Assembly: GCF_006345805.1 (NCBI RefSeq)
Contig: NC_043005.1
Span: forward strand, 105,524,001 to 105,588,000
DNA: 64,000 bases
Direction of reading: 5' to 3'
From: Octopus sinensis
Lineage: Eukaryota
Below, piece after piece: positions 1 to 64,000 of this stretch. Position 1 is the first letter of the stretch, and each line of letters opens with the position of its first letter. The notes below the pieces were generated by a model that worked only from the letters and a program-made list of their open reading frames with translations, ran no database searches and was not told where the DNA came from. The position numbers and the translations under genes are program-made.

Positions 1-170
1 GACCTTCCGACATGTTTCCGTCAGCCAAATTTCACTAATAAGGCTTTGAACGTCCCAGGGCTCTGATAGAAGCCACATTACTTAGATGTCATATTTAAAG
101 GTACATCAGATGCAAAGGATTACCGTCACTATATTTGCAATGTCTGTTTTTATTTCTATTTATTTCTTTA

Positions 171-557
171 CCAGCAGTATCGCCCGGCGTTGCTCGGGTT
201 TGTTTCGACTCTTTAGAATTAGAATTTTTGAAAAGTAAAAATTTTGCATTATGTAGCTTGTTATTCTCTTTAAGTGAACATTTTTCTAGTTGAAATACAC
301 CGAAAAATGGAGACACAGCAGTCACAAAATCGTAAAAATAGGGATTTTCATAGAAAAAAAAGCACCTTTTTGGTGTAAATAATTTTTGATGTTAACATAG
401 TCCAATTTGAATTTTTCTTCCACGGAATGAAGAGCAAGCCTTCTTCTATCATACTCTCAAATTTGGTCAACTTGTGCCGCAGGGTCTCGGAGGAGATAGT
501 GTTAGTTGAAGGCTCCCAAACCTGCCATACACAGACAACTTCAGCTTTATATATAGA
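171..557 (-). mobile_element. Complete short non-autonomous Helitron
   Basis: The minus strand starts TCTATATATAAAGCTG (Helitron 5' TC). It ends with the hairpin CCCGAGCAACGCCGGG about 8 nt before a CTGG terminus followed by T (CTRR|T). No TSD, no ORF. Confidence 0.75.
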
Positions 558-1150
558 GCGATTTATCTATACATTTTGTATTGGGATATTTTAAGTTTAA
601 GGGTCAAAAGTTAGAAATTTATTAAATCCCAACTTGATATTAGATTTGATATTACATTAAATTTGATGTTATTTCAATGACCATTCTCTGTTGTACCAGG
701 ATCTTGTTACATGTCTTCATCTTTTACTAGAACTATGGATTGTTGGAAAGATACTTATGTCATTAGCCTTGCTGATTGATGGAAACATATTGATTAGGAA
801 TAGAATTTAAAAAAACCCTCATTGTTACTCTTGTTAAAAACGAGAAAACGCGACCATTCGACATGCTAGAAAATGCAGACCAATTACGTTCTTCTGTCAA
901 AATACGCTCCAAGTATGGAAGACATATCGGAACATTCATTTTGTCATAGCTATGCAATGTCCGAGAAAACGCCTGTAGCCATGTGTCTGCTCAGTTCCGA
1001 ACGACCTTTCCCTAAACAACATCGAGAATTCTTTTACAGGATTCTGATTTTCTACAGCTGGTTTGGTTTTCTCGCTCTGTATCCCATACAGCCTTTCTTT
1101 CAACCATTTGATATTTCCGTTAAAACATTAGAATGCAGCTAAAATAAAGA

Positions 1151-1312
1151 GGCGCAGGAGTGGCTGTGTGGTAAGTAGCTTGCTAACCAACCTCATGGTT
1201 CCGGGTTCAGTCCCACTGCGTGGCATCTTGGGCAAGTGTCTTCTGCTATAGCCCCGGGCCGACCAATGCCTTGTGAGTGGATTTGGTAGACGGAAACTGA
1301 AAGAAGCCTGTC

Positions 1313-1358
<46 letters not shown>

Positions 1359-1590
1359 GTATGTGTGTGTTTGTGTGTCTGCGTTTGTCCCCCTAGCATT
1401 GCTTGACAACCGATGCTCGTGTTTTTACGTCCCCGTCACTTAGCGGTTCGGCAAAAAGAGACCGATAGAATAAGTACTGGGCTTACAAAGAATAAGTCAC
1501 GGGGTCGATTTGCTCGACTAAAGGCGGTGCTCCAGCATGGTCGCAGTCAAATGACTGAAACAAGTAAAAGAGTAAAAGAGAGAGAGAGAG
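1151..1590 (+). mobile_element. SINE family A (tRNA-type head, internal microsatellite, LINE-like 3' tail)
   Basis: Head GGCGCAGGAGTGGCTGTGTGGTAAG with B-box-like GGTTCAGTCC, a central (AT)n/(GTAT)n/(GT)n tract, and tail GGCGGTGCTCCAGCATGG..CAGTCAAATGACTGAAACAAGTAAAAGAG. Near-identical copies lie at 27592-27993 and 52600-52976. Confidence 0.9.
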
Positions 1591-2132
1591 TAATTTAAAA
1601 TTTTCCCACAGCATACAATTTCATATGAAGCATTGAGTTTGTGCATTTCTCTGAAGAACTTCTAGAGAAGGAGCATGAGTGACTGCCAGTTTCTAATTCG
1701 ATGAAGAGTTCTCAGAGTATCTTTGTGATAAATGGTCAGATGAGATCTTGCAAATAATGAATCTCTAATACTTTCCTTCTTATATAAATGAAAGAGTTAC
1801 AGCCTAAAATTTGGACATTAGATTCAATACTAGTTTCTTGGCTGCAATTAGAATCTACAAAACATTGTTTTCAATCGTTTTCGAATAACGTGAAAGGGAG
1901 GCAGTGGGGAACACCTTTACAGTGTTGTAGTCCCTGCACTCAATGGTATGGCTTAAGATTGAAGTGGCATGATATGAGGATAGTGAGCTGAGTCTTTCTG
2001 GTGCTGGTAATTCAGTAAGAAAATTTAGTAAAGAAATTTCAAATGTGTTCACACTGTACTTTGATTTAATGAAATACCAGTAAATCGATGTGGTTGAAGA
2101 AAACTTTTGCAAAAACTGTTACTGCTGTATTT

Positions 2133-2237
2133 CACTGCAAAGAGACACGTCCAGAGTATTCTGGTAAAAATTGTGAAAATAATTGCTTTTCAAATTGTAA
2201 CGAAAACAGTTGCCTAGAATCAAATCGCTTTATTTAA
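2133..2237 (+). pseudogene. Possible decayed EGF/laminin-EGF-like repeat exon (MEGF/SCARF-type)
   Basis: Translates HCKETRPEYSGKNCENNCFSNCNENSCLESNRFI*, matching the GxxCxxxCxxxCxxxxC spacing. One expected Cys is CGT (Arg). No clear splice sites. Confidence 0.35.
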
Positions 2238-3834
2238 CTCAAATATTAAACTTCAGTATTTGAGATACAAGTGCGAACGTGACTACATTTATAGAAAATG
2301 GCGACTGTCAACTTTCAGCTAATGTATTAGTATACGACATCTGGACCGGAAGTAACAATAATAATTTCAGATAAATATACACGATGTCTCTGAGCATTAT
2401 ACATTACAACATGGCGGGTTTACTGATAAAATTAGATATATTAGAAGATGACATTCCACTCTCATAGAAACAGAAAATCTAGAAAAGCAGAAAATTACGT
2501 AATTTAATCTTCCTTGCCAACGACATGCCACATCATATGTAGCTGCAATATTCGTTATTCTTTAAACTACTGGAAAGTATGCTCATAAACAATGGGTGGA
2601 ACGAAATATTAATAAAATGTCATTAAAATTATCTTACGCAGACAAAACCAGTTTCACATCATCTTTGACAAATACGAATCGAAGCTAACTGTATTTCTCT
2701 TCTTCACAAAATTTACGATCTGTCAGCGCGTCTGACGAAATTTCTCGTATCCTTTCTATGTTCGCCCTCGACGACACCGGAGCACATTTGTAATGGTTTT
2801 TGCCTTTCCCATGCACAATATTCGTAATATGGACAACGGGGACTTATTTGCTACATTGGGAATACCTAGTCTTAAATTGATTAAAAAAAAAGACGACTTT
2901 CTCAGATCAATGTTTATATTGGCCTCTGTGTGCGCACGCACGCCCGTGGCGGATACGTGAGTGTGCATTTTAATAAGTGTGTTTGTGTGAGTATGTGCAT
3001 ATGTCTGGGTGTGCACACTTTTCTCAATCTATCCAACAGGTTTGTCCACCTGCATTCAATAAACAAAATGCAACTTCTGTTACCAACGCTGCTTCAGCAG
3101 CAGCACCACCACCATCATCACCACCACCACCACCACCACCACCACCACCATTAACACCACAGCAACCGTCTCTTTACGCCAACGCTTCTCCATTCTTAAT
3201 ACATAGTAATGCGTGTTTAATTAAACTTACTTCTGAAATATTATATCATCACGGTTTTATACGAAAGACAATGAACATTGCACTTGAAATAAACTAAACA
3301 TTATCTTTCTCCTGGCTTGTTTAATCTATATATTCTTTTTACTTCTTATATTGCTTGTAATTATATGTAAATGTGTGCGTGTGTATAACTATGTAGGTGC
3401 ACGTGTGCGTTTACCTGTTTGCTTTAGACTTTCTTTTTCTCTATTTTCTCGAACTAATGAGTCAATGTATCCTCGCGTTTGTCAGTATGACTGTCTGTGC
3501 ATTTTAATGTGTGCGCGTGTGTATGTGTATATGTGCGCGCGTGTGTACGATCGTATGAGTATGATTGTGTATGTGAATGAACGAATGTGAATTGGATTGT
3601 TTGTATGTATGGTGTGTGTGTGGCTATACCTGTTGTGTTTGAGTATGATTGTAGGGAGCGTGTTAATGTAATCTACCCGAAGAGTCAACGTTTATCAGTA
3701 TTTCTGAAACAATACTGACACTATGTATAATTCCAGTTAACAATAACTCGGCAATGATCTTCTGGCAAAGTGGTGATGAAACAATTGTAATATAATGCAA
3801 TAAAACATATGGCTCATTCCATTCTCCTTGTGTA

Positions 3835-5070
3835 TCTATAAATATAAAATTTTCAGTGTGTGTGTGTGTGTGTATGTGTGTGTGCGTGTTTCTGTGTGTC
3901 ACCTGTATGCATCGCCAAACGGCTGGATCAATCTATTACAAATTTGGCATGAACGTTTTTCATTACTCGGGGAAGGTTCTAGAGGAGTTAAATTTTGGCC
4001 CTTATTGATATAGGGGGCGTAGCCCACACCCTTTACGAGCCTTCCGATTATTTTTTTAGCGGATTCCTATGTTTTCGATGACGTAGATTCCGAATATGCA
4101 AAAAAAAACATGTTTTCCAAATTTTTAATTCTTCCTCACCACAAATTCAAAATTTCTAACTTTTTTCAAATATTGTTTTTCAATTTAGGTGGGAAAATGC
4201 TGAGATTAAGAATATGGTAAACAATTTATTTATTTCAAATTTTGTATAAAGAACTCCAAAATTGATTCATACACCCCTCGTGACCCGTTGTCTAAAACTG
4301 AAAATGAACTGCTAAAAATAAACAGCTAAATGCTACCAAAATGTTACCAAAAACTTTAAAGCTTTACTTACTTGATCGATCTGTCATTGAACCAGGATTT
4401 TAATTTCATTTGATACACACTTTGCATTTAGGGAGAAATGCATCAGCAACTCAAGCTACCCTGTGGGGAGATGGTGCCAATGGTCTCAAAATGCATGTGC
4501 TTCCGAACATTGCACAAAACTTTAGAACTTGTCAATGGCTATGTGAGCGAGCCATCTTAGCTCCACGTAATGATGCTGTCGATATCTATTGGGATCTCTT
4601 GCAGCTGTTGCTGAGAGAAGAACAGTCTTTCAAATAAAGCGAGGACCAAACTGTCGTTTTCTCCAAATGAGTTCCTGAACTCTCTACAGCCACCTGGGAT
4701 GCCGCCTCACAGCTTAACACTTAAAAAGGGGTCCTAATCCTGCTGCTCAGGAATCTGGATCAACCTCGCCTGTGCAATGGTACTAGACTGCAACTCCATG
4801 TCCTAGAGGCAGAAATTATCACTGGAAAATATAAGGGAGAGGATGTGTTCATTCCCCAGATCCCGTTAATCCCATCTGACCCCCACCCTTTGAATTTAAA
4901 CAGCTCCATTACGCAGTGAAACTAAGTTTTGCTATGTCGATAAACAAATCTCAAGGACAATCTCTCAAGGCTGTTGGACTTAATCTTGCTTCTCCTTGCT
5001 TCTCTCATGGGCAATTATATGTAGGATGTTCACGAGCTGGAAGTCCCCAAACTCTTTTCACTTGTATCCC
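3835..5070 (+). mobile_element. Internally deleted Helitron with Pif1-type helicase remnant
   Basis: 5' end A|TCTATAAATATAAAATTTTCAG(TG)n. Frameshifted helicase segments read WLCERAILAPRNDAV, LLLRNLDQPRLCNGTRL and FAMSINKSQGQSL..VGLNL..PCFSHGQLYVGCSR (motifs V and VI). The Rep domain and the 3' CTRR end are not seen. Confidence 0.92.
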
Positions 5071-5290
5071 TTATATATATATGTATATATATATATATGT
5101 AGAGAGAGAGAGAGAGTAAACAAAGTTTAGAAACGTCGTGTGTGATTCGTAATTTCGGACACAGTATAGCAGTGAAACCAGCAGAAAGATTTAGTATTTC
5201 ATCCTCATAATACGAAAAATGTTGTCAGTAAACGGCCACGGGTCTCGAACTTGGAAGAGGATGCGTGGCGTTCAATCATATAATAATATA

Positions 5291-5336
<46 letters not shown>

Positions 5337-5392
5337 GCATATATACATGCTTAGATCTATACGTGTATATTTATATATATATATATGCATAT

Positions 5393-5845
5393 GTGGGGAC
5401 AAAAAAATACGAAGTACGAGTACATGGAATATGAACTATTTTTTCGAACAACGAAAAACATAAATGGAAAATAAGGCAAAGAACATAAAGAACGACCCTT
5501 CCTCAATTGTTGGCTGTTTTCCTAGTCTCGTATTTCGAGTATTTAACAACTATATACGCTTTCGATAAAACAGTTGCTCCCGCAAAGCAAATTAAATAAA
5601 ATTTGGGATTTTTGCGGAGGGGCAAAAGTGGTGACACAAACAGGACAGTGAAAACAAACAGGAAGGGCTGCTAGCCTAATCGAGGTTGTGGTAATGAACG
5701 CGTAAATCAAGCTTGCACAAGAAACAGAAAAGAACACGTGTTCATTCCCACGGCTACAACGGAAAGAAAGATGGCCGATGGTCCCGTAGGAGCCACGTGA
5801 ACAAGGGAGGAGGAGAGAGGGAGAGTGAGTAACAGAGTATTATTT
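5393..5845. repeat. Unclassified complex-sequence element between (AT)n tracts
   Basis: About 450 bp flanked on both sides by AT microsatellites, with a T-rich minus strand like the hammerhead-bearing elements. No intact ribozyme core found. Confidence 0.4.
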
Positions 5846-6116
5846 ATATACATATATATATATAAACATATAAATATACATATATATGTATATATATACA
5901 TGTATATATACATCTCTCTATATATGTATACATATATATATATGCACACATAGATATATAGATGTATATATACATATATATACATACGTGTATGTGTATA
6001 TATATATATACATATATATATATGCACACATAGATATATAGATGTATATATACATATATATACATACGTGTATGTGTATATATATATATATATATATGTA
6101 TATATAAATACATATA

Positions 6117-6327
6117 AAGCGGTGAGCTAGCTGAAACGTTAGCACGCCGGGCGAAATGCGGTATTTCATCTGTCTTTATGCTCTGAGTTAAAATTCCGCC
6201 GAGGTTGGCGTTGCCTTTCCTCCTTTTGGTCTCGATAAATTAAGTACCAGTTTCGTAATTAGGTCGATTTAATCGACTGGCTTCCTCCCTCCAATTTTCA
6301 GGCCTTTTGTGGAGAGTAGAAAAGAAA
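6117..6327 (+). mobile_element. SINE family C (tRNA-type head)
   Basis: Head GAGCTAGCTGAAACGTTAGCACGCCGGGCG, B-box-like GAGTTAAAATTCC, and core GCCTTTC..CCTTT.GG..TCGATAAATTAAGTACCAG shared with many other copies in the window. Confidence 0.85.
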
Positions 6328-6349
6328 TATATATATATATGTATATATT

Positions 6350-6850
6350 TAATGTAGGATAAAATTTTTTCGAAAAAAAATTTTATCAATGGCCAGCATA
6401 TTAGAAAATACATTTAAAGGTTAAATTTATAAACAACTTATAAATAAGGGCAAACGAAAAAATTTCTAATGCCGAAATTAGACACCCTGTCCATAACCAT
6501 ATAATTTTTCACAATGCGCACGCTACTCCAAAAAAGGTCAACAGAAATCTCTAAAAATTTCCATTATTACCATATCGGACCGATTTCAGGGTTAGTTCGT
6601 AAGAACCCTCCCTTCGTCAGTGATAAATGTGGCAAAGAAATAAATTAGATACTTACTCATACCCGTGGAAGAAGCAAAACACTAAGTCATGAGCACAACT
6701 AAGTACCCCAAATACATCCAAAATAAAAATACTCCAGCCCATTTTAGACACGTGCGATTTGAACTGAGGCTCTCACAGAGTGAGAGAGTCCAGAAGTGAA
6801 CACTATTACATTTTTTTTGAGTAGCGTGCGTATTGTGAAAAATTATAAGT
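6350..6850 (-). mobile_element. Hammerhead-bearing short non-autonomous element (Penelope-like/retrozyme-like)
   Basis: Non-coding unit of about 500 bp between (TA)n tracts. It contains a hammerhead fold at 6567-6626 and an inverted duplication (6500-6535 vs 6813-6847). Confidence 0.65.
6567..6626 (-). ncRNA. Type I hammerhead ribozyme
   Basis: Minus strand: TTATCA-CTGACGA-AGGG(AGGGTTCTTACGAACTAA)CCCT-GAAA-TCGG T CCGAT-A-TGGTAA. The core is perfect. Stem I is 6 bp (one G-U), stem II is 4 bp plus an inner GTTC/GAAC hairpin, stem III is palindromic, and the cleavage triplet is AUA (H17 = 6573). Confidence 0.85.
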
Positions 6851-6893
<43 letters not shown>

Positions 6894-7731
6894 AGAATTC
6901 ACACACACAAAAAAAGAAAAGAAAACAAAAGACGAACACAGATTTTGTATCGTTTCGAGCCTATGCTCACAGAAAAGAACACAAAAAAACAAGGAGAGAA
7001 AATAAAGAGAAAATAGAGAAAATAAAGAATGTGTAGCGGCTAGCGATCTATCTATCTATCTATCTATATCTATATATATATATATATATATCCATCCATC
7101 CTAGAATGTTACTTTGGTTCATACTGTATATAGTTGCAAAGATATTTTTCACAATGAATAATATCTGTAACATTTACAGAAGTAAGAAGATTCAATAGTT
7201 TTTGTGCCACCGCCTTAGCATTCATCCAGAAACCCAGAAGAAACATTGCCTCATAAAAGAATCATTTGAACAAGATTTTAATTTCTTTATGACTAGACTA
7301 AAGATTAATATTGATAATCAAAGGAGTATAGTTTGTCGTTATCCTGATAAAGGATTATGGAAGGATTATAAAAGGATTAGTATTAGCTTGAACTCTTGAA
7401 ACCAGTTTCATCGTAGTGAAAAAATGTCTGACAAATAGGAAATTTATTCTCTTTCTCTCTTATAAATATTCTTATATATACGTGTACACATATGCACACA
7501 CACACACACAAATATATATCTATGAAACGTGTGCGCGCGTGTGTATGCTTGTGTGTGTGTGTGTTCTAAAATAGATAAGTTCATAGATATCATAAGTACT
7601 TATGTACAGTTATGTCTGTAAATGTATTATTGTGTGTGTATGTAAGTGTGTGTGTAAGGAGTGTATAAGTGTATGAGCGTCTGTGCGTTTTTGTGTGCAA
7701 ATATATATATATACATATACATATATATATA

Positions 7732-7800
<69 letters not shown>

Positions 7801-7803
<3 letters not shown>

Positions 7804-8133
7804 AGCCGCAATTGCCCAGTGGTTAAGACAGCGAACACGCGGTCGTAGGATCGCGGTTTCGATTCCGAGACTCCGGCAGGGGTGGGGGTGGGGGGTGGCG
7901 AACCATACTGTACTCTTTCACCAAAGCTTTCTCTCACAATTTCTGTTGTACCTGTATTTCAAAGGGCCATTTTTAAGAACTTTGTGTCACGCTGAATCTT
8001 CCCCGAGAACTACCTTAAGGGTACACGTGACTGTGGCATGCTCAGCCACTTGCACGTTAACTTCACGTGCAGGCTGCTCCGTTGATCGGATCAACTGGAA
8101 CCTCGTCGTCGTAATCGACGGAGTGCCACGAAC
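7801..8133 (+). mobile_element. SINE family B (tRNA-Arg-like head), internally deleted
   Basis: Head TGGAGCCGCAATTGCCCAGTGGTTAAG..GGTTTCGATTCC. Body and tail are homologous to the reverse complement of 43600-43990. Confidence 0.85.
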
Positions 8134-8164
8134 ATATATATATATATGTGTGTGTGTGTGTGTC

Positions 8165-8203
<39 letters not shown>

Positions 8204-8654
8204 GCGCATATATACACGCACTCATACATGTATGAATATATATATATATATACCATGGACACGCTGCGTACACACATCCATATATTCATCTAGGTATTGC
8301 AAAACACAACAAAATTATGGAATATATAAAGATCAGAAATGGTAGATATTTCCCCACCAATTTATTCCTGCAATATTGCAATATCTACCATACGGGAACC
8401 TCTATCACTGATTTTTTTTTGTCGAGCACATTCATACGCTCATGAGATGTGTTTAGAGATAAATTGTAGTTGACACTTCAGAAAAGGATCCAAGTTATGC
8501 ATTGGACTTCATGTTGTTGTCTTCAAATTGCTGTTATTTTCAAAGTTCTATTTCAAACTGCGCCAAGTCCGGTTTTACCTCTCATCCTTTTGGAGTTGAT
8601 AAAATAAAGCACCGTTCAAATATTAGCACCACACTCTTCCCAAATTTTTGATCA

Positions 8655-8724
8655 CAATCATCATCATCGTCGTCATCATCATCATCATCATCATCATTGC
8701 CGTCGTCATCATCATCGTCATCAT

Positions 8725-8764
<40 letters not shown>

Positions 8765-8835
8765 ATCATCATCGTTATCATCATCGTCATCATCATCGAC
8801 ATCATCATCGTCGTCGTCATCATCATCGTCATCTA
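8655..8835. repeat. (CAT/CGT)n trinucleotide microsatellite
   Basis: Directly visible; it produces the poly-D, poly-M and poly-I ORFs in the track. Confidence 0.97.
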
Positions 8836-8859
8836 ACTGAATCGTTTTAAATTCAGACA

Positions 8860-9632
8860 ACATGCCTTCCGTTATTTTCTTCCCGACTCCTTATGTTATG
8901 AGTTCAAATCCTACCGAGGTCAGCTTTGTCTTTCATCCTTCCGAGGTCGATTAAATTAAGTACAAATCAACTACTAGTATCACTGATACTGACTAATCCA
9001 CTCACCTGAAATTCCTGACCTTCAGCCTAAATCTACAACTATAAATAGAGCGGCGAATTAGCAGAATCATCGAAGCGTTATGAAATATGCCTTGTGGTGT
9101 TTATTCCCGTTCTTTCTACTCTGAGTTCAATTCCTAATGGGATCAATATTGCCTTTCCTTCCTTCAGGATCGATACATTGAAGTACCATTCAAATAATGA
9201 GATCGATGGTAGTGACTAACGCACCCAGTCAATTTCAGTTCTTTACCTGCATTAGAAGAATTTCTTTGCGGTATTTCGTCTGCCGTTACGTTCTAAGTTC
9301 AAATTCCGCCGAGGTCGAATTTGCCTTTCATCCTTTCGAGGTCGATTAATTAAGCACCAGTTGTTTACTTGGGTCGATCAAATCGACTGGTTCCCTGCCC
9401 CCAAATTTCGGTCCTTGTGCCTAGAGTAGAAAAGAATTGTTAGCACATTGGGTAAACTGCTTAACGACATTTAGACCGTCTTTACGTTTTGAGTTCGAAT
9501 TCCATCGAGGGTCGAATATGTCTTTTATCCTTTCAGATTTGATAAAATAAGTACCAGTTACGCACTGGGGTCGATGCAGTCGTCTTCCCCTTTCCTTGAA
9601 AATGCTGGCCTTGGGCCAAAAATTGAAACTAG
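8860..9632 (+). mobile_element. Cluster of four co-oriented SINE family C copies of different ages
   Basis: The GAGTTCAAAT..CC and TCATCCTT.C.GGGTCGAT core occurs four times (approx. 8860-9040, 9047-9260, 9262-9437, 9438-9632). Confidence 0.8.
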
Positions 9633-10302
9633 TTTGATGCCTTCAGTGGTAGTGTTTGAGGTGATGGTAATGGTGGTGGTGGTAGTTATGATGACAGTGG
9701 GGAAGTGATAGTGAAACTGACGGTGGTGGTGTTTGTGACAGGAATAATACCGATTGTGAGGATGAGGATGGTGGCAGCAGTGATACTAGAGATGATGGTG
9801 ATGGCAGTGGTAGCGATGGTGGTAAGAAAAGGTTAAGATTGAATTATTCTGCCTCGGCAACTTTTTTGGAGACTAGCCATGGTAATGAAAGTAAATCTAC
9901 CTCCCACGCCTCCCACCCTGTTATACATACCACCCAGCTTACTGTCTCTTCCTATACACACACCTGGAAGCGTACACACACACACACACACGTTTGAATG
10001 TGATGTATGTACACACATCTATATAATATCGCCTGTTGGAGATTTCACTGCTTTTATTAAGGTTCATATTATAAATTTATGCGCGCGCGCACATACTTAC
10101 ACACATACACACATTCATACACACACACATTCACACACATACACACATTCATACACACACACATACACACGCGCCTCACAAACTCTGCTACATGGTTTGA
10201 ATATTTCCACTTCAGTTGGTACACCAAAACATGTCTGTGTTTGAGCGCACGTGGAATTTTGTGTGATTGTGTGTAAGGGTGCATAAGTAAGTGTTTCTGT
10301 GC

Positions 10303-10344
<42 letters not shown>

Positions 10345-10489
10345 TTGCGTGTGTGTATGTGTGTATCTGTGTGTGTGTATACGTGTATGGATAAAACAGT
10401 GGCTGCGTTGTACTTGGTACTATCTCTAAAATAACGAAGACTCAAAATCTATCGGTTGTAGAGTAAATAATTGGAGGGTCAATGTCTCA

Positions 10490-10650
<161 letters not shown>

Positions 10651-10689
10651 ATACGCACACATATACATGGGCGTGTCTAAAGGCTGTTG

Positions 10690-11690
10690 CGCATGCTCCC
10701 AACCTGTAGCATCCTAAGAAACTATTAAGCGTAACTTCCAATGACTTGAAGGAACTCCACATACTGTTTGAAGTGCAGAAATCGGGAAAACTCCATACCC
10801 GTGTCCCGGTTCCCTTGGGTCTCCGGGCCAAAGGAAACCGAGTAAAATCTCACCAAGACCAGCCTGTCTTGCCTCTGACCCATGGCATGGTGCAGAATCC
10901 TGGATAAGCACCATATTGTCCAGCCTAAACTTCTGTTCCATCCAAGGTAACAGAGGTATTTTCAAAATGTCCAGATACTCCTTTTTGCAGATCTTCAAAG
11001 CAGACTCAAGGAAGTGTGGATCCATAACGCATCCATCACTTGCCACCGCTCCAAATACCATCACAAAGGCAAGATTCTTAGTTCCAAACACACGAGGGGG
11101 CACGTCAGAAGTGTTGTACGCAATCACACGAGAATTTCTGCGATTCGCCTCGGCGTCGACTGTGAATTTATTCTCGTCCACAAACACGAGAGTTTTTCCT
11201 GCTCCTTGATGTTTGATGAATAACAGAATCTTTGGGTATCTCTCAGCTCGGATTGCTTTGGCCTTGGCAGTTAGCAGGTGACGGCATCGTCAACATAGCT
11301 AGTCATGCCAAGGCTCCTGTTCTCAGCTTTGGACACCGTGGAAAGGGACACATTGCGTCTCTTGAGGATAGATTGTCTTCAATCGAGCGCTTGAGGCCAG
11401 CGAGAAACTTTGGATTCCGCTTGGAAATCACTTCGAGTCTTGTGTTCTTTTCTATCAATCTTTCCCTCGTCTTTAAATTGTTTATATACACAACGAACTG
11501 TTGCTTTTGTAAGTTTCGTGAACTTAACAATTTTATTGGCAGTGTGCCATGACCTCTGCTGCTCCATAACTTTCTGTTGTTGAATCAGTTCGCTATTGAC
11601 CTGAAAAATAAAGGGGAGGTTTAGATTTTCAAGCAAGCACGGTTTTGTCAAAAAGTGAAATGTTGGAATCACGAAACCAACTGCTTAAAA
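10690..11690 (-). mobile_element. Decayed Tc1/mariner-superfamily transposon (maT/rosa-like)
   Basis: Minus ORFs read FVDENKFTVD..NRRNSR (first D), VMVFGAVASDG and LIQDSAPCH (second D), with an HTH-like segment KRNPKFLAGLKRSIEDN upstream and a degraded SPD-like segment downstream. Frameshifted; TIRs not resolved. Confidence 0.85.
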
Positions 11691-11752
11691 TTTGTCTCAA
11701 TTATATATATGTGTGTGTGTATATATATATATTGTACACACACACACACACA

Positions 11753-11891
<139 letters not shown>

Positions 11892-12239
11892 AATACACAC
11901 ACACACATGGACACCTACACAACCACACATGTGGTGGACTCTCGTGTTGCAAAAAGATAGATGGGTGCTCAGTAACTTTTTGCCGAACAACTTGCACAGA
12001 TTGTATCAAAGAAATGTTTGTGCTGTTCATTAGCTCACTGCCTCTATGGAAATGATATAACATTGTATAGGTGCATGGGGCGCAACGCTTCAAAAGTCGA
12101 AGAGATCGCAGAGCACCATGAAATGAAGAATAGAACGCACCATCAGGTTTGGGAATAGAAACTATAATATTACGATCGTGAAACGATATCCTCAACACTA
12201 GGTAACGCAACTTCAACTCCTTCCATATATACTAGAGCT

Positions 12240-13100
12240 ACTGCTCTCCATGGTAGCTGCGTCAGCTACTCTCACAAGTTATACTGGGAAACAAAAGTAT
12301 CACAAAAATATAAAGTAACCTGAAGGTACCTCAAAACTGCAGAAAGATTCGAACGCAATATACAAGTGGGCTGACGAAAACAACACGCTGCTTCAATGCC
12401 GGCAAGTCTTAAGCACTTAGCTATCGGACGACAGAAGAATTGCAATCAGAAAATGCAGGACTAAGGGGTTTTCTAATCCCAGAGGAAGAGTGGGTGCGTG
12501 ACTTGAGAATCCAAATGAGTGTCGATGCATCGTTACGTGGGCATATTTCTAAGATGGAAACAATGTGTAGGCGACTGATTGTTTGCTTTCAGACATAATT
12601 CAGACTATGTAACAAAGAAACCATATTGCATCTATGGAGAAAATTTGTGCTCAGCAGCCTAGATTACTGCTCCTAATTATGATTATCAAAAACTGTCAAG
12701 TGAACGACAGAACTATATCAAGAAGATTGCCTCAGTACAACAGATGGACTATTGGGAGAGTTTAAAAGAGCTGAAGACGCGAAAGATATGCAATAATATA
12801 TATATATGGAAATCCTGGAAGGTCTAGTATCCAACTTTGTGATTGGAATCTACAGCAATCACTTGATTGAACACCATTATCTCCAAAGTTACAATACAGT
12901 AAGAGCTAAGGATTTGAAGAGCACAGTCTTTCAATACATTGTGAAAAGGCCCCAATAATCTACAAGGTTCAGATGAGCAAATGTTCAAATGGCAGTTGAA
13001 TAACTTTTTATCCCGTGTAACGGATAAGCCTACTTCACGGCAAGACACGCAAAGAAGAGCAGCTCTGTTCAGCTCACTGTGACATCAAGAGTGATCCCAG
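12240..13100 (+). mobile_element. Decayed CR1-like LINE, RT C-terminal half
   Basis: Fragments AIYKWADENN, VRDLRIQMSVDAS, LDYCS, DYWESLKELK and FKWQLNNFLSRVTDKPTSRQ. Homologous to the younger piece at 26011-26390. Confidence 0.8.
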
Positions 13101-13336
13101 CGACGGACCGGAGAGATAGTCTAAAATAAACACACATTAGCGCTAATGGTGATGCCACAGCCTCTGGTTGAATTGAAGCTGATCATAGCATGAGAGGATA
13201 TGTACGTGTATGTGTATATATGTGTGTCTGTATGTATGTGTGTATGTATATATATATATATATAATATATATATATACACAAACATATTATATATATATA
13301 TATATTATATATATATATATACACAACATATATATA

Positions 13337-13381
<45 letters not shown>

Positions 13382-14205
13382 AACATTATATATATATATA
13401 TATATACCTATATATATATACACATATACATATACATAATTAATAGCAACAGAAGAAATATTAATATCAAAAAGAAGTATTTATTCCCACTTACGTGTGG
13501 ATGTTCTATTAGAACACAAAATACTGCGTTACTTACCCCGAGAGAACTTATTATATGGACATGTGGTGCATCACTAGCGATATAAACGCGAGTGTTTATA
13601 TGCTCTACAACGTAAAGGAATCGGGTTTTGAATCCGGGCAGGCACCTTACATGCACTCTAGAATAATCCAGGTCCTGACTAGCCAGATCGAATCGTATGG
13701 GACAATGGCAATTTGTGTAAGGTTATGAATTATACGAGAGAATAATATATCCTCAAAACCTTGTTTGCTCCAGTATGATACAACGCATTCGCTTTAAATT
13801 TCTGTCTGACACGTGTTTCTACTGCGTAGACATCCTAAGATGTGGCATCCAGTTGTATCCTTGTTGATTCAGTTGCATTATAAGTTTATGCAGGGTATAC
13901 ATATCCATGCAGCTTTATTCAGGGTGTTCACTTCAAAAACCTATAGTGGCAACTTCTTCAATAAATCTGCATTGATACGCAGAGTCTGCTTGAATTTATA
14001 ATGTAATTTAAGCCAAGAGGAAGCAAGCGAATGCCATATTTCAGTATATCTATGCAGTAGAAACACGTGTCGGACTCAGATCTAAAGTGAATGTATTGTA
14101 TATAATGCTGTGGTAAACAAGCTTTTGAAGATGTATAAATTCTTCGTTCTTATTTTTTGATGTCTTGAAGATATACTTGTGCGCGTGTGTGTTTGTATGT
14201 ATATC

Positions 14206-14236
<31 letters not shown>

Positions 14237-14588
14237 TGTATATATGTACGTATGTATGTATACACACACACACACGCACACTTACACATAGATACAAGCG
14301 GCTGATTGTGAAGGAGAAGAAAAACGAGTAGTGTGTGTGTGTGTGTGTATGTGCGTGCGTAAGTACACCATATTGTTTTTTATTTTGTCCTGGTTCCAGT
14401 ATTATTCTTCTGTTCTCTTCACCATATCAGTTATCTGTATGTATGTATGTATGCATGTATGTATGTATGTATGTATGTATGTATGTATGTATGTATGTAT
14501 GTATGTATATGTGTGTGTGTGTATGCATGTTTATGTGTATGCATGAAATAAAACCACGAAATGTATTGCTAATACTTTGGTGAACACT

Positions 14589-14805
14589 AAGGCGGTGTGG
14601 TGGCGGAATCATTACCGCGCCGGACCAAATGCTCAGCGACATTTCTTCTGACTTTACGTTTCAAGTTCAAACTACGCCTGGGGGCGACTTTGTCTCATCC
14701 TTTCGAGGCCAATAGAATAAGTACCACGTTGACACTGGGATCGATCAAATCGATTTCTTCCCCCACCCACGAAATTGTTGGTCTTGTGCCAACAATTGAG
14801 ATCAA
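14589..14805 (+). mobile_element. SINE family C, old copy
   Basis: AAGGCGG..TGGCGGAATCATTA head, CAAGTTCAAACT B-box and TCATCCTTTCGAGG core. Confidence 0.75.
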
Positions 14806-15639
14806 TATTTTGGTAAACGCTAATAAAACACGTGGATACATGTATCTATTTAAGGTGATCAATTGCCCTCACCTGAAGCACCTCTACCTACCTGTCTTTC
14901 GTTCATACACACACACAAGCGCATGCACACAGGTGTTTCTCTATTTCTACAGCTACTTATCTATCTGTTGTATATATGCGTGTATAATAAATATATGCCT
15001 GTATGTATATGTGTGTATACTTCCTTGATCACACACACACGCACGCACACACACATGCACTCATCGATCTCCTCAGTTCGGTAGGGATTACAAAGTTTAT
15101 GGGACCTAATTCCCCGCCTCCCCCGCCACTTTCAATGGCAAGCAATTAATGATAAGCAAGACTTATATTTGTTTTAATATATCGTATGTGTGTGCGTGTG
15201 TGTTCTATTGGCATACATACACACACACGCTATACACTTAAACGTAAATAGGCATACACAATATATGCACACACATATACATAATATACATATTAATACG
15301 AATACATGCACAAAGCACATTCAGAGTATATACATACAACTATACACACACACACACACATACACACACACACATACACACAAACACACTAGTATAATGC
15401 ATTCACGCAATATAGATGCACGACACACATACATACACACACAAATACAAGGCACGCATACAATATACAATACATATACAATACACATACAGAGTATACA
15501 CACAGTGTACACATACGCATACAATATATACATAGATATTACAGACCCCCCCACACACACATATTCATATGAAAACACATAAACCAATGTCCCATATAAG
15601 GAAACAATGAGATGCACTTTTGATAGAGAAGCTGCCACC

Positions 15640-16350
15640 GCCGCCACCACCACCACCACCACCACCACCACCGTCACCACCACCACACCACCACCACCAC
15701 CACCACCGCCACACCACCACCACCACCGCCACCACCGCCACCACCACCACCACCACCGCCACCACCACCACCACCACCACCACCACCACCACCACCACCA
15801 CCACCACCACCACCGAAACAACAACAATAGTATCAAGATCAACGATACCACCTCACCACTACCACCACCACACCACCACCACCGCCGCCGCCACCACGAC
15901 GACGACCACCACCACCATCGCCGCCACCACCAAGAAGGACAAGTACAGAATTATCACTGCCACCTTCAGTCTTCGAGAAAGACTTGTACGCAATCCCTGA
16001 AAACTGCCGGAAATGGTCGTCAGAAATGCTTACCTACAAAAGTCAGAAATTGGAGACATTCGATGATGTGGTCCCTTTTTTATCCCTAAAGAGGCAGGTC
16101 GCGAGACTGGAGTTTATTCGATTTTAGAGAAACCCCGAATACACCACCGCCGCCGCCGCCACCACCACCACACCACCACCACCACCACCACCGCTGACAC
16201 ACCCGCCGCCGCCACCACCACCACCACCGCTGATACACCTGCCGCTTCCGCCACCAGCACCACCACTGCTGCCTCCACCGCCATCACCGCCACCGCTGCC
16301 ACCGCATTCGCCATTCCCCCACCACCAGCCGCCACTCTGCACTGCTATTA
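15640..16350. repeat. (CAC/CCA/CCG)n trinucleotide tract interrupted by about 200 bp of complex sequence
   Basis: Directly visible; it produces the poly-H, poly-P and poly-T ORFs. Confidence 0.95.
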
Positions 16351-18105
16351 TTATAATCACCACCGGTCACAATAACAACAACAATGTCACACGCTTCCGT
16401 TGTTGTTGTCGTTGTCCCCAGTGTTGTTGTTGATGTTGTTGTTGACATTGAAGTAGATGACAAATAAGAAACTCGGTGAGACGATTTAAAATTATGAAAG
16501 CTGATTAAATATAGGGACTGAGGTGGAAGAATCGATAGCAATTGATTGATTTTTATTGTCTTCCTCTTTCTTTCTCTCTCATTTCGTGTGTAATATGATG
16601 TGTGCAATTTAGTATATTGATTTATCAAAGATCGATATTGTCGAGTGGCAACATGGTCGACTGGTTCGAGATTTCAAGGCTAAACATATAGGTACCGTGA
16701 TCGAATCTAACTGCCGTGTTTACCAGTGTATTTCTTGAAATGTTGTTTTCGGTAAGTATTACAGCAGGTATTTCACTTTGCTGATTTGGAATACATGTAC
16801 CGACTTTGTAAGGTAAAGTACCAAATAAAGTATTCATAAATCAGGGCAGAACAAAATATCGCAAGGGACATCGTTAGAAAAGCAAAGACTTTTTTTTTAT
16901 TTCTCTGATATTTATGATTTTTACCCTTCACTAATATACATCGATGAAAGACCCCAATCCCCCGCACATGCATCCACACACACACATTAATAAATACTTT
17001 AGCACAATATAACATGGATAAGAAACCAAAGATCAATTTTAAGTAGTTAAAATTATCTAATTTATCTAATTTTCTATAGTAATTTACGCCTCTTGACCCA
17101 TTTTCTGTTGCCTTCATTATCAAGTTTTTGTGAATGAAGAATTGGTGGTTTCTCTCTGCTATTTTCTTTCGTTCCTCAGTACCAACCACACTTTCCCAAC
17201 GCATCTCTCGTGTACTCCAAGATAGATCTCCTGCGAATGTCATAGGAACTTATTTATTCTAATGACGTCACACGGACTTATTTTATTCTAAGAATTGTAT
17301 TGTATTTTCATTGTTTTATGCTACTGCAGACCGTCACCAGTTTTCTTAGACTTTCATCTACCAAGCTACCCTGAAAATGGCCTGTGGGGTTGTTAGAATA
17401 TCTTCAAAATATGAACGTACGATATATTGACTTGTAAGGAATCACCTTCGACAGTTTGAGACAAAAAAAAAAAAATGATGCAGATTTAAGTAGAACGATG
17501 TATTTCTACCGAGGATATTACAGAAAATTGAACGTAAACATGGAAGAAATACCGCTAAGCATTTTGTCCGGCGTGATAACGATTCTGCCAGCTTGCAGCC
17601 GTGATCTCAGGGAAGATATTGATAGTTAACGTTCATCTAAAATTGTCATAGAAGACAGATTTTAGCACAATAAAATATGTATGACTGGTCTTTTGTTGCA
17701 AATGATGTTCCATCTGAGGGAAGGAAACCTGTAGAGAATAAAAACCTGACAGACGAGCAAGAATTAGACGCCTTTTATTTATTAAAAGTCCCACGTTACT
17801 GATGCAATTTAAGGAAGATTCTTACCAGGAGGTAGTCGCTATTACCATGGCATCACAAATCCTTTGTTTCTACTTCATCAGCGCCTTCTAATTAACTGTG
17901 GGCTCTAAGAGGATTGGTTATATCAATACCAACTTATCAATCGATTTAGAATGATCGTAAGTCACTTGTTCGACATATGTTTGTCATTAACATGATACGT
18001 TGAATAGTGTGGCCCCAGATACACTGTAAATCGAGATAAATTTGAATTTTCCTTTTCAAGTTTTTACAACTTAAACTAGAACAGTTCATACCATTATTTC
18101 TCGTG

Positions 18106-18838
18106 ACGGTGAGCAGGAAGAATCGTTAGCACGCCGGGCGAAATGCCTAGCGGTATTTCGTCTGCCGCTACGTTCTGAGTTCAAATTCCGTCGAGGTCGA
18201 CTTTGCCTTTCATCCTTTCGGGGTCGATTAAATAAGTACCAGTTACGCACTGGGGTCGATATAATCGACTTAATCCGTTTGTCTGTCCTTGATTGTCCTC
18301 TCTGTGTTTAGCCCCTTGTGGTTAGTAAAGAAATAGGTATTTCGTCTGCCGCTACGTTCTGAGTTCAAATTCCGTCGAGGTCGACTTTGTCTTTCATCCT
18401 TTCGGGATCGATTAAATAAGTACCAGTTACGCACTGGGGTCGATATAATCGACTTAATCCGTTTGTCTGTCCTTGATTGTCCTCTCTGTCTTTAGCCCCT
18501 TTTGTGGGTAGTAAAGAAATAGGCATTTCGTCCGTCTTTTTGTTCTGAGTTCAAATTCGGCCGAGGCCGACTTTGCCTTTCATCCTTTCGGGGTCGATAA
18601 ATTAAATACTTGTTATACACTGGGGTCGATGTAATCGGCTAGGCCCCCCTCCTCTTAAATTTCATGCCTTGTGCCTTTAGTAGAAATGATTATAATTTCT
18701 CGTGGCTTAAGGTCGACTTTACTTTTCAAACTTTTGGGGTCGATGAAATAGACACCAGTTGCGCGCAATGGAGTGGATTTAATCGAATAGCCCCACCCCT
18801 CAAATTAGATGCCTTGTGCCAGTAACAGAAAGGTCTAT
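18106..18838 (+). mobile_element. Nested/tandem SINE family C array
   Basis: A head is followed by two units of about 185 bp (junctions AAAGAAATA|GG at 18335/6 and 18521/2), then an older-subfamily body and a further fragment. ATTTCTCGTG-like repeats flank the blocks. Confidence 0.9.
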
Positions 18839-19251
18839 TTCTCATGGCCTTCCTGCTTAGGCAGCGGGATGGTATCATTGGAAACCCACAACGGAAGGAA
18901 GCGCATCGTGACCGGTGATGTATAGCAACATCCGATAGTCTGGTCGATTCAGTGATGCAGTGATTATTTCCGATATAATTTGTCTCTCAGCGCACCTTCA
19001 ATTTTTGGATGCTTCCCCACCAAAAGTGTGCACCTCTAAATTAAAAGTAACCATCTAGGTTGAGAGTTACTCTTCTATACAATAAACACAGTTTTCTGTA
19101 TAAAATTATTACAAAAATATATAGAAACATATTTAAACTAAACAATTTCAAAACAAAATTCTTTGATTGATTGAACGGTCTGCTCGGAATAGTAGGCAAA
19201 TCTACCTGAAATTACCCTGTAGTACCTTTGAAAAGGAAGGGTAGGTTAGAT

Positions 19252-19438
19252 CAATGCTCCACAACCTTTTTACACACGAGGCACATATATAATTTTTTCA
19301 AAATTCGGCGGCACACTAAACTAAAAGATATAACTAAAAGTATAGGGACGGAAGTTACGTTCAGGTTAGACTACGGCACACCTAGCATCATCTCGTGGCA
19401 CAACCAGTGTGACACGGCATACTGACTGCGGAGAACTG
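19252..19438. mobile_element. Degenerate hAT-type MITE
   Basis: Ends CAATGCTCCACAACC / ..CTGCGGAGAACTG (about 10/15 inverted match) with internal GGCACAC motifs. No TSD recovered. Confidence 0.4.
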
Positions 19439-19551
19439 ACTTTTATAATGGGGCCCTACACAAACGATTACAGATAAAAACACGGGGTTATCACTAATAG
19501 AATGCTTTTTAATCAAAGGTTTCCTCAATCAGAATTGACCTACAGATAAGC

Positions 19552-19583
<32 letters not shown>

Positions 19584-19973
19584 AGAATAAACAATAACAT
19601 AAACAACAATAACTGCATGAAATAATTTCCAGTATTTATTTCATATTTCGCTGTGGTTTTCTGAACATAACGAAGTATTTTTTGTTAAAACTGAAGTTTA
19701 AGGCAATATAGTTAAGGTTACTAGTTCTCTGGGTGTAGGCCTGGAAGGGGTTAATATCCACATCTGAATCGGCGCACTTCTTCTTGATTTACAACTGTAT
19801 AGTGTAAGAGTAGAGCAACTGTATAAACACACACACACACAAACTAATATCAGATGAATCTTGTTTAACGTATTGTGTATCAGTTATTGATTAGAATTAA
19901 TTCCCATCTTATTATCAATATATTCTCTTCTACCATAAATATTTTACATCACGGAAAACAAAAAAAAAAGAAG

Positions 19974-20012
<39 letters not shown>

Positions 20013-20742
20013 TATAGGGGGAGAGGCATTCGGATCCAGAGAATGCCATGAAATGAAATCCATTACTTTGTAGCATCGTTTGAATTTGATGTAAAACATT
20101 TATTGATAACACCTTATCAATTCACTGATATGGTACCAAACATCTGCAGCTAACTACTGCCTCATTTCTACTATACTCTTTCCCACTCCCTCCCCCTCTC
20201 TCTCTTTATAATACATATACACATATATATGTATGTATAAATATATATATATCAACATATCTCGCTTTCTTTGCAATTATTTTATAGATTATAAATTAAG
20301 ACATCCAGTTCCCACAAGACTCCTTCCCGCAGAGAACTTTACGTATATGCATACATGTGTGTATATACGTATGTTATATGTACGCATACGCATACATTTG
20401 TATATACACACGTAGATACATATAATCATATACAAATACATAGATATATACGCATACACAGGCATACGCACACGTATAGGCGTGGAAATGTACAAGTATA
20501 TAGCATAAATTAAGATATCTGCATTCGTATAGAAAACAAATGAAGGCGTAAATATGCGCACGCGTACATTGTGTCAGTATATATTACAAAGCAAAGGATA
20601 TATATTGACTTAAGACATGTATGTGCCGGTGTGTATGGAAGAATGAATGTATATGCGTGTGTATGTATGTGCATGTCTATCTATATATCATCTATCTACT
20701 CTACTATCTATCTATCTATCTATCTATCTATCATCTATCATA

Positions 20743-20843
<101 letters not shown>

Positions 20844-20849
20844 GCTCTC

Positions 20850-21224
20850 TCTCTCTCTCTCTCTCTATATATAATATATATATATATATATAATATTATA
20901 AATATATAGATATATATATATATATAATATAAATAATATTATACTACTTATCATATATATATATATATATAAATTATATATGTATATTAAGATATATATA
21001 TATTACTATTAGTATATATACAAAACTTATATATATATTAATAATATATATATATATATATATATATAAATATTAATGTATTATGTATATATGTATTATA
21101 TAGATATATTATATCTATATTAATATATATATATATATATATACTATATTATATCTATCTATCTAAATATAATCTATCTATCGATATATATAGATATCTA
21201 TCTATAGTATATGCAATATATATA

Positions 21225-21271
<47 letters not shown>

Positions 21272-21304
21272 ATATAAAGTATATATATATATATATATCA
21301 TATA

Positions 21305-21347
<43 letters not shown>

Positions 21348-21400
21348 TCTATATTATATATATATATATATAATTATATATAAATGTGTGTGGTGTGTGT
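20850..21400. repeat. Long degenerate (AT)n microsatellite field
   Basis: Directly visible. Comparable AT/TATG fields lie at 13240-13430, 25285-25680, 34120-34520, 36830-37165, 38400-40260, 56480-56800 and 57970-58387. Confidence 0.97.
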
Positions 21401-21986
21401 GTGTGAGAAGAGAGAGAGAGGAAAGAGAAAGATACATATATACGTTGTGCATAGTATATATATATATTTATATTCATTACAAAAAAGCGTGAGAGAGAGA
21501 AGGAGATAGGGAGATTGTGGACATATTTACAAGGGTATGAATGTGTGTGTGTGTGTCTGTGAATCTGTGTGACTATGTATACGTATACGTACAAGCAAAC
21601 ACCTACACAAGCAGAGGCAACTGAAAGACACACACAGATATAGGTTTCGTTTCATTTGCCATTTGATATGGGACAGATTGGGGAAAGATAACTCAGTTAA
21701 TCGCGCCCTTTGAGGAAAACAAGAACTATAGCTAAAAGAAGGCAAACAATAACTCCCTGACCCACCCACCTACCCTGAAAATGCAACAACAACAACACCG
21801 ATTCAAAACAACAGCAACGACAACTAGCAGGAAGATAAAAACAATCAGAAGACCAACACGGTAAATGTGTATAAAGGCAATAAAAACCAAATTTGGACAA
21901 TGTATTAGTTTGAAATAGGCCCAAAACAAACAGAATTTCTTTCTCTTCAGAGCTGACATGGAAGCGTTTAGTATTGGTACCTTGCC

Positions 21987-22030
<44 letters not shown>

Positions 22031-22388
22031 CAGAGAGAGGATATTACAAGAGACAGGAAATGGTGTGGTAAATAACGAATATACACATATACCTATACAC
22101 ACATATAATTATGTATCTAATTAATTACACCCTGTCATCCTGCATGCGCTCACAACATATGTATACATTTCAATATGTGTGTGTGTTGTGTGTGTGTGTG
22201 TGTGTTTGTTCACTTTTTTAAAACTATTTTTAATCGGCAGAAAGTTACAAAAGAGAATCAAGTTTCGTACGTGTCACTTATCAAACTGATTTCAATTGTG
22301 GGAGCTTCTTTATTATAAACTAATTCTTATAAATTAATAAATTGAAGGTCACATAAAAATTGTGCATTTTTCAGTCAACCCCTCAAAC

Positions 22389-22699
22389 CAGGTTTTCTCA
22401 ACCATTTTTTACCTAGGGACCCCTTTGATTATTATTTTATTCTGGTGGATCCCCATAGCCATTCATTGTTTCAAAGTTAGAAGCTTCTTCTTGTGAAGTT
22501 GAATGAACTATGTCGGATACTAGAGAAAAAAAACTTAGCTGTTTCTTGCAATACATGCCAATGCATACATCTAAAACAAAAGTTTTTAGGGGCCCTTAGT
22601 ACACTAAGCTGGATTCCCAATTTATTATTTTGCTGTATGAACCTCCAGGAATCTTTTATGGATCCCAGGGACCATGCGGACCCCGGTTGAGAACCACTG
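22389..22699. mobile_element. hAT (Charlie-type) MITE with 8-bp TSD
   Basis: 15-bp TIRs CAGGTTTTCTCAACC / GGTTGAGAACCACTG (12/15). Flanks CCTCAAAC (22381-22388) and CCTTAAAC (22700-22707) match at 7/8. Confidence 0.85.
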
Positions 22700-22753
22700 C
22701 CTTAAACAAAATAAAGTAACCCGTTAATCAAAAGGAGAGAAAATGCTGTAAAG

Positions 22754-24560
22754 CTGGGGTGTCACACTCAATCGCACTGGAGACCAAAACTCAAAGCACA
22801 CTTTAGGCCGCGGGCTAAACAGGATAAACATTTATTAAACAGACTAAAACCTTTTGAACGTGTCTTGAAACATATGGTATATGATTTTATTACAAAAATA
22901 AATTAACTTGAATTAAATTACTTAAAATATTTTGCTCTGCATAAAAATATCTCCTGTCAAAATTATAAAAATTCAAGACAAGAACATGCTGCAAAACAAA
23001 AAGGTAAATATAAATAAAAAATGTGTTTTTAAGTGAAAATTAAAATAATAAATGAAAACTTTCAATTTTCTTTATGCAATTTTGTCCCAGATGCATACTT
23101 GGCATCTTTTTTTGGCAACGAGTTCATTGATGTTTGGGGCAGGGTTCTGTGTTGTTGAGACACACAGGATGGATTGCAGGTGTTCATCTGTGAGAGGACT
23201 CCTATGTGATGTTTTATTCATCTTCATCACAGTGAACAGCTGCTCGCACGGATATATGCTTCCAAACAAAGACAGAGTTCGAACTGCATGTAAACGGAGC
23301 GGGGGAATTGCTTCTGGTATGAAGCGAGTGAAATGTGCGGGACCCACACGAGTCGTACTTTGCTTTTAATGTCCAATTACACTTTGAATCTGTACAGGTG
23401 CAGATTTCTCATCAAAAGCAAATGAATTGCGAAGCAGCTCGAAATTATTTTCCTGTGCTTCAAAGTCACTAAAAGCGCCGTGCGAATTCAGTGTGGAGCG
23501 CACTCAGTTTATCAGAAAAGTGTTGATTTGGGAACACCGTGGCGTGAGACAAATTCAATTAGTGAATTTGTGTCTCCCATAAGCGCAGCTTCACTTGAAA
23601 TGCCTTCACTGCGTCCTACATATTACAGATCATGCGCACAGCGTTTCCTGGTGAATAATGCAGTGATATGTTGCCAACTCACCAGCGCAGTTCTCTTCTT
23701 GCATCTTTAAAGTATCCTTCCCACTAGTTCACTTTTATCATCGCACTTCGCCGGTGCTCCATCTGTTGTAAGTCCAACAAGTTTGTCTTAAGGCGGTTTC
23801 ATGTCGGTTACAGGTCCTTTCCTGTTGTTGTCCCGTGCATCGATTTAATGTCCAAAATTTCCCCCATGACGAACAAATTGGAGTCCACTCCACGGATGAA
23901 GACAGCCAGCTGTGCCGTATCAGTCGCGTCTGTAGTCTCATCCACAGCAAGAGAGTATGCAACAAAACCTTTTCCTGTTTCAATCGTGTTTTCAAATCAG
24001 CGGCCATCTCACACACCCGATCAGTAACTGTATTTATGCTAATACTCACATTAGCATACAGTTGCTTCTTGTCTGGACACAAAACGTCACACATTTTCAT
24101 CACGCAGCTCTTCACAAACTCTCCTTCGGTAAATGGTCGGATTGGTTTTGCGATCTCTTCTGTCACAATAAAACTTGCTTAAACAGCAGCTTTACTCAAT
24201 GATTTTGCTTTGGTTAAAAACTTCTGTTGTAATGTGAGATTCCTCTTCAACTCTTCTATCTTTCGTTGCTTCTGCTCAGCAGTGAGGTATTTATACTTGT
24301 CCTGGTGTTTTGTCTCGTAATTGTGTTTGAGATTATACTCTTCAAGTACAGCAACATATGCACCACAATTAACACGCACGGGTTTGCCATCAATGTCAGT
24401 AAACATGTACTCGGTTTCCCACCGGATTTGAAAGGTTCTGTTTCCAGCATCGGCTTTTCTCTTGGCCATTGATAATAGAAAGCTACAACTACCGAATGAC
24501 GTCACGTAAAAATGATGCCCCGAAAAGGCGGTGAGGCGGCTGTTGCGGTGCATTATGGGA
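22754..24560 (-). mobile_element. hAT Buster/Charlie-type transposase pseudogene (GTF2IRD2-like), one TIR retained
   Basis: Minus strand reads MAKRKADAGNRTFQIRWETEYMF.., SLAVDETTD (D1), LTTDGAPA (D2), YHCIIHQET (CxxH) and CEQLF (E), ending KKRCQV. Frameshifts and an internal deletion after HQETLCA. TIR-like CTGGGGTGTCACACTCA at 22754. Confidence 0.93.
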
Positions 24561-25396
24561 TTAGTAGGTTTTGCTTCATCAGCACTTCACAACACTCGAT
24601 TAGAGAATCGGAGGCGTTTCCCAGCAAGCTTTGTTACGGTTACAATTAAGACTTGTGACTGTGTTATCATACCTCTTTAATGTGTCTTTTTTTGTCCAGA
24701 CAAATGTATATTTGGCGTCAGGAGCCCATGTTACACATGAACAAAGTTATATGAGTAAAAGAAATAACTACATCCCTGTACATACGCACACATGCTATAT
24801 ATGTAATCATACAAACACACACACATATGTCTGTATTTAATAATCTATAAATTGCTGCTTACAGAGAACTGTATTTACTTCAATTATTTGAATAATTAAA
24901 ATATTCATACATATGATTAGAACGTTGGCAACTGTTATAAATAGTGGGACAATTATAAGTCAACAAATGAGATTTTGAAATATTAACTCGAGTTGGAATT
25001 TCCACAAATAGTTGCTTTATCTAGTTAAAAAGATCTTAAGGAGTGGACTGAATTTGGAAAAATGCTGTATTGTAATGGAAAGAAACTCACGACGCAGTTG
25101 GGGCAAGCTAGCTATTAATTTATATAAATGATTTTTTGTACCTTTGTGCCACGTGATGTGGTAAGCTGAAAAGTAGTAAACGGAAAGCAATTTCTGGCTA
25201 CTAATCTCAATACACTACAAACTTTACTTTAATAATTTTGTTTAATTTCATTCAACAACTGTTCAGTATACACAACCATGCTCCTGTACTTATATATATG
25301 TATGTATATGTATGTATGTATATATGTATGTATGTATATGTATGTATGTATATATATATATGTATGTATATATAGTATGTATATATATATGTATGT

Positions 25397-25441
<45 letters not shown>

Positions 25442-25462
25442 GTTATATATATGTATGTATGT

Positions 25463-25494
<32 letters not shown>

Positions 25495-25679
25495 GTATGT
25501 ATATATGTATGTATATGTATATATATATGTATGTATATATGTATGTATATGTATATATATATGTATGTATATATGTATGTATATGTATATATATATGTAT
25601 GTATATGTATATATATATGTATGTATATATGTATGTATATGTATATATGTATGTATATATATACATATATATATATATG

Positions 25680-25990
25680 TACCGGAGTAGGCACATGAAT
25701 GTTAAACAAGGTGGAAAAGAGAGTACTCAAATACCAAAGGTAGAGTAATATGCTTTATTTAAAAGCGGCTATAGAAGTATATATGATATGTTTATTTTGT
25801 TTATCGCATGCTTAAGACCGTTATTTGAAAGGACCAATGAACCAAATCCATTTTTAAAGGTGTATCCCTTAACTAGTTTTGATCATATCCTTATTTCTGT
25901 TCTGTTTTAACAAAATTGTCCGACGAACGGGAACGTGAAACTTTGAGTAACAGCTTTTGTTATATTTCTGGTGCTTTTAAGTAAAGTATA
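25680..25990 (+). mobile_element. Hammerhead-bearing short element with 5' inversion (Penelope-like/retrozyme-like)
   Basis: Lies between (TA)n tracts. Hammerhead at 25912-25957. ATGCTTTATTTAAAAGC (25751-25767) is an inverted copy of GCTTTTAAGTAAAGTAT (25973-25989). Confidence 0.6.
25912..25957 (+). ncRNA. Minimal type I hammerhead ribozyme, U4C core variant
   Basis: AAAATTGT-CCGACGA-ACG(GGAA)CGT-GAAA-CT(TTG)AGT-A-ACAGCTTT. Stem II is capped by a GNRA loop, stem III is short, the cleavage triplet is GUA (H17 = 25949), and stem I pairs at 7/8. The core is CCGACGA instead of CTGANGA. Confidence 0.75.
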
Positions 25991-26010
25991 TATATATATA
26001 TATATATATA

Positions 26011-26390
26011 CTAGAACTGGGCGGCACTGCATAGTGCCAAGGACTCCAAATTTGCCAACAAGATGTAGGACAAGATACTGTGATAGCCTGGGCTTCAGAG
26101 GTCCACAGCTCTTCAATATCCTCCCGAAGGACTCGAGAGACCTGTATGGGGTGGATGCAGATGTCTTTAAAATAAAGCTGGACCTCTTCCTGTCCGGTGT
26201 CCCAGATGAACCAACTTCACGGCAGGAGGTGCAGATGAAGGCAGCTGCATCAAACTCTCTTATGCACCAAATGTCAATTGCTAAAAAGCATTCGTGAAGT
26301 AAAATCATGTAGCAACACCGAAAGGCGGTGCCCCAGCATGGCCACAGCTCATGATCTGAAACTAGATAAAATGAAAAAAATGAATGAAAT
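26011..26390 (+). mobile_element. 5'-truncated CR1-like LINE with intact 3' end
   Basis: Reads RGPQLFNILPKDSRDLYGVDADVFKIKLDLFLSGVPDEP..NSL, then the 3' UTR tail GGCGGTGCCCCAGCATGGCCACAGCTCATGATCTGAAACTAG and an A-rich end. Inserted in (TA)n. Confidence 0.88.
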
Positions 26391-26743
26391 ATATATATAT
26401 AAAGAGAGAGAGGGAGAGAGAGTGTGTGTGTGCACATGTGTGTATTTGGTAGCTGCCATGGAAACATCCGTCACTACTCTGATCTACCTTGACTCACATA
26501 TTCCGAAATTTGGTATTACACAGAAGGAGACTAGTTTATGCCGAAGCAATCACATGCGATTAGAACTCACTATTCGTATCAAGCACAGAGCAAATACGAA
26601 ACTGATATTAGCTGCAATTCAACAACCGAACACCACTATTATTACCTACTAACATAGTCAGTTCAATACAACTATAAGTGGTGTGTGTTTGTGTGTGTGT
26701 TTGCGTGTGTGTAAGCGTGTATGTATGTATAAGTATATGTATA

Positions 26744-27525
26744 CGTGGTCTGATCAATACGTATTGGGAATGTTGCCATAGTAACAAAGCTAAGACACGC
26801 AGAGTAAAACCGCTTGGCACTGATTGAACTTGGCCTCTGGTGCGTACGCGCACTAAGTTTTGATGTTCTAGCTCACTTCCGCTGTTTACAGCAGTGCTTG
26901 GAAGGAAGGTGTGAAGCATGTGATCGTCGCACTGATCATGAAAGAGAATGTTGAACAGAAAATCTTAATCAAATTTTGCCAAAGTCTTGGTGATACCTGA
27001 TCAGAAGTCTATGCAAAGTTTTCAAAAAGTTTTCATCGTTCTCGCTACAACCAAGGAGATCTTGTGCAACTGACAGCCAAATGTCTTTTTGGTCAGCTGA
27101 AAGTAGTTTTGGCACAAACTTGGCGGACACGCGTCTCATACCCAAATCTTCAATGATAATGGAATGGACTGAACCGTAACTAATCTGCGCATCCTCTGAT
27201 AATTCCCTGATGGTGATTCGACAATTTCCCCTCACAGCTGCATGCACATCTGCGATGTACTTCTCATGTACTCCTCTCCATGCACTTTCTGCAACTTTAC
27301 AGCGGCCTCTGAGTAAGTATCGTCATCACAACTGTCCCTGTCATGGCCAATGCGACGATCACTCGCTACACACCTTCCTTCCAAAATCTGTTGTAAACGG
27401 CGGAAGTGAGCCAGAACGCTAAAACTTGGTAGAATTCAAGGACAATCTTTGCCAAGCGGCTTCAATCTGCGTGCTTTAGCTTCGTTACTATGGCAACAGT
27501 CCTGATACTTATTGATCAGACGACG
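26744..27525. mobile_element. Mariner-derived fold-back element made of two convergent 5' halves
   Basis: TA flanks at both ends. Inverted arms 26744-26931 and 27351-27525. The plus arm enters MKENVEQKILIKFCQSLG; the minus arm encodes RITIRELSEDAQISYGSVHSII..RVSAKFVPKLL. Junction near 27017. Confidence 0.88.
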
Positions 27526-27591
27526 TATATGTATATATTGTATAAAGATATATAAACGTACGTACATAAATATATATATATATACACAAAC

Positions 27592-27993
27592 GCGCAGGAG
27601 TGGCTGTGTGATAGGTAGCTTGCTTACCAACCACATGGTTCCGGGTTCATTCCCACTGTGTGGCGCCTTCGGCAAGTATCTCCTACTATAGACTCGGGCC
27701 GACCAAAGCCTTGTGAGTGGATTTCGTAGATGGAAACTGAAAAGCACGTTGTATATATGTATATATATATATATGTATGTGTGTGTATATGTTTGCTTGT
27801 CAGTGTGTTCCCACCCCCAACATCGCTTGACAACCGATAGTGGTGTGTTTGCGTCCCCGTAACCTAGCGGTTCGGCAAAAGAGACCGATAGAATAAGTAC
27901 TTGGCTTACAAAGAATAAGTCCTGGGGTCGATTTGCTCGACTAAAGGCTGTGTTCCACCATGGCCGCAGTCAAATGACTGAAACAAGTAAAAG
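27592..27993 (+). mobile_element. SINE family A
   Basis: Colinear with 1151-1590, including the internal microsatellite and the CAGTCAAATGACTG tail. Confidence 0.9.
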
Positions 27994-28180
27994 TGTGTGT
28001 GTATATATATATATACACTCACAAACACACACATACAAGCACACATATACATACAGGCATACATACATACATTCATACATACATTCACACATACATACTT
28101 ACATACTTACATACACACATACATGCACACATATATGCGAATTCAAACAACTATATGTTCATGACATATACTTATATGAT

Positions 28181-28244
28181 GGCGGTGCCCCAGCATGGCC
28201 ACAGCTCGTGAGCTGAAACTAGATAAAATAAAATAAAAAATAAA
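28181..28244 (+). mobile_element. Solo CR1-like LINE 3' tail (extreme 5' truncation)
   Basis: GGCGGTGCCCCAGCATGGCCACAGCTCGTGAGCTGAAACTAGATAAAATAAAATAAA, nearly identical to 26324-26372. Confidence 0.85.
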
Positions 28245-28521
28245 TATATTTACATATCTCTAGCATTTCGAAATGTTTCTACGTCCATATGGTCCTATAT
28301 CAATTTATCTGTCTATCTCTCTATGCGTTTATCAGTCACACATCTGTATATCTGTACATCTCCGTCTTCATAAAACTCTATATTTCCAGCATAGATATAT
28401 TTATCTGTACATGTCTCTGTGTAGTTTTATTTTCATTTGTCTAAATGTCCATCTGTTTCCTTCGTTTTTATATTATTTCTTTACGTTAACATGTCTACAT
28501 GTTATTATATCAATGATATCT

Positions 28522-28573
<52 letters not shown>

Positions 28574-28587
28574 ACACACACACACAC

Positions 28588-28660
<73 letters not shown>

Positions 28661-30486
28661 GATGTGTATGCATGGATGTATGCATCTATGTACACGCACA
28701 TATACAAAGTATATGTCTGAATTAACGTCCCTCTTACCAGTTGAGCTTGACACATAATCCAGTTAGGGCTAACGAAACCGCTAATAAAGGAACAATTTAA
28801 AACAAACGGAAGGACGACAACAACAACAACAACAACAACTACACCAACTCTAGCAACATCACCAAGAACACCAACAATGATATCAACAACATACTAACAC
28901 ACAGCAACAAATGGTCATAAATAAATATACTATAACAACAACAACAACTAAATGAATCAAAAACAGAAATATATATATATGTGTGTGTGTGTGTGTTGCA
29001 ATAACAATGGAAGTCTTTTTATTCTAGATAAGAAATCTGATTGTTGTGTTTGATTTGTGTTTCTGTTGTTGTTGTTGTTGATGGTGTTGATATTGTTGTT
29101 CTTGATTTAGTTACTGTTGTTAATATTGTTATTTATTTTGAGTTAGTGTTATTTTTGTTGTTGTTCTAGACACTGTTGTTGTGGTGGTGGTAGCAGTAAT
29201 AGTAGCATTAGTAGCAGTATTTGCCTTTGTTGTTGTGTTGTTGTTGTTGTTGTTATTATTTTTATTTTCATCATCATCATTATTATTAATATTATCATCA
29301 TCATCATCATCATTATTATTATCATTATTATTATTATTATTATCATCATCATCATCATCATTGATGATTTGTGGGTGACAGAATCGGTACAGAGTCGAAC
29401 GTGATGCTTTTCGGTATAAAATTTCATCACTTCCTGTTTCTGAGTTTACATCTCGCTGCAGCCAGCTTCAATATTTATCATTTCAGGATTGACAAAGTAG
29501 CTAACAGTCAAATATCGAATGCTATCTTATCAATTGTACCCGCTACTACAGGTGATGACCTTGAGCCCGAGATAGCATTTTCGGGGCAGTTGACTGGGAG
29601 AATCATGAAAGTGTCCTGCGTTATTTGTTCCAGCTCTTTACGTTTTGAGTTCAAATTCTCCCGGGGTAAACTTGCCTTTTGTCCTTCTGAAGTCAATAAA
29701 ACACAAAACCGGCAAAGTACTGCGGTTGATATAATTCACAAATTCATGACTTTATGCTTTTATTAGAAACAATTACTTTCATTTTTCCTGACAATTTAAG
29801 GATTGGGGTGTCAGTTAGTAACGCGTAATTAGAGATTTAGTCATTTCACCCAATTGACGTCATTAAAATACATTGAAATTTCTTTGTCGTCATACCTAGT
29901 TTTAAATTCGGTGATGATTATAATATCACTTACTACATCATTCTCATGACCTTTGTTGTACACTAAAAAATGCAACAATACAATGAAAACAAAGATTCAC
30001 TAACAACTGCTTCATCATGAAGCTGCGATCGAGGAAGTCATGAAATATTGAGAGACCTAAAAACTTTATGGCTCCGAATTAACCCCATTGTACGAATGAA
30101 GAAAATACAGAATATCATTATTAAATATATTGAACCCAAGATGGTGTTTGACTGAGTCAACCGAGAGAAGGACAAAATACTCTGCAGTATATGTTCGAGA
30201 TCTTTGCACTATGGCTTTTCAGTAGTAACCTTCATCCACCACCTTGTCCTTCGGCGATTTCAGCGGAGTCCATTCTGTTGTAAATAACCAGCGCAGGTCA
30301 CTGCTTTGGCGATAGCTTTATTCTTTCCTCATACAAGTCTTAGAGCTTCCCTAATAGACAAAAGGGTGTAGCGCTGTCCTTTTCTATCTGACTAAGCAGT
30401 GAATATACACACTCGCGCGCATTCATACAAAAATGACCGAGACTTGACACACCACTTTGCTCCCTAGTGGTAATAGGGAGCAAACC

Positions 30487-31130
30487 GTGTCGGAAGGGCG
30501 AAACACTGTTAGCACACTGTTAGCGAATGCCCGAAATTGACACAACGTGAATACAAGAGCTGATATGACAATGTGGTAAGAATGATCCATTGGGTGCTTT
30601 GTGGAAATGATGACTAAGAAAGATCAGACTTGGTATGACCAAATCGCAGAAGGAGTTACTGAGAATGGGGATGGTAAAATCCCGTGGGATGCAATGATTC
30701 AGTATGGACATCAGATTCAACACGGAAGCCTTACATTATTGTAGTGAACAGAAAAGATAAAAGATGCCTGATAATCGACATAGTATGATCTGGTGACAAC
30801 AGAATCGAAAAGAAAGATGAAGGAAAAGGGAACAACTACGATGAATTTAAGTGGGAAATACGCAGGTTGTTGCCAATGGAGAAAGTGAGCATGATATCAA
30901 CAGTGATCGGTGCACTTGGAAATATCAGTATCCAGCTATCAAGATGACTTTAAAAGATTGGAACGAATGTAAAGACAACACTTACAGAAATCATCATTGC
31001 TTTGAACTGTAAGAGAACTCTGCAGAGTTCTTGAAGCATAATCAGTAAACAACTGTCATCTTAGTCTGCTGGCTATGGACTGTAGACATTTTCCATCATA
31101 ATCAGCAAAATAAAGCTGAGATTTTTCAAA
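30487..31130 (+). mobile_element. R4/Dong-like non-LTR retrotransposon 3' fragment (CCHC plus restriction-like endonuclease)
   Basis: Reads HTVSECPKLTQREYK..DNVVRMIHWVLC, KIPWDAMIQ, KPYIIVVNRKDKRCLIIDI..GDNRIEKK..YDEFKWEIRRL..VIGALG. Stops and frameshifts present; followed by (CAA)n. Confidence 0.82.
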
Positions 31131-31144
31131 CAACAACAACAACA

Positions 31145-31590
31145 GCAGCAGCAACTGCCCTACTGAAGTACCAGGCAGTGGCTTCTAATCTTAACTGATT
31201 TGAAGTATTATCATGTGCATGTGTTGTCTTGGTATAAAAGAGGGGCTACAGCAAATATTCTGCTCAGTACCACAGATTTGCTTGACCGTAACCAGTTGAG
31301 CATGTCCTTTGGTGGCTGACGATATGTGCATCTCCGATCATGAGCAGAAGTAGTGGGGAGCATCATAGTCATGTGTTGAGAGGAAGTCTTTGAGGTTTGA
31401 ATAATTCACCTCTGGAAACATGTGTGTTTCGTTCAATATTCTTAAACAACCCTTATTCAGAGACCTTTTGAGCGGAATGGGACCTTTTTGACCCTTACAC
31501 AAGGACCTTATCAAACGAGTAATCATGAATATTTTACCCCAGCAGTACTGTGATGGCATGCACTGCTCTCTCGCTCAATAATGATAATGA
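31145..31590 (+). repeat. Unclassified dispersed repeat family D
   Basis: Colinear with 41235-41685 (shared blocks GGGCTACAGCAAATATTCTGCTCA and AATTCACCTCTGGAAAC). Ends in (ATG)n. Confidence 0.75.
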
Positions 31591-32334
31591 TGATGATGCT
31601 GATGATGATGATGATGCTGATGATTAAAGATATGAACGTTGTTTTGAAATTACTATTAATTACAAATTAAAATTGAAAATCCATATCCTTGTGGTGGTTT
31701 TTAGCCTCACAACCTCATTGGCTTTCTGGAATAGCACCGAACATTGGGATCTTTATATAGTTATTTATGAGTCATTTCCAATTGTTATGAGTTATTTCCT
31801 GTTGGTTTCTCTGAACTCACTTGTACACTGGAACCCTGGCTCATAGGCTTAACAGATATTCGTTGACTCGAAACTGTCAGCACTGCTTACCTCGTGGTAA
31901 CTACTTTCAGCTACGCGGGGCTTGGAGATCTAACCATGGACACAACGTAGTGACACTATCAACACACGAACCACGAAGTTTTCTTTTCTGCATAAGAGAC
32001 ACTTTTGATGTGTTGTTGTAGCGGTGGTGGCAGTGGTGTCGGTTTTGTAATAGTAGTAGTAGTAATAGTAGCGGTAGTAGTGATGGTAGAAGTGATGTTA
32101 GTAGTGAGTGTAATGTAATGGTGTTAGTAGTCTTAGCGGTATTGGTAATAGTTGTAGTGGTTGGGTTCTAGAGATTGTATTATTGATTGTGTTTATTAAG
32201 GCAAGTAGTAGTGGTAATAGCATCATTATTTTTATTACTAGTGATGGTAATGGTAAATGGTCATAAAGGAAACACTAATAGTAGCAGTAGAGAGTTCAGT
32301 GGTGATAGTGTTGATGGTAGCGGTGGTAAAACTA

Positions 32335-33193
32335 ATATTGATTTCGAATTTTGGTACAAGATCAGCAATTTCAGGAAAAGGGCCAAGTCAATTTCATCGA
32401 CCCTCAGTATTCAACTGGTACTTATTTTATCGAGGACGAAAAGCAAAGTCTACCTCGGAGGAATTTCAACTCAGAACATAAAGCCGGAAGACATACTGCT
32501 AGGCATTTTGTCCGGCGCAGTACCGACTTTGGAAAGTAAGATTGGTTTCAAACTTTAGAATAAGGCCATTAGTTTCTGGGAAGGGCTTAAGTCAATTACA
32601 TTCACCATAGTGCTCAACTGGTACTTATTTAGTTGACCATGAAAAGGATGAAAGGCAAAGTCAATTCAACCGTAGCGGAATTTGAACGTAAAGACGGACG
32701 AAATGCCGCTAAGCATTTTGCTCGGTGTGCTAACGATTCTTATCTCTTTATTGCCCTCAAGGGGCCAAACATAAAGAGGGCAAACATGGACAGACAAACG
32801 GATTAAGTCGATTATATCGACACCAGTGCGTAACTGGTACATATTTAATCGACCCCGAAAGGATGAAAGGTAAAGTCGACCTCGGCCGAATTTGAACTCA
32901 GAACGTAATGGCAGACGAAATACCTATTTCTTCACTACCCACAAGGGGCTAAACAAAGAGAGGACAAACATGGAGAGGCAAACGGATTAAGTCGATTATA
33001 TCGACCCCAGTGTGTAACTGGTACTTACTTAATCGACCCCCGAAAGGATGAAAGGCAAAGTCAACCTCGGCGGAATTTGAACTCAGAACGTAACGACAGA
33101 CGAAATACGGCTACGCATTTCGCCCGGCGTGCTAACGCTTCTGCCAGCTAGACGCCTTTAGGGGTGCTAATGATTCCGCTAGCTCGCCACCTT
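32335..33193 (-). mobile_element. SINE family C: old copy plus a young dimer nested in another old copy
   Basis: Old copy at 32335-32545. Young units at 32741-32924 and 32925-33158 sit inside an older SINE head, with GAATCRTTAGCAC on both sides. Confidence 0.88.
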
Positions 33194-33220
33194 AGTGCTG
33201 AACCTAATATTAGTAATGAT

Positions 33221-33436
33221 AAGGCGGTGAACTGGCAAAATCGTTAACACGCCGAGCCAAATGCTTAGCGGTACTTCGTCCGTCTTTACTTTCTGAGTTC
33301 AAATGCCGCTGGAGTCGACTTTGTCCTTCATCCTTTCGGTTTCGATAAAATAAGTACCAGTTGAATACTGGGGTTGATACAATCGGCTTACCCTTGATCC
33401 GAAATTGCGTGCCTAGTGCCAAAATTTAAGATCAGT
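33221..33436 (+). mobile_element. SINE family C
   Basis: AAGGCGGTGAACTGGCAAAATCGTTAAC head and core; divergently oriented to the 32335-33193 block. Confidence 0.85.
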
Positions 33437-34442
33437 ATTAATAATGAGCAGGGTTGGTGGTGTCAGTAGTAGTAATAGTAGTGGTGGTAGTTAGTGGTAT
33501 TGGTGTTAGTTGTGGTGACGTTGATAATTGTAGCGGCAGTGGAAGGCATCGGTGGTAGTATTGACAGTGGTGTTTGAATGTTGATGATGGCTCTTGGTAT
33601 TGTTAGTAGTATTAATGTAAGAAACTGGCGGTAGCAGTACAATAGTGGTGCTGTTGGCGTTGATGGTAGTACTGGTGGTGGTGGTGGTTGTGGTGGTCGT
33701 GATGGTAGTGGTAGTGGTTGTAGCGATAGTGAACGTTTGATGTGTGTGTGTTAGTAGGAGTGTGGTAGAGGGTGACTACCGTCAGATACTGTGATTGGTC
33801 AATAGAAATACTTTACAGATAATGGCGTTGCATCACCGAAGTCAATTCCTTTTAAAATTGTTGATCTTAGAGATAGAGAGACAACGTATGTATGTGTGAA
33901 TGTAAGGGTACACGTGTGCGCATGCGTGTGCGTGTATATCGGTGCGTTTGCGTGTATGCGTGAATACGAATCGTACATCGTTATTCAGTTGTATAAATAT
34001 GCGTATATTATACACATACACATATAAACACATGCATACGCACACATACACACGCGCGGATATATGCATATACGCACACATACACGCAACCCCATCCCCA
34101 TGTCTACTATATACATATAAATGTATATTGTGATTGTAATAATTTTGTATGTATGCATGTGTATATTTACATACATACATATATATATATGCATAGATAT
34201 ATATATATATATATATATACGCATATATACATGCATACATACATATACACACATACATACATATATGTACATACATATATACATACATACATATATACAT
34301 ACATATATACATACATATATACATACATATATATGCATGTATATATTATATATATATATATATTCATATATATACATACATATATATGCATGTATATATG
34401 CGTATATATATATATATATATATATATATACGCATATATATA

Positions 34443-34484
<42 letters not shown>

Positions 34485-35036
34485 TATGCATATATATAAA
34501 TATACGTGTTTATGTATGTATACACACACATGTATGTTAAAGATCATCACAATAATAATAATGATAATAATAATAATAATCATTCACTGTAAAGATAGTA
34601 AAGGTTGGCTGTTAATGATGTTTGCGTTGGTTGGTGTGAGGATGGCGGTGAGGTGGGGGGGGGGGGCGTAGAGAAACAAAAAACAAAAAAACCACGAGGA
34701 TTGTTCCCCTGGGTGAAGGTTTTACATTATATTTGTCTGTAAATTTAGTCCAGTCCACACAACTAATCATAACTGATGTTTAAGTGGATTTTATTAACAA
34801 ATAACATATCTCTTGCTTTAACTACTTACATATCTACTATTCCATCTCTATGGCCGTTATATACTTCACTTGTATATGTGTGTGTGTTTGTGTGTGGTTG
34901 TGTTTACGTCCATGGGTACATATGCATATACGTAGTGATATCTGTACGTTTATAGTTTTGTAAAAAATCATATTTCTGTATTTGATATTCTGACTCTCTG
35001 TCTGTCTGAACATTAGTATGCAAACACACACACACA

Positions 35037-35104
<68 letters not shown>

Positions 35105-36863
35105 ACTGGTTTCCTTTCACACATTTACACATAGACACACAAGACTCCTGCACATACATACATACATACATACATACATACATACATACATACATACATA
35201 CATACATACATAGATGCATGCATGCATACGTAAATAACCTTTATCAATAAATAGATATCATTGTATATCTTTCAATATCTATTTTTCTAAGTCTGATTCT
35301 CTGCCTTACTCCCCACTCACATCTCTCTCTCTCTCTCTCTCGTTTTTTAACAGTCTTCTCACTCTCTCGCACACACAAGAAAACAAATACAGATTATATA
35401 TATATATAATATCATGTAGTATACCCACCCTCATGCTACTGTTATCCTTCTTCCCACTTTTATTATTATCAGTAACAATAATAATGCTTTCTAAGCATGA
35501 GATCGTGACCACTAACTTTGCGAATAGACTTCTACATTGTTCTGAGTTCCAAACATGATTGACACCTATTTTACTTGTCCCAGAAGGATTAAAAGCAAAG
35601 CCAACCCTGGTGCGATACGAACCCAGATCCTAAACAGGTGCAATCACAGCACCGTTTTAACGATTCTACCGTGTATCACTTTAATAATTTCCCATACATC
35701 ATCCTCCGATATTCCTGTTTCGGGTCTTTTAATATCAGACACCCTCACCCAGGTGATCTAGTCGGGGTTGATCAACCCATCAACTTGTGTCCAGTTAGCA
35801 CTAACCCTGGTAACATTGAGCCTTCCAGAGTTCGCACCTCCTGATCTAGAACCAACTTGGGGCAACTTTTGCTGTTTCTACAGCCAATCTGAGGGTCGAG
35901 GATTTCTAATAGTGCAAGAAGAATTTAGGGAATGCCATCAAGTATATCGGCAGAGCTACACATATTACTTGTTAATTCATTACTCCTTGAAAGAAAAATT
36001 GCAAAGTCGTCTGCCAGTGGGATTGAAACTCAGAACTCAAAAGGAACTAATTCAATATCTCAGTGTCTTTAGTCAACCACTGGTGTTAGTCCTTCCATCA
36101 GATTTCGACTGAAGTTCACAATTTCGCCATCATTTTCTGTACTGTTTCATTACTGAGGTCAATTTATCGTTGACCAAACACGTATACCTGTAATAAAGTA
36201 TGTTCTCTTCTTCCCATATAGATATACACGCATAAATGTATCTATACACGAGAGTCGAGACGACACCCAGGTCATTCAAGTTTGTCTCATTTGTAGACCA
36301 ACATCTGCCTCATTTTTAATTGTTCTTGGTATCTAACCGCTCTCATACCGTCGAAAAGGTCTCTAAGAAATTAGCTTTTGTGGCATTTATCTCATCAATA
36401 CTATATTCCCTCATTTTTAACAATCATTTGTATCTATCTGCTGTCATACATCCAAGAAGACATTCTTGATCAGTCGTTTTAATGGCTTCTATCCTGTTCC
36501 TATACTAAATCTAGTTTATTTCAACTTTGGTTAATGTCTCTTCACTGTTATTCCATCGAGGAGACACGATCGAAAACCAGATTCGGTAGCGTGTGTCCTA
36601 CTTATATACTATATCGCTTTTATTCTTAATTGTTAGCAAAGAACTACTTGTGGTATTTGTACTTGAATTTCACCTCTTTCTATGACAGTTTCAACATATC
36701 AAGAGAGTTTCCATATAGTAGCTCGACCTGAAAGAAATAACAGCTGTATTTCTCTCAAGGCGCAGACTAAATTGAAAAGAAATTATAAAGAAGGGAACAG
36801 GGGAGGATTCAGCGGTTGAGGATTGGCGATAACACACACACACACACAAAAGTATACATACAT

Positions 36864-36906
<43 letters not shown>

Positions 36907-36960
36907 CATACATACATATATATATATATACATACATACATAATACATATATATATATAT

Positions 36961-36993
<33 letters not shown>

Positions 36994-37019
36994 TATACAT
37001 ACATATATATATATATACA

Positions 37020-37053
<34 letters not shown>

Positions 37054-37101
37054 ATATATATATATATATATATACATACATATATATATACATTCATACA
37101 T

Positions 37102-37161
<60 letters not shown>

Positions 37162-37550
37162 AACAGTTTCGCCATGGGCTCTTAGGAGCATAGTTCGATT
37201 TGGTTTTTGTTCCGCCTCTGTTCTGTTTTTGTTTCTCTAACGGATTTCCTTTTTTCTTCCTGAAGAGAAAGACACAATATGGTCCCATTATTCAATCGGA
37301 TTTTGGTAATTTGTGCCTTTCGAAACACGTGTAGAATGAAATAAAACGATTTCTGTTCAATCTGCGTTCAGCTCCATTTCTTCAATTCACCAATAATGTT
37401 TTAATTTCAATTATCCGCACCAACGCACGGTTGCAACGCCAGATGGTTGTACCTCCAACCGTGCTGTTTACTGCTGTGATTTTTGCTACTAAGGTATCGG
37501 TTAACTTTTGATTAATCTACAACAAGATTATTCATCTTTCTATTTCACAT
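37162..37550 (+). mobile_element. Hammerhead-bearing short element between (TA)n tracts
   Basis: T-rich non-coding unit of about 390 bp, flanked by AT microsatellites and containing the hammerhead at 37250-37341. Confidence 0.6.
37250..37341 (+). ncRNA. Type I hammerhead ribozyme
   Basis: TTTCTTC-CTGAAGA-GAAAGACACAA(loop)TTGTGCCTTTC-GAAA-CACGTGT-A-GAATGAAA. The core is perfect. Stem II pairs at 10/11, stem III is the palindrome ACACGTGT, the cleavage triplet is GUA (H17 = 37333), and stem I is 7 bp with one bulge. Confidence 0.87.
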
Positions 37551-37551
37551 A

Positions 37552-37584
<33 letters not shown>

Positions 37585-38722
37585 TATATAAATATATCAT
37601 ATATAACCTTAGCTTTATTTCTTCATATCTCCTGAGTTTCGTTTTCATTGTGTCAGGGCGTATCTAAGAAAATACATAACTGTCCCAACGCACTGAAACT
37701 GCCCAAATTCCCTAGAACGGGCCGCCGATGAAGGGTGACTTGTCCGTTTGTTCCTTTTGCCATATGTTCTCATTGTTTGTGCCTAATTTCTCCCGACCAC
37801 CGATCAACACACACACACAAACACACGCATGGGTACACGCGCACGTGCATGTTACACTTGATGACAGTTGCAGGTACTTCAGTATAAAAACCATCTGTAT
37901 GAAATGATTAGTTATGGCCTTGATATTCTAGTTGGTTCTCTCTCTCAGTCTATTTCTTCTCATTTACTCTCAAACACACGTTCCTTCGTACGCATGCACA
38001 AACAAGCTCAAATATTCATACACACAAACATATTGGTGATCTTTGTATAACAAGATTGGTGCAGTTAATGTGACTAGATACATATTTGAAAAAAAACTGT
38101 ACCCAGCAAATATAACAGAAATGTGCAAATGCAGAAATATTTTTTACAAGCAAGTAGTTGTTTATTTAGGGTATGTTCGTATTTAAGGACATAATGGTAT
38201 GTGGCTATGATATTTTTTGAAATAATTTCTACCATTTTTCTATGTTTACATTAATGACTATCCATCTACTTTTGGAATGTACTCGTAAATTAGTAAGCAA
38301 AACATACACCAACAGTAAAAATGTTGCAACATGGTTGAACAAGTGAATAATATGTTACATCACAGGTGCATGTAACATACAAGCATTCATACACAGACAC
38401 GCGCACAAACATATAAATGTACAACTTTATCTACGTATGTATTATACGCATACATATCATATACACTTGCGTATATGTACATTTATTTATTTATTTATAT
38501 AGTAGAAATATCTATATTATATATATTATATATCCAGTTATATATATATGCATATGTGTGTGTGTGTGTGTGTGTGTACGTATGTATGTATGTTTGTACT
38601 GCATTTACATTATTTTGTACGTACATGCTTATAAATATATTATGTGTGTGCGTTCAAGTGCATCTTTATACATACGTACACACGCGCACACACTCACATA
38701 TATATATGTATATAAATATATC

Positions 38723-38796
<74 letters not shown>

Positions 38797-38832
38797 CATA
38801 TACCTATAATACATATATACATATATTTATAT

Positions 38833-38880
<48 letters not shown>

Positions 38881-39011
38881 GTATATGGACATATGAAAAA
38901 GCTGCATGTATCTATTACAAAAATAACAAACAAAACTAAAAGTAATCACATACTTGGATAACTACACACGCACAATACACACACATTAGTATGCACACGT
39001 ACACGCATGTG

Positions 39012-39044
<33 letters not shown>

Positions 39045-39140
39045 ATGTATATGTATATATATATATATAGGCATATATATATACGTATATATATATATAT
39101 ATGTATATATGCATGTATATATATATATATGTATATATGC

Positions 39141-39172
<32 letters not shown>

Positions 39173-39530
39173 GCGTATATATGTGTGTATATATATGTAT
39201 ATATATATGTATATATACATATATGTACGCATAGGGACACCTAAATACTGACTAATGCCCAACAATAACATGTAATAACAACAATAAAAACAAGGCCACC
39301 ACCGCCAACAACAACAACAACAACAAATACCAATGACAAGAGCAATGCCACATGGAAAATTGCAGCAAGCTGAAGTCCTATTAAATATATGCAATATAGT
39401 GTCCATTGTATTGCAGTAAATTGCATTATTGGTGTAATGTACTGCAACATATATGGTTGGTAACTGCATTAGGCTTAGTTACGGGATATTAGAATATTGG
39501 GGTAAAAAATAACAATAACAATAACATATT

Positions 39531-39605
<75 letters not shown>

Positions 39606-39607
39606 TG

Positions 39608-39638
<31 letters not shown>

Positions 39639-39697
39639 GTATGTATATATATGTATGTATGTATATATATGTATGTATGTTATATATGTATGTATGT

Positions 39698-39731
<34 letters not shown>

Positions 39732-39749
39732 GTATATATATATGTATGT

Positions 39750-39783
<34 letters not shown>

Positions 39784-39830
39784 GTATATATATATGTATG
39801 TATATATATATATGTATGTATATATATATA

Positions 39831-39883
<53 letters not shown>

Positions 39884-40164
39884 TATGTATGTATATGTAT
39901 ATATGTATGTATATATATGTATGTATGTATATATATGTATGTATGTATATATATGTATGTATATATGTATATATATATATATATATGTATGTATATATAT
40001 ATGTATGTATATATATATATGTATATATATATATCAGCATTTATACAATCGTATGTCCAAAATACATACGTTTAATAAACACACACATATATACATACCT
40101 TTACGTATATTCATATAGGTGTACTTGTGTATCAAACTAATATAGGTATCTGCGTAATAGTGTT

Positions 40165-40209
<45 letters not shown>

Positions 40210-40219
40210 GCATGCATAC

Positions 40220-40250
<31 letters not shown>

Positions 40251-40779
40251 ATAAATACATGTGTATATATATGTGTGTATATGGGTGTGTATTTGTGTGT
40301 GTGTATATGGGTGTATATTTGTGCGTGTGTGTGTTTATACGTTGTATGTAGGAAGTATTAAAAAATTGGTGCCACATGGTTGTTTATAGTAATGTTATCT
40401 GAAAGTAACAAGTTTTATTACGTTAGATGGATTTTTTAATTTTTTCCCTCCTTGTTTCTGTCCATCCGTCTGTCTGTCTGTCTGTCTGTCTGTCTGTATG
40501 TATGTCTGTCTGTCGCTCTTTCTCTGTCTTTCTCTCTGTTCCTATCTCGCTGATTTCTTTAATCTCGACTCAAAACATTCGCGAACATTCAGTTGAACAC
40601 TCGCATGCATTACATACATATTTTGGTCGACCTATTTAGAATGTTTATTGCGCAATGCCAAAAACAACTATATTTTAGAACTGTATAGAAAAACTGCACG
40701 GAAATGGCATAGATGGGTTTCGGCACTGTCCAGAAAATCTGTTACCGTTATATTATTATAATAATCCTTTCTACAACAG

Positions 40780-40945
40780 GCAATTGTGGGGTGGGAGTAA
40801 GTGAACCTCATCGACTCCAGTACTTGGCTGGTACTTAATTTATCGACCCCGAAAGGATGAAAAGCCAAGTCATTCATCTTCGGCGGAATTAGAATTCAGA
40901 ACGTAAAGACGGACGAAATATCACTAAATATTTTGCCCGACATGG

Positions 40946-40996
<51 letters not shown>

Positions 40997-41198
40997 TTGA
41001 TTTCAAATTTTGGCACAAGGTCAGCAATTGTGGCGGAGGGGCTAAGTCGATTACATCGACCCCAGTGTTCAACTGGTGCTTATTTCATCGACCCCAAAAG
41101 GGTAACAGGCGGACTTTGAACTCAGAACATAAGTAAAGACGAAATACCGTTAAGCAACTTACCTGACGTGCTAATGATTTTGCTATCTCACCGCCTTA
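40780..41198 (-). mobile_element. Two SINE family C copies separated by (AAT)n
   Basis: Reverse-complement cores at 40780-40942 and 40996-41198. Confidence 0.8.
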
Positions 41199-41234
41199 TC
41201 AATTTTAATGATATTAATATTAATAATATTTGTA

Positions 41235-41685
41235 ATAATAAATGCCCTGATGTAATACGAGGCAGTGACCCTCGTGGTTTCTTATCTTAACTGATTGGAA
41301 GTGTTAATATGTGCATGTTATATCTTAGTGTAAAAGATGGGCTACAGCAAATATTCTGCTCAATACTACAGATTTGCTTGTCAGTTGTTTAACCTTAACA
41401 AGTCAATCATGTTTTTTAGCGACTGCTGATATATGCATCTCTGATCACGTGGGATACTTCGGAGTTTGAACAATTCACCTCTGGAAACAGGTGTTTCATT
41501 CATCCTTAAACAACTCTTATTCAGGGTCTTTTTGAGTGGAATGGGGTACGCGACCTGAAAACAATTCTAACTAGGCCTCACCTGCAAGGTCATGCAATGT
41601 TTATCTTGATATGATATCACCATGTCGTGCATATATGGTTGTGATGCATGTGCCTAGTGTATCCTTATCAGACGGGTAGTCATTG
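41235..41685 (+). repeat. Unclassified dispersed repeat family D, truncated at the mariner
   Basis: Homologous to 31145-31590. Confidence 0.75.
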
Positions 41686-41697
41686 CTAGTTGATATA

Positions 41698-42979
41698 CGA
41701 GGGACGTTCAATAAGTAATGCCCCTGACCCATAGCAGTAGAACAACGAAACTTGGCACAGTTATTAGTCTTTTTCTACATAGGAACCACCCAGAGTTACG
41801 CATTCCTCCCATCGTTTGATGCAGCTCTGGAGACCGTTTTTGTAGAAGACCCCAGCTTGGTCCTCCAACCACGACGTGACTTCAGAAATCAAGGCTGCAT
41901 CATCTGGGAAACGCTTTCCTTTCAAAAACAACTTCATGGCTGGGAAGAGGTGAAAATCAGAGGGTGCAAGGTCAGGAGAGTAGGGGGATGGGGGAGGAGT
42001 TCATAGCCGCACACCCGTGCTTCTGATCTGGCGACAAGCGAGTTGTGGACCGGAGCGTTGTCCTGCAGGAGGAGGATGCCTTTGCTGATCTTGCCCCGCC
42101 TCTTGATTTTGATAACTTCTCTTAATTTCCTCAAAAGTGAAGCATAATAGGCCCCTGTAATTGTGGTACCCTTTGCCAGGAAATCTCATCACTACTCCGT
42201 CCTGGTCCCAGAAGACTGTGAGCATGACCTTGCCAGCGGAGGGCTGCACCCTTGCCTTCTTTGGAGGAGGTGAATCACTTTGCTTCCACTGCATTGACTG
42301 GGCTTTGGTCTCTGGATCATAGTGATGGACCCAGGTTTCATCCTGTGTAATCAGTCTTTTGAAAAATTTTGACTCATTTTCTTGGCTCATCTCCAAATTC
42401 ATCCTCGAGCACTAGACGCGTTCTTGCTTCTGGAAAGGTGTGAGCAACCCGGGAATCCATCTGGCAGACACCTTTTGCATATGCAAATGGTCATGAATGA
42501 TAGTTTCCACAGACCCGGTACTAATCTTGACCTCATGGGCTATTTGGCGAATAGTTATGCGTCGATCTTCCAAAATGGCAGCCTCAACTTGACGGACAGA
42601 TGCCTCATCAATGGCAGAAGGGGGCGACCAGATCTGGGAGCTGTTTCCACAGAGTTCCGACCATGTTTGAATTCACGATGCCAGCGTTTTACAAGGTCAT
42701 ATGATGGGGCATCATCACCATAAGTTACTTTCATTTCATCAAAAGTCTCCCTTGGTGTGCGTCCTTTCAAATACAAAAACCGGATCACTGCTCGACACTC
42801 AACAGACTCCATTTCACACTTGATTCAGTTCAAACACCTGTAAATCAGAAACCACAATTAGTTCAGAGCTGTAATTTGCAACCTAATCTGTAGAGATATA
42901 AATATTTGCACATGCAACATTTCAGCTAGATCAAACCACTGTAAGTGTGTCAGGGGCATTACTTATTGAACGTCCCTCG
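41698..42979 (-). mobile_element. Near-full-length mariner (DD34D) with perfect TIRs; transposase pseudogene
   Basis: 31-bp perfect TIRs (CGAGGGACGTTCAATAAGTAATGCCCCTGAC) with TA flanks. Reading frame 42812 to 41764: MESVECRAVIRF.., PRSGRP, ITQDETWVHHYDPE, LLQDNAPVH, SPDLAPSDFHLF. Broken by a stop and frameshifts. Confidence 0.96.
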
Positions 42980-43599
42980 TATATCAACTAGAGTAAGAAT
43001 AGCATCAATAACAACGGCCTCAGCAACAGCATCTGTTGTAGAAAATAAAACTCAGTACAAAATATATGTATAAAGTAATTATACATTAGTATGTTGTCCA
43101 GCATATGTACGTGTTGTACTACGGTTTAGTTTTCATTATTTGCTTTATCTTAAATTTTTGTTTGTTTGTTTGCTGCTTATGCTGATGCCGACATAAAATG
43201 TATGTTGATGTGTGTGTGTGTGTGTATGTGTGCGCAGTTTGCATGTTCAATGAGTGTGTTTGCGTGTGTTTTAGTTTGCATTTTGTATGTACGTAACTTG
43301 TATGTAATATCGGTGTGACAGTGTGTGTAGTTTGTATGTTGTATATATGCAGATCGTATGTTGTATCAGAGCGAGTGGCTTGTGGTTATGCGTGTGAAGT
43401 AATTGAGTTTTGTTGCATTTAATCGTATATTATCTCCATTTTTGTATTGCTGTAGTGATAGATTAGCGTTGGTGTAGTGGCGTTGTTTTTGTTGTTGACG
43501 ATCTTTGTGGTGTCATAATCTGTTCTCAGGGTTCATACTACCTCTGTAAGCTGCCTACTCTCGGATCTTTTATATGTGCAAAAAAAAGAATTTATATTT

Positions 43600-43990
43600 C
43601 AAGGGAAGGAAGCACTCCGTCGGTTACGACGATGAGGGTTCCGGTTGATCCGAATCAACGGAACAGCCTGCTCGTGAAATTAACGTGTAAGCGACTGAGC
43701 ACTCCACAGACACGTGTACCCTTAACGTAGTTCTCGGGGATATTCAGCGTGACACAGAGAGTGACAAGGCCGGCCCTTTGAAATACAGGTACAACAGAAA
43801 CAGGAAGTAAGAGTGAGAGAAAGTTGTGGTGAAAGAGTACAGCAGGGTTCACCACCATCCCCTGCCGGAGCCTCGTGGAGCTTTATGTGTTTTCTCTCAA
43901 TAAACACTCACAACGCCCGGTCTGAGAATCGAAACCGCGATCCTATGACCGCGAGTCCGCTGCCCTAACCACTGGGCCATTGCGCCTCCA
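43600..43990 (-). mobile_element. SINE family B, full length
   Basis: Minus strand begins TGGAGGCGCAATGGCCCAGTGGTTAGGGCAGCGGACTCGCGGTCATAGGATCGCGGTTTCGATTCTCAG (tRNA-Arg-like, TCG) and ends CGTCGTAACCGACGGAGTGCTTC. Confidence 0.9.
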
Positions 43991-44858
43991 CCTTTATATT
44001 TCAACATAGTTTATTTATCCGTTGAGTTTTTGTACCTTAAGTTGATAAATTTGGGTGTTTATTTCTATCCTTTCACGTATAGTGCAGGTCGTTTCTTCTA
44101 TGGAGTTTGTGATGTTCTCCCTATAATGCATCTTATATGATATACAATGATCTTAGTGTTCAAAAACATCTACGGACTGGTTGTACACACCCTGCGGTTG
44201 TTGCCAGTACAAAGGTTTTTTGTGAATATCTATGATTTAAATAAGAGTGACAAGATGGATCTGTCTGTCTTTTTTTTGTATTACTCTGATTCTAAGTTTC
44301 ATTTCGTGTAATATTTCCCTAGCTCACCTTCAAGTGACGTATATAACACCTTGGAATTTTTTCTTCTCATATCATTTCAACCCACTTCAAATTTGTTCCG
44401 ATTTGTACTAGATTTGTTGAAGATGTGTTTGATGTTAAAATCTGATTCAGGGTGTTACTGATAGTGCGTATGTGTGTATGTGTGTGCATACACACTCACA
44501 CACATCGATTCTTTTAGGTAACGAATTCCATTCGACTCTGTGACATCTTGATATCTTGAGCAAGTGTTTTTACCAATGCCTCTGTTCGACCCAATCCTTG
44601 TGAGTGAAATTTGGGAAACGAAATTTGTTTAGAAGCCTATCGAATAGACTACGTGCAGTTCGAAGTTATAGCCTCGGCGGCACACTTCTGTCACACTGAT
44701 TTAGCATAAGAGTTACATTAAAAGTACAAGTGTCAGTGGAGTACCCGATCACTTTGCTCACCTACGTCAGTGTGTAGCTCACCGTACTTGATAAAACAAC
44801 TTTCAAATACAGAAAAAGGCCAGAGTTCCCATCATACATACATACATATAAACAAACA

Positions 44859-44903
<45 letters not shown>

Positions 44904-45992
44904 GGATAGATTGATAGACAAAGAGAAAGATTGAGTGAGTGAGAGATAGAAAGCTTTTTACTGTTATGTATCAACTACGTATTTTATCCATTTCATAGAA
45001 CGGGATGCAAAACTGATTCGAGCAGAGTTTTACGAAATTATATACTGTAATGAATAAAAACAACAAAATAGTTTTATTACGCATCAATGATATAAATACT
45101 ACAGGGGACTTATTTTATTGACATCATAGGGGATATGTTCAAACTGTCCTTTTCAAATTCGAACCCAGAACGTCGAGGAAGTGAAGTAGATAATAGTATA
45201 ACAATCCACAGTTGCTGTTTATTCCAATCTCTTTATGGTGACTTAAAAACTAAGCAAACGGCTAGATTCTATTGACCTAGTGCATGACCGCACTTTATTT
45301 GATTTACTCCGGAAGGATGAAAAACTAGGAATACTTCGACTGGATTTGAACTAAGAATATAAAGGGTCCTAACCACGATGACAGCAGCCGTAAAAGTAAT
45401 GGTAATGATAGTGGTGGTGGTAGATGAACGTATTAGGTTCCCAAACACTGTGTCTTAGATTTTCAAAACTTCAATTTTAGCTTTTAGAAAATTCAAACAT
45501 TTGTTTGAAGGTCTTGAGAAAACATGTTACAGAATATTGTTATCTACAAGTGTTTTAAATGAAAACAACGTAAACCATAGTTTTCTCTATTTGTTCCAAA
45601 ATTTTAAACATTCGAACAGTTTTTCTTTAAACTTTTCGTGGGAAGTGTTCCGATGCTTTGTTATTAGATATCCCGAGGACGACGAAATAACAAAAATTGA
45701 GAAACCATAGATTGAAAGTTGATGAAAGTCTCAATTACATAAGTGTTTGAATGTTGCAATACATTTATACGATTTTATAGGAACTTCTTTAGATTAAAAG
45801 ATACACTGGAAAGATACGCAGAAAGATTGAAGTGAACGTAGATGATAAATCCAACCAACACTACCGGTAAGGACCTCTTTTTAAAAATTACTGTTGTTGT
45901 TTAATCCTGTGTAAACTGATTATGTTACAAAGACACTGAAACTAGTTACAGTGATAACTGGGTGAGACAGTGATTTCATAGATTTCGTTTCA

Positions 45993-46995
45993 TCAGGCTG
46001 AGTAAAAAGGAAGCAAACTTTTGGAACATGAAATTCATTACAATATATTTCAACAATGCGGCAATTTTATTCATCGAAGTACCATTACAATTAACACATT
46101 TCTGCCAAGTTTGTTTATTCCGGTAACATAAAATTCTGGAATTCTGGAGGAGATGAACTCTTTGAACACACTTTCAGCATCGGTCTGATTTTTGAACTCC
46201 TTCTCTCGCAGGAAAATATCAAGGTGCTTGAAAAAGTGGTAGTCGGTAGAAGAGAGATCTGGGGAATAAGCTGAGTAGGGAAGGACTTCGTAGCCAACTT
46301 CCCTCAACTTCTGGAGCATCATTAATGAAGCGTGTGGTCAAGCATTGTCATGAAGAATGACTGGCCCTCTTCTGTTGACCAGTCCGGGACGGAGGTGTCA
46401 CAATTTTTCGGTCATTTTGGCAATTTCATGGCATTATGCTGCTGCAGTAATGGTTTTTCCGGGTTTTAAGAAGTTATAGTGGATAAGTCCAGCAGTACAC
46501 CACCAAACAGTCACTATAATATTCTTTTTGAAGAGCTTGGGTTTAGGGAAGGTTTTCGGTGCTTCATTTTGGTCCACCTACTTCGAAGAACGTTTTTTTT
46601 TTTATTGTACAGAATCCACTTTTCATCGCAAGTTACAATACGCCCGAGAAATGGATTGGTCTGGTTACGGAGAAGAAGTGACAAGCAAATTTCATATCTG
46701 CGCATTTTCTGATTTTCATTCAAGTCGCGTGGTACCCATTTGTCGAGCTTTTTTGATTTTCCGGTCACATGCAAATGGTTGCAGGAAGTTTTCTGGCTAA
46801 ATCGAAGTTCTTTTGCCAGTTCTTGGGTGGGTTTACGTGGATCTTTCTCAATGGTGGTATTTAAGTGACCGTCATCAATGACAGATGGGCGTCCACTACG
46901 CTCACGATCTTCAAGGCTCAGCAATACACTCCGAAATCGTTTAAACCATTTTCGAGCTGACCACTCACTGGTCATTTCGGAGAAAAAGAATACGG
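45993..46995 (-). mobile_element. Decayed mariner (Hsmar1/cecropia-like, DD34D), 5' truncated
   Basis: Reads WFKRFR..LEDRERSGRP, KWVPRDL, RIVTCDEKWILY, ILHDNA and YSPDLSSTDYHFF. TIR-like TCAGGCTGAGTAAAAAGG near 45993. Confidence 0.92.
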
Positions 46996-47289
46996 TGGTT
47001 CATCAGTAGAAACTCTGATGAAACTCTTGAAAATAGGACGATAATGATTATTGTTTCTAACGTAGACAGAATCGACTTCCGGAAGGACGAAAGGCAAGGT
47101 TAATCCAGGTAGGGTTTAAACTCAGAATGTAATAAGCTGTAACTAAATACCGCAAGACAATAGAATGCGGGGCTGCATAAAGGAGCGAGTAAAAAAGCAC
47201 AACACTATAATAATTCCAACAATTATATAATTCCTCAGAAGAGGGAAGACTCCTTAGGGCTGCTAGTGGAAACCCCACAAACTAGGGCC

Positions 47290-48330
47290 GCCCTGATAAC
47301 AAGGATAAGTACCTTCTCCTCGTCGTCTTCTTTCAGTCTAGAGGTGCATGCTTAGAGCAGACCCGTTTACTCGGACCATCCTTGCTACATTTAACAGATT
47401 TGCTTGAAGGCAGTTCTTTCCTCTATACCTTCATCTTTTCAAATGAAACTTGCAAAAGCTGATGAAAGGTTGGCCAAAGAAGGAAGTGTTTGTTTTCAGC
47501 CCTTTCTAGCTGGTCCACCACACGACCTCTTTCACCAAGGCCACTAGATTGATAAACACTGCCTGTGCTTTTCCAGGCCAAAGGCAGGCAGTGGGACGAT
47601 CTTCATAATGGACTCAACCGATAGGCAGATCCGTCCTACACGTGGCAGCAGGTGTTCGACATAAACTTACAAGTCAGCAATGCTCGGGAACTGGACGAGA
47701 TCTTGCCAGACAATTTCGTCGCTTTTTATGCATCTCAAGCAGGCTCGACTGACAGCATTTCTATGCTTGTCGAATTTATTTGGAACAATGTGACCCGGTA
47801 GCATTGTTTGGCAAGGTATTTCTGGAAATTATCCAAGCGTCCCAGCCCAAAAGTCATCCGGAACAGAACAACCAGTTGACTATCGTCGATGCCCAGTCCC
47901 GCTGAGAACGTCATCGCTCTTGCCAGCCACTAAACCTCTTTAAAACACCAGAGAGGAATCTCTACCAACAGCGCTACCCGACTGACTGAGAACTGTGGGC
48001 GCTTGTCGACATTTTAGGTGCCATATACTCTGCTTCGGTCTACAGTTAATCAATGACTGATTCTCAATCAGAGACGAGCGGTGGAAAATCTTATTTCACA
48101 AACGGTGACAACACACCTGCTCACAGTGGAGGAAACGCTGGAGATGTTATAGTCTCAGCATACATCTACGTGTCAGCAGCCACTGCATGCCTACCCCTCC
48201 ATTCAGTGGGTGTTGACAACAAATGGAGCGCCTAACCAGTGGAACTCGTATGTCTAACCGTAACCTCGGTGTTTTCTTTCCCAATATATTGCAGCACGCG
48301 TGTTTGCAGCCCGTATTGTTCTCAGCCTTG
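47290..48330 (-). mobile_element. Heavily decayed RTE (BovB-like) LINE, RT to C-terminal zinc-finger region
   Basis: Minus-strand remnants resembling YAD, LGS..S..SSL, CLRCI and CCHV (GHV position), plus a terminal C..C-type segment, in the expected order. Confidence 0.5.
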
Positions 48331-48970
48331 AAACCAGAACACTCCATCACTTGCTCTGTCCTACGTTGCCTTTCACACGTTGCCAGATCTTTCTCCAACT
48401 CCTATTTTAGGAGCATTTAGAAGACCTCTCCATTCAAAAAACCCACAAATATATCTTATCTCACTTAGTAAATTGTTCAAATCAAAAGAGGAACTAGCTT
48501 TTGTACCATATCGTTTGTATGACTTACCCTTTGCTTAGTTTCGACTCATGTCTAATATTTCTTCTTGGTTTGTCACAACTGGAAAACACTAAAGAGCTCC
48601 TGCCGTTGGTGGTACTTTTCTTATTGCCATTTGAGTCTATGTTTTTGACACTTATCTTTTTGTGCTTGTCCTGTTCAAACTGCCTGAATTTATAACTATA
48701 GTCTGTTTATTTAAGCTGCTGTCACATCTGTGAAACTTTCAGTAGACCATATTTGTTGAGTATAATTAAGAAAGGACTAATCACAACCCTTTCTACAATA
48801 GGCGCAAAGCCTGAATTTTATTTTGGTGGTGTTGTTGTTGTTGTTGGGTGATAGTTGATTACATTGACTTCAGTATTAAATTGGTGCATATTTTATTGTT
48901 CACATGAGAATGAAAGAAAAGTTGACCAAAGTGGGATTTGAACTCAGTAATAATAATAATGATAATTTTT

Positions 48971-49355
48971 TATTTCTTTATTGACTATAAGGGGCCAAAC
49001 ATAGAGGGGACAAACAAAGACAGACAAAGGGATTAAATCGGTTATATCGACCCCAGTGCATAACTGGTACTTATTTAATCGACCTCGAAAGGATGAAAGG
49101 CAAAGTCGACCTCGGTGGAACTTGAACTCAGAACGCAGCGGCAGATGAAATACCTATTTCTTTATTACCCACAAGGGGCTAAACATAGAGGGGACAAACA
49201 AGGACAGACATAGGTATTAAGTCGATTATATCGACCCCCAGTGCGTAACTGATACTTATTTAATCGACCCGAAAGGATGAAAGGCAAAGTCGACCTCGGC
49301 GGAATTTGAACTCACAACGTAACGACAGACGAAATACCGCTAAGTATTTCGCCCG

Positions 49356-49356
<1 letters not shown>
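48971..49356 (-). mobile_element. SINE family C dimer in an (AAT)n tract
   Basis: Two units with the junction AAAGAAATA|GGTATTTC at 49154/49155; flanked by (AAT)n on both sides. Confidence 0.9.
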
Positions 49357-49408
<52 letters not shown>

Positions 49409-50860
49409 GCAATAACAACAACAACATCAGCAAGGATGTGATGGTAATAACAAGAGCAATGATAAGGATGCTTTCATTTACTTGTTTAATGATAGTTTCT
49501 TTGAAAATAATGTCTAAAGTAGTCAGAGGACGATGCATTGATGGTGGCAGGGTGGAGTGTAGTTGATTACATATTGACGCCGAGGGTGGCAGAACTCAGA
49601 ATTGAATGAAAATGTAAGAGAATGCATTTTGTTGCTCGTTCAACCCCTCTGCCAGTACCTCCCACCCTAATGATTATTATTGTAAACATATTCACAGAAC
49701 AAACAAACACATAAATAAATAAAGAATACCAAATTCCGTAACTCTAACAATTAGTTCTTCTGTAGTTGAAGAAAATTTATCATTGCCTTTCATGTTTTAT
49801 TTTTCACTTTTGTTTGTGTTTTATTGTTTTGGATTATTTTTTTTTTGTGGTGTGTGTGTCATCCCCCCCCTCTCTGCCTTTTTGTCTCAACAACGTCTGA
49901 GAATAGAACAAAACAGTCAAAATGTGTAAATAATTACTTGAAGCGATGCTTTCAGTGAAATTCTACAAAGCTATTCTCTATTCAATAACTGTTTCTATTC
50001 CCTTCACTAACCAAACACACATTCTCCTCTCTTTCTCGTCTTTCGTTTCTCCTTCTTCAACGTTCGCTCGGCTTTTTCCAGCGTTCTGCTAGATTGTTGC
50101 TTTCGATTACATTTTGTTTGTTTTTGTTGTTTAACGAAAATACCAGAGTAAATTTATTTGAAGTGAAGTTGTTCGACTAAACTGACTAAACGCTACTAAA
50201 GCCTTTCTTTTGTGTGCCTCAGCAAGGCGCATAACTCTGCCACTCTCAGTTTGCCTGACTGACTGCAGGTTCCACATCTGCTTCATGGTTGAGTGATTTG
50301 CGATAGAAATGGCACCTAGCTGTAAATAAAAAAAACAACAACGGTTGCTGCAACAATCTGCAAGTATCTAAGTTTGCTAAAAATAAAATTCAGTTTCTGT
50401 AAGTTGTTAACAAGGTAAAAAAAACAAAAACAAAAAAAAGCAAAACAGCTGTAAAATAATAAACTGGGGGGGGGGGAGAGAAAGAAAGTAAACCGGAAAC
50501 AGTAAAATTAAACCCTAAAGGGCAGAGAATATTCCCACACCTCATCGTAAACTATGAAGCAAAGTTATCAATGTGATAACATTTCTCATGCCTTTACGAC
50601 ACTCGCTCACGTCTATATATAACACTTAAAATACAGATGAAAATGTTGTGCAGTAGTACTCGGGGTAGCTAAACACTCGTCTCTTCGTATCATAATAAAT
50701 GTTAATGTTTCAGAAATTGAACTTGCGGTCAGTAGTTCGGCAAAACTATCATTTATATATCTTTTATATATGAATGTGACTGTTCATGAATGTGTTTGTA
50801 TGTTTGCACACATACAAACACACTATTATACATTTATATTATAATATATTTATATGCAGA

Positions 50861-51066
50861 AGGCGGCGAGCTGGCAGAACCGGGCGAAATGCGTAGCCGC
50901 ATTTCGTCTGTCGCTACGTTCTGAGTTCAAATTCCGCCGAGGTCGACTTTGCCTTTCATCTTTTCAGAGTCGATGAATTAAGTACCAATTGCGTACTGAG
51001 GTCGATCTAATCAACTGGCCCCTCTCCACAAACAATTTCGGGCCTTGTGCCTAGAGTAGAAAAGAA
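50861..51066 (+). mobile_element. SINE family C
   Basis: AGGCGGCGAGCTGGCAGAA head, core, and GGCCTTGTGCCTAGAGTAGAAAAGAA tail. Confidence 0.9.
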
Positions 51067-52205
51067 TATATGTATATGTATTTGTGCGCATACAACGCAA
51101 GTGTAGATCTGAATAAGTCGATATTAAGGTTTTTAGTCAAAGACTATTGCGGCTGAGACAAAGTCTAAAATTAAATTCTCACAGTCAATATTCTAATCCT
51201 TTAACTTCCCCGCTCTGTTCTTTCATTTGGTCAATCTATTGCTTCTACTCTTTAGTATTCTCTCCGTTGTTTCTCCTCAATGGCTGGAGTTACGATGTCG
51301 GGGATGTATGAAGACGCACACACAGGCACATACATACAAGCACATATAAGCTGATAATATGGCTTTGATCGGAAGTAAAAGCCTTGTCTTTTACTCTCAT
51401 TCATTACAGAGATTTTGTGGCTTTCCCCATAACCAGATAAAGAAAGGACAACTGAGCATTTGGATGACAGGTTGAGTTGTTCTCAACCCGGGAGAAACCT
51501 TTCAACATAATTCCTCAACGATGTCACAGACGACGTTCTTTGAACATCCCAGACAATGTCCGGCTTGTGGCACTACGGTGTCTAATTGTCTATCACCAGC
51601 CGTCATAAACCCAAACTTGTTGGAACGGGTTCTGTCAGTATATGGACTTTCTAATCAAAAGAATTCACATCTCCCCTAAGTCTATATAAAACCGTATCGT
51701 GTTTGTCGCTATTACGACAGCTGTTGTGTGTGTATTGTGTGTGTGTGTGTGTACATATATATCTGTGAGTCTACGTGCCTGTGAGTCTATGTGTGTGTAT
51801 GTGTCTGTCTGTTTGTCTGTCTCTTTCTCTCTCTCTCTCTATATATATATATATACACGCGCACACACACACACACACACATGCATACATATATTTTATC
51901 ATTTCAATATTTCCCACAATCATATTTTTCTTTTAATATTTCCATTAATATATTTTTTTTCAAAGAAATCAATATTAAAATGTAAGAAATCAATACTTTT
52001 ATTATCATTTCCTTTCCTATTCTCTTTAGGAAAACATTTATTTTTATAACAACACATTTATGATATTTTTTTCTTTTCAATTCCTCGATTTTGTTTTTCT
52101 AGTTTTCAATCTCTTTGCATGATTTTGGCAATTTTAATTCTAAAAGTCTTGCGATATTGATCTCAATAAAAAAAATATATTTCCTTCCTTCCCACCTATT
52201 CCCCT

Positions 52206-52243
<38 letters not shown>

Positions 52244-52599
52244 TCTCTCATATTTACTCCTCTCTATTCCCCGTCTATTTGTCTTAGTCTCTCCTTCTCT
52301 CTCGTTTATTGCTCCTTTTTTTCTTTCTTCTTTAGTCTGTCGTTCTGATATCATTTCCAGTTCATTCATTTCCATCTTCCACTCATTCCCCTCACACTCC
52401 ATCCCACTTTTATTCAATCTTTTTCTCATATCTTGTTTCCTGAAGTCTGACTGCTCCCTCATCTGCCCCCTTCGTTAGCCTGACTCTCTCCGTGAGCCAT
52501 TTCATGGAGCCTCTGAGTCGTCGCATGGCTCAGAACTATTTCTAAGCCAAATGTCCCTCAAATCATTGCTTACCGTCTAAAATAAAAAGAAAGGGATAT

Positions 52600-52976
52600 C
52601 TCTTTTACTCTTTTACTTGTTTCAGTCATATGACTGTGGCCATGCTGGAGCACTGCTTTTAGTCGAGCAAATCGACGCCAGGAGTTATTCTTTGTAAAAC
52701 CTAGTACTTATTCTATCGGTCTCTTTTGCCGAACCGCTAAGTGACGGGGACGTAAACACACCAGCATCGGTTGTCAAGCGATGTTGGGAGGACAGACACA
52801 CAAACACACACACACATATATACGACGGGCTTCTTTTCAGTTTCCGTCTACCAAATCCACTCACAAGGCTTTGGTCGACCCGAGGCTGTAGTAGAAGACA
52901 CTTGCCCAAGGTGCCACGCATTGGGATTGAATCCAGAACCATGTGGTTGGTAAGCAAGCTACTTACCACACAGCCA
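52600..52976 (-). mobile_element. SINE family A
   Basis: Reverse complement of 1151-1590. Confidence 0.9.
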
Positions 52977-53128
52977 GAAATAAGATAATTTTAGATATCC
53001 CTAAAAAGACGAGGCTATCACGGCTGAAATATTTCTAACCATAGGATTGACTGGAAGCTAAACAACAATTACAAGAAAAGAAAGGAAAAACAACAACTTC
53101 TTTCACTATACTCTTACAACGCCTTATA

Positions 53129-53358
53129 TATTTCTTTACTACGCACAAGGGGCTAAACACAGAGAGGACAAACAAGGACAGACAAACGGATTAAGTCGAT
53201 GATATCGACCCCAGTATGTAACTGGTACTTATTTAATCGACCCCGAAAGGATGAAAAGCAAAGTCGACCTCGGCGGAATTTGAACTCAGAACGTAGCGGC
53301 AGACGAAATACGGTTACGCATTTCGCCCGGCGTGCTAACGTTTCTGCCAGCTCGCCTT
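53129..53358 (-). mobile_element. SINE family C, young monomer
   Basis: Full head to the GTAGTAAAGAAATA tail on the minus strand. Confidence 0.9.
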
Positions 53359-54854
53359 ATAACTGCACATCAATACACCCCACTCACTCTCTTTGTAGCC
53401 TTCATAATAGAATTATTTGTCTTCATCTCTTACAACTTATCTATCGTATTACTTCTCATGAAACTTTTCCTTCCTCTGTATCTAAGACTATCTGTGGACA
53501 TATCATTCTGTACATACAGTTACATAGTTGAACCGTCAGTGACTTCTCTGTTTGACAGCCTATAAGGCTATAGTCGAACTGTTCGGAGGCCTATGGCTGC
53601 TAAACAAAACTTTACCTTTAGTTGGGTCTAACTGATTACTTTTAATCATGTATGATGACGCTTGATTGATCTTTAATCAAAGTATTTTTAAAGCTATCGT
53701 TAAGAAGTATACTACTCATATTTAAAGAATAATAACACCTCTATGGATACTCCATTTTAACATTTGTCTATCTATAGACGTATTGTTATTCTGTGTTTAC
53801 AGTTCTTTAGTTTATATAGCCTGTAACTTCGTTAATAGGTAGCTTATAGAACCATTGTCGAATGACTTTAGCTCTGTTGATATATTCTCTATACATTTAT
53901 GATGAGCTGTCAATGTATCGATTATTTAATCCCCCTTCGGCCTATTACAGTAAGTATCTACGCGCCTTTTATTTAATAGTGAAAATATCACAATGTTCAA
54001 ATTCATTTAGTCTGATTCTGAGAATCAATACAGATTCTTTAGTTCACTAATTGTAAAACATTGTTAAATGCCTACATGCACAACTCTACCCAATCTACGA
54101 ACCTATTGTTTATAAGTATTGAGTTGTTCCATGCATTTAAATCAGATATTCCAAGTACCATTAGATTCGCCATGTTTGCCTTTTCCTTTATTTCGTAATA
54201 AGCGTTTTCTTTAATGGTTACAGGTTATAATCAACTTAGTTCTAAATAAATCCTAATACTCCTTTAAGCCCATACAAAGTCACTATAGCTCTAAGCCTAC
54301 ACTAAATCGCTATAGCTTTATTTTAAGAATGCATTAGTCTTTTTGATGAACACACTATTCCCATACCATAGTTTAGTATCACCGTTTAATAGACATAACT
54401 CTATGCTATACATGATAGAACGGAGCAAGACCATGACTCAGCCTTTGTGACGGTTTTTATAACCTTTTCTCTCGATTTGAGTTGTTAGTCGAACAAATGA
54501 AAGCTCTTAGGAGGGACGTGGACATCACCCAAATCCGTTTCTTTCTTCTTAAAAACGTGAACGCATGGCAAAATGGTAAATAAATAAATAAAGATCTGAA
54601 AGAAATAACGGTGCTTTAGAATTGTTGCTAGTATAAGTGGGGATCAAGATTTGACTATAATAAGGACTGATGCAATAACATAAAAAAAACTGGGTTTGAT
54701 TATTACCATTTTCTTCAACATTATAAATAATCAACTATGATGATTAAGAACAAATATTAGGGGTTAAGTAATATTTTCTCTTGTCATAGCCAAGGGTAAA
54801 AACTCCTAATATTTCCGTTTTGTCAGACTTTGTCAAAGGAAGAATGGTCTAAAC

Positions 54855-55102
54855 CAACGGTTCCCCAAATGATTTGCACCACTCACCTGTTTTATGCCTA
54901 ATAATTTCCCCATGAACCGGGGGATCATGCGCATAACAAAACACATTAAAGTGACATACCATATAATCTAATTATTACATAAATAATAAATGTAAATGTA
55001 TAATGTCAAAATAACCTGCACTCTGCGATAGAAAATCAAACAAATGAAATCTTAAAAATTATTCTTTCCGTGCGTCCAGGTACTGGTCCGCGGCCCGATG
55101 GT
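54855..55102. mobile_element. Degenerate hAT-type MITE
   Basis: Left end CAACGGTTCCCCAAA and subterminal GTACTGGTCCGCGGCCCG motif. The right TIR is eroded. Confidence 0.4.
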
Positions 55103-56585
55103 GCATACAGTTGCTTGTTGGCACTGTAGTAACTAGTTTATTAAGCTGAAATCTTTTTAAGCGAGCTATGATGGAGGCTGTACTTCCTGTGATGTAGCCT
55201 GATACAGCACAGACGTTCGGAGTTGTTTCGCTTTCTTCTTCAGCTAATTTCGCTATATTTAATCTTGCGGTAGATTTTGATTATTTCTACTTCTGAAAAT
55301 AAATCAAAATCCAGCTTTTTATGACTCAAATATTTAACAAAAGCCCTGTGTCCTTAAAACTGCCATACATGTCATAAAACTCCTATAGAAATGAATCCTA
55401 TCCAATAGATGCCAATCGCAATCTGAGACGTGTGTGTCACTCCTTATAGATCCAAGGATAAACATCAATCGGATGAATCTAAACTTTGGCATCTTCTACA
55501 ACTCATTTCACTTGATTATTCTGAGATTTGTAAATGTTACGAGGATATCAGCAACACGCGTGAAAGGAAATACGTTCGACTGAGGATCAAATCTAAGTTA
55601 CAAGCACAGCCCACTAAGCGTATATATTTATATTCAAGGCAACATGTTATACGATCTGTTTCAATAAATTCCTTATAGATTTTGAAATGGATATCATATG
55701 AATCAATCACCTCAATATTAGAACAACAATGCCATAGAAAATATGGGATGTCCACCAACTTAGACCACTGAGCAAGGTAGACTTTGAGGGGACAATGCAA
55801 TGTAACAGGTCAGCTTGAGAACACTTGTTCAATATTGACTGATCGGACTGAGCACGGGCAACTGTTCTCATACATGATACAGCATCCAAACGTAAATATA
55901 AGGTTAAATGCTGCCTTAATTACGAGACACTAAATCCTTTATTTGTTGTAGTTGTTGTAATTGTTTAGTTCTAGGTAACTCGTATCGAAGAGATCTACGA
56001 CAAAAGCTGTTCCAAACGTGATTATCTTCAGGTATATCATTCATTTTCAGGAATATCATTTCTGGGATTTATCAAATATGCTCTCCAACTTCTTTTTTAT
56101 ACGGTAGGTATGATTCGAAAGAAGTTCGCTGACTATTTTGGAAGAAACGAGTGGTCAACTCGCTAATTTGTCGCTGGCTCAGGCTTTGTTGTTTGTCGTT
56201 TATCCACAAATATTTCTCTCATCAGTTCACTGAAGATAAAGTAGGAATGCCTGTCCACCATAGACACCATCATGTCTTGGAGATCGGAAACGTCACAGAA
56301 TATAGTGTGTAGGAGTGGTAGTGATGGCGGCGACCGTAGTGGTGTTGGTGGTGGTGCAAGATCTCACTTGAATTGGGTTCAATCAACAATCTGCATCTTC
56401 AACTCCCCACATCCGCCTCCTTTAAAACCCCACAACACCAATATACCAGAGGCACTCACACTTACCTACCCGCCACAAATGTGTACGTATGTATATATGC
56501 ATGTATGTATATACGTATGTATGTATGTATGCATGTGTGTGTGTATATATATATATATATGTATATATATATGTATGTATATATG

Positions 56586-56619
<34 letters not shown>

Positions 56620-57973
56620 TGTGTATATATATATATATGTATATATATATGTGTATATATATATGTGTATATATATATATATATAGTATATATGTATATA
56701 TGTATATATATATACACATATATATGTATATATATATGTATATATATATATATAAATATGTATGTATGTATGAATTTATGTATGTGTGTACGTGTGTGTG
56801 CGCGCGTAAACTTGTTCTCATTGAATTACACCCAATGAACAAATGACTATCAAATGTTTATCTTTACATATCAAAGCTATTCTTTACCACAAAGACCTAA
56901 AGACTCAATTTTTGAAATTCTGCTAAATCATTCCCTTGTCAGTCTTTTATTGCCTTTTTTCTCTCTTCTCAGTCGCTTTCTTTGTCTTTATAGTTGTTAA
57001 CGGCGTCACTGTTGTTGTTGTTATATTTTTACTTCATCTTATCGTACAATCTTTTGTTGTCTTTGAAAATGTTTACCACGAATTTTATTTCACTTCAACC
57101 ATTTCCTTTTCTTCCATTTCACCACAAAAGGAAATATGAAACGAAAGAAACGTTAAAGAGAAAAATTAATAACAATGATGATGATGATGATGATGATGGT
57201 ACTGCTGCTGCTGCTGATGAAAATAATGATAATAATAATAATAATAATAATGATAATAATAATAATAGGCAAATAATAAATGGCAAAGAAATATGAAATA
57301 TTAACATGAGTGGAAGAAAACTTAATATTTATAATAATGATTTCTTTTGATAATAATAATAATAATAATAATAATTTTAATGATGATGGACTATGACACA
57401 TTTTATGATACATGTATATATGTATATGTGTGTGCGTGTGCGTATATATATGTATATATGTATATATATATGCATGCATATATGTATAAATACGCATACC
57501 CATACGCAATTTTGTTTTATACTTTTCGTTTTGCAATTTTAATGTGAACATCGTTTGATATACCCACATACATACATAAATACACACACACACGCGCGCG
57601 CGCGTGCACAGACAAAAATATTATCAAAAGACGAGAGAATATTCATTATCCCGAAATTGGCACAATATAATGATAATTCTGTTCGACTGACCTAAAGAAT
57701 CTAGTACGACTGCTTGGTGTGGTCTGGCCAGCTTTTGCAGTATGTAAAGTAGGGCAGTGGACCAAGTGTCCTGGGTTACCTGAACTGTGGTAATCAACAG
57801 GAGAATTAGGGACAGGGTTTACAATGACGAAAAATATGGGGAAGGAATGTGGATTAAGGAATTCAACAGACTTCAATTGACATCAGGCTTTTGGTTTGTC
57901 TCCCTTACTAATAAAAGGGGTTCTTGAATCCCCCTGTATTATAAATACACGCGCGCACGTACAAACACACACG

Positions 57974-58030
<57 letters not shown>

Positions 58031-58179
58031 CACATACATACATAGATTCATACAAACATACATACATACATGCACGCATACACACATATATATATACACA
58101 AACGTATATACATACAAACATACACACATACATGCAAACATACATACAAGCATACATACACACAGACACACGCACAAAC

Positions 58180-58226
<47 letters not shown>

Positions 58227-58387
58227 CATACATACGTACACACATACATACATATACACGCATACACACACATATATATATATACATACATACATACATA
58301 CAAACACACACAAACATACATGCAAACATACCTACATACATACACATGCACATACATACATACATACATACATACATACATACATAC

Positions 58388-58498
58388 GTACTAGCTACGG
58401 CGGTACATATTCTAAAATTGGAACGATACATTGGAAAGATTAGCACGGCTCCTGCGCAAGGATGACACGCAAATTCGTGAAGCGTTCCATATTTTTTT
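58388..58498 (+). pseudogene. U6: Full-length U6 snRNA retrocopy with altered ACAGAGA box
   Basis: GTACTAGCTACGGCGGTACATATTCTAAAATTGGAACGATACATTGGAAAGATTAGCACGGCTCCTGCGCAAGGATGACACGCAAATTCGTGAAGCGTTCCATATTTTTTT. The 3' ~45 nt match canonical metazoan U6. The upstream flank is (TACA)n, so there is no PSE/TATA promoter. Confidence 0.95.
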
Positions 58499-58501
58499 AA
58501 C

Positions 58502-58554
58502 GGCGGTGCACCAGCATGGCCGCAACTCTGAGCTGAAACTAGAAAAAAAAATAA
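58502..58554 (+). mobile_element. CR1-like LINE 3' tail fused to U6
   Basis: GGCGGTGCACCAGCATGGCCGCAACTCTGAGCTGAAACTAGAAAAAAAAATAA, homologous to 26324-26372 and 28181-28244. Confidence 0.88.
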
Positions 58555-59059
58555 TACATACATACATACATACATATACATATACTATGTAGTAGTCTAA
58601 CACTAATGGCGACTGCAATTGTTGGAAAAAGTACGTAATAGCATTAAGTAGAGCGGAATGAATTTCATTCTTCAAACTCGGTTAAAATCGAATCACAACC
58701 CGGGGCAGGCCAGGTACGACAGTTCTGAGTGTCTGCTCACGGAAACTTCAACTTTGAATTAATCATATAATTATATCTGGTTGCAATCAAGGTGGCAATA
58801 ATTGTTATACTGATAACGCTTTATTGAAGTAGAAACACTGACTATAATTGTCTTCTTGTCCCCAGAAAAAAAAGGTTGCCCCTTTCTTAACGACATGTTT
58901 ATTCCGAATAATAGATGTTTCCTTGACTCTCGTTCCAAGTCAGTGGAATCTCCCTGTGGGTCACCTTATCTTCTTCCCAAGAGAATATAACCTCAAAAAT
59001 TTACCTGGAATGGGATTTGTTTACCTTTCTTTGTCATTTATTTTTTATTCGGCGTTGTC

Positions 59060-59116
59060 TCTTCTTCTTCTTCTTCTTCTTCTTCTTCTTCTTCTTCTTC
59101 TTCTTCTTCTTCTTCT

Positions 59117-59204
<88 letters not shown>

Positions 59205-59205
59205 T
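59060..59205. repeat. (TTC)n(GTC)n compound microsatellite at the 3' end of the minus-strand RTE
   Basis: Directly visible; abuts the RTE-type 3' UTR ending ..GGCGTTAC. Confidence 0.9.
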
Positions 59206-61800
59206 ATGTAACGCCCCTGTTCCATGTTGATATGGATGAGTTGGTTTTAGAGAATCCTACGTGCCAGACGAGCGCCAATATTGGCTTCGGCATGGATTCT
59301 ACAAGCGTATTCCAACTTCTTTATAGAGAGAGTGTACTGAGTTGGTTTTTTTCCGTGGCACCAGCACTAGTGAGGTTACCAAGTACCTCGTAAGATAAGA
59401 CCCGTGTCTTGTCGTACGGGTTACTTTGGGTGCAGCGTTGAGGCTGGTGGTTGTGTGCCGGATGTTGAGAGATTAAAGTATGATAGAGGAACATGGACAG
59501 CTGTCTGACTGGAAAGAGAGAGAATGAGAGAGAGAGAGAGAGAGGGGGGAATGGATAATGGACATGAGGTACCTGGGCGTACACTCAAAGTACAAGAAGA
59601 TGGATATGAAAGCTAATAGAGACGAAGATACGAGGGTGAGTGGATGTGCAGGTTTGTTATAGTGTGAAGGAATACTAACAGATAGAGATGAAAATAGAAA
59701 TGAATGCAGCATAAGGTGATCACAAATAGAGGCGTGGTCAATGGTGAATTTCAGTTTGACTGAAGTGGGTCAGTAAGGAGGAGGAGGCAAGTGGTGGTGC
59801 ATATAGCAGGAGGAGGAGGAGGTAAGTGGCGGAGGAGATCAACAGAACAAGACCGTAGATAGATGCGAAATGGGGAGATGATGTAAAGTCGAAGAGAGAG
59901 AGATGCATGGTGATAGAAACGGAAGTCAGGGGTATTTAAGAGTGGATATTGAGTTACAAACGAACTTGGGGGACTTGAGTAGAAGTAAGTGTTAAGGTCC
60001 GATATTGAAAATGCGGCGGAATATGTAGCTGGACAGTGGTTGCAAGGGCTGCAAAACTAGTAGCACAAAAGTGTCGGGGTGAAATCTATGCAGTTATGCT
60101 TTCGTAGAATTACATCAGCTGGGAAAATAGTGCTGATGTTAGAAGAGTGACCGAGGGATGGACTTGATGAGGATGGGTTTCAGTGCCAGATTAATAGCTA
60201 CAAAATTGGTTGCAGAGGTAAAGACATAAACGATATAATATTGACGCGCCATTTTCGCTAAAGTAGCCAGGTCGTCTGGAAGACAGTGAATCGCTAGTCA
60301 GCTCGGAGCCTTCGTTATTTCCTCCGTGAAGTTATTCAACCTGGGGTCGGTCTTCTCTGCTTCATCCAATGTCTTTCTAGGTTTTCCCTCTTACACAGGT
60401 TCCTCCCACATTTAGTGATCAGCACTTCTTTATACTGCTATTTTCTTCTGTACACATCACATGACTATACCAACGCAGTCTTCAGTGTCGGACATAACAT
60501 TTCATGATTCTTATACACATTCGCACCTTGTATGTGTACACTGACGTTGCACATCAAGCAGAGAATGCCCGCTTCATTTCTTTCTAGTCTTCGGATGTCC
60601 TCTTCCTTCACAACGTTTCTTGCCGTGTAGCAGAGCTGTTCGTACACAAGCTTTTCAGTCCGAGAGAAAGAAAATCCTTTTGTTAATAACAGAAATAATA
60701 ACTCTCTGAACTTTCCAAAGCCGGTTCGTATTGTAGCGAATATATTTCAGTACCTTCAGAATATCCTCCCGCACTACTAATTACAGCGTTTAAGTAACAA
60801 AACCTATGTACTACCTATTTCTTTACTACCCACAAGGGGCTAAACACAGAGGGGACAAACAAGGACAGATATAGGTATTAAGTTGATTACATCGACCCCA
60901 GTGCGTAACTGGTACTTAATTTATCGACCCCGAAAGGATGAAAGGCAAAGTCGACCTCGGCGGAATTTGAACTCACAACGTAACGGCAGCCGAAATACCG
61001 TTAAGTATTTCGCTCAGCGTGCTAACGTTTCTGCCAACTCGCCGCCCTATGTACTACCTCTGATGTTTCTCCTGAGCTTTCGAGAAAATCAATTCCCCAT
61101 GTATTATTATTTGTTGCTCTTGTGCATCTGCCACAAAGTGTTCTTTCTCTGTTAACCTTTCTCTGATATTACTGTCCTGTGTCCATGGCTTGTACTGGGT
61201 TCACTGTTTGAAATTTGCATCTACAACATTTTTATACATCGATCAAGCCATTTTCCTGAAGGGATTAAGGTACGGTCTGTTTTCTTGCTTGCTACAACTT
61301 TGGTCTTCGGTAAGTTAGCCTTGATTCTAGGTTTTGCTTCTAATCTGGAATTTCTTTTCTAATTCTACAACGGATTCAGATATACGAGCAAAGTCATCAG
61401 CGCGAAGGATTTCTCATTCTCAATCAGTGCTAAACTCCTTTGCTATGACCTGCAGAACGATGATGAATAGGAGAGGATTGAGAACTGAGCCTCTGTGAAC
61501 TTCTGCTTGTACACTGAATTTGTTGCAGAACTCATTGCTATCTCACGCCTTACAGAGAGCAGCCTTGAACAGTTCTCGCTAGTCACTCGTCTACCTTTGC
61601 ATTCCTTTGCAGTGTCCATCAGGTCAGCGAGTGAGGGTCCTTGTCGCAGGCTTTCTCCAGCTCCACGAATGCCAATTATAGCTGTTTACTTTTGGAGAAA
61701 TATTTCTGCAGTTACCTTACTACAAACAGAACTTCAACTGTGCTTCTCCTTGGCAAAAAGCCAAACTACGTTTCATCTAGTTTAACGTCCACCCAATCTA
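59206..61800 (-). mobile_element. Decayed RTE-clade LINE interrupted by a SINE and an ~890-bp insert
   Basis: Minus strand reads FGFLPRRST, VHRGSVLNPLLFIIVLQ, ADDFARISESVVELEKKF, EVVHRFCYL, VKEEDIRRLERNEAGILCLMCNVSVH and RGKPRKTLDE. 3' UTR at 59206-59400; insert at about 59425-60312. Confidence 0.85.
60817..61045 (-). mobile_element. SINE family C, young monomer with 14-bp TSD
   Basis: Direct repeat CCTATGTACTACCT at 60803-60816 and 61046-61059; interrupts the RTE reading frame. Confidence 0.93.
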
Positions 61801-62139
61801 GTTGAAGTGTATATCGTTCTATGTGTGTGTCTGTATACGTGTGTATATACATATATGCTTCTATGTTAATGTATGTGTGTGTGTATGTGCATGTATTTAT
61901 ATATATATAGAAGTGTATATCTATATGCATATATATATATGTGCATGTATATATATATATATATCATATATATATATATGTATGTGTATATGTATATATA
62001 TATGTATATGTACACATTTATACATACACACATTTATTTACAATATTTCCATTTTATCATATTTTCTCACGTATTTTGCATTTTATATTATTCTGTCTCT
62101 ATCTATCTATCTATCTATCTATCTACCTACTTACACACG

Positions 62140-62198
<59 letters not shown>

Positions 62199-62514
62199 GC
62201 ATAGACATAATGTGGTGGATGGCATGACTACAAATATCGATGATGATGATGATGATGATGTCGACAACTGCCAAAATAGAAAAGAAAAACAAACTGATAA
62301 TAACATTAGCGAGATTGGAGTTTCATAATAAGTATCGGGGGATCTAATAAAGAAACGTGTTAGGTTGTATTGTTGGTATATATAATAGTCGTGACTTGGT
62401 GAGGAATGGCCTAGCAATAGCAGCAGCAACAACAGCAACAATAACGGTAACGACTATATACGAAGCTCACGTACTCGTTGCATACGCACTCACACCCATA
62501 CAAACACAAAAGCA

Positions 62515-62545
<31 letters not shown>

Positions 62546-62695
62546 TGTTTATGAATGTATGTACAGACATATTTTTCGAGACATGTTCATTGTGAAATGT
62601 ACTACAACACGAATATTCTCCTGGAACAATTATAGAATAATTAATTGTATATTTTTATAGACAATTACTTGAAATCTTTTATATAATGATCATTA

Positions 62696-62795
62696 NNNNN
62701 NNNNNNNNNNNNNNNNNNNNNNNNNNNNNNNNNNNNNNNNNNNNNNNNNNNNNNNNNNNNNNNNNNNNNNNNNNNNNNNNNNNNNNNNNNNNNNN
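62696..62795. other. Assembly gap (100 N)
   Basis: Run of exactly 100 N flanked by simple repeats; the true size is unknown. Confidence 0.99.
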
Positions 62796-62950
62796 TTGTT
62801 GTTGTTGTGGTTGTTGGTAGTGGTAGTGGTGGGTTGTTACAACGGCAATACTGCATTGGTTTCTGGCATTGTTATTTGTCTCTTTCTACACGGCCAGCAT
62901 TCTAATTTATAAATGTATTTGTAGTAGGTGTGCAGTTATAGAGGGGACAC

Positions 62951-62987
<37 letters not shown>

Positions 62988-63597
62988 GGAGGGAGTTCAA
63001 TTTAGAGTGGGTGAGTGTTTAGGTGCGTACTTATCAACGTACTTATGTATAGTCAGAAACACACACACACATACACACACATGCATATATGTATATGAAT
63101 ATATGTAGTTGTATGTAGATGTGTACGTGTGTTACTGTTTGAGTGTATTTACTTATCTAGGTTGCCATAAATTCAATATATCACATAATGAATTTTATAT
63201 AAAATAGACTACGTGCCTATATTAATGTGTGTATATGCATACAGACTAACACACACTTAACATCATCTCTCTTCAAACACACACATCAACTCACACACAC
63301 ACATATACATATACATATGCATATATATATATATGTGTGCGGCTCATGTGTGATTGTGTGTACGATCCGCATCTATGTGTATATGTGTACTGTGCAGTAA
63401 GACAGCAATGTAATGTATAAGTGTAAGAGAATCATTGAAACGTGGCACAGATTTAAAATTGAATTTATCAGAAAAACCAGACCAGAATTTGTCCACGCGA
63501 TATAATAAAGAAACACTGAAATTAGATGTTTTGCTTTATGATAGCAATTTCAACAAGGTTTCCTCAGATTTGATCGAATATTCCATTTTACATCGAA

Positions 63598-63665
63598 GCG
63601 TGTCGATTGGTTGGTGCAGTAACACACAGGGTGAGATGCCGACAGTTCGAATCCTCATCTAGACC
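63598..63665 (+). other. tRNA-like Pol III box pair, probably a decayed SINE head
   Basis: A-box-like TCGATTGGTTGG and a perfect B-box GTTCGAATCC (63645-63654). No full cloverleaf. Confidence 0.4.
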
Positions 63666-64000
63666 TAATCTCATTCCTGGTTGTAGTCATTTCACTTCGT
63701 TCACAGTGATAATATATTTGCTATTGTATGATGTTCAGGTGAAAGCATTGGCCGCCTGGTTGCCAGGAAGTTACACTCACGATTACAGAACGGCGATGCG
63801 TTATCTTCAGAAAAACACCTCATTTCACGTTGCGCCAGTACATTCGGCTATAAATGGTTCACCTTATCGACGGACTGATGTCTCCTACGGGAGAAATGCT
63901 CGACTGATCCGCCGATTCGCAACGTTTGCAAACTGCAACAACGCGCTTCTTGACAATTTTGTGGTTTCCAAATGACTGGATCAACGGTAGACAATGGCAT

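What the first reader, a model, noticed from the sequence alone, without database searches (positions are those of the whole stretch)
58388..58554. U6 snRNA fused to the 3' recognition tail of a CR1-like LINE: chimeric retrogene or U6-headed SINE
Seen: a complete U6 ending in T7 is joined via AAC to the ~55-nt LINE tail plus an A-rich end, inserted in a (TACA)n tract. Established: U6/L1 chimeras are known in mammals, formed by template switching or ligation of U6 to LINE RNA, and snRNA-headed SINEs exist for U1/U2 in crocodilians. Inference: an equivalent chimera with a non-L1 LINE in a mollusc. If multicopy, it would be a U6-derived SINE family. The tail starts at the same GGCGGTG boundary as the solo tail at 28181.
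Basis: partly seen in the sequence, partly recalled or inferred. Interest (0 to 1): 0.8.

Follow-up and report, generated by a model that had tools for sequence, protein, structure and literature searches.

The report
U6 snRNA–LINE tail chimeric retropseudogene
A dead copy of the U6 spliceosomal RNA was pasted into a microsatellite together with the short 3' "recognition tail" of a LINE retrotransposon in a single reverse-transcription event; it is one of roughly a hundred such accidents in this genome, a kind already known from platypus and lizard, not a new U6-headed SINE family.

Summary
Window 58388-58498 is a full-length U6 (Rfam 89 bits) ending in T7, joined through AAC to a ~50-nt LINE tail plus A-rich end (58502-58554), inside a (TACA)n tract. 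The junction recurs: 46 exact genomic hits against 0 in the control.

It is not an amplifying U6-SINE:
- The U6 part matches the ordinary tandem U6 gene array. All three real U6 gene variants occur with all three tail subtypes.
- Junction bases differ between copies.
- Shared substitutions are CpG transitions only.
- A third of copies have 5'-truncated U6.
- The T-run terminator sits inside the unit, and no promoter is carried.

U6 is also fused to the exact 5' end of full-length SINE RNA (25 exact hits against 0). The tail is a conserved double hairpin at the 3' end of an endonuclease+RT LINE. On its own it is a very abundant "solo tail" (at least about 2x10^4 copies) with the same 5' boundary and the same liking for (TA)n/(TACA)n sites.

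Best reading: the reverse transcriptase copied the tail, ran off its 5' end, and jumped onto a U6 RNA. The closest precedent is the U6-L2/RTE/SINE chimeras of platypus and Anolis (Doucet 2015). So this is a new member of a known kind, of moderate interest.

The parts
58100..58387 (.). Upstream part of the (TACA)n/(CA)n/(TA)n microsatellite that was the insertion target
   Evidence: sequence. Solo tails of the same subtype sit in identical contexts, e.g. L069. Microsatellite flanks are enriched about 6-fold.
58388..58498 (+). Full-length U6 snRNA pseudogene (variant v1, the tandem-array gene), including its T7 tract (58492-58498). The ACAGAGA box is disrupted and there is no upstream promoter.
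   Evidence: Rfam RF00026, 89.1 bits, model 1-105. 6 differences over 110 aligned positions from the array gene, all private to this copy. Array genes have a conserved TATA-containing upstream region that is absent here.
58499..58501 (+). AAC junction bases, templated from the last three bases upstream of the tail in its LINE parent (...GTAGCACAAAAC|GGCGG). C58501 pairs with G58522.
   Evidence: Parent contexts. Linker type tracks tail subtype. The -1 to +21 covariation is U-A in type A and C-G in type C.
58502..58521 (+). Tail hairpin 1: GGC-G-GUGC[ACCA]GCAU-GCC
   Evidence: RNAalifold consensus, 7 pairs kept in 18-19 of 19 sequences. Single-sequence folds.
58523..58535 (+). Tail hairpin 2 (CAACUC U GAGCUG), weakened in this copy by a G>A change relative to the type C consensus CAGCUC
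   Evidence: Two stem pairs show double-sided compensatory changes between tail types, CU/AG versus UC/GA. Fold of this copy versus the consensus.
58536..58554 (+). Conserved AAAC-TAGA spacer and A-rich 3' end (A9TAA), the presumed priming end for target-primed reverse transcription
   Evidence: type C tails end in GAAACTAGA + A(n). Types A and B end in (TAAAA)n/(ATCA)n and (GTAAAAGA)n.
58555..58585 (.). Downstream continuation of the (TACA)n target tract
   Evidence: a 23-nt ATACATAC... match between the two flanks.
28181..28244 (+). Solo tail, type A, starting at the same boundary, with no U6 and no LINE or SINE body
   Evidence: Genome-wide, more than 90% of the first 100 listed type A tails are solo.
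26010..26395 (+). 5'-truncated LINE 3' end: ORF2 C-terminus (stop at 26295-26297), about 25-nt 3' UTR, type A tail. This is the parent kind of element for the tail.
   Evidence: 63% identity to the C-terminus of a 984-aa APE+RT protein, P0001.
1151..1590 (+). Full-length SINE-B: head GGCGCAGGAGTGGCTG..., internal microsatellite, body ...GCTCGACTAAA, type B tail. Its 5' end is the second U6 fusion point in this genome.

Best explanation
The locus is a dead-on-arrival chimeric retropseudogene made in one retrotransposition event by an endonuclease+RT LINE of the 'stringent' type.

Inferred steps. The LINE protein bound its ~40-nt double-hairpin 3' tail, here as a tail-only template or the tail end of a longer RNA. 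It nicked a (TACA)n target and primed cDNA on the A-rich end. It copied the tail to the base of hairpin 1 (leaving AAC), then continued on the 3' U-tract of a U6 snRNA molecule by end-to-end template jumping, and copied U6 to its first nucleotide. The cDNA was then joined to the target.

Shown: the anatomy, the recurrence, the independence of the copies, the LINE origin and conserved structure of the tail, the identical boundary in about 2x10^4 solo tails, and the second fusion point at the 5' end of SINE RNA.

Inferred: the order of events and jumping rather than ligation.

The element has no function. The ACAGAGA box is broken, there is no U6 promoter, and the tail hairpin 2 is mutated.
For: (1) Anatomy: full-length U6 + T7 + AAC + tail + A-rich end, in one orientation, splitting a (TACA)n tract.
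(2) Recurrence: 46 exact U6-end/tail junctions against 0 in the control. In an unbiased sample of U6 3' ends, 26 of 73 non-array copies are joined at the tail boundary and about 16-17 at the SINE-B 5' head. None of the remaining flanks maps to internal SINE or LINE positions. There are 25 exact U6/SINE-head junctions against 0.
(3) Independence: the U6 in this copy is the sequence of the tandem gene array with its own TATA-containing promoter region. The three real gene variants v1, v2 and v3 combine freely with tail types A, B and C. Divergence from the source gene is 0-24 of 107. Junction bases differ (AAC, AAAC, CAAC, CTAAC...). Shared substitutions are CpG transitions, and this copy's changes are private.
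(4) LINE hallmarks: 12 of 33 chimeras have 5'-truncated U6. L036 has a flush 9-bp TSD around U6(91-107)+tail. The others have short TSDs or microsatellite flanks, as in the platypus U6-L2 chimeras (PMC4476161).
(5) The tail is the 3' end of a LINE: ORF2 C-terminus plus short UTR plus tail in the window and in L079, homologous to a 984-aa Exo_endo_phos+RVT_1 protein. The tail folds into two hairpins with covariation.
(6) Solo tails with the same 5' boundary and the same site preference are abundant. Core hits are 12,296 (type A), 1,738 (C) and 60,697 (B), with more than 90%, about 85% and about 10% solo respectively. L069 is a solo type C tail in (TACA)n.
(7) Extra A/T-rich bases not present in either parent occur at both junction classes, as expected for untemplated addition before a template jump.
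Against: For this particular copy a TSD cannot be defined, because both flanks are the same microsatellite, and no orthologous empty site could be examined. Template jumping is not distinguished experimentally from prior RNA ligation. The very sharp boundary (about -2 to -6 relative to GGCGGTG) is unlike the variable L1 truncation points in human U6/L1 chimeras and is not itself explained. Types A and C are mostly solo while type B is mostly attached to its SINE body, so a simple constant 'RT stops here' probability does not fit. All genome counts are lower bounds from near-exact patterns, and only the first 100 rows of each could be inspected.
Confidence: 0.85

Rival explanations
1. RNA ligation first. 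A tail-only RNA fragment with a 5'-OH, produced by a specific cleavage at the base of hairpin 1, is joined by an RtcB-type ligase to U6 ending in a 2',3'-cyclic phosphate. The chimeric RNA is then retrotransposed through its tail, as shown for human U6/L1 (PMC6789731). This is a rival for the joining step only. The locus would still be a chimeric retropseudogene.
For: It would explain the sharp, subtype-independent boundary and the abundance of solo tails with the same 5' end. U6 is by far the commonest non-SINE RNA found in front of tails (9 of 100 T-run-preceded tails; no other small RNA recurs at that level), which fits its special cyclic-phosphate end.
Against: Many junctions carry extra bases that belong to neither partner (ATAAT, CTAAT, ATGGA, CATT...). 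U6 is also fused to the very 5' end of full-length Pol III SINE RNA, an end that should be a tri- or monophosphate and is a poor RtcB substrate (PMC6789731). T-runs of 7-9 exceed the mature U4-5>p end. No known self-cleaving ribozyme matches the tail.
Confidence: 0.2
2. A U6-headed SINE family. A chimeric master copy is transcribed and its RNA is repeatedly retrotransposed through the LINE tail, so the copies are descendants of one fusion.
For: The chimera is multicopy (46 or more) and has the head-plus-LINE-tail layout of a SINE. snRNA-headed SINEs exist for U1 and U2 despite external promoters and internal oligo-T (PMC4494074). Two copies (L003, L005) share nearly the same unusual internal SINE junction.
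Against: U6 heads are the three ordinary gene variants, mixed with three tail subtypes and with SINE heads. Junction bases and T-run lengths differ even within the v1+type C group to which this copy belongs (T6-AAC, T6-AAAC, T7-AAC, T5-CAAC, T4-ATCTAAC). There are no shared derived substitutions other than CpG transitions. Several copies are identical to the source gene. A T5-T9 Pol III terminator lies between head and tail. U6 promoters are upstream of the gene (established knowledge; PMC4494074), and the flanks of the chimeras are unrelated. There are about 100 chimeras against at least 2x10^4 solo tails.
Confidence: 0.05
3. Two separate insertions. A solo tail landed by chance, or by target preference for T/A-rich DNA, immediately 3' of a pre-existing U6 retropseudogene in the microsatellite.
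For: Solo tails do favour (TA)n/(TACA)n tracts. The TSD of this copy is uninformative. L089 (tRNA gene + trailer + T6 + tail) could be read as such an adjacent insertion.
Against: Exact abutment within 0-10 nt recurs at 46 or more loci against 0 in the control. A tail-less U6 could not have been mobilised by a tail-dependent LINE. 5'-truncated U6 fragments occur only with a tail attached, in the same microsatellite on both sides (L038, L055, L058). L036 has one 9-bp TSD around the whole unit.
Confidence: 0.03

Closest known systems
U6-L2 / U6-Mon-1 chimeras of platypus and U6-L2, U6-RTE, U6-AnolisSINE2 chimeras of Anolis (Doucet et al. 2015, PMC4476161)
   Same: U6 is joined by its 3' end to a short 3' piece of a 'stringent' LINE or its partner SINE. 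The U6 is often 5'-truncated. TSDs are small or absent (1-9 bp). There are no poly(A)-only U6 pseudogenes. The authors interpret them as template switching.
   Different: The host is apparently a mollusc rather than a vertebrate (not verified by any tool here). About half of the copies carry full-length U6. The junction is confined to two points (the base of the tail hairpin and the SINE 5' end) rather than described as variable. The same boundary is shared by tens of thousands of solo tails.
Human/mammalian U6/L1 chimeric pseudogenes (Buzdin et al. 2003, PMC169886; Moldovan et al. 2019, PMC6789731)
   Same: Full-length U6 ending in T4-T8 fused head-to-tail to the 3' part of a LINE, inserted as one unit. 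Recurrent independent events.
   Different: L1 is a poly(A)-dependent 'relaxed' LINE with variable L1 truncation points and 6-19-bp TSDs at TT/AAAA sites. Here the partner is a structured tail with a fixed boundary, the targets are microsatellites, and TSDs are short or absent.
SINEU, the U1/U2 snRNA-headed SINEs of crocodilians (Kojima 2015, PMC4494074)
   Same: An snRNA-derived 5' part with LINE-derived 3' sequence, an external promoter problem, and internal oligo-T.
   Different: SINEU are true families with consensus sequences and subfamily structure. The octopus-type U6 chimeras show no descent from a chimeric master.
Chimeric retrogenes of Magnaporthe grisea made by the MGL LINE (Gogvadze et al. 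2007, PMC2104539)
   Same: Evidence outside vertebrates that LINE RTs jump from their own 3' end onto an abundant small non-coding RNA.
   Different: Fungal host, a different small RNA (not U6), a different LINE.

Membership tests
U6 spliceosomal snRNA gene (RF00026) | Sequence and structure match above the Rfam gathering score over the whole model | tested here: met
   89.1 bits against 44, model 1-105 of 105
U6 spliceosomal snRNA gene (RF00026) | Intact catalytic ACAGAGA box | tested here: not met
   ACATTGGAAAGA in place of ACAGAGAAGA. It is a pseudogene.
U6 spliceosomal snRNA gene (RF00026) | Upstream type-3 Pol III promoter (TATA near -30, PSE) | tested here: not met
   Upstream is (TACA)n. 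Real genes (array L009-L028, L001, L006) have a TATA-containing conserved upstream region.
U6/LINE chimeric retropseudogene | U6 3' end with its U-tract joined in the same orientation to the 3' part of a LINE or partner SINE | tested here: met
   The tail is the 3' end of an APE+RT LINE.
U6/LINE chimeric retropseudogene | Many independent events: variable junction bases, different source genes, different partners | tested here: met
U6/LINE chimeric retropseudogene | The whole unit flanked by one target-site duplication (inserted as a unit) | tested here: inconclusive
   For this copy both flanks are (TACA)n. A related copy, L036, has a flush 9-bp TSD. Most others have short TSDs or microsatellite flanks.
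U6/LINE chimeric retropseudogene | 5' truncation of the upstream (U6) part in a fraction of copies | tested here: met
   12 of 33 tail chimeras start at U6 position 40-91. This copy is full length.
SINE (U6-headed) | Copies descend from transcribed master elements: one junction, shared diagnostic substitutions | tested here: not met
   Mixed U6 variants and tail types, variable junctions, only CpG transitions shared
SINE (U6-headed) | A promoter carried within the element, and a transcript able to run through to the tail | tested here: not met
   T5-T9 terminator between head and tail. The U6 promoter is external (PMC4494074) and the flanks are unrelated. Transcription itself is not testable here.
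SINE (U6-headed) | 3' tail shared with a partner LINE | tested here: met
CR1-clade LINE (partner element) | ORF2 with APE endonuclease and RT; 3' UTR hairpin followed by a short simple repeat | tested here: met
   These features are shared with L2, Rex1 and other clades.
CR1-clade LINE (partner element) | Phylogenetic placement of the RT within the CR1 clade | not tested
   No reference LINE set was available.

The most novel reading that the evidence does not exclude
The ~55-nt tail may be a discrete micro-retroposon. A defined tail-only RNA, whose 5' end is set by a specific processing event or by the footprint of the bound LINE protein, would be the main template of this LINE family (at least 2x10^4 solo copies). 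Any Pol III transcript ending in oligo-U that is captured at that end (U6, perhaps pre-tRNA as in L089) becomes mobilisable. On this reading the U6 chimeras are failed attempts at SINE birth. Established SINE families of this genome that carry a T-run immediately before the tail (...ACTAAAAATTTTTCAA|GGCGG; ...GCATTTATTTTAAAT|GG) would be the successful ones. That would make this genome a natural system for watching how SINEs acquire LINE tails.
Probability: 0.3. Interest if true: 0.65.

Novelty: new member of a known kind. Interest (0 to 1): 0.45.

Why it matters
It extends U6 capture by tail-dependent ("stringent") LINEs from a few vertebrates to what appears to be a cephalopod. It does so with an unusually clean signature: only two junction points, the base of the recognition hairpin and the true 5' end of SINE RNA. 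That pattern is what end-to-end template jumping predicts, and it gives a tractable system (about 100 chimeras, some identical to the source gene) to separate jumping from RNA ligation. It also bears on the long-standing proposal that SINEs acquire their LINE tails by such jumps. For genome annotation, these loci should be flagged as U6 pseudogenes, and the solo tails as LINE-derived repeats.

Tried and rejected
After that only the window, 90 loci of 3 kb, and 35-place pattern read-outs were usable.
- Rfam at the gathering threshold (whole window) and at E<=10 on the tail gave no family for the tail. So there is no known self-cleaving ribozyme to explain the boundary.
- An RNase P/minihelix or hammerhead-like reading of the tail was considered and dropped, because the required complementary or core motifs are absent.
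- MAFFT misaligned hairpin 2 of type C. This was redone by hand.
- The automatic TSD search is uninformative in microsatellites and gave a false hit inside the tail (L047).
- A search for other small RNAs in front of tails mostly recovered other SINE families with a T-run before the tail. No second snRNA stood out.
- Clade assignment of the LINE was not possible. Pfam gives only APE+RT and the cluster look-up gave no names.
- Literature searches found no report of U6 chimeras in molluscs and no U6-derived SINE. The library is incomplete, so this is not proof of absence.
- The identity of the host species could not be verified with the tools.

Full report
**What is there.** Rfam finds one RNA gene in the 64-kb window: U6 at 58388-58496 (+), 89.1 bits against a gathering score of 44, covering all 105 model positions. 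Reading the sequence, the U6 ends in T7 (58492-58498). It is followed by AAC (58499-58501) and then by GGCGGTGCACCAGCATGGCCGCAACTCTGAGCTGAAACTAGA (58502-58543) and A9TAA (to 58554). A TACA-type microsatellite lies on both sides. The ACAGAGA box reads ACATTGGAAAGA, so the U6 is a pseudogene. The solo tail at 28181 begins at the same GGCGGTG.

Because that pattern forces the boundary, I also listed what follows every intact U6 3' end (GAAGCGTTCCATATTTTT; 268 hits, 100 listed). Of those 100:
- 27 belong to a tandem U6 gene array.
- 26 are joined within a few bases of GGCGGTG.
- About 16-17 are joined to GGCGCAGGAGTGGCTG.
- About 30 have other flanks. None of these maps to internal positions of the SINE or LINE sequences I hold.

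GGCGCAGGAGTGGCTG is the 5' end of a full-length SINE (SINE-B, window 1151-1590) that ends in the same kind of tail. L029 is U6-ATA-full-length SINE-B. A direct pattern count gives 25 exact U6/SINE-head junctions against 0. So U6 is fused at two preferred points: the true 5' end of SINE RNA and the base of the tail. Two further copies (L003, L005) are joined at one internal SINE position.

**One amplified family or many events?** The U6 sequence in our copy (5' stem GTACTAGCTACGGCGGTAC, ATATTCT) is exactly that of the tandem array at G000:C1:141.83-141.96 Mb, whose units share a TATA-containing upstream region. It is therefore the ordinary expressed U6. Two other real gene variants exist (L001, L006).

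In the 33 tail chimeras I could read, all three variants combine with tail types A, B and C. Mismatches to the source gene range from 0 to 24 of 107. T-runs range from T4 to T9, and junction bases differ even within one variant-and-tail combination. For v1+type C, our class, they are T6-AAC, T6-AAAC, T7-AAC, T5-CAAC and T4-ATCTAAC.

In an alignment of all U6 parts, the only recurrent substitutions are CpG transitions, and the six changes in our copy are private. Twelve of the 33 have 5'-truncated U6. L036 carries a flush 9-bp TSD (AAATAAATT) around U6(91-107)+tail. Other copies have short TSDs or sit in (TA)n/(TACA)n on both sides. This is the profile of repeated, independent LINE-mediated events, not of a SINE descending from a chimeric master. 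A SINE is also mechanistically unlikely: a Pol III terminator lies between head and tail, and U6 promoters are upstream of the gene (PMC4494074), so none is carried.

**What the tail is.** Three subtypes are clear:
- Type A follows ...CATGTAGCAACACCAAAT|.
- Type C (ours) follows ...GTAGCACAAAAC|.
- Type B follows the SINE-B body ...GCTCGACTAAA|.

In the window (26010-26395) and in L079 the A and C parents are the C-terminal end of an ORF (...GPQLFNILPK...VFK.KL...), a short UTR and the tail. The window ORF matches the C-terminus of a 984-aa protein with Exo_endo_phos and RVT_1 domains at 63% identity. The tail is therefore the 3' end of an APE+RT LINE and is shared by several SINE families. 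Whether the LINE is CR1-clade was not testable.

The tail folds into two adjacent hairpins followed by GAAAC and a simple-repeat or A-rich end:
- **Hairpin 1** (GGC-G-GUGC[NNCA]GCAU-GCC) starts exactly at the first G of GGCGGTG. It is lengthened by one pair using the -1 base, which covaries: U-A in type A, C-G in type C.
- **Hairpin 2** has two pairs with double-sided compensatory changes between types.

Consensus tails fold with z = -2.3 to -3.2 against shuffles. Our copy has a G>A change that weakens hairpin 2. So the "linker" AAC is the last three bases of the LINE parent upstream of hairpin 1.

**Solo tails.** Near-exact 21-mer cores give these counts:

| Tail type | Core hits | Solo in the first 100 rows |
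|---|---|---|
| C | 1,738 | about 85% |
| A | 12,296 | more than 90% |
| B | 60,697 | about 10% |

Solo means arbitrary or microsatellite flank, then 2-4 parental bases, then GGCGG. The remaining type B copies are attached to the SINE body. Solo tails therefore number at least about 2x10^4 and share the boundary used in the U6 chimeras. They favour period-2/4 microsatellites: 11-12 of 30 against 5-7% background. L069 is a solo type C tail in (TACA)n, which is our locus without the U6. The U6 chimeras (about 100) are thus a roughly 0.5% side product of tail-only retroposition.

**Mechanism.** The simplest account is target-primed reverse transcription that starts on the tail's 3' end, copies the two hairpins, reaches an RNA 5' end (or the edge of the protein-bound region), and then either joins the target (solo tail) or jumps to the 3' end of another RNA. 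Four things support jumping:
- The two junction classes both correspond to template 5' ends.
- Extra A/T-rich bases belonging to neither partner occur at both classes.
- U6 is fused to the 5' end of a Pol III SINE transcript, which is a poor RtcB substrate (PMC6789731).
- Some T-runs are longer than the mature U6 end.

Prior ligation of U6>p to a 5'-OH tail fragment remains possible, and it would neatly explain the sharp boundary. No known ribozyme matches the tail. I put about 0.6 on jumping and 0.2 on ligation for the joining step. I put 0.85 on the overall reading of a single-event chimeric retropseudogene.

**Comparison with what is known.** Doucet et al. 2015 (PMC4476161) described U6 chimeras with L2 and Mon-1 in platypus (40 copies, mostly 5'-truncated U6 on a short L2 piece, TSDs of 1-9 bp) and with L1, L2, RTE and AnolisSINE2 in Anolis. 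They concluded that template switching to U6 is a general property of LINEs "from birds to mammals". Gogvadze et al. 2007 showed analogous chimeras in a fungus. snRNA-headed SINEs are known for U1 and U2 only (PMC4494074). I found no report for molluscs and no U6-derived SINE. The present case is therefore a new member of a known kind. It differs in host group, in the proportion of full-length U6, and in the strict two-point junction pattern tied to an abundant solo-tail class.

**Limits.** For our copy the TSD is hidden by the microsatellite. No related genome could be searched. Counts come from near-exact patterns and the first 100 rows. The host species and the LINE clade are unverified.

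Noticed in passing
window 28181-28244; genome-wide: Solo tails (~55 nt: two hairpins, GAAAC and a simple repeat, with no body) are a major repeat class. Core hits are 12,296 (type A, more than 90% solo), 1,738 (type C, about 85% solo) and 60,697 (type B, about 10% solo). It is unexplained why types A and C are mostly solo while type B is mostly attached to its SINE body.
   Followed up: partly
L061-L090 (e.g. L062-L064, L069, L075-L078, L082, L083, L087); window 58100-58585: Tails and chimeras insert preferentially into (TA)n and (TACA)n microsatellites: 11-12 of 30 flanks against 5-7% background. The flank often shows the same repeat on both sides.
   Followed up: partly
L089 (G000:C2:200912519 region), tRNA at locus 1552-1624 (-): A complete tRNA-Arg(CCT), a 27-nt trailer ending in T6, then GAC and a type C tail. 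This is either a pre-tRNA/tail chimera (a second kind of Pol III transcript captured) or a tail inserted next to a tRNA gene. No clear TSD.
   Followed up: partly
genome-wide; L008 2040-2075; L084 1480-1514: Several established SINE families carry a T-run immediately before the tail (...ATTCGACTAAAAATTTTTCAA|GGCGGTGCCCC, about 60 of 100 rows...GGGCGCATTTATTTTAAAT|GG). This looks like a relic of a Pol III terminator at the point where the tail was acquired.
   Followed up: no
L036-L059: 5'-truncated U6 parts start preferentially at U6 positions 63-73 (8 of 12). This suggests a reverse-transcription stop in or just 3' of the U6 internal stem-loop or at a modified nucleotide.
   Followed up: no
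L031 and L054: Two chimeras at unrelated sites, with different U6 5' variants (v3-like and v1) and different junctions, share the same 13-nt deletion (GCATGGCCCCTGC) plus a G>A change in U6. This could be a recurrent RT skip or an unrecognised U6 variant.
   Followed up: no
G000:C1:141834633-141960833 (L009-L028): A tandem array of at least 30 U6 genes (units of about 1.1-1.4 kb) with a conserved TATA-containing upstream region and the 3' flank CTTACTCTTTCTACTG. It is the source of the U6 variant in the window.
   Followed up: partly
G000:C14:7253081-7253288; G000:C3:111895032-111896187: Tandemly repeated chimeric units: three copies about 87 nt apart of a U6 3' fragment plus type A tail, and three copies about 560 nt apart of a T-run+AAT+type A tail. 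These look like local duplication after insertion.
   Followed up: no
window 26287-26296 versus U6 positions 85-94: The LINE ORF2 stop region (gcATTCGTGAAGta) shares a 10-nt identity with U6 (aaATTCGTGAAGcg). The expectation by chance is roughly 0.03 for these lengths, so it is probably coincidence.
   Followed up: no
window 12256-13091 (+): A fragment of a second, more distant LINE ORF2 (36-43% identity to P0001 residues 676-974).
   Followed up: no
G000:C1:192676067, C2:60762159, C3:80175912, C3:80537977, C10:7747161: Five dispersed U6 copies share the 3' flank CTGAAAT(N)TTTTTTATA, and three others share AAATCGATCA(A/T)TG. These are either small dispersed gene families or chimeras with other, unidentified partner elements.
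   Followed up: no
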